Shown: in pieces, positions 1 through 16,305 of the stretch
Numbering within the stretch: position 1 is the first letter of the stretch
Layout: every line of letters begins with the position of its first letter
Assembly: GCA_051294375.1 (NCBI GenBank)
Contig: JBJCIZ010000192.1
Coordinates: 1-16,305, forward strand
Direction: 5' to 3'
Source of the DNA: Paraspadella gotoi
Lineage: Eukaryota > Animalia > Chaetognatha
DNA length: 16,305 bases
Notes under the pieces: generated by a model
Database searches by the model: none
The model's input: only the letters and a program-made list of their open reading frames with translations
What the model was told of the DNA's origin: nothing
Program-made: the position numbers and the translations under genes

Positions 1-96
1 TATGGGGAATGGTGCAAGGGGAAAACTTTTTTGCTGTGGCGTGATTTTATTTATCTCTTTCATGTCTTTTACTCTTACTTCTAGGAGTCAAAGAGA

Positions 97-864
97 ATGT
101 TGCAAGAGTTGCCATTGGAACTCTTACAAAAGATAGTGGGCTATCTGCCCATTAAAGAGAAACTACTACTGCTAGAGACGTCGGCTCTCTTCGACAAAGC
201 TGTCGATGTACAAATGGAAACGAAATCAACCTTTGAAATACGGCCCCGGAGACGATTAATCTTATGCTTGAACAGCGTCGACACTGACGGAAACATCGAG
301 CAAGCCCTTCAAACCTATAAAGAAGTTCATCTAATCATCGGCGCCGAAGTAACGGGAATTCCTGACCGCAAGCTAGCCAAAAGAGTGGTCAAGTTCATCA
401 AAAGGGTCACACACAAGGGGAGACATCGGTTCAAGATGGTGGAGTTGATGGGACGGCTGGGGAGTTGCCCATGCACATGGGGAGAGATCTTCAAGGGGAC
501 AGAGTCAGTTGTTCTTACCGACGATCAAGAGCCAGTAACCTTATGCCAAATGGGACAGGAAAGTGAAAGAGAAGCCTGTTTAATCTACAATGGACGGGGA
601 TTTTTGTCAGCAATGCAAGAAGTCCAAGATTCCATGGGGCCAGAAGTTCGGTTTCTTCTACGCGGAGATTTGATCAAATGTGATTTAATTCTCCCAATAG
701 CGGATGCCATCAAGGCCTTCGACGCCATCCACTGGTTTGACGAGGATATGGTCCCGCGAGTGGTCCCGAGTTTCAAGTTTGGCATCCCAAGGGAAATGTG
801 CTGTAATTATTGTGAAGAAAGGAGGCCCAAGGCCCATAAGGAAGCTCGTGATCTACTCTTTTGA
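97..864 (+). CDS. F-box protein (N-terminal F-box, unrecognised C-terminal domain), 255 aa
   Basis: N-terminus LQELPLELLQKIVGYLPIKEKLLLLETSALFDKAV fits the F-box pattern LPxExLxxIxxYLxxxxxxxLxxxSxxF; intact ORF preceded by acceptor-like TCTTTTACTCTTACTTCTAG (AG 83-84). Confidence 0.8.
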   Translation: MLQELPLELLQKIVGYLPIKEKLLLLETSALFDKAVDVQMETKSTFEIRPRRRLILCLNSVDTDGNIEQALQTYKEVHLIIGAEVTGIPDRKLAKRVVKFIKRVTHKGRHRFKMVELMGRLGSCPCTWGEIFKGTESVVLTDDQEPVTLCQMGQESEREACLIYNGRGFLSAMQEVQDSMGPEVRFLLRGDLIKCDLILPIADAIKAFDAIHWFDEDMVPRVVPSFKFGIPREMCCNYCEERRPKAHKEARDLLF

Positions 865-1004
865 TGGGGCAACAAATACTCAACTTCTTATGTTTTAGTT
901 ATCCATTTTTTTTATTTTTGTTTGTTGGTTTGTTCGAGTTCCCTTATGACTTTATTTTTCGTACTTACTCTTATAAGTTAATAGTAAATAGAACCAAGGG
1001 TAAC

Positions 1005-1511
1005 ATGGCCATTTCATGGGACGCCTTATGGGGATTGGAGGTCGACAAGGGGGAGGAAGATTTTCTAGCGGATTTAATTAATCAACAACCTCAACCCACG
1101 GGGGAATGGACAAATATGGAGCAACCAAATGTGTCAAACCTGGTCACCATGACAAGCAGTACTCAAGTTACCACCGTAGCCTCCCCTGAGGAGTCAAATC
1201 AAGGAATCACCGAGACAGACAATCCTGATTCTCAACTTTTCAGATGCGGGATTTGTGATGAAGCATTTCCCAATATCCATGCTCGAAGCTCTCACACTAG
1301 GGTTCACAAGCCCAAGTGCTATGAGTGTGGACTGAAGAGTTCATCAAGACACGCTCATCTCATTCATCAGTGGAATGAACATCCAAAGAAATACGGCTGC
1401 AAGTTTTGTGGTTATAAAACAAATTCCTTAACCGAAATGCCTTTCCACATTCTCAATCATGCAGAAATGCAGCCCGTGGCTGAAATGGTTTACGTTCATA
1501 TGGAGGGATAG
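1005..1511 (+). CDS. C2H2 zinc-finger protein (3 fingers) with acidic N-terminus, 168 aa
   Basis: FRCGICDEAFPNIHARSSHTRVH, KCYECGLKSSSRHAHLIHQWNEH and YGCKFCGYKTNSLTEMPFHILNH (nt ~1239-1460). Start placed at ATG 1005 (MAISW) because the upstream in-frame stretch is a T-rich spacer. Confidence 0.85.
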   Translation: MAISWDALWGLEVDKGEEDFLADLINQQPQPTGEWTNMEQPNVSNLVTMTSSTQVTTVASPEESNQGITETDNPDSQLFRCGICDEAFPNIHARSSHTRVHKPKCYECGLKSSSRHAHLIHQWNEHPKKYGCKFCGYKTNSLTEMPFHILNHAEMQPVAEMVYVHMEG

Positions 1512-1683
1512 GAATGGGGAACTTGATTCTAGAGAGGAATAGAAAAACGGGGTGAAGCCAAGGGGACGTGTTAAGAATTTTGTTTCACTGTTAATGATTT
1601 TTATTCTTTCATTGTATTGTTAAATATTTAGGTAAAAACAAAATTGAGTTAATGTTTTGTTTCTGTTGATTGTTTTAGCTAAG

Positions 1684-2229
1684 ATGTCGAGAAAAGTTAT
1701 GTGGGGAGAGGGCTTCTTGGACAACCGATGTGGCAACGTCATCGTCCGCAACCTCCGTGTTCAAGCAACCAATGAAGGGGAGAAAGACCCAGGGGAACGG
1801 GTTAACCAGATCCTGCAAGCCATGCAGACAATGATTTACCTGAAGGAATGGGAGGAAGAGACCGACATATTGCTCAAGTTGTGGAACCAGAAAGGGGGAG
1901 AAAAACTGGATGACTTGTCCAAGCTTCCAAGAAAAAAGAACCAACAGATCAAAAGAACATCTGCAGCCTTCAATGAGGCTCGTCAAGCATGCACTACCAA
2001 AGACTTAGGCACACTTGTCAAACATGCCGTTGCCCTCACAGGACATATTGTGGAACTCAAATACAAAAGAAAAGCAAAGTTCACAGACGAGATTGGACTG
2101 TTCATCCAACATATTTTGTCTATCATGAGGAAACCAATGGGGGATAATAAGGGGGATACTGATGGTCCAGAGAGTAGTGAGGAGGATTCCATGGGGGGTG
2201 AGTCATCCGACTCAGTGACTGTTGAATAA
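1684..2229 (+). CDS. Hypothetical helical protein with acidic/Ser-rich tail, 181 aa
   Basis: Intact ORF with GC/purine content like its neighbours, between AT-rich spacers; ATG 1684 is 5 nt after TTTTGTTTCTGTTGATTGTTTTAG (AG 1677-1678). No family recognised. Confidence 0.65.
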   Translation: MSRKVMWGEGFLDNRCGNVIVRNLRVQATNEGEKDPGERVNQILQAMQTMIYLKEWEEETDILLKLWNQKGGEKLDDLSKLPRKKNQQIKRTSAAFNEARQACTTKDLGTLVKHAVALTGHIVELKYKRKAKFTDEIGLFIQHILSIMRKPMGDNKGDTDGPESSEEDSMGGESSDSVTVE

Positions 2230-2410
2230 GTCAGAGGGTTAACCCAACAACGTGTTAGTTTGAATTCTATTGTTAAATTAAAATTTTTATTGTTAAATAT
2301 TGTTAAAATTTTAAAATTTATAAGATTTAGTCTTGCTGTCACTAGAATTTTTTTCATAATTCTTGAAATTTAATTGTTGCATAGTTAACTTTAGTTACAG
2401 GTCATGCACA

Positions 2411-3682
2411 ATGAATTTTAATTGGGAAAACCTGGAAGAGGTTAATGAACTGAGGAAGAGAATACGTTCAATGGAAGCTGAACAATCGGGACTGAAAAGC
2501 TGGTTGAACAAAGAAGTGGAAGAAAAGACTCGGCTTAAGATCATCCTGGACAATGAAGAAAGAGAAAGTAAAAGACTTCGCCGAGAATTGGAAAAAGAAA
2601 GGCAAGATGCTCACCGCATGAGACAAGTGGTTGTGGAATCAACTGGGGGCATAGAATTCCAAGCGGTCAAAGAAGATGGGTTTGCAATCGTTCCAATAAG
2701 AGAAATTACGGAGGAGTTACGAAGGGGAATAGAAGCGGATATTCTTGTTGGAATTTTAAAAAATAAGGGAGTGTACGAAGATGTGGTGATGGAATTAAGG
2801 GATTTTCAGGATATCCCAGCAAATGCTTTTGAAAATCCAGGATTTACCCGTGGAATCCCGTTTACCATAGAGGATAAGGAAATGGAGCCTTTATTAAAAT
2901 CACTCCAGAAGGACTTTGATATTACTAAATATCACAATCAGAATGAGGCGCTGAATCTGAAGACAAACCAACTACAGCTGAGGGAGCACCAGCTAAACCT
3001 CCGGGAGGAGGATCTTAAGAAAAAATCCCAGGTTATCCTTAGTTATATGAAGGACGAGCAAATGACTTTCCTAAACCAACAGAGGGATAGATTCAAGGAG
3101 ATGTGGAATGCGACTTGGACGTATAATGTGGTTGCAAAAAACCCGGTGGTTCCCTTTGAAAGAAAGAATAGTATTTCTCCAATTAGGTACGAAGTGGACG
3201 ATTATGGAAATGGGGCTAAAAAGGGGGATAGCAGTGAAGGGGTAAGAGTTAATGAAGAAAAAGATGGACCTGAGCTACAACTGGCGGTGAATGAAGAAGA
3301 GAGAGAGGAGTTTGAGACGAGCATGGGGATGTTAATGGAGGCAACTGAAGAAAGCCTCTTGAGCACTTTAAAGATCTACCAAGAAGCGGCAGATTGTCAT
3401 ATAGATGTCAGCAACCAGCTAAGTTCTTTCTTAAAGTATTGTGTCAAAAAGAAAAGAACTGGAGAAGAAATATTGCCATTCAAAACTTATATGCGGAAAC
3501 AACTCATTTGCCGAAAGTGTTATTGTACTCATGTCCGCCACTTGGATCCCATGTGCAGCAAAATGTGTTGTAATACTGTCCGCTGTCGCTATTGCTTGCA
3601 CCCCTACGACGGTCCCAAGAAATGTCAATGCAAATGTAAACATGCCCAGTCCTTCTTAACACACGTGATGGCAAACTTTTAG
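2411..3682 (+). CDS. Coiled-coil protein with C-terminal Cys/His-rich putative zinc-binding domain, 423 aa
   Basis: E/K/R/L-rich heptad-like segments (LEEVNELRKRIRSMEAEQ..., LNLKTNQLQLREHQLNLREEDL); C-terminal CRKCYCTH...CSKMCC...CRYCLH...CQCKCKH; ATG 10 nt after TTACAG (AG 2399-2400). Confidence 0.75.
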   Translation: MNFNWENLEEVNELRKRIRSMEAEQSGLKSWLNKEVEEKTRLKIILDNEERESKRLRRELEKERQDAHRMRQVVVESTGGIEFQAVKEDGFAIVPIREITEELRRGIEADILVGILKNKGVYEDVVMELRDFQDIPANAFENPGFTRGIPFTIEDKEMEPLLKSLQKDFDITKYHNQNEALNLKTNQLQLREHQLNLREEDLKKKSQVILSYMKDEQMTFLNQQRDRFKEMWNATWTYNVVAKNPVVPFERKNSISPIRYEVDDYGNGAKKGDSSEGVRVNEEKDGPELQLAVNEEEREEFETSMGMLMEATEESLLSTLKIYQEAADCHIDVSNQLSSFLKYCVKKKRTGEEILPFKTYMRKQLICRKCYCTHVRHLDPMCSKMCCNTVRCRYCLHPYDGPKKCQCKCKHAQSFLTHVMANF

Positions 3683-3894
3683 AGTAACTCATGGGGATTT
3701 TCTAAGGGGTTTTGCCAAATTGGGACACTGCAGGGCGTAGAACTACTCTACGCGGATATTCTATTATTATTGCTATTCGTATCAATACACTGATTGTGAT
3801 CAATTACATTGTCTAATTTCGATATTACCAGTAGTAAAAATCCTTAGTTCCTTTGTTTCATGTATTTTTGTTATTTAAATTCCAGTTTTACCCA

Positions 3895-5586
3895 ATGGAA
3901 ATTTTCCCGAATATTGATATTTTAAACTGTTTTGAGGCAAGGAGCCTTGATGAAAACTCAATAAAAACTCTCCAACAAGAGGACCCGAATATAGCCTTAC
4001 TAAGAAAACACGTGGAGGAGCAAACGGCTCCAAATTGGACTCTCAGTGGGCTGAACGAGTACAGAACGGTTTTTAAGAAACTACAAATCAACGACGAGAT
4101 AGTATTAAAAAGAAATCCTAACGGTGAAGAGGTTCCGCTCGTCCCTGAGAAGATAATCCAACAGGTACTTTATTCGGTTCATGGTGGGGCATTTTCTAAT
4201 CATTATGGGTTAACTAAAACATATTTAAAGCTACAGAGCAAATGCTATTTCCCGAGGATGATGTATAGAGTCGCAGAGTTTGTTAACTCTTGTCGTAAGT
4301 GTATAGAAAGAAAAATACCAGCTCGTGAAACTAAGGTAGAAACACAACCTATTCCATTTGAGGTTTTAGAAATAGGGGGCGTGATTTCTTATGACTTTAA
4401 GGGACCCTTGCCGCCGAGTGAAAAGAGTTCCTTATATCAAAGTAAAAATAGGTTTGTCTTAAGTATAATTGATTTTGCCTCTCGTTATGTCATAGGAACC
4501 CCTACTCCTACAATGGAGGCGGAAGTTGTTGCAGAAGTATTATTAAACGTATGGATACCACGATTCGGGGTTCCTCGCAAGGTAATTTCTGATCGTGCTC
4601 GGAGTTTTACGGGGAAGGTTATGAGGGTAGTTTATGATACTTTAAAAGTAGAAGTCGCGTTTACGGCGTCTTATAATCCTCAATGTAATGGCTTAATTGA
4701 ACAAACCAACCGTCATTTATCTAGTTTGCTAGCAGTGGTATTAGAAAATCATATTTATAGTTGGCCTCGTTACATTAATACTATTTTTAGTGCATATAAT
4801 GCAACGCCGCAATGTACAACTAAACTTTCGCCAAATTATATAGTTTATGGTCGAGAATTAGTAGAACCAATTGATTTTATTTTGGGTAGGTTCCGTGAAG
4901 GCGGGCGAAAGGAGAAAACGATTTACGACGAGCTGGAGGACCGAATAAAACTGCGCACTAAGGCCCTACACCTCCTGGAACTAAGGTACGCCGAGGCAAG
5001 CGAACGGGAGATTTCGAAATCTAAAGAAAAAGCTAATTCGTCTGTATTTCTAGTTGGAGATATGGTAGCCTTTAGGCCACCAGTAAAGCCAGGAAAGCTT
5101 GAGAGAAAAATGGAGTTATGTCACCAAGTAATTAAAATATTGTCTCCGTCGACATATGTAATCAAAAATTTAAATACAGGATTTGAAAGAATAGTAAACA
5201 GTAGAAGATTAAGGGGTTTAGGGCCACATAACGGTATTATTGATGAGCACTTAAACATCTCAGGGAGAGAAGACATGGGGGAGCGACCGACCACGGAGGC
5301 CACGCCCTTGCAGCAAGTTTCGTACGACGATACCGCTGATGAAGACTCGGAGGAAAGTAACGGGGAAGCCGGAAGAGACGAAGAAACGATCCCACTTAAA
5401 CAGGTGCAATGTAGAACTGAGGAGGGAAAAGCAATAAGACAGTCAGATGTCGAAATAAGCAAAATTATTATAGTAGATAAAAGCCTAAATGTTAATAAGG
5501 AGGCTGCTGCAACAGGGAGAACGGATGGTGGGGCTGGACAATATAATTTAAGGAGACGAGTGAAAAAAATTAATTATAAACTATAA
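3895..5586 (+). CDS. Ty3/Gypsy/Ginger-type DDE integrase, stand-alone ORF, 563 aa
   Basis: HHCC zinc domain (H-GGAFSN-H...CRKC); rve core SYDFKGPLP, IIDFASRY, ISDRARSF, YNPQCNGLIE with exactly 35 residues between the second D and the E; YNATP..TTKLSP motif; degenerate GPY/F-SH3-like region (FLVGDMV...KL...STYVI); basic C-terminal tail. Confidence 0.95.
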   Translation: MEIFPNIDILNCFEARSLDENSIKTLQQEDPNIALLRKHVEEQTAPNWTLSGLNEYRTVFKKLQINDEIVLKRNPNGEEVPLVPEKIIQQVLYSVHGGAFSNHYGLTKTYLKLQSKCYFPRMMYRVAEFVNSCRKCIERKIPARETKVETQPIPFEVLEIGGVISYDFKGPLPPSEKSSLYQSKNRFVLSIIDFASRYVIGTPTPTMEAEVVAEVLLNVWIPRFGVPRKVISDRARSFTGKVMRVVYDTLKVEVAFTASYNPQCNGLIEQTNRHLSSLLAVVLENHIYSWPRYINTIFSAYNATPQCTTKLSPNYIVYGRELVEPIDFILGRFREGGRKEKTIYDELEDRIKLRTKALHLLELRYAEASEREISKSKEKANSSVFLVGDMVAFRPPVKPGKLERKMELCHQVIKILSPSTYVIKNLNTGFERIVNSRRLRGLGPHNGIIDEHLNISGREDMGERPTTEATPLQQVSYDDTADEDSEESNGEAGRDEETIPLKQVQCRTEEGKAIRQSDVEISKIIIVDKSLNVNKEAAATGRTDGGAGQYNLRRRVKKINYKL

Positions 5587-5673
5587 TGGAGAATATAAAA
5601 CAGTTATGTTCAATTTAATTCATAGCAGTGAGTTAGCTTAGTAACTTAAGTCGTTGTAACCTTACCCTACCAG

Positions 5674-5893
5674 CTCTCTAAAAGAAAAGGAGGTAATCAT
5701 TCTTCACTCACGATCGGGGGATAAGAAAAGGAAGAAAATCCGCGCTACCGCCGCAGCGACTGTAGCAGCAGCAGCATCAGTAATAAACTTTTCTCGAAAC
5801 TGAAGGACACGGAATAGAAACGGAGATAAACGCGGCGGCGACTCACCCTTCGGCAAGAACAGGTGCCGATGCTTGGAAAAAAAAAAAAATTGA
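5674..5893 (+). pseudogene. Possible small basic exon interrupted by one TGA
   Basis: Acceptor-like CCTTACCCTACCAG (AG 5672-5673), then a GC-rich frame SLKEKEVIILHSRSGDKKRKKIRATAAATVAAAASVINFSRN*RTRNRNGDKRGGDSPFGKNRCRCLEKKKN*; no ATG. Confidence 0.25.
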
Positions 5894-6079
5894 TTAATTA
5901 ATCTATAAATAAATGATTAATTAAAAAATGGATAAATGATTAATTAAGCAATGAAAAAATGATTGGGAGAAATTCGACTACTAATCTAAAGTAAAATGTA
6001 ATGAAATATAATTAAGTATATTTCTGGTAGAGAATATCCTTTTTAATTTAATGTACTTTTAATTTCAAAGTTAATTTTA

Positions 6080-6122
6080 ACGCTGATAAAGACTCGAATA
6101 TGAAGAGTCGAAACATGTCCGT
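6080..6122 (+). ncRNA. Minimal type I hammerhead ribozyme-like motif (Penelope-like), core variant G8>A
   Basis: ACG-CTGATAA-A-GACTC-gaatatgaa-GAGTC-GAAA-CATGTC-CGT: stem I ACG/CGT, perfect 5-bp stem II, palindromic ACATGT helix III, GUC cleavage triplet; AATAAA follows. Confidence 0.5.
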
Positions 6123-6283
6123 ACATAAATAAAATCATTGATGAAACTATTTTCAAACTTTGTTAAATTTAATTTTAAATTGTGTTCTTTTTAATTAGGA
6201 AAGAAAAATAATAAAGGGATAAAGAAAGTTAAAACTTTTGATGAAAGACTATTAATTCTTTCTTTTTTTGTTTAAAATTATCA

Positions 6284-7465
6284 ATGATGGCGGAATATAT
6301 TACAGCAGAAAATAAAAATATAGTAAATCGATTTGTCTGCCTAATAAAGCAGGAAAAAATTAATGAAGCCTTCGAAATGGCGTTTGAGGAAGGGCCAACT
6401 CTAAAGGCTGTGCATATTGCTATAGAATGTAACTGTGAATCATTACTTCAGAAACTAATAGGAGGGGGATGGGATCTAAATGAGGCACGGGAGTTTGATC
6501 GTAACCGCCCTATACACGAAGCCATTAACTATAAGAGAGTTTCTATGTTTAAGCTGCTTTTGGGAAGTGGAGCTTCTTTTAGGAAGGGGGATGGATCGGG
6601 GAATACAGCTTTAATGAAACTATTTCAAATGCCCTGGGACGAGAGAAGTGAGAAAATGTATGAGATTCTAGAACCGTTACTACGTAAGGATGATTATGGT
6701 AGATATAATTATCACGGCGACTCAATTTTACATATTTTAGTATCAAACAATTCTATTCAATCTCCAGCCACCGTTCTGTCTATGATTGATAAGGGCGCCG
6801 ATATAAGAAGGAGAGACGCTTATTTGCAAGATAATTTTTTGATAAAATGCTTAATAAAGAGAGACGAAACCTTCATGATTACTATATTAGATGGGTTGGA
6901 AGAGAGAGGGCTAAAGATTAATATCCGTGGCTCAGCGGGAAACCCAGTTCTCCATCGGGCTATTATTGAGGAAAAGAATGCAGTTATAAATAGGATTTTA
7001 GAGTCAGCACAAACCAAAGTAAATACTGAAAATAGTAGGGGACAAACGGCGTTATGGCTGGCAGCCAAAATGGGTAACACTCAATTAGTACAAGACCTAT
7101 ATGAGAAAGGGGGAAGCCTGAATGATAAGGCCTTGATTGACTGTGGTTCCACCTCAAGAACCCCGGTACATGCAGTCGCCGCTAAATTTAACCATCTTTT
7201 ATTGAGTATCATTATTAAAGAATGGGAAACTGAAAGGGGGCTTGGTAACGCGGTGAACTGTGACCCAGGCCGAATAGTTAAGGATCTTAGAAATTTATGT
7301 AAAATTAAAATTAGAACAAGCTTATTACGAGCAAATCAAGGTCGAATGCTCTTTTCTAAACATTACGATGGGCTCCCTCTTCCAGAGAGGCTTAAGAAAT
7401 ATATCAGGATGCCTGGTAGAATGGGCTTAGTAAATTGTAATACGTTAAGAGTAAAAGGTGTTTAG
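6284..7465 (+). CDS. Ankyrin-repeat and SOCS-box protein (ASB-like Cul5 substrate receptor), 393 aa
   Basis: Multiple ankyrin repeats (RPIHEAI, GNTALMKL, GDSILHIL, GNPVLHRAI, GQTALWLAAKMGN, RTPVHAVA); C-terminal BC box KDLRNLCKIKIR plus Cul5 box LPLPERLKKYI (nt 7277-7405). Confidence 0.9.
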   Translation: MMAEYITAENKNIVNRFVCLIKQEKINEAFEMAFEEGPTLKAVHIAIECNCESLLQKLIGGGWDLNEAREFDRNRPIHEAINYKRVSMFKLLLGSGASFRKGDGSGNTALMKLFQMPWDERSEKMYEILEPLLRKDDYGRYNYHGDSILHILVSNNSIQSPATVLSMIDKGADIRRRDAYLQDNFLIKCLIKRDETFMITILDGLEERGLKINIRGSAGNPVLHRAIIEEKNAVINRILESAQTKVNTENSRGQTALWLAAKMGNTQLVQDLYEKGGSLNDKALIDCGSTSRTPVHAVAAKFNHLLLSIIIKEWETERGLGNAVNCDPGRIVKDLRNLCKIKIRTSLLRANQGRMLFSKHYDGLPLPERLKKYIRMPGRMGLVNCNTLRVKGV

Positions 7466-7753
7466 TAAAATTCTTATTGTTATTATTACAATTTATTCCC
7501 CGTCATGATCAGATAATAATTTTTAAAATAAACATATTTTAACTACCGTCAAAGTATAATTCATCCATTCACGTAAGAATAATATTTGGATATAGTTTAA
7601 TTAGTTTATGGTTCAAACAATAGCATAGCAAACTCTTGTTAGACATTTTACCGCTTGGTTTAAATAAAAATTGGGTTGTCTCTATTAATCTGTTTGTTAG
7701 AACAGTAAAAAGATTACTACTTAGTTACGGAAATGCTAACTTAAACCTTTCAG

Positions 7754-7965
7754 ACATTCAACGGAACCACGCATGGATAAAGGCGTTGATCATCAAGGGG
7801 AACATGAACAAGAGGATTGAAAGCATTTTGGCGCCGAACACTGCACTCACGGTGCAACGACTAAGAGGGAGATGACGTGAGTCACGGCGAACACAGCGGC
7901 GGACAAACGCGGAATATTTAATTGAAACTGAGCTGCGACGAATAACTGGCGAAAAAAGAAGATAG
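7754..7965 (+). pseudogene. Small Arg-rich exon with one internal TGA
   Basis: Branch-like GCTAAC plus TTAAACCTTTCAG acceptor (AG 7752-7753); frame IQRNHAWIKALIIKGNMNKRIESILAPNTALTVQRLRGR*RESRRTQRRTNAEYLIETELRRITGEKRR* covers the GC-rich island. Confidence 0.35.
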
Positions 7966-9240
7966 CGTGACCTATTATTGTTGCCTCAAGCTACGAAGTC
8001 CTCCCTCCTTGGGGGAATATTGTAAAAATAGTTACATTATGAGATTATTACTTGATCGTTATTTGAATGTTACTAAATTGGGTAACCCATATTTTATAGG
8101 ATAATATTTTCCAATACCCGAAAATAACCTCCAATTCCATCCAATTGAATTGTTAATTGTTCTGGTTCGCTCGGGTAAGGTGCAAAGAATCAATTAGATC
8201 AGTTAACGCCCGTTTATTACTCCTTGTCTGCTAAGTAAAACTGTTAGTAGAGTCAGTCTTTTGTTTTATAATTCCTTGATGATAACAACGGGAGAAATAG
8301 TACAAATAGTAACGAATTAATAAGATAATGATGTAGATTTCACACGTTTTTTGATCAGTTGGTTAGCGTCATTATGATAAATGAAATTTCTTTTATCTCT
8401 GAAGAGGAAAGATCAATCAGTTTTTAATTTACGCCGTGAACCATTATGGATTTTTTATGGGTTGAGTAAAGGATACTCAGCTTGTTTTCATCTAAATACG
8501 ACTTTTGGTTTTAATTCTACATGATACGACTGATTTTGTGATTTTCTGTGATTATTAATAAAAAGTGAACTATAGCCATAGTAATAGGTTTAAAATAATT
8601 ATAATCATTGACTTAAATTAAAACCTCTTTGGTTAATATGATTATAATAGTTAATATTATACTACTATATAGAGTTAACACTAATAATTAAAACATAAGC
8701 TTAAATCTGTTTAAAACATGTAGCTACTGAGGAATACTCTAAAATTTCAAATTATTGGTTTAATTAATAAAACAAAATATGCTATACTATACATATGTAT
8801 ATATATGAAGGTAAAAGATGCTCTTTTTTTTTCTTAGGGAAAATATTCCAGGTTCGCTCGTGTTTAAGTTTAGTTCGTCCAGCTCCAGTCTATCGTTATG
8901 GAACACATATTCGTTCTGAGGATCTATTTTAATGCATTAAAATTAAATTATTATTATTTAAATATTCTTATACCAGAATTTAACTGATTAACTGATTAAA
9001 CGTTTTTGAGGAAACTCGATGCCAATATATTATTAATCTTAAGTATAATTAATGAGTAAGAGCCATCTGGGAACTTTTTTTTTGCGCGGAATAATACACC
9101 GGTTAAACGTGTCGATTTTTTTTTGCTTTACGGTTTTGCGAATGTAAATTTTCTCTTCATTTACAATACAAAAGTGTAGTATAAGGTTTTAATTTTATAT
9201 TATTAAGTTTTGGGAATGTTAATAATTAAAGGTCCGCTCC

Positions 9241-9406
9241 CGTTGCTTTTCACATTTTGGCTTTGCAAATTTATAAAAAACTTTTCGGCACGTCTCATCG
9301 TTGCTTCTCAGCATTTTGGCATTGCGAATTTATCAAAATTTTTTGATACGTGTCTCGTGGCATTTCGGCACCTTGGCTTTGCTAGTTTATCAATTTTTTT
9401 TCCCGT
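9241..9406. repeat. Three diverged tandem copies of a ~57-bp unit
   Basis: Units start at 9241, 9299 and 9356 and share CGT(T/G)GC...CA(T/C)(T/C)TTGGC(T/A)TTGC...TTTAT.AA. Confidence 0.75.
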
Positions 9407-9418
9407 ATTTACAACAGT

Positions 9419-9421
<3 letters not shown>

Positions 9422-9461
<40 letters not shown>
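9422..9461 (+). repeat. Poly(A) tract (40 nt)
   Basis: Uninterrupted A run. Confidence 0.95.
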
Positions 9462-9463
<2 letters not shown>

Positions 9464-9738
9464 ATAAAAATAAATAAATAATATATTTTACTTTCGGTAA
9501 CGGAATACTACTGCCGGCGTATGTGGATGCTTTTTTTTTTTTTTTTTTCGTCAGTTGTAATTAATTAATTAATGGTAAAAACTTTTTATTACTTTACCAG
9601 TGTCCTTTTCCATTTTGCGTAATGAAATAGCTAATATACTCAAGTAGAGAAGTATCTTTTATTTTTTTTGTTAGGCAACCTACTGTATTAATTGTAAAAT
9701 GTTTTCTATTAATTTATAGAGTCAGTCCTGATACTAAT

Positions 9739-10737
9739 ATGGCGTCTTGGCCAGTACCGGCTGGAGCGGAGGACGAACTTGAATGGGAATTCCAAGAAAC
9801 TTTGCGAATCGCGATTGAGGCAAGTCTCCGAGAAGTGCCACATCAACCTCAGATAGTATTCAATAACGCGGAACAAACCAAGAGGAATTCTGGAAAGGGG
9901 CGCCAAATGGAATTGGTGGAAGAAGGGACTCACGAGCCAACATATGGAATCCAGACAGAAGGGGCCGCACAAGGAGAAGAAGAGACAACGGTCCGGCCAC
10001 AAGCGCCGATCTTTACCTTGGAGGAGATCGTTGAAAGGGGTGTGGACGAGTCATTCGACCCTTTTGAACTCAGGTGTCTAATCTGCCTTGATCTGGCCAG
10101 AATTCCGGTGATGATGAAGGGCTGCAAGAAGATCCTCTGCAAATCGTGCATTGATACGTGGACTGCCGGCCACGTTTCATGCCCTCACTGTCGGCGTCGT
10201 AACCCTGGCTACATAAGTACAGATGAATCCTTTGTAATAGATCTAGTAAAGGAAGTTGATGAAACAAAAGAAAGGGTAAAGAAATGGGGGATTGAGGAAG
10301 GAAAAAGGAGGGAAAGGCAACAAAGAGAGGGGCGACTCGTCGACGCTGAAGCTCAGACGGATCAACGAAAAGAGCTTCAACAAAGAGGGAGACGGCTCGT
10401 CGACGCCATAGCTCAGACAGATCAAAAACGTCAACAAGGGGGCACCCATCAAAAGGGGGAAATTCGAGTCAACGCTACGAGACCTAACAGGGGGGACTCG
10501 CCGGAGACACTTAATAGGAGGGCCAATGCTTTCATGTCTGCCCTGGACTCATCTCTAAACCAGGCACCTGCCGAGGAAGTTCTAGTTTACGACGGCCTGC
10601 GCACTCAAAACCGGCCCACAGCGGAATTTGTTTCATCTTATCGCGAATTACCAGAGCAGGGGGCGGAGACGGGGCTGTTGCTAACGACACGGGAAATGCT
10701 GACGAGACATCCGCATCAGCCACGCTGCAGGTTTTGA
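9739..10737 (+). CDS. UIM + RING-finger protein (putative E3 ubiquitin ligase), 332 aa
   Basis: UIM-like EDELEWEFQETLRIAIEASLRE (nt 9769-9834); RING-like CLIC-x12-CKKILCKSCIDTW-x6-CPHCR (nt 10075-10191); acceptors at AG 9673-9674 and 9718-9719. Confidence 0.85.
   Translation: MASWPVPAGAEDELEWEFQETLRIAIEASLREVPHQPQIVFNNAEQTKRNSGKGRQMELVEEGTHEPTYGIQTEGAAQGEEETTVRPQAPIFTLEEIVERGVDESFDPFELRCLICLDLARIPVMMKGCKKILCKSCIDTWTAGHVSCPHCRRRNPGYISTDESFVIDLVKEVDETKERVKKWGIEEGKRRERQQREGRLVDAEAQTDQRKELQQRGRRLVDAIAQTDQKRQQGGTHQKGEIRVNATRPNRGDSPETLNRRANAFMSALDSSLNQAPAEEVLVYDGLRTQNRPTAEFVSSYRELPEQGAETGLLLTTREMLTRHPHQPRCRF
10318..10437 (+). repeat. In-frame 60-bp tandem duplication inside the RING gene
   Basis: QQREGRLVDAEAQTDQRKEL / QQRGRRLVDAIAQTDQKRQQ; DNA lines 10321 and 10381 align in register. 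Confidence 0.85.
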
Positions 10738-10912
10738 AAACAGCACAAAGCTTAATAATAAAAAAAAAAAAATATATATATATATTTTATTATTAAAATA
10801 AAAGTAAATAGTCAATATACTAAAATGTAAAATTGAAAGTGGTAACGTGGTAAATGGGTTAAGGTAAAATGAAGAACCCAGTAGTAATTATAAAAATGAT
10901 ATAAATTTTTAG

Positions 10913-11111
10913 GTTGTACCACAATGTGACAGAGTTCATCCATGCGGCGACCACCATCGGTGAAAGCGGAAGGGCGGTGACGGTACACGCGGTATTGGCA
11001 AAAATCTCTGATTGCCGCTTCTGCAACCACGCGCCGTGCATGGTGGAAGTAAGGGGGAAAAAGATGAGGACGCAGCCGCATACGCACCTCCAATGCTATA
11101 GGTTCGTGTAA
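10913..11111 (+). CDS. Small Cys/His-containing coding exon lacking an N-terminal ATG
   Basis: AAATTTTTAG acceptor (AG 10911-10912) then GC-rich open frame LYHNVTEFIHAATT...CRFCNHAPC...HTHLQCYRFV*. Confidence 0.4.
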
Positions 11112-11328
11112 ACTAATGTGAATTGCAGTGTTTATCCAGTTAACTTCATTACGTAATATAGATAATATAAAGTAAATAATACAAGTATATTTTGTGAGAT
11201 GCCCATTGCCCAGTATTACTGTACCTTACTAAGTGTTCATTGTACCTATAAGCATATGGACGAATCAACTTAGTGTCATAAAAATTGCATAAATATAATA
11301 AAAATAATAAATCCTTTATTAATCATAG

Positions 11329-11686
11329 CCTTTGCTGCGGGCGATTTCTAAATCGGACAACGCTGCAATTTGATGGAGGAAATTGTGACTGTGGGATAGC
11401 CTTGATGTTCAACCTAAATGTACTTCCGGCGACGCAAGAAGAAAACAAGGGGCTCCGTGCGGCGTATTCTTACAAAAAAGACTTATGGCTAATCCATAGA
11501 GTGCATCACGCACTAAAGTCTTACTTCCGTCTCCTAGAAACAAGTAATCGTTGGGACGTGGAACTTAAAGTATTAAAAAGGGGAAGAGAAGGGTTACGGC
11601 GATTCCTCGCTCAAAATCATAGTGGCCTCATACAAGACCTTAAGGAACTAGTGGCTGAGGCGGAGAGAGAGGAAAAGGGGATTTAA
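11329..11686 (+). CDS. Hypothetical coding exon (~118 aa; internal ATG at 11405)
   Basis: TCCTTTATTAATCATAG acceptor (AG 11327-11328) marks the switch from AT-rich to coding-like sequence; frame LCCGRF...CDCGIALMF...EAEREEKGI*. Confidence 0.5.
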
Positions 11687-12565
11687 GGGGGTACCAGCTG
11701 TAGTATAGTTACCATTTACTCGATCCTTGAATTTTTTTCTATTGATCAAGGCATGTAGCCTGCTCTGTTCACTTTTATAATTGTTACGTTGCCATTAAAA
11801 ATACTTCAATCAGAATATTAATTGTACTGTGAGCAGTTGCTTACTAATACATTCCTGTTCTTTCTTCTCTTTGTAGCTTTGCTGTTATTGTTGCCTATTG
11901 AGTTTCGAGTTTGATTTTATTGGTTCGCATATTAATTTAAATTGTTTTACTGTTACTACAATATTGAAAATAAATTTCAATTAAAATGTGTCCGGTTTAG
12001 TACCAATTTGAGTTATCAGACCTACTTAATGGATAGATTGGTACGTTAGTCAGATTAGTATCATCAAAACCCGAATTTTGAGGTAAAAACCTAGACAGAT
12101 TGCTGAAGTAAAAGTCGATTGTTAAACCACGTCAAAGTTTATTGTGTGACTTCGCTGACGGAATGATGAACAGGAGATCAACGGTTAGGCGAAGTACATA
12201 GCCTAATATTTAAAAATAAATTGCCGGAAAAACGATTTTTGAATGTTAGTGAGGGGGAGAGGGAGAGATAAGAACATTCACTAAATATTAAAAAAATCGT
12301 GTACTTCCCAAACAAACCATACAATGATTTATAAACTGTCTGCTTCAACGTGAACAAGGAGAAACCTGTAAATAGTTTGAAATATACAACAAATTCTATT
12401 GTATTATGAATTACCAAGTTACGACCTGATGACTTACCTAAGTACCCTCACAATACCAAACAACAACTAACAGTAAAATCACAGTACCAAGAACAATACA
12501 AACCAAGTGAATGTGACGTGAACCTCAGACCCAAATAACATAAAGCTCACAAACTAACCTACTAG

Positions 12566-12751
12566 CCAAAAGTAACCCTGCTACATCCGGATTTCCCTTC
12601 TGACGTTCGTGATCAAATTCATGGGGGAATATTGCTTCTACTGGGAAAAACCGTGGATGCATCGTCCAAACAAAAGGACGTCGAGCAATTACAGAGTGGC
12701 CTCAAGAAAACTTTTGGGGAAGAAAAAAGGGGGGAAATGGTAAAAGGTTAA
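12566..12751 (+). other. Possible small ATG-less exon (61 codons)
   Basis: After CTAACCTACTAG, open frame PKVTLLHPDFPSDVRDQIHGGILLLLGKTVDASSKQKDVEQLQSGLKKTFGEEKRGEMVKG*; acceptor is weak. Confidence 0.25.
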
Positions 12752-13008
12752 TTATAATGGATACAGGGTGGTCAAAAAAAAAAAAATATATATTATATAT
12801 TAATAAATATTTGATTAAAAATAGATAAATATTAAATAGTATACTATAAATAAGATTAAATTAAATAAGAATAATAAATAGAATATAATAATACAGTAAA
12901 TAAATAATTAATAAATAAAATTATAATTTAATAAATTAAATAGTACTCTATATGGATGACTAACCGTGTTAATATTAAACGAGGATCTTATATCAGAGAT
13001 TTTGATGT

Positions 13009-13018
13009 GGGAAGGGAA
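13009..13018 (+). other. Polypurine tract (plus-strand primer site)
   Basis: GGGAAGGGAA directly abutting TGTTATAAG, the proposed LTR start. Confidence 0.65.
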
Positions 13019-13776
13019 TGTTATAAGAAATTGTTAATAGCATGATTTTTGATATCTTTTACATATATCATGATATATAAGCAGTTATAATTTGTGTAAT
13101 TTCTTTTCAGGTTTGTATAAAACTTTTGTTTAGAAAGAAAGAGGAACCTTTTATAAAATTATATATATTAATTAATTAACTTAAAATCATATGGTTTGGT
13201 TAATATAAATAATATAAAAATAGTAAAGAAAAAGACTATAGGAAGAAATAAGATTATTAACGAAGATTAAGTATAATTGGGTATTAAATTGGTTAATTTT
13301 GCCACATCATAAAAAGATAGGTGAGATTGACGAATCCAAGGGAGCAGAGGAATTAAAACGTTAGAGATAATAAGATAGAAAAAGAATTGATCAGGAATTT
13401 GTGAAATAACGAGCTTAGAGATTTTCTAAACTCATACAGTGAACGAAAGAAATGCTATTTGTAAGGTTTCATCAAGTGAGATAACATTAAACAGAGAGAT
13501 GTTGTGGAGCTTCTCTCTACTTGTTAGATAAAGCCAAATCAGAAAGCAGAAATGATCAGGTTACCAATAAGAATTCAGTATAAATTAATTGAGCGTAAGA
13601 AGGGATCTTTAGAGATTTAGAAATTAGATTGAAATCAGAGTAGTAGCGTAAGAGTTCAGGCAAGGAGAAACTGAATAGTTTCAAGTACATCCCCGTAACG
13701 CAATTATCGAAACGGAATATAATTATATATTATCTACTATGGATATGTGCATAAAGAACGAGAGCTCAGTAGGGCT

Positions 13777-13811
13777 TATAAAAGGAGAGGGAGCTGCTTG
13801 AAAGGACAGTC
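13777..13811 (+). promoter_or_regulatory. LTR core promoter: TATA box and initiator-like element
   Basis: GGGCT-TATAAAA-GGAGAG at 13777-13783; ACAGTC (Inr-like, A at 13808) 31 nt downstream. Confidence 0.55.
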
Positions 13812-14125
13812 CTCATTTCCACTCTGATTAGGGACAATATATGCATACCCCACTTCTTCTAGGGCTGAAGTTAATATTTGGGTAGTGTGTTACTATAAAA
13901 TAGTAACAATTTATAAGGTTAACCTAAATATAATTGGCCAGAATAGTACCCCAAGTACTATGGTGGTTACTACTTAGTAAAAGAAGTAGTGTAACATAAT
14001 TACAGAGTGTATAAACCAAACCCTAAATGGGAAACTGTAAATAATTAATATTCGTACAACTAATTCCTGTTCCTCTTTCTATATATTTTTGTGTAATTAA
14101 TTGTGGTCTGGCTAGATTGGATGGT

Positions 14126-14131
14126 AATAAA
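14126..14131 (+). terminator. Candidate LTR polyadenylation signal AATAAA
   Basis: AATAAA downstream of the TATA box, followed ~20 nt later by CA and a GT-rich TTGTGTGTCT. Confidence 0.4.
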
Positions 14132-14518
14132 GTAGAATTATAGTAATATATCATTGTGTGTCTACTATAGAGACCAGCTAGAATATGAGATTTTGGTTAG
14201 GCTAAGGGAACAACAGGGAATTGCTTTTAGATACCAAGTGATGCCCTGGGCTAGGAACTGATAGGGCCTTGAGGGACTTCTTCAACAGGTTAGCCTGGAT
14301 AAGGTTTAGGAACTATATATAACCCTTATTAGCTAGAATATAAATATCTATCATATTATAATCTGTGGACTGAGATATGAACTAAACTGGTGCACCAGTA
14401 TACGTATAAGGTATAAAGACTCCTGACTTACCGACACCAAACGGGTGAACCCCGGGCTCTAGGAATATTAAAACAACATATAATTTCTAGAACAGTTCGT
14501 CCTTGAAGTCGTCGTGAC

Positions 14519-14521
<3 letters not shown>

Positions 14522-14580
<59 letters not shown>

Positions 14581-14610
14581 AGAGGAGAGAGAGAGAGAGA
14601 AGAGAGGAGA
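14522..14610. repeat. (GA)n microsatellite, imperfect
   Basis: Direct reading. Confidence 0.95.
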
Positions 14611-14658
14611 TAGTGAAGGAATGAATCAGGAAAGGATTCCCACGAGATAGGCTCAAAA

Positions 14659-14879
14659 TTTCCTTTCTGTCTTTCTTTCTTTTGTTTTATTCTTTCTTTT
14701 TTTCTGTCTATAGCTTTTTCTATTTTCTTGGATTTGTTCTTGTGTCTTTGCGTGTGGTTATTTGATAATTTGACAGCATTTCTGTTTCTAGCTTTGAGAC
14801 ATCGCAATATTATTTTTTTTTGTCTTGTATCTTTCTTTTCTTTCTTTCTTTCTTTCTTCTTTCTCTTTTCTTTCTTTTT

Positions 14880-14912
<33 letters not shown>

Positions 14913-15283
14913 TCTTGTTCTGACGTTGAAATTTTATTGTTTTTTTCTCCTGTCTTCTTTTCTTTCTTTCTTTTTTCTTTCGTTCTTTTTTAATTTTTTT
15001 TCGTCCTCAGTTTTTTTATTTGTTTTTCTCATTCTTTCTATTTTCATTTTTTCCCCTTTTTTTTTCTCTTTCTTATTTTGTTCTTTAATTTTTTCTCTCA
15101 AGACTTTGCATTTAGACACAGTGCGCGCCCTCTACGATGAAGGAGCCATTGGGTGCGATCGTCATAAAAGGAAAGGGTCACAGAGAAAAGAAGGATATAG
15201 AGAAGGAGAGGATTGGATAGAAAGGAATAAAGAAAGGAAAATAAAAGAAGAAAAGAGAAGATAAAAGTAAGAAAAGAGAAGAA
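14659..15283. repeat. Low-complexity host flank: (TTTC)n-like pyrimidine tract followed by purine-rich tract
   Basis: TTTC/TTCT runs ~14659-15097; A/G-rich runs ~15166-15283. Confidence 0.85.
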
Positions 15284-16305
15284 AGTTCACGGAAGCGAAG
15301 TGCGAAGAAATTAATCGGGCGAAGAATAATGGAATTGTGAAATGTGAACTCAGTGTAAATCATGAGGTGAAAACTCACGAGCGTATTCTCTCTCTCGTTC
15401 GCTCTTTCGCTCCCTTAACTTATCAGTTCGCATTCTCTCGCTATCTTCTTTTGGTGAATTTTCTAATAGAATCAAGTTACTAAAACATTTCAAAAAAATA
15501 TTAAAGCTTGCATTTTTACTGTTGGGACAGGCTAACTATACTAATATGGGGGTAGGGAATCTGATGGTAAGGTCAAAACCGTCGAAACCTCGATATCGCT
15601 TGACTACCAGGCCTGAATGAGCTTTTTAGCTTTTTTTAGAATTTCCCATAATTTTTGTAGTTTATTATTATCCAACTGAAATAAACAATAATTAATTAGT
15701 TTTTTATTCTTTTTTTTACCCATTTAAAGTACAATTAATGATTTACTTTAATATTTTTTCTTCTTAGCCCTAAACGACATAATACCTCAAAAAAAGGTTT
15801 TTTTAAAATTTTGCTAAAAATTTATTCTGATTTTTTTGTAATCACTATTTTAAATTGGCAAACATTTAATTCAGGAATAATAAAGTCTTGGTTTGTCTTG
15901 GCATGGTAAGTTTTATTTATCTTCATAGTAAATTATGGACATTTTTGAAGAAGTCATATCTTCATCAGCATAAATTAAAAATTTTTGGAACATGGTTTGA
16001 GAAGAAAAAAAAGAGGAGAGAGAGTGAGAGAGATGGAATTGTTTCCTTCAAAACCATGTTTCCCAAAACTTTTAATTTGCACTGATGAAAACTCTAGTAT
16101 TCACCAAGACCTATTATCACAGTATTATTTTTTAATTATATTAAAAAGAAATTCATATATTAAGTAAAATTGATGAATAAAATTCAAGCTTCAGAATTGA
16201 GTCAATGTTAGGACAGGAGAAAGTAAGGGAAGGGAAGGAGGGTGAGTAAATTTGAGATTGGTAAAAAAAAAAAGAGAGAGAGATCAATACATTTGGCAAT
16301 GTACA

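Follow-up and report, generated by a model that had tools for sequence, protein, structure and literature searches.

A stand-alone Gypsy-type integrase amid putative ubiquitin-pathway genes in a chaetognath: probably the 3' portion of a giant LTR element

Introduction

What kind of genetic element sets an integrase of the Ty3/Gypsy type, as a gene of its own, among accessory genes that run up to an LTR-like segment? The question is raised by the 16,305-nt stretch of Paraspadella gotoi DNA analysed here (the window), which a first-pass annotation had read as a giant element built like a complex retrovirus. In complex retroviruses (foamy viruses, lentiviruses), accessory genes lie 3' of the core genes and are expressed from spliced messengers, and one such product, HIV Vif, is a ubiquitin-ligase adaptor turned on host defence. 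Stand-alone integrases, for their part, are usual in DNA transposons (Ginger, Polinton) and unusual in Gypsy elements, which weighs against a Gypsy-element reading. We nevertheless conclude that the window is probably the 3' portion of a giant LTR element of Gypsy descent, in which the integrase has been split from pol and ubiquitin-pathway accessory genes are encoded separately.

Results

Positions 1-13018 hold seven ATG-started ORFs of at least 160 aa, all on the plus strand and none on the minus strand; 200 local shuffles of the same DNA gave a mean of 0.005. One encodes an integrase and six are non-core genes, where at least five intact ones had been claimed. The genes are as follows.

97..864, plus strand: ORF1, 255 aa, N-terminal F-box-like motif, remainder without assignment (Pfam F-box E 0.028, below cut-off)
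1005..1511, plus strand: ORF2, a 168-aa protein with three zinc fingers of C2H2 type (hits to Pfam zf-C2H2 families at E 0.0004-0.007, short of cut-off)
1684..2229, plus strand: ORF3, 181 aa, without family assignment (none reaching cut-off in Pfam, NCBIfam or PHROGs)
2411..3682, plus strand: ORF4, 423 aa, long predicted helices, Cys/His-rich C-terminus (model helical, pLDDT 49)
3895..5586, plus strand: stand-alone integrase, 563 aa, Ty3/Gypsy-type (Pfam, motif patterns, structure-database relatives, trees)
6284..7465, plus strand: ankyrin-repeat protein with C-terminal SOCS box, 393 aa (Pfam and motifs)
9739..10730, plus strand: RING gene, exon 1 (zf-RING_2 27.5 bits against a cut-off of 27.3)
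10913..11101, plus strand: second RING exon, 189 nt, preceded by a GT-AG intron of 182 nt (junction seen in a single contig from run X9; phase check)
11329..11686, plus strand: third RING exon, preceded by a GT-AG intron of 227 nt (junction also spanned by that X9 contig, with 30 letters on its shorter side)

When 193 proteins, many of them Gypsy polyproteins, were compared with the window by tblastn, the only match outside the integrase was a weak zinc-finger one on ORF2 (E 0.006). A pattern scan found no CCHC knuckle, D(T/S)G, YxDD or transmembrane helix in any ORF of the window, and an Rfam search gave no match. Gag, protease, reverse transcriptase (RT), RNase H and env were not found in the array of about 13 kb within the window, in agreement with the first-pass annotation as to the first four.

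Three of the six non-integrase genes (F-box-like, ankyrin-SOCS and RING) are predicted from their motifs to act in the ubiquitin/protein-disposal pathway. The ankyrin gene matches Ank_2 (E 3e-17) and SOCS_box (24.0 bits against a cut-off of 23.5), and its SOCS-box motifs are those we take to be called BC-box-like and LPLP. The RING has a C3HC4-type pattern in which Lys replaces the His ligand, which weighs against a firm RING call. A single-sequence model of ORF1 had a pLDDT of 40 and no fold match; an SGNH/GDSL esterase, considered on account of a DxxH-like motif, was rejected for want of Pfam, PDB or fold backing (best Z 5.4). ORF2 shows three C-x2-C-x12-H-x3/4-H patterns. The helices of ORF4 are likely, on the model, to form a coiled coil. 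No relative of ORF4 emerged among 5527 candidates, and with neither a knuckle nor a transmembrane helix it was dismissed as gag or env.

Is the array spliced? One X9 contig lacks two stretches, of 182 and 227 nt, that are bounded by GT..AG, and joins the three RING exons in frame, giving a product of 512 aa; that X9 is RNA is a guess, none of the runs listed with matches being recorded as such. Two of the "several small exons" noted earlier thereby become part of the RING gene. Between ORF1 and the integrase gene lie four spacers of 140-212 nt, the size of introns, none of which contains AATAAA. By a home-made score, an acceptor-like AG of at least 12.5 lies within 20 nt of the ATG in four of the seven ORFs (12 nt upstream in ORF1), against a background of 8.6% of non-coding windows scoring at least 12; the AGs ahead of ORF2, ORF4 and the ankyrin gene are weak (7.5-10; background median 8). 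Both confirmed RING donors score low, so the donor score does not discriminate. The ORFs of the array may be fused in frame with one another by splicing; ORF3, for instance, may be joined to ORF4 through a candidate donor at 2198 and acceptor at 2385.

The claim of a Gypsy-type integrase within the array proved sound. Integrase_H2C2 (E 9.5e-14) and rve (E 6.3e-9) both match, the HHCC zinc motif (H96/H103/C133/C136) and the catalytic triad (D167-D233-E269, D,D-35-E) are intact, and the closest solved structure is Ty3 Gag-Pol (E 4e-26). YPYY and GPY/F motifs are absent from the protein, as is a C-terminal OTU/Ulp1 domain. Its ATG sits 57 nt past an in-frame stop, and the 3.9 kb upstream of it in the window hold no RT or RNase H. 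The Ty3/Gypsy arrangement, with integrase as the last domain of a PR-RT-RH-IN polyprotein, is thus missing here, and it is missing from the relatives in its clade as well. Seventeen of 21 database matches are 314-620 aa long and 44-53% identical to the integrase; among the 19 matches 1086-3100 aa in length, identity does not exceed 30%. Six relatives, from five clusters, have a called start further upstream, and each still has an internal Met 8-17 residues ahead of the N-terminal motif.

A profile search without a length limit, followed by trees, found no polyprotein inside the clade. Proteins of 1300-3600 aa that ranked high in that search (16 top rows scanned) turned out to be repeated or fused ordinary pol units outside it. 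The clade has a support of 1.0 in a FastTree analysis (23 of 168 rows) and an SH-aLRT of 100 in a quick tree (15 of 44 rows), where its stem is long, at 1.36 changes per column. Outside the clade the nearest relatives are Gypsy polyproteins, in trees whose rows include no labelled Ginger or Polinton sequences. Elsewhere, viral contigs gave a single match of 47 aa, and none when searched with the relatives P0050 and P0055; prokaryote genomes gave no related locus; JGI metagenomes gave 17 loci at 23-32% identity, ordinary distant integrases; and the ESM Atlas returned generic Gypsy-integrase clusters. On the sequences compared, a stand-alone integrase gene in every clade member found is the most unusual feature of the system, and one that the first-pass annotation had missed.

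At its right end the array meets the following features.

13009..13018, plus strand: polypurine tract (PPT) GGGAAGGGAA, adjoining the LTR-like segment (sequence)
13019..14494, plus strand: 3'-LTR-like segment, 1476 bp, TG...CA, with TATA at 13777, CAGT at 13807 and AATAAA at 14126 (sequence)
14495..14499, plus strand: GTTCG, the bases that directly follow the segment and may be the right half of a target-site duplication (TSD), whose left half is outside the window; a GA microsatellite comes next (sequence)

The TG at 13019 directly follows the PPT, a CA ends the segment at 14494, and the termini form an imperfect inverted repeat of 13-14 nt; the right end reads TGTTC. CAGT lies 30 nt past TATA, with AATAAA downstream. 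The earlier claim that the array runs up to a PPT and a TG...CA LTR was upheld in part. A PPT with TG...CA ends is by itself at chance level (four pairs in the real window; such pairs in 113 of 300 shuffles). The full anatomy, with TATA, CAGT and AATAAA, occurred in one of the four real pairs and in 7 of 300 shuffles, by criteria picked after this segment had been seen. Each terminus occurs only once within the window, neither a 5' LTR nor a primer-binding site (PBS) was seen there, and no TSD flanks 13019-14494 as a solo insert.

We then compared the RING gene and the DNA to its right with contigs of sequencing runs; the figures below hold among the contigs listed. Related contigs at high depth cover 13950-14430 and represent several related LTR subfamilies, from whose commonest contigs the window LTR differs mostly by indels. 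No contig matches 13198-13704 in any of four runs, or 12860-13704 in X1, and no listed contig joins array to LTR, though the array itself is matched at about 100%. The same comparison revealed a derivative copy.

351..9781, no strand: segment missing from the derivative copy, 9431 bp (run X5 contig)

The X5 contig that covers 9782-10555 opens with a 28-letter stretch that matches window positions 323-350 exactly, so that ORF1 is joined straight to the RING gene. The ends of the deletion share 11 of 12 bases, a near-perfect 12-nt microhomology at the joint 350|9782. At that joint the depth in X3 changes from 86.8 to 257.8, and X1 contigs show no break. Sibling copies about 93% identical are also present, in contigs showing 19 differences over 267 nt and 38 over 456 nt; among 18 sites listed in the 3' part of the RING gene, nine differences are silent and nine are replacements, which does not show strong selection. 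Because another sample holds the copy with the 9.4-kb deletion, along with these siblings, the view that the array behaves as one mobile, multi-copy unit is supported.

Discussion

How far, then, does the picture of a giant element built like a complex retrovirus survive? The intact Gypsy-type integrase, the mobile multi-copy array, the LTR anatomy, the lack of a solo-insert TSD and at least one spliced accessory gene speak for it; the stretch 13198-13704 with no contig match in four runs, the lack of a listed contig linking LTR and array, and the indels that set the window LTR apart from the commonest contigs speak against it. Accessory genes, splicing and predicted ubiquitin-ligase adaptors recall complex retroviruses. 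Unlike theirs, the integrase is Ty3/Gypsy-like and lies outside pol, and the window contains no env.

The nearest known system is the planarian giant Gypsy Burro/GYPSM1. Both are Gypsy-like, have an internal region far exceeding 10 kb and add RING-type, ankyrin and other ubiquitin-related domains (PMC6431247). Whereas Burro places gag, an env-like part, PR-RT-RH-IN and most extras within one polyprotein of about 4,900 aa (PMC6431247), the integrase and extras here come from short individual genes, one of which contains introns, and Burro's BIR, BCL2, MATH and env were not seen in the window. The bdelloid elements Vesta, Juno and TelKA are likewise LTR elements that have taken up a gene other than env, some with GPY/F reduced or lost; they differ in having one extra ORF (ORF3), a canonical PR-RT-RH-IN pol and LTRs of 159-551 bp (PMC5408684).

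Ginger elements bring us to the rival explanations. The array could be a large DNA element resembling Ginger2 or Polinton and mobilised with its cargo by a DDE enzyme, the LTR being a chance neighbour or the end a terminal inverted repeat (TIR). The stand-alone integrase with its own ATG fits this, as do run contigs that match the array perfectly and the LTR poorly. Ginger1 and Ginger2 likewise have TG termini and an integrase related to that of Gypsy, encoded on its own and with H2C2 and DDE domains (PMC2836005). Ginger1 has YPYY, GPY/F and OTU/Ulp1, all lacking here, whereas Ginger2/Tdd combines H2C2 and DDE with neither YPYY nor GPY/F, as our integrase does (PMC2836005). Both, however, are 2.6-7 kb long with one gene, TIRs of 40-270 bp (50-180 bp in Ginger2) and CCGG/CCGT or AT-rich targets (PMC2836005). 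If 14494 is the element's end, the flanking GTTC does not fit the CCGG/CCGT duplication of Ginger1, GTTCGT does not fit the RTATAY target of Ginger2/Tdd, and TGTTC departs from the TGTNR termini of Gypsy and Ginger alike (PMC2836005). A PPT placed exactly at the TG also tells against a DNA element, as does the missing TSD, which a separately inserted LTR should have. OTU/Ulp1 was not found in the window, and Polinton/Maverick PolB, packaging ATPase and capsid were not found among the window ORFs scanned with Pfam, NCBIfam and PHROGs, for an element that continues past the window. With Gypsy polyproteins as the nearest out-of-clade relatives, in trees of the composition given above, we consider a DNA element unlikely.

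Alternatively, an LTR-bounded element with integrase and cargo, and lacking its own gag and RT, might depend on a helper Gypsy family for particles and RT, in the manner of a LARD that kept an intact integrase. Thirteen kilobases with neither gag nor RT, a clade in which all members found are stand-alone integrases, and high-depth LTR subfamilies that could serve as helpers would suit such an element; yet an intact integrase kept in so deep a clade would better suit an autonomous lineage, and the upstream part lies beyond the window. We give this reading only a slim chance. A stationary set of host genes that includes a domesticated integrase and sits beside an old LTR seems very improbable: ankyrin-SOCS, F-box, RING and C2H2 are common host protein types and the RING gene has introns, but the internal deletion varies between samples of one species, diverged siblings exist, the genes lie close together, with 140-212 nt between them, all on a single strand, and the integrase triad is intact, unlike that of domesticated Imagin.

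If the window does come from a giant LTR element of Gypsy descent, then upstream of it would lie gag, protease, RT and RNase H, along with the 5' LTR. A full-length RNA would start in the 5' LTR, end at the AATAAA of the 3' LTR and be reverse transcribed, the PPT serving as plus-strand primer; integrase, produced separately, would insert the cDNA. Downstream genes would be expressed, as in complex retroviruses, from spliced messengers that put each ATG first. The F-box-like, ankyrin-SOCS-box and RING proteins would recruit host ubiquitin ligases and so remove restricting factors, and deleted copies that lack the integrase could be mobilised with help from full copies. We tentatively propose a hitherto undescribed lineage of complex retroelements derived from Gypsy and probably longer than 20 kb, with pol split to give a separately expressed integrase and a spliced array of at least six accessory genes acting as adaptors for several host ubiquitin ligases; about 20 unnamed integrase clusters in public assemblies would be further members.

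Were RT missing, the element would be intermediate between LTR retroelements and Ginger DNA transposons. If our reading is right, a Ty3/Gypsy lineage independently arrived at the gene-array layout of complex retroviruses, and its integrase enters the particle without belonging to Gag-Pol, a task believed to need the polyprotein. The array would also supply testable retrotransposon-encoded ubiquitin-ligase adaptors, whose targets may give clues to how hosts restrict such elements.

Results

Between the left end of the window and position 13018 lie seven ATG-started ORFs of at least 160 aa, all on the + strand; local shuffles (n = 200) gave a mean of 0.005. GC content is 39 to 55% in coding parts versus 24 to 34% in spacers.

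Features of the array and right end
97-864, +, ORF1: F-box (Pfam, sub-threshold)
ORF2, +: three C2H2 fingers (cysteine/histidine pattern; Pfam below cut-off)
ORF3 and ORF4, +: no family match at cut-off (Pfam, NCBIfam, PHROGs; relatives search for ORF4)
3895-5586, +, ORF5: integrase (Pfam H2C2, rve)
6284-7465, +, ORF6: ankyrin protein with SOCS box (Pfam)
From 9739, +, ORF7: RING protein (Pfam)
13009-13018: 10-nt purine tract (PPT)
13019-14494: LTR-like segment

The small exons of the RING gene are real. A contig from sequencing run X9 omits 10731-10912 and 11102-11328, with GT..AG at both, and exon phases hold the frame up to a stop codon at 11686, for a product of 512 aa. The host is a eukaryote that uses GT-AG introns, and may be an invertebrate animal. 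The splice evidence is this single contig at depth 2.8, from a run whose RNA label is a guess; the joints are absent from contigs of the three DNA runs compared. The non-core ORFs and small exons that the first-pass annotation placed on the + strand around a Gypsy-type integrase are borne out. It was also right about the internal ~13 kb: protein-versus-DNA comparison and a motif scan found no gag, protease, RT, RNase H or env within the window.

Several smaller features were observed. GC-rich islands inside the long spacers (about 5690-5880, 7720-8010 and 12540-12740) are possibly extra exons or leaders. AG|GT stands two codons ahead of the stop in the ankyrin ORF, and likewise in RING exon 1. 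Directly ahead of the RING gene, 9257-9460 holds 2.5 copies of a 57-nt repeat, then ~39 A, and could be a small retroposed insert. The host flank carries a MITE- or hairpin-like inverted repeat (15961-16089; arms 51 nt, 27 nt between).

The array is a single mobile unit. Sibling contigs of about 92-93% identity were found in runs X1, X3 and X5. One X5 contig opens with window 323-350 and resumes at 9782, a 9431-bp deletion that takes out the integrase and shifts the frame; its ends are two 12-mers, one base apart. X5 contigs give no cover over 9480-9648. At the joint, X3 contig depth rises from 86.8 to 257.8, while an X1 contig continues without a break. Our interpretation is that full copies and deleted ones occur in differing shares among runs, contig depth not being copy number. 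For the query 5000-14900, word share was 0.43-0.51 in X5-X8 versus 0.73-0.75 in X1-X4, and 48% of that query lies left of the joint. Hence, the X5-X8 study samples may hold chiefly the deleted form, the contig-level comparison among them being of X5. At 10083 an X3 contig joins other, microsatellite-like DNA, perhaps as a truncated copy.

The window integrase has a complete HHCC and D167-D233-E269. Among solved structures, a profile search placed Ty3 Gag-Pol best (E 4e-26) and foamy virus integrase next. In a separate search of protein sequences, 17 of 21 matches share 44-53% identity with the window enzyme, are 314-620 aa long (some are fragments) and lack an RT domain. A search of proteins of 1086-3100 aa gave 19 matches at no more than 30% identity, and a blank from this search counts as weak. 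A profile search that set no limit on protein length (best 150 of 82,140) contributed fragments plus two more distant stand-alone proteins, P0050 and P0055 (28-31%). The long proteins at the top of its ranking were rejected as clade kin: they are ordinary repeated pol units, ~29% identical where compared. A FastTree was built from 168 rows, with 26 of 193 proteins left out for shortness. In it the window enzyme grouped with 22 relatives on a single branch (support 1.0). All members are stand-alone, and five of the 22 are near-copies of others. A quick IQ-TREE on 44 of these rows gave the clade an SH-aLRT of 100; labelled Ginger or Polinton enzymes were in neither tree.

At the right end, the purine tract adjoins TGTTA at 13019, and the segment closes with CA at 14494; the terminal inverted repeat is short and imperfect. 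The first-pass annotation saw here a PPT and a TG...CA LTR-like segment. These are present, but alone they are at chance level (4 pairs in the window; 113/300 shuffles). Only 13019-14494 also has a TATA, CAGT 30 nt on and a downstream AATAAA (7/300 shuffles), criteria picked after seeing the segment. Considered as a solo insert, it has no TSD at its ends. Related contigs cover its 3' part at higher depth, as expected of an LTR family, and differ from it chiefly by indels. Against the commonest contigs, a 385-nt piece within 13950-14430 has 27 gaps and 7 substitutions; these contigs carry other sequence in place of 13777-13949. Either the window contains assembly errors in this part or a sister LTR subfamily outnumbers its own. 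Since 13198-13704 has no contig in 4/4 runs, no contig listed bridges array and LTR, and the differences are indels, the link between them rests on this single copy.

Discussion

The broader proposal, a giant Gypsy-like element, is supported in part: by its intact Gypsy-type integrase, mobile array and LTR anatomy, with the array-LTR link seen in one copy. Functioning like a Gypsy LTR retroelement is the best reading. The integrase is not part of pol, as a defining feature of the group would require, so we do not class the element as an ordinary Gypsy member. Ginger elements likewise have a stand-alone integrase, yet in the motif and target features tested the window element departs from Ginger1 and, in part, from Ginger2 (PMC2836005). 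Imagin is described as a domesticated, catalytically dead Ginger1 gene (PMC12863088). Burro elements belong to Gypsy, are giant, and encode RING, ankyrin and further ubiquitin-related domains, but these lie together with PR-RT-RH-IN in a single polyprotein (PMC6431247), whereas the window element has separate ORFs. Bdelloid elements have one extra ORF and a canonical pol (PMC5408684); here the integrase lies outside pol. The literature searched showed no element of the same layout, though Repbase, subscription journals and supplements, outside its scope, may hold one. The best explanation, and a fairly probable one, is that the window is the 3' part of a giant Gypsy-derived LTR element with integrase as its own gene.

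In such an element, a 5' LTR, gag and RT would sit upstream, reverse transcription would be ordinary and primed at the PPT, and insertion would be carried out by integrase translated from its own message. A strong acceptor-like AG lies within 20 nt of four of the seven ATGs and is missing at three (background 8.6%, home-made score), and the spacers from ORF1 to the integrase are intron-sized and lack AATAAA. These sequence features favour messengers that would be spliced off one promoter; separate promoters or trans-splicing may operate instead. F-box, SOCS box and RING are parts of ubiquitin ligases, and proteins bearing them might serve in counter-defence. The RING domain of ORF7 lacks a His ligand.

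The N-terminal motif was seen in 19 of the 22 integrase relatives checked. Thirteen of these have no Met nearer to the motif than their called start; the other six (five clusters) have an internal Met 8-17 residues ahead of the motif. In three clusters, Gln directly precedes this Met in the protein sequences, which would fit a CAG acceptor. Because branch members are stand-alone and a start or internal Met lies beside the motif, a separate integrase gene looks to be the ancestral state of the clade.

Follow-up and report, generated by a model that had tools for sequence, protein, structure and literature searches.

A compact same-strand gene array with predicted cullin-ligase adaptors and a RING protein around an intact Gypsy-type integrase in Paraspadella gotoi

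Genes of the locus and the integrase

The window, by which we mean the whole stretch of 16,305 nt analysed here (contig JBJCIZ010000192.1 of the Paraspadella gotoi assembly GCA_051294375.1), contains seven open reading frames (ORFs) of 168–563 aa, all on the plus strand (Table 1). Gaps among the first five measure approximately 140–210 nt. They are packed closely about a Gypsy-type integrase with intact catalytic residues. A preliminary description of this DNA reported F-box, ankyrin-SOCS and RING ORFs, and all three were found on this strand at the positions given there. Pfam zf-C2H2 matches to the C2H2 ORF were weak, every one below the cut-off, and ORF4 had no relative among 5,527 candidates and none in Atlas, PDB or NCBIfam. 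Rfam and tRNA scans of the stretch returned nothing. When versions of the window ORFs were looked up in the protein collection, none of nine was present, and 0/9 stretches held up when prokaryote genomes were scanned for relatives.

Table 1. Coordinates of genes, RNA and repeat features in the window
Feature	Position	Strand	Description
F-box + LRR-like solenoid protein (FBXL-type architecture)	97..864	+	255 aa; predicted SCF substrate receptor
Deletion-form break points	350..9782	.	9,431 nt; joins F-box gene out of frame to RING gene
C2H2 zinc-finger ORF	1005..1511	+	168 aa from internal ATG
ORF3	1684..2229	+	181 aa; no match in Pfam and further family searches
ORF4	2411..3682	+	423 aa; N-terminal half charged, C-terminus Cys/His-rich
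Six-exon RNA path, run X9	3877..7940	+	introns 4165-4495, 4582-4889, 4986-5263, 5404-5673, 5863-7753
Ty3/Gypsy-like integrase, own ORF	3895..5586	+	563 aa
Short high-copy genomic repeat	6081..6164	.	120 nt upstream of ankyrin ORF
Ankyrin-repeat + SOCS-box protein (ASB-type architecture)	6284..7465	+	393 aa; predicted Elongin B/C-CUL5 substrate receptor; BC-like box aa 334-343, Cul5 box aa 364-374
RING exon 1	9739..10730	+	UIM-like motif aa 13-32, atypical RING aa 113-151, charged region
RING exon 2	10913..11101	+	Cys/His-rich, in frame; no Pfam family
RING exon 3	11329..11686	+	in frame; includes 93-aa ORF 11405-11686
Non-coding stretch, possible right part of element	11687..12786	.	covered with element in DNA runs up to poly-A/AT-rich tract

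The integrase ORF starts after an in-frame stop and is not one pol frame with reverse transcriptase (RT) and RNase H. Its HHCC (H96, H103, C133, C136) and DDE (D167, D233, E269) residues are intact. The best solved match was Ty3 Gag-Pol 1020–1449 (E 4e-26), and Pfam detected H2C2 and rve only, without OTU or Ulp1. A search that covered proteins of up to 986 aa returned 17 relatives of 44–53% identity, none with an RT domain; RT-bearing matches were 24–29% identical. The catalytic and zinc residues were invariant across 17 aligned integrase rows, where covered. In a tree of 29 rows, built with no labelled Ginger or Gypsy reference, the window integrase and 16 relatives formed one clade (support 100/99, branch 2.78); the tree excluded six matches in which under 170 residues aligned, namely P0017, P0021 and four locus ORFs. 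By regular expression, the YPYY and GPY/F motifs that mark Ginger1 were absent in 17/17 aligned integrases, and the combination found, H2C2 and DDE without YPYY or GPY/F, is that of Ginger2/Tdd. The clade does not fit Ginger1 or the pol of ordinary Gypsy elements, and could represent a group that has not been described. A metagenome scan with the integrase alignment gave 17 loci from 44 stretches, all with best segments of 23–32% identity; the two loci read, L001 and L007, are ordinary gag-pol elements.

The candidate ubiquitin-ligase proteins

The F-box proposed for the first ORF fell below the Pfam cut-off of 20.5 bits (14.8 with the full ORF, 18.5 with residues 1–48 alone), yet it was upheld by relatives, a structure model, a match to FBXL2 and Atlas. 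The L-P-x-E...I-x-x-Y/F-L motif was kept among 15 relatives, weak Pfam F-box matches occurred in 7/16 aligned family members, and Atlas F-box clusters matched the ORF at 0.96, the nearest being ordinary eukaryotic F-box families. The AF2 model (pLDDT 89.6) consists of three N-terminal helices followed by a beta-alpha solenoid; it aligned to FBXL2 over residues 1–216, from residue 1 (Z 7.7), and to 4i6j_B, the LRR chain of a ligase-substrate complex (Z 8.8). The top VIA rows were LRR folds (Z 8.2–8.9, rmsd 3.9–5.5, approximately 160 residues), values that are middling for a repeat fold, and a Pfam LRR match was absent. Foldseek searches of PDB and BFVD with the model gave nothing at E≤0.001; the TIM barrels among the top PDB rows were rejected (TM 0.3–0.4), as were the rows from PDB sequence searches with the ORF and its alignment, which were all spurious. 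The model suggests a fold like that of FBXL-type F-box/LRR substrate receptors. Like FBXL2, SKP2 and FBXL17, the protein combines an N-terminal F-box motif with a C-terminal LRR-type solenoid; the solenoid is short and irregular, and identity to FBXL-type chains is 7–13%. Judging from the family, the F-box would bind SKP1-CUL1 and the solenoid a substrate.

The ankyrin ORF (Pfam Ank_2, E 3e-17) carries a SOCS box whose score exceeded the cut-off of 23.5 bits both within the full-length protein (24.0) and by itself (28.3). We compared it with the BC-box and LPxP Cul5-box consensus: the combined BC-box and LPLP pattern was matched by 0/20,000 shuffles, and position 1 of the BC-box is D, not S/T/A/P. 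The reported SOCS box with an LPLP Cul5 box holds, with a deviation at the first BC-box position. Ankyrins followed by a C-terminal SOCS box with both elements are likewise the arrangement of host ASB receptors. The relatives recovered were 12 generic ankyrin matches of 20–32% identity, none of them close, and a single-sequence model was unusable (pLDDT 35.8). By analogy with the family, the SOCS box would bind Elongin B/C-CUL5 and the ankyrins a substrate. The two adaptor genes differ from host FBXL and ASB genes in their uninterrupted reading frames and in having an integrase as neighbour.

The ORF at 9739–10737 had been read as a UIM-RING protein. Its RING passes Pfam (27.5 bits, cut-off 27.3) and has seven Cys in RING spacing; a Lys replaces the His zinc ligand, and the canonical eight-ligand C3HC4 pattern fails for this reason. 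The best solved match, the RING of TRIM37 (3lrq), likewise has Lys where C3HC4 RINGs carry His, whereas its additional Cys-Pro-His just upstream is absent here, and the rest of the protein has no match. The residues that we take, from RING family knowledge, to form the E2-binding surface (Ile, Trp, Pro and the linchpin Arg) are present in the sequence. The UIM-like motif (Acidic-L-x-x-A-x-x-x-S) is a regular-expression match at residues 13–32 that 59/20,000 shuffles also produce, and Pfam gave no match to it at E≤10. In run X9 the ORF is spliced at donor 10730 onto two more exons (512 aa in total), and the introns leave an open frame in the observed phase alone (0 stops versus 2–9 in the other phases). 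Thus, the three proposed ubiquitin-ligase modules are all present, the third as exon 1 of a probably spliced gene with an atypical RING and, in place of an established UIM, a motif match. The RING would bind an E2, perhaps weakened by the missing zinc ligand. The preliminary description had also raised neutral decay among copies, which could be tested in the RING gene alone: compared with a diverged second copy, most differing codons were synonymous (10/14, P ~1e-4 versus a synonymous site share of 0.22, and 7/10), which is not the picture of neutral decay.

Large DNA viruses often carry F-box, ankyrin and RING genes, and the weak Foldseek rows for the F-box model include viral F-box and LRR proteins (E 0.03 or worse). 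The locus as an endogenous piece of such a virus (nudivirus-, nimavirus- or Polinton-like) with its own integrase nevertheless seems highly improbable to us. No viral hallmark gene occurs in the 16 kb, the integrase is closest to Ty3, and four viral-contig scans revealed no close relative (one gave a marginal match over 47 residues, and the three further scans gave no match). The PolB, packaging ATPase and cysteine protease given as Polinton hallmarks in PMC6431247 are none of them among the window ORFs, the left part lying outside the window.

Splicing, copies and boundaries of the array

No run containing the stretch is recorded as RNA; X9 was taken as RNA from its splice joints. One X9 contig (depth 9.9; one contig per transcript, one run) follows a six-exon path, the end of which was computed from the extent of the contig. 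None of the seven codons for zinc and catalytic residues of the integrase remains in this RNA, its reading frame ends after 106 aa, and the ankyrin gene is left out. Across the transcripts, 7/7 GT-AG joints had AG|GT donors; a 43-nt skip at 1326–1370 in X9 is not GT-AG and was rejected as an intron. Since the full-length integrase needs an unspliced message and the spliced form cannot encode it, splicing would gate integration. A strong splice acceptor lies within 40 nt of 3/8 ORFs versus 10/127 control windows, which is suggestive of an own acceptor for each ORF; no joint at such ORF-specific acceptors was observed.

These RNAs bear on the possibility that the F-box, ankyrin-SOCS and RING genes belong to unrelated, expanded host families among which a small Ginger2-like transposon landed. 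Caenorhabditis F-box genes tend toward TE-rich regions (PMC12062965), the nearest Atlas clusters are ordinary eukaryotic ones as noted above, introns and a paralog are present for the RING gene, GC3 is uneven (0.35 in the integrase and ankyrin genes, 0.43–0.53 in the others), and the integrase resembles Ginger2 in its missing motifs. On the other hand, the genes share a single strand with short gaps, and X9 contigs cross gene borders, namely the C2H2-ORF3 gap and from the integrase past the ankyrin gene. The F-box and ankyrin ORFs run uninterrupted, no step in read coverage marks either border of the integrase, and no inverted repeats flanking the integrase were found in the window. We therefore judge a chance landing among host genes to be decidedly unlikely.

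The copy number of the array was assessed from sequencing runs. A 9.4-kb deletion form, in which most of the genes are lost or disrupted, was detected in three of the five runs examined, from two studies; its joint was seen in X3 and X5 and the same loose end in X5 and X7, with neither in X6 or X9, and 11/12 bases at the break points match each other. The F-box and RING genes are physically linked. An allele at a single locus could account for the deletion form. The short repeat upstream of the ankyrin ORF reached a summed depth of up to ~51,000 in X3 versus ~200 for the core, and had loose ends on both sides in 4/4 runs. The core in X3 consists of near-identical single contigs (0–1 differences over 1.1–4.3 kb), and no diverged second copy at ≥85% identity was visible in the deepest run. 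In X5, depth was ~8 for the core and 7.4 for a flank piece, although depth is not a copy number; because of this resemblance, the core may be one locus.

Such data would suit one old insertion that became fixed at one locus and was retained or co-opted by the host, with adaptors that serve the host and an integrase silenced by splicing. The stretch is present in 9/9 listed runs of three studies (8/9 hold at least half its words), no diverged second core is visible, the core has a depth like that of the flank piece, and the sole integrase-spanning spliced RNA seen is non-catalytic. However, HHCC and DDE are intact here, whereas the domesticated Ginger1 gene Imagin lost its DDE (PMC12863088); the deletion form recurs in three runs; and identical recent copies would give the same picture in these data. 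An old fixed insertion is thus an unlikely account.

The window contains no LTR or TIR pair, target-site duplication or RT similarity. The left end of the element lies outside the window, and RT could lie there. A purine tract followed by TGT occurs at 13009–13021, unconfirmed as an LTR-type feature. There was also no read cover at 13278–14213, an observation that carries no weight. The description of the locus as one mobile element is supported by the intact integrase and the same-strand array, but its termini were not found in the window.

An integrase element that may hijack host ligases

On balance, we lean towards a large, low-copy, unclassified integrase element whose accessory genes hijack host cullin ligases. 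Such an element, of more than 12 kb and an unclassified lineage, would be built around the intact stand-alone Gypsy-type integrase. Its F-box/LRR, ankyrin-SOCS and RING proteins would recruit host cullin ligases and E2 enzymes, and the recruited ligases would tag proteins of the host for degradation, which would benefit the element. Several observations speak against this reading: a host repeat separates the integrase gene from the ankyrin gene; the RING gene contains introns and has its own paralog, and GC3 is not uniform across the array; neither ORF4 nor the ankyrin ORF has a close relative; and cargo shared with the integrase relatives was not found, as comparison of 10 F-box clusters with those relatives by longest contig recognised no shared contig. 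The missing LTR or TIR pair, target-site duplication and RT similarity, the possibly allelic deletion form, and allelic differences of 5 synonymous to 5 non-synonymous point the same way.

Burro elements have LTRs on a 5-kb scale. Burro/GYPSM1 are giant Gypsy-like LTR retrotransposons of planarians with thousands of copies, whose extras (RING-linked AIR1, MATH, BIR, ankyrin, and ubiquitin/SUMO-like) were suggested to meddle with host systems (PMC6431247). The array resembles them as a large element of Gypsy-integrase type with ubiquitin- and apoptosis-related extras. Burro, however, has gag, PR, RT, RNase H, IN and LTRs, of which RT and LTRs were not seen in the window, and its extras lie mostly inside the polyprotein, whereas the integrase and each cargo gene here are separate ORFs; F-box and SOCS-box cullin adaptors are not among the Burro extras described in the available part of that paper (PMC6431247). 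With Ginger1 and Ginger2/Tdd, the array shares a stand-alone Gypsy-like integrase with H2C2 and DDE (PMC2836005). Ginger elements are ~2.6–7 kb long with TIRs and one transposase, and Ginger2/Tdd, under ~7 kb, has TIRs of 50–300 bp, TGT ends and a 4–5 bp TSD (PMC2836005); at least six extra ORFs are present here. Ginger1 carries the ubiquitin/SUMO proteases OTU and Ulp1, except for one family without them, and these are absent here together with its YPYY and GPY/F (PMC2836005); GingerRoot carries gene fragments (PMC6839031). Ginger introns build the integrase frame, whereas the introns here destroy it (PMC2836005). Our literature search, outside of which lay most subscription papers and Repbase, found no element with such a gene set.

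HIV Vif, poxvirus ankyrin/F-box proteins, ICP0 and the BC-box of CrPV-1A are viral ligase hijackers. Polerovirus P0 is likewise a parasite-encoded adaptor that directs a host ligase to a protein of the host (PMC5737661). The genes here would follow this logic, and no sequence or structure link to any of these viral proteins emerged. VANC proteins of plant MuDR/VANDAL are transposon-encoded accessory proteins that counter host silencing, but as MAIN-like DNA/chromatin factors, not ubiquitin-ligase modules (PMC13547354). By analogy, the substrates may be host silencing or antiviral factors that restrict the element, as the preliminary description proposed; we regard this as doubtful, and guess that cell-cycle, apoptosis or other germline regulators are equally possible. 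Equally tentative is the full proposal of a new large-transposon lineage, in which a deep-branching Gypsy-type integrase would be expressed alone and switched off by splicing, and a virus-like accessory block would enlist two different cullin ligases and a RING E3 for the destruction of host factors that act in silencing or restriction.

Transposon counter-defence is documented mainly for plant VANC proteins (PMC13547354), and Burro and Ginger1 offer a precedent for ubiquitin-related cargo in integrase elements (PMC6431247, PMC2836005). The two cullin adaptors and the RING protein are small separate ORFs; therefore, direct pull-downs of their partners and substrates are feasible, and the identity of the substrates would reveal which host factors restrain the element. 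If the proposal is true, the locus would be a transposon counterpart, within one element, of Vif, P0 and ICP0.

F-box, ankyrin-SOCS and RING modules

The preliminary description had read the F-box, ankyrin-SOCS box and UIM-RING frames (table) as one transposon-borne counter-defence kit. It was largely right on the modules, and the locus proved richer, with a likely spliced RING gene, a putatively splice-gated integrase and a distinct integrase clade.

Open reading frames of the window, with strand and Pfam result
Feature	Coordinates	Strand	Pfam
F-box ORF	97-864	+	weak F-box
C2H2 ORF	1005-1511	+	weak C2H2 fingers
ORF3	1684-2229	+	nothing
ORF4	2411-3682	+	nothing
Integrase ORF	3895-5586	+	integrase H2C2 plus rve
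Ankyrin-SOCS ORF	6284-7465	+	ankyrins plus SOCS box
RING ORF	9739-10737	+	RING
Small ORF	11405-11686	+	

Since the Pfam F-box scores of the first ORF lay under the cut-off, further family, structure and cluster tests were made. A full HMMER scan gave 15 relatives at 25-36% identity; the ten checked were ENA and JGI entries, unnamed or labelled hypothetical. The family conserves L-P-x-E, I-x-x-Y/F-L and an invariant E27, and seven of its 16 members have a weak Pfam F-box match. Three helices at the N-terminus and some seven beta-alpha units make up the model (pLDDT 89.6, pTM 0.85). Foldseek returned no significant match to this model. In the wide VIA structure search, LRR folds ranked highest (Z 8.2-8.9), and FBXL2 10-243 aligned to residues 1-216 (Z 7.7, rmsd 6.0, 195 residues); such Z values are middling for a repeat fold. 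VIA also matched entries for FBXL17, SKP2 and COI1. The Atlas returned F-box clusters at 0.92-0.96. Jointly, the relatives, family motif, model, VIA and Atlas support an FBXL-type receptor.

The SOCS box was likewise upheld, as it scores above the Pfam cut-off and a BC-like box together with a Cul5 box occurred in none of 20,000 shuffles; the motif consensuses in these pattern tests are general knowledge. Close relatives of this ORF were absent among 3,962 candidates. The interval separating the ankyrin gene from the integrase holds a short repeat (6081-6164) of very high depth in four of four runs; the ankyrin ATG follows 120 nt further on.

For the UIM-RING, the Pfam match and seven Cys in RING spacing stood, the His ligand position is occupied by Lys, and the candidate UIM matches by regex only. 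TRIM37, the best solved match, likewise has Lys for His; however, it has a further Cys-Pro-His nearby that the window protein lacks. In run X9, judged to be RNA from its splice joints, one contig (depth 2.8) carries GT-AG joints at 10730-10913 and 11101-11329, which are absent from the DNA runs. The joined exons give a 512-aa frame free of stops, against 2-9 stops per exon in the alternative phases. The RING ORF is therefore likely exon 1 of a spliced gene, whose protein gains a Cys/His-rich C-terminal part without a Pfam family. All runs compared depart from the window near 9880-9910 by two small indels, which amount to one codon net and leave the UIM and RING untouched. A second copy, about 92% identical, spans parts of the gene; among the differences listed, changes were synonymous in 10 of 14 codons of exon 3 (P about 1e-4; 15 of 28 differences) and in seven of ten of exon 1.

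The gap before the RING gene contains about 2.5-3 tandem copies of a 57-59-nt unit (9253-9401) with a 39-nt poly-A tract downstream. Poly-A/AT-rich tracts at 5877 and 10747 lie within about 30 nt after the splice donors 5863 and 10731, and similar tracts occur at 9422 and 12774.

The integrase and its splicing

The integrase forms a distinct clade, which the preliminary description had not recognized. The search gave 21 matches, 17 of them at 44-53% and without an RT domain; the remaining four matched at 24-29%, and three of these carry RT. Because it covered proteins of up to 986 aa, longer fused integrase forms may also exist. Of 16 aligned relatives, 14 start at, or just before, the window integrase start. 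HHCC and DDE show no variation at any covered position. The window integrase and the 16 relatives form a clade (support 100/99) on a long branch, which calls for caution over its placement. The best solved match is Ty3. YPYY and GPY/F are absent in all 17 aligned integrases, whereas Ginger1, as defined in PMC2836005, has both, so that the integrase falls outside that definition.

Between 4164 and 7754, one X9 contig (depth 9.9) is spliced at five GT-AG joints. Its introns contain each of the seven zinc and catalytic codons, the frame stays open for 106 aa, and the final intron bypasses the ankyrin gene. The catalytic codons being removed and the frame stopped, this spliced RNA cannot encode integrase. 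On this one contig, the integrase would be splice-gated, and an unspliced message would be the needed source of the enzyme.

Several further features were also observed. ORF4, which has a dense Cys/His region at its C-terminal end, precedes the integrase, in the position one might expect of a gag-like gene, and none of the searches made found relatives of it. The C2H2 ORF shows in X9 a 43-nt skip at 1326-1370 with 5-nt matching ends, not GT-AG. At a metagenome locus (L007:7471-8811), an ORF next to an ordinary gag-pol element has a C-terminus that we take to be cystine-knot-like, with a TGF-beta family look.

Evidence for and against one element

The DNA of the window is eukaryotic and AT-rich, and its right quarter contains microsatellites. 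Bases 1-7500 are present in nine runs from one organism and three studies. Five of the nine runs were compared in detail (X3, X5, X6, X7 and X9), X3 being possibly the origin of the window sequence and not independent.

A deletion form, which may be an allele, joins 350 to 9782 in X3, X5 and X7, and is not in X6 or X9. This joint confirms the F-box/RING linkage independently of the assembly. Duplicated GATC sites at 11743 and 12610 occur in X3 only, as in proximity-ligation libraries, and call for caution over joints seen in X3 alone.

One element is favoured by the single strand, by tight spacing, by RNA contigs that span gene borders and by the deletion form. In contrast, the contigs of the core hardly differ from one another, those listed include no diverged copy, and core depth in X5 resembles a flank piece in the contigs listed, depth not being equal to copy number. 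The high-copy repeat at 6081-6164 and the varying GC3 among genes may also speak against one element. Searches of the window found no element ends, RT similarity or long direct repeats, and the inverted-repeat pairs there amounted to low-complexity DNA and a single flank hairpin. Of the allelic differences along the array, five are synonymous and five non-synonymous; the F-box and ankyrin genes account for four, each of them synonymous.

Read cover runs to about 12770-12786; at this point the contigs are broken by a repeat. The stretch 13009-14250 resembles an LTR start (a purine tract, then TGT at 13019, with a TATA-like sequence around 13776); it has no partner copy within the window, and 13278-14213 lacks cover in four runs. 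A very high-copy repeat occupies 15500-16305 and has inverted arms of 51 nt (15961-16011, 16039-16089).

Possible role of a putative element-borne ligase kit

Viral ligase hijackers (HIV Vif, ICP0, poxvirus ankyrin/F-box proteins and the CrPV-1A BC-box) serve as comparison systems, and by analogy a counter-defence role is plausible. Giant LTR elements have also been reported from springtails (Daidara). The comparison literature comprised Burro and Polintons (PMC6431247), PMC12440569, Imagin (PMC12863088), GingerRoot (PMC6839031), Caenorhabditis F-box genes (PMC12062965), P0 (PMC5737661) and VANC (PMC13547354). In the titles and abstract openings listed by literature searches, no element pairs F-box, SOCS-box and RING genes with such an integrase; supplementary element tables could bear on this novelty.

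Adaptor binding is predicted from family knowledge. That the substrates might be silencing factors is a guess, and a rather doubtful one. Among the alternatives, a fixed or co-opted single insertion is unlikely, a small transposon lying amid host genes slightly more so, and a viral fragment very improbable. We slightly favour the reading that the kit is element-borne, in which case it would turn SCF, CRL5 and an E2 against host proteins.

Follow-up and report, generated by a model that had tools for sequence, protein, structure and literature searches.

A Gypsy-type integrase was found to stand alone in the window (the whole stretch of 16,305 nucleotides analysed), in the middle of an array of eight ORFs that all lie on the plus strand and are each intronless at the DNA level. 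Four ORFs precede it, while an ankyrin-SOCS gene, a RING-finger gene and an ORF of 93 amino acids follow (Table 1). This stand-alone layout was real and apparently extended across a clade of related integrases. The interpretation that we favour, at a probability of roughly 0.55, is that the array belongs to a large mobile element, a Gypsy-type LTR retrotransposon whose integrase has been split from Pol, has its own start codon and is made from a spliced message.

Table 1. Features of the array and its surroundings, with positions in the window.
Feature	Position	Strand	Basis or remark
Acceptor-like TAG of ORF1	ends 84	+	12 nt before ATG
ORF1, 255 aa, F-box-like N-terminal stretch	97..864	+	Pfam F-box E 0.028, below cut-off
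Stretch missing in deleted form	351..9781		X3 and X5; joint 350>9782, short side 28 nt
ORF2, 168 aa, C2H2 zinc fingers	1005..1511	+	weak C2H2 matches
Acceptor-like TAG of ORF3	ends 1678	+	5 nt before ATG
ORF3, 181 aa, no family	1684..2229	+	
Acceptor-like AG of ORF4	2400 (or 2384)	+	10 nt before ATG
ORF4, 423 aa, charged N-terminal part, Cys-rich C-terminus	2411..3682	+	
T-rich tract and CAG acceptor of integrase gene	3866..3885	+	predicted; 9 nt before ATG
Integrase, Gypsy-type, stand-alone, 563 aa	3895..5586	+	Pfam, profile and structure-model matches
Intron 1, GT-AG	4165..4495	+	X9; takes out codons 91-201 (HHCC, first D)
Intron 2, GT-AG	4582..4889	+	X9; takes out codons 230-332 (second D, E)
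Intron 3, GT-AG	4986..5263	+	X9
Intron 4, GT-AG	5404..5673	+	X9; takes out integrase stop codon
Intron 5, GT-AG	5863..7753	+	X9; whole ankyrin-SOCS gene skipped
Acceptor-like TAG of ankyrin-SOCS gene	6198	+	
Ankyrin-repeat and SOCS-box ORF, 393 aa	6284..7465	+	Pfam
Acceptor-like TAG of RING gene	9719	+	19 nt before ATG
RING-finger ORF, 332 aa	9739..10737	+	Pfam
Two further GT-AG introns	10731-10912, 11102-11328	+	X9
ORF8, 93 aa, no family	11405..11686	+	
Candidate polypurine tract, 22 purines ending G6A3, then TG	12716..12737	+	putative, from sequence
Candidate 3' LTR, about 1.7 kb	12738..14475	+	putative; boundaries tentative

The integrase occupied a stop-to-stop frame of 3838–5586, in which the first ATG (3895) opens 563 codons, and judged by its sequence the ORF is intact. 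Pfam recognised Integrase_H2C2 (1e-13) and rve (6.7e-9), and the protein could be divided into an N-terminal extension, an HHCC region, a D-D-E core, an SH3-like C-terminal domain (CTD) and an acidic tail. The zinc residues (H96, H103, C133 and C136) and the catalytic residues (D167-D233-E269) were unchanged in 16 of 16 aligned proteins, the second D and the E being separated by 35 residues (D-D35-E). Among solved structures, the family profile matched Ty3 Gag-Pol best (E = 1.6e-26), with profile positions 17–448 aligned to residues 1020–1451, a span that opens in the N-terminal extension and reaches the SH3 domain. The predicted structure of the integrase (pLDDT 57) matched foamy virus and Ty3 integrases, and in this model the acidic tail was unstructured.

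The excerpted text of PMC8632968 assigns the SH3 fold to residues 369–433 of Ty3 integrase, and the mature protein therefore starts near Gag-Pol residue 1012. The start methionine of the family studied here maps about 8 residues before that point. The motif IKTLQQEDPNI therefore falls within the N-terminal extension domain; an earlier note on this DNA had read it as the linker between RNase H and integrase, which is not upheld, because the profile aligns there with Gag-Pol 1020 onward, at the start of the mature integrase. At the other end of the protein, the SH3-like domain was present despite the missing literal GPY/F tripeptide, which occurred in 0 of 18 clade proteins (three of them C-terminally short) versus 89 of 104 Pol-type rows. 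A simple pattern test for YPYY before the zinc finger found [YF]P there in none of the 18 clade proteins, and Pfam matched no OTU or Ulp1 domain C-terminal of the integrase.

A word-based search returned 21 matches, 17 of which were 44–53% identical and 314–620 aa long; below this close group there was a gap down to Pol-type proteins at 24–29%. When longer proteins were searched, all 19 long matches were 21–30% identical (weak evidence according to the tool), and none was a Pol-fused match above 30% identity. The earlier note had allowed that other copies might carry RT, RNase H and integrase contiguously; relatives of this kind were not found, the Pol-fused matches lying outside the clade. 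Two deeper members that also stand alone, P0049 and P0054, came from a profile search of 1.8 billion representatives; the next relatives in the databases were Gypsy Pol proteins. The long proteins P0046–P0070 were rejected as a sister group, being gene models with at least two Pol copies whose scores had been summed.

Phylogenetic analysis with FastTree retained 167 of 194 proteins, after 27 in which the core was not covered had been dropped, and placed the integrase and 22 others on one branch (SH-like support 99; 18 clusters at 90%). None of these 23 rows was fused to Pol and none had more than 50 residues before the integrase; outside the branch, 117 of 144 rows had more than 150 aa upstream of it, and 20 of the 144 were short, integrase-only calls scattered beside Pol-fused kin. 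The clade relatives come from short contigs (1.3–5.8 kb). A search for the locus of a close relative produced 17 metagenome loci, all of only 23–32% identity, and the ORFs of eight of these and of one viral locus were ordinary RT-RNase H-integrase pieces of Gypsy elements or unrelated. P0054 and P0049 had no match in viral contigs, nor had the clade alignment in prokaryote genomes. These searches revealed no RT and no cargo in common for any member of the clade.

In 21 of 23 clade rows with an N-terminus, a methionine fell between −5 and +2 relative to the family start, the starting Met of most rows being set by the gene caller's construction. In six rows the called ORF extends further upstream, and there the in-register methionine corresponds to a real ATG because it is internal to the longer call. 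Four of these six, from two lineages, have a glutamine immediately before the methionine, which reads as a CAG-ATG acceptor would. Among Pol-type rows, the position of the family start fell at a median of 26.5 residues after the end motif of RNase H (54 of 70 rows). From these comparisons the stand-alone integrase is probably a family trait and not damage to a single copy.

The four ORFs upstream of the integrase had no Pfam match to RT, RNase H or protease, in agreement with the claim that the integrase sits in mid-array behind ORFs that are not RNase H, and no RT, RNase H, protease or Gag was found within the 16.3 kb window. Neither ORF3 nor ORF4 had a credible Pfam match, and ORF3 had no usable Atlas match; ORF4 was without a homologue among 5527 candidates, and the cargo may therefore be copy- or lineage-specific. 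The five array ORFs scanned against PHROG gave no match. By eye, ORF1 resembled an SGNH-type fold; this was dropped, its single-sequence model having a pLDDT of 40 and no match at E 0.001. The window contained no tRNA gene and no Rfam family at gathering score; by its microsatellites and spliceosomal introns the sequence resembles animal DNA. Between the integrase and the ankyrin-SOCS gene, a short, very high-copy repeat (6081–6168) reached a depth of about 30–40 times that of its flanks in X1 and X3, beside three AT-rich tandem copies (5880–5973), and probably represents a small host repeat that has inserted there. Before the RING gene, at 9253–9401, there were three 33-nt direct repeats, 59 and 57 nt apart, followed by 40 nt of poly(A).

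Nine sequencing runs from three studies contain the region, four of which were compared: three DNA runs (X1, X3 and X5) and X9, classed as RNA by a guess of the run index, none of the nine being on record as RNA. The array was contiguous and in the same order in independent DNA runs. A contig of X1 ran about 740 nt beyond position 1 of the window, and the element therefore continues upstream. Two of the three DNA runs also contained a deleted form without the genes from ORF2 to ankyrin-SOCS, and the contigs of both forked or began at 323 as well, as a graph fork at the joint would give. Relative to the full form, the depth of the deleted form was about fourfold in X5 and one half in X3, and it was absent from X1. 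It is a polymorphic, probably non-autonomous derivative, and its joint places ORF1 and the RING gene in one element.

DNA depth was flat and low from position 1 to about 9500 and raised from 9782 to about 14430, with a diverged repeat at about 13072–14430 standing several-fold higher. Over 1–9500, the best-supported rows listed variants only at 43, 222 and 4827 (208 weaker rows besides); two of the three fell within ORFs and both were synonymous. In the ORF8 region (11399–11854), X1 contained a diverged sister copy with 38 differences in 458 nt. The candidate polypurine tract (PPT) lay at the edge of the higher-copy repeat, inside a 40-codon ORF on a purine-rich strand; the window contained two purine sites with a G-tract and TG, and 18 purine runs of at least 15 in all. 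The candidate LTR included a TATA-like box near 13777 and AATAAA at 14126, ended near ...AAAACA, and had no second copy within the window. Taken as sequence features, the purine tract and the higher-copy repeat suggest a PPT and a 3' LTR. Outside the element, a very high-copy host repeat (15233–16305) enclosed a hairpin with 51-nt arms (15961–16089), possibly a MITE.

An element without RT might also present this appearance, namely a cut-and-paste transposon rich in cargo, or an element resembling a DNA virus, in which the Gypsy-derived integrase serves as transposase, working in the manner of Ginger or Polinton and having a separate origin. We consider this rather unlikely. It would account for the absence of RT from the window and for the stand-alone integrase of the whole clade; Ginger and Polinton are precedents, and DNA transposons too have internal deletion forms. 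However, the purine tract and a 3' repeat of about 1.4–1.7 kb are more LTR-like than a terminal inverted repeat (TIR) of 40–270 bp, the start of the integrase matches the Pol cleavage boundary, and the motifs of Ginger1 were absent. Ginger1 and Ginger2 carry TIRs of 40–300 bp with TGTNR ends and a specific target-site duplication; no inverted pair of this type appeared among the 25 longest listed for the window, and the scanned ORFs of the window had no match to polymerase B, packaging ATPase or capsid.

In the excerpted text of Bao et al. 2010 (PMC2836005), Ginger1 is defined by YPYY, GPY/F, OTU/Ulp1 and TIRs, at a size of 2.6–7 kb, and Ginger2 also lacks YPYY and GPY/F. The array resembles both groups, as presented there, in that its Gypsy-like integrase, with H2C2 and DDE, stands alone and that splicing occurs within the integrase region. 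It differs in that those elements, of 2.6–7 kb, have TIRs and one transposase, whereas the unit here exceeds 12 kb and has many genes; moreover, splicing builds the ORF in Ginger but destroys the integrase ORF here (PMC2836005, same excerpt). By its lack of YPYY, GPY/F and OTU/Ulp1 the integrase is not a member of Ginger1, a separation made on motifs, the tree having held database matches only and no labelled Ginger or GIN sequence. The proposal of an LTR/Ginger intermediate was thus not backed by the motifs as far as relationship to Ginger1 is concerned. As with Polinton/Maverick, going by excerpts of PMC6431247 and PMC2836005, a retroviral-type integrase is found alone in a multi-gene element; unlike Polinton/Maverick, every long ORF here lies on the same strand, and protease, as well as polymerase B, ATPase and capsid, was unmatched in the scanned ORFs.

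The favoured reading, of an LTR retrotransposon with a separate integrase gene, also concerns how that gene is expressed. As the earlier note had stated, the integrase lies behind a phase-0 acceptor: TTCCAG, whose last base is 3885, stands in frame before TTT TAC CCA (9 nt) and ATG. Comparable sites precede other ORFs of the array. Four of eight ORFs were preceded, at no more than 25 nt from the ATG, by a YAG that satisfied the strict T-rich criterion, whereas local shuffling, repeated 5000 times, gave 0.94 on average (P ~0.01, for a threshold picked after inspection). The distances from acceptor to ATG for ORF1, ORF3, ORF4, integrase and RING (12, 5, 10, 9 and 19 nt) represent all phases, and phase 0 at 3885 is therefore not special.

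Analysis of X9 identified seven GT-AG joints on two contigs, all with good donor and acceptor context, and none of them in the three DNA runs. In this one run, therefore, the plus strand was shown to be transcribed and spliced at canonical sites. One intron (11102–11328) ends at the acceptor ahead of ORF8, so that acceptor 11328 was in use. The 983-nt contig with five introns starts no earlier than 3877 and may begin 9 nt inside the putative intron ahead of the 3885 acceptor, which we infer to be used by splicing. Its five introns excise HHCC and all three catalytic residues and bring a stop at codon 107; in no frame did the spliced form conceal an ORF of more than 106 codons from Met. Because the integrase frame is lost on splicing, functional protein can come only from an mRNA that keeps four introns. 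Other X9 contigs crossed the acceptors at 84 and 1678 unspliced, and X9 therefore contains read-through RNA or DNA. X9 had no cover over the ankyrin gene, which was not counted as evidence. A joint at 1326–1370 (43 nt, GT..CA, with a 5-nt repeat) was rejected as an intron; in the X9 contig it appears as a 43-nt deletion (1327–1369) between 5-nt repeats that shifts the frame of the zinc-finger ORF. Joints 3877>13162 and 12226>13677 were disregarded, having sides of just 21–22 nt.

Two options had been put forward for the integrase: separate translation, or a Pol rebuilt by splicing, in which splicing would link an upstream RT-RNase H exon to 3886 in phase 0 and skip the cargo. The first is very probably correct, being supported by the conserved in-register methionine, a clade without RT or RNase H fusion, and acceptors of mixed phase. 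The second appears improbable. It would explain why the acceptor is in phase 0 here and, by the Gln-Met pair, in two other lineages, why the break falls just past the end of RNase H, and why the locus is heavily spliced. Yet an acceptor abutting an ATG forces phase 0; given sister acceptors in all phases, phase 0 at this site is a one-in-three chance; an initiator methionine would be unneeded, and was kept in 21 of 23 rows; and X9 contained no joint that linked 3886 to another site within the window. The mixed phases fit better if each gene receives a non-coding leader than if Pol is rebuilt.

It is very improbable that the stretch is instead a single immobile locus, a former element fixed in the host or domesticated, whose main product is a spliced non-coding RNA. 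Its presence in nine runs from three studies, the flat and low depth over 1–9500 with few differences, and a spliced form without a long ORF could be understood in this way, and domesticated integrases do exist, such as Imagin. However, Imagin has lost DDE, according to the excerpted text of PMC12863088, whereas HHCC and DDE are invariant here; the deleted form in some runs and the diverged 3' sister copies point to a family of copies, and these multi-copy signs at the 3' end likewise set the array apart from domesticated integrases of the GIN1/Imagin type. That ORFs 1–4 interrupted an ordinary Gypsy Pol by inserting into this copy alone is scarcely credible: ordinary Gypsy fragments also yield short integrase-only calls, but those cases are scattered beside Pol-fused kin, while the clade has no fused member and an in-register methionine, and the arrangement was contiguous in independent DNA runs.

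If the array is part of an LTR retrotransposon with a separate integrase, as we favour, gag, protease, RT and RNase H would probably lie upstream of the window, with the PPT and 3' LTR at 12716–14475. The integrase mRNA would, with high probability, arise when a non-coding leader is joined in cis or in trans to the 3885 acceptor and the four internal introns are retained, so that a start codon and a splice acceptor would replace protease cleavage in providing the integrase. The accessory genes may be expressed similarly, through acceptors of their own. Hypothetically, splicing-out of the catalytic core could act as an off-switch for the integrase, and the F-box, SOCS and RING genes could act on host ubiquitin ligases. 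Tentatively, and with somewhat less confidence than disbelief, the array could represent an undescribed, giant, virus-like lineage of animal Gypsy elements in which the Pol polyprotein has dissolved, at least eight genes are fed by acceptors, among them F-box, ANK-SOCS and RING adaptors of ubiquitin ligases, and the spliceosome switches the integrase off by excising its catalytic core.

The array shares with Ty3/Gypsy (Metaviridae) its type of integrase, with HHCC, D-D35-E and SH3-like CTD. Of the paired LTRs, primer-binding site, PPT and target-site duplication of such elements, the window showed a candidate PPT and one candidate LTR. Unlike Ty3/Gypsy, its integrase is not the C-terminal part of a PR-RT-RH-IN polyprotein, the literal GPY/F is missing, at least seven accessory genes are present and the window holds no RT. 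Foamy and complex retroviruses express an enzyme gene from its own spliced mRNA, use alternative acceptors for accessory genes and retain introns for the full message; in foamy viruses, however, it is Pol as a whole that is split off from Gag, and integrase is not parted from RT. The giant planarian Gypsy element Burro, in the excerpted text of PMC6431247, is similarly large and carries RING, ankyrin and other ubiquitin-related cargo. According to that excerpt, Burro encodes PR-RT-RH-IN and most of its cargo in one polyprotein of ~4,900 aa, whereas the array has separate short ORFs behind acceptors (PMC6431247). In the excerpted text of PMC13524379, which surveys Gypsy elements with env, a split integrase was not seen. 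The layout is a variant within the Gypsy/Ginger kind, and no published description of it was found in a literature search whose coverage excluded subscription journals, supplements and Repbase.

Gypsy and retroviral integrases reach the new DNA copy because they are part of Pol. A lineage with a free integrase gene, if true, would show that the link between integrase and Pol can be broken. It would also provide a living model for the origin of Ginger transposases, Polinton integrases and GIN genes from, or into, LTR elements. Annotation pipelines that demand RT-RH-IN in one frame would miss such an element, and the splice sites within the integrase would offer a testable control point for transposition.
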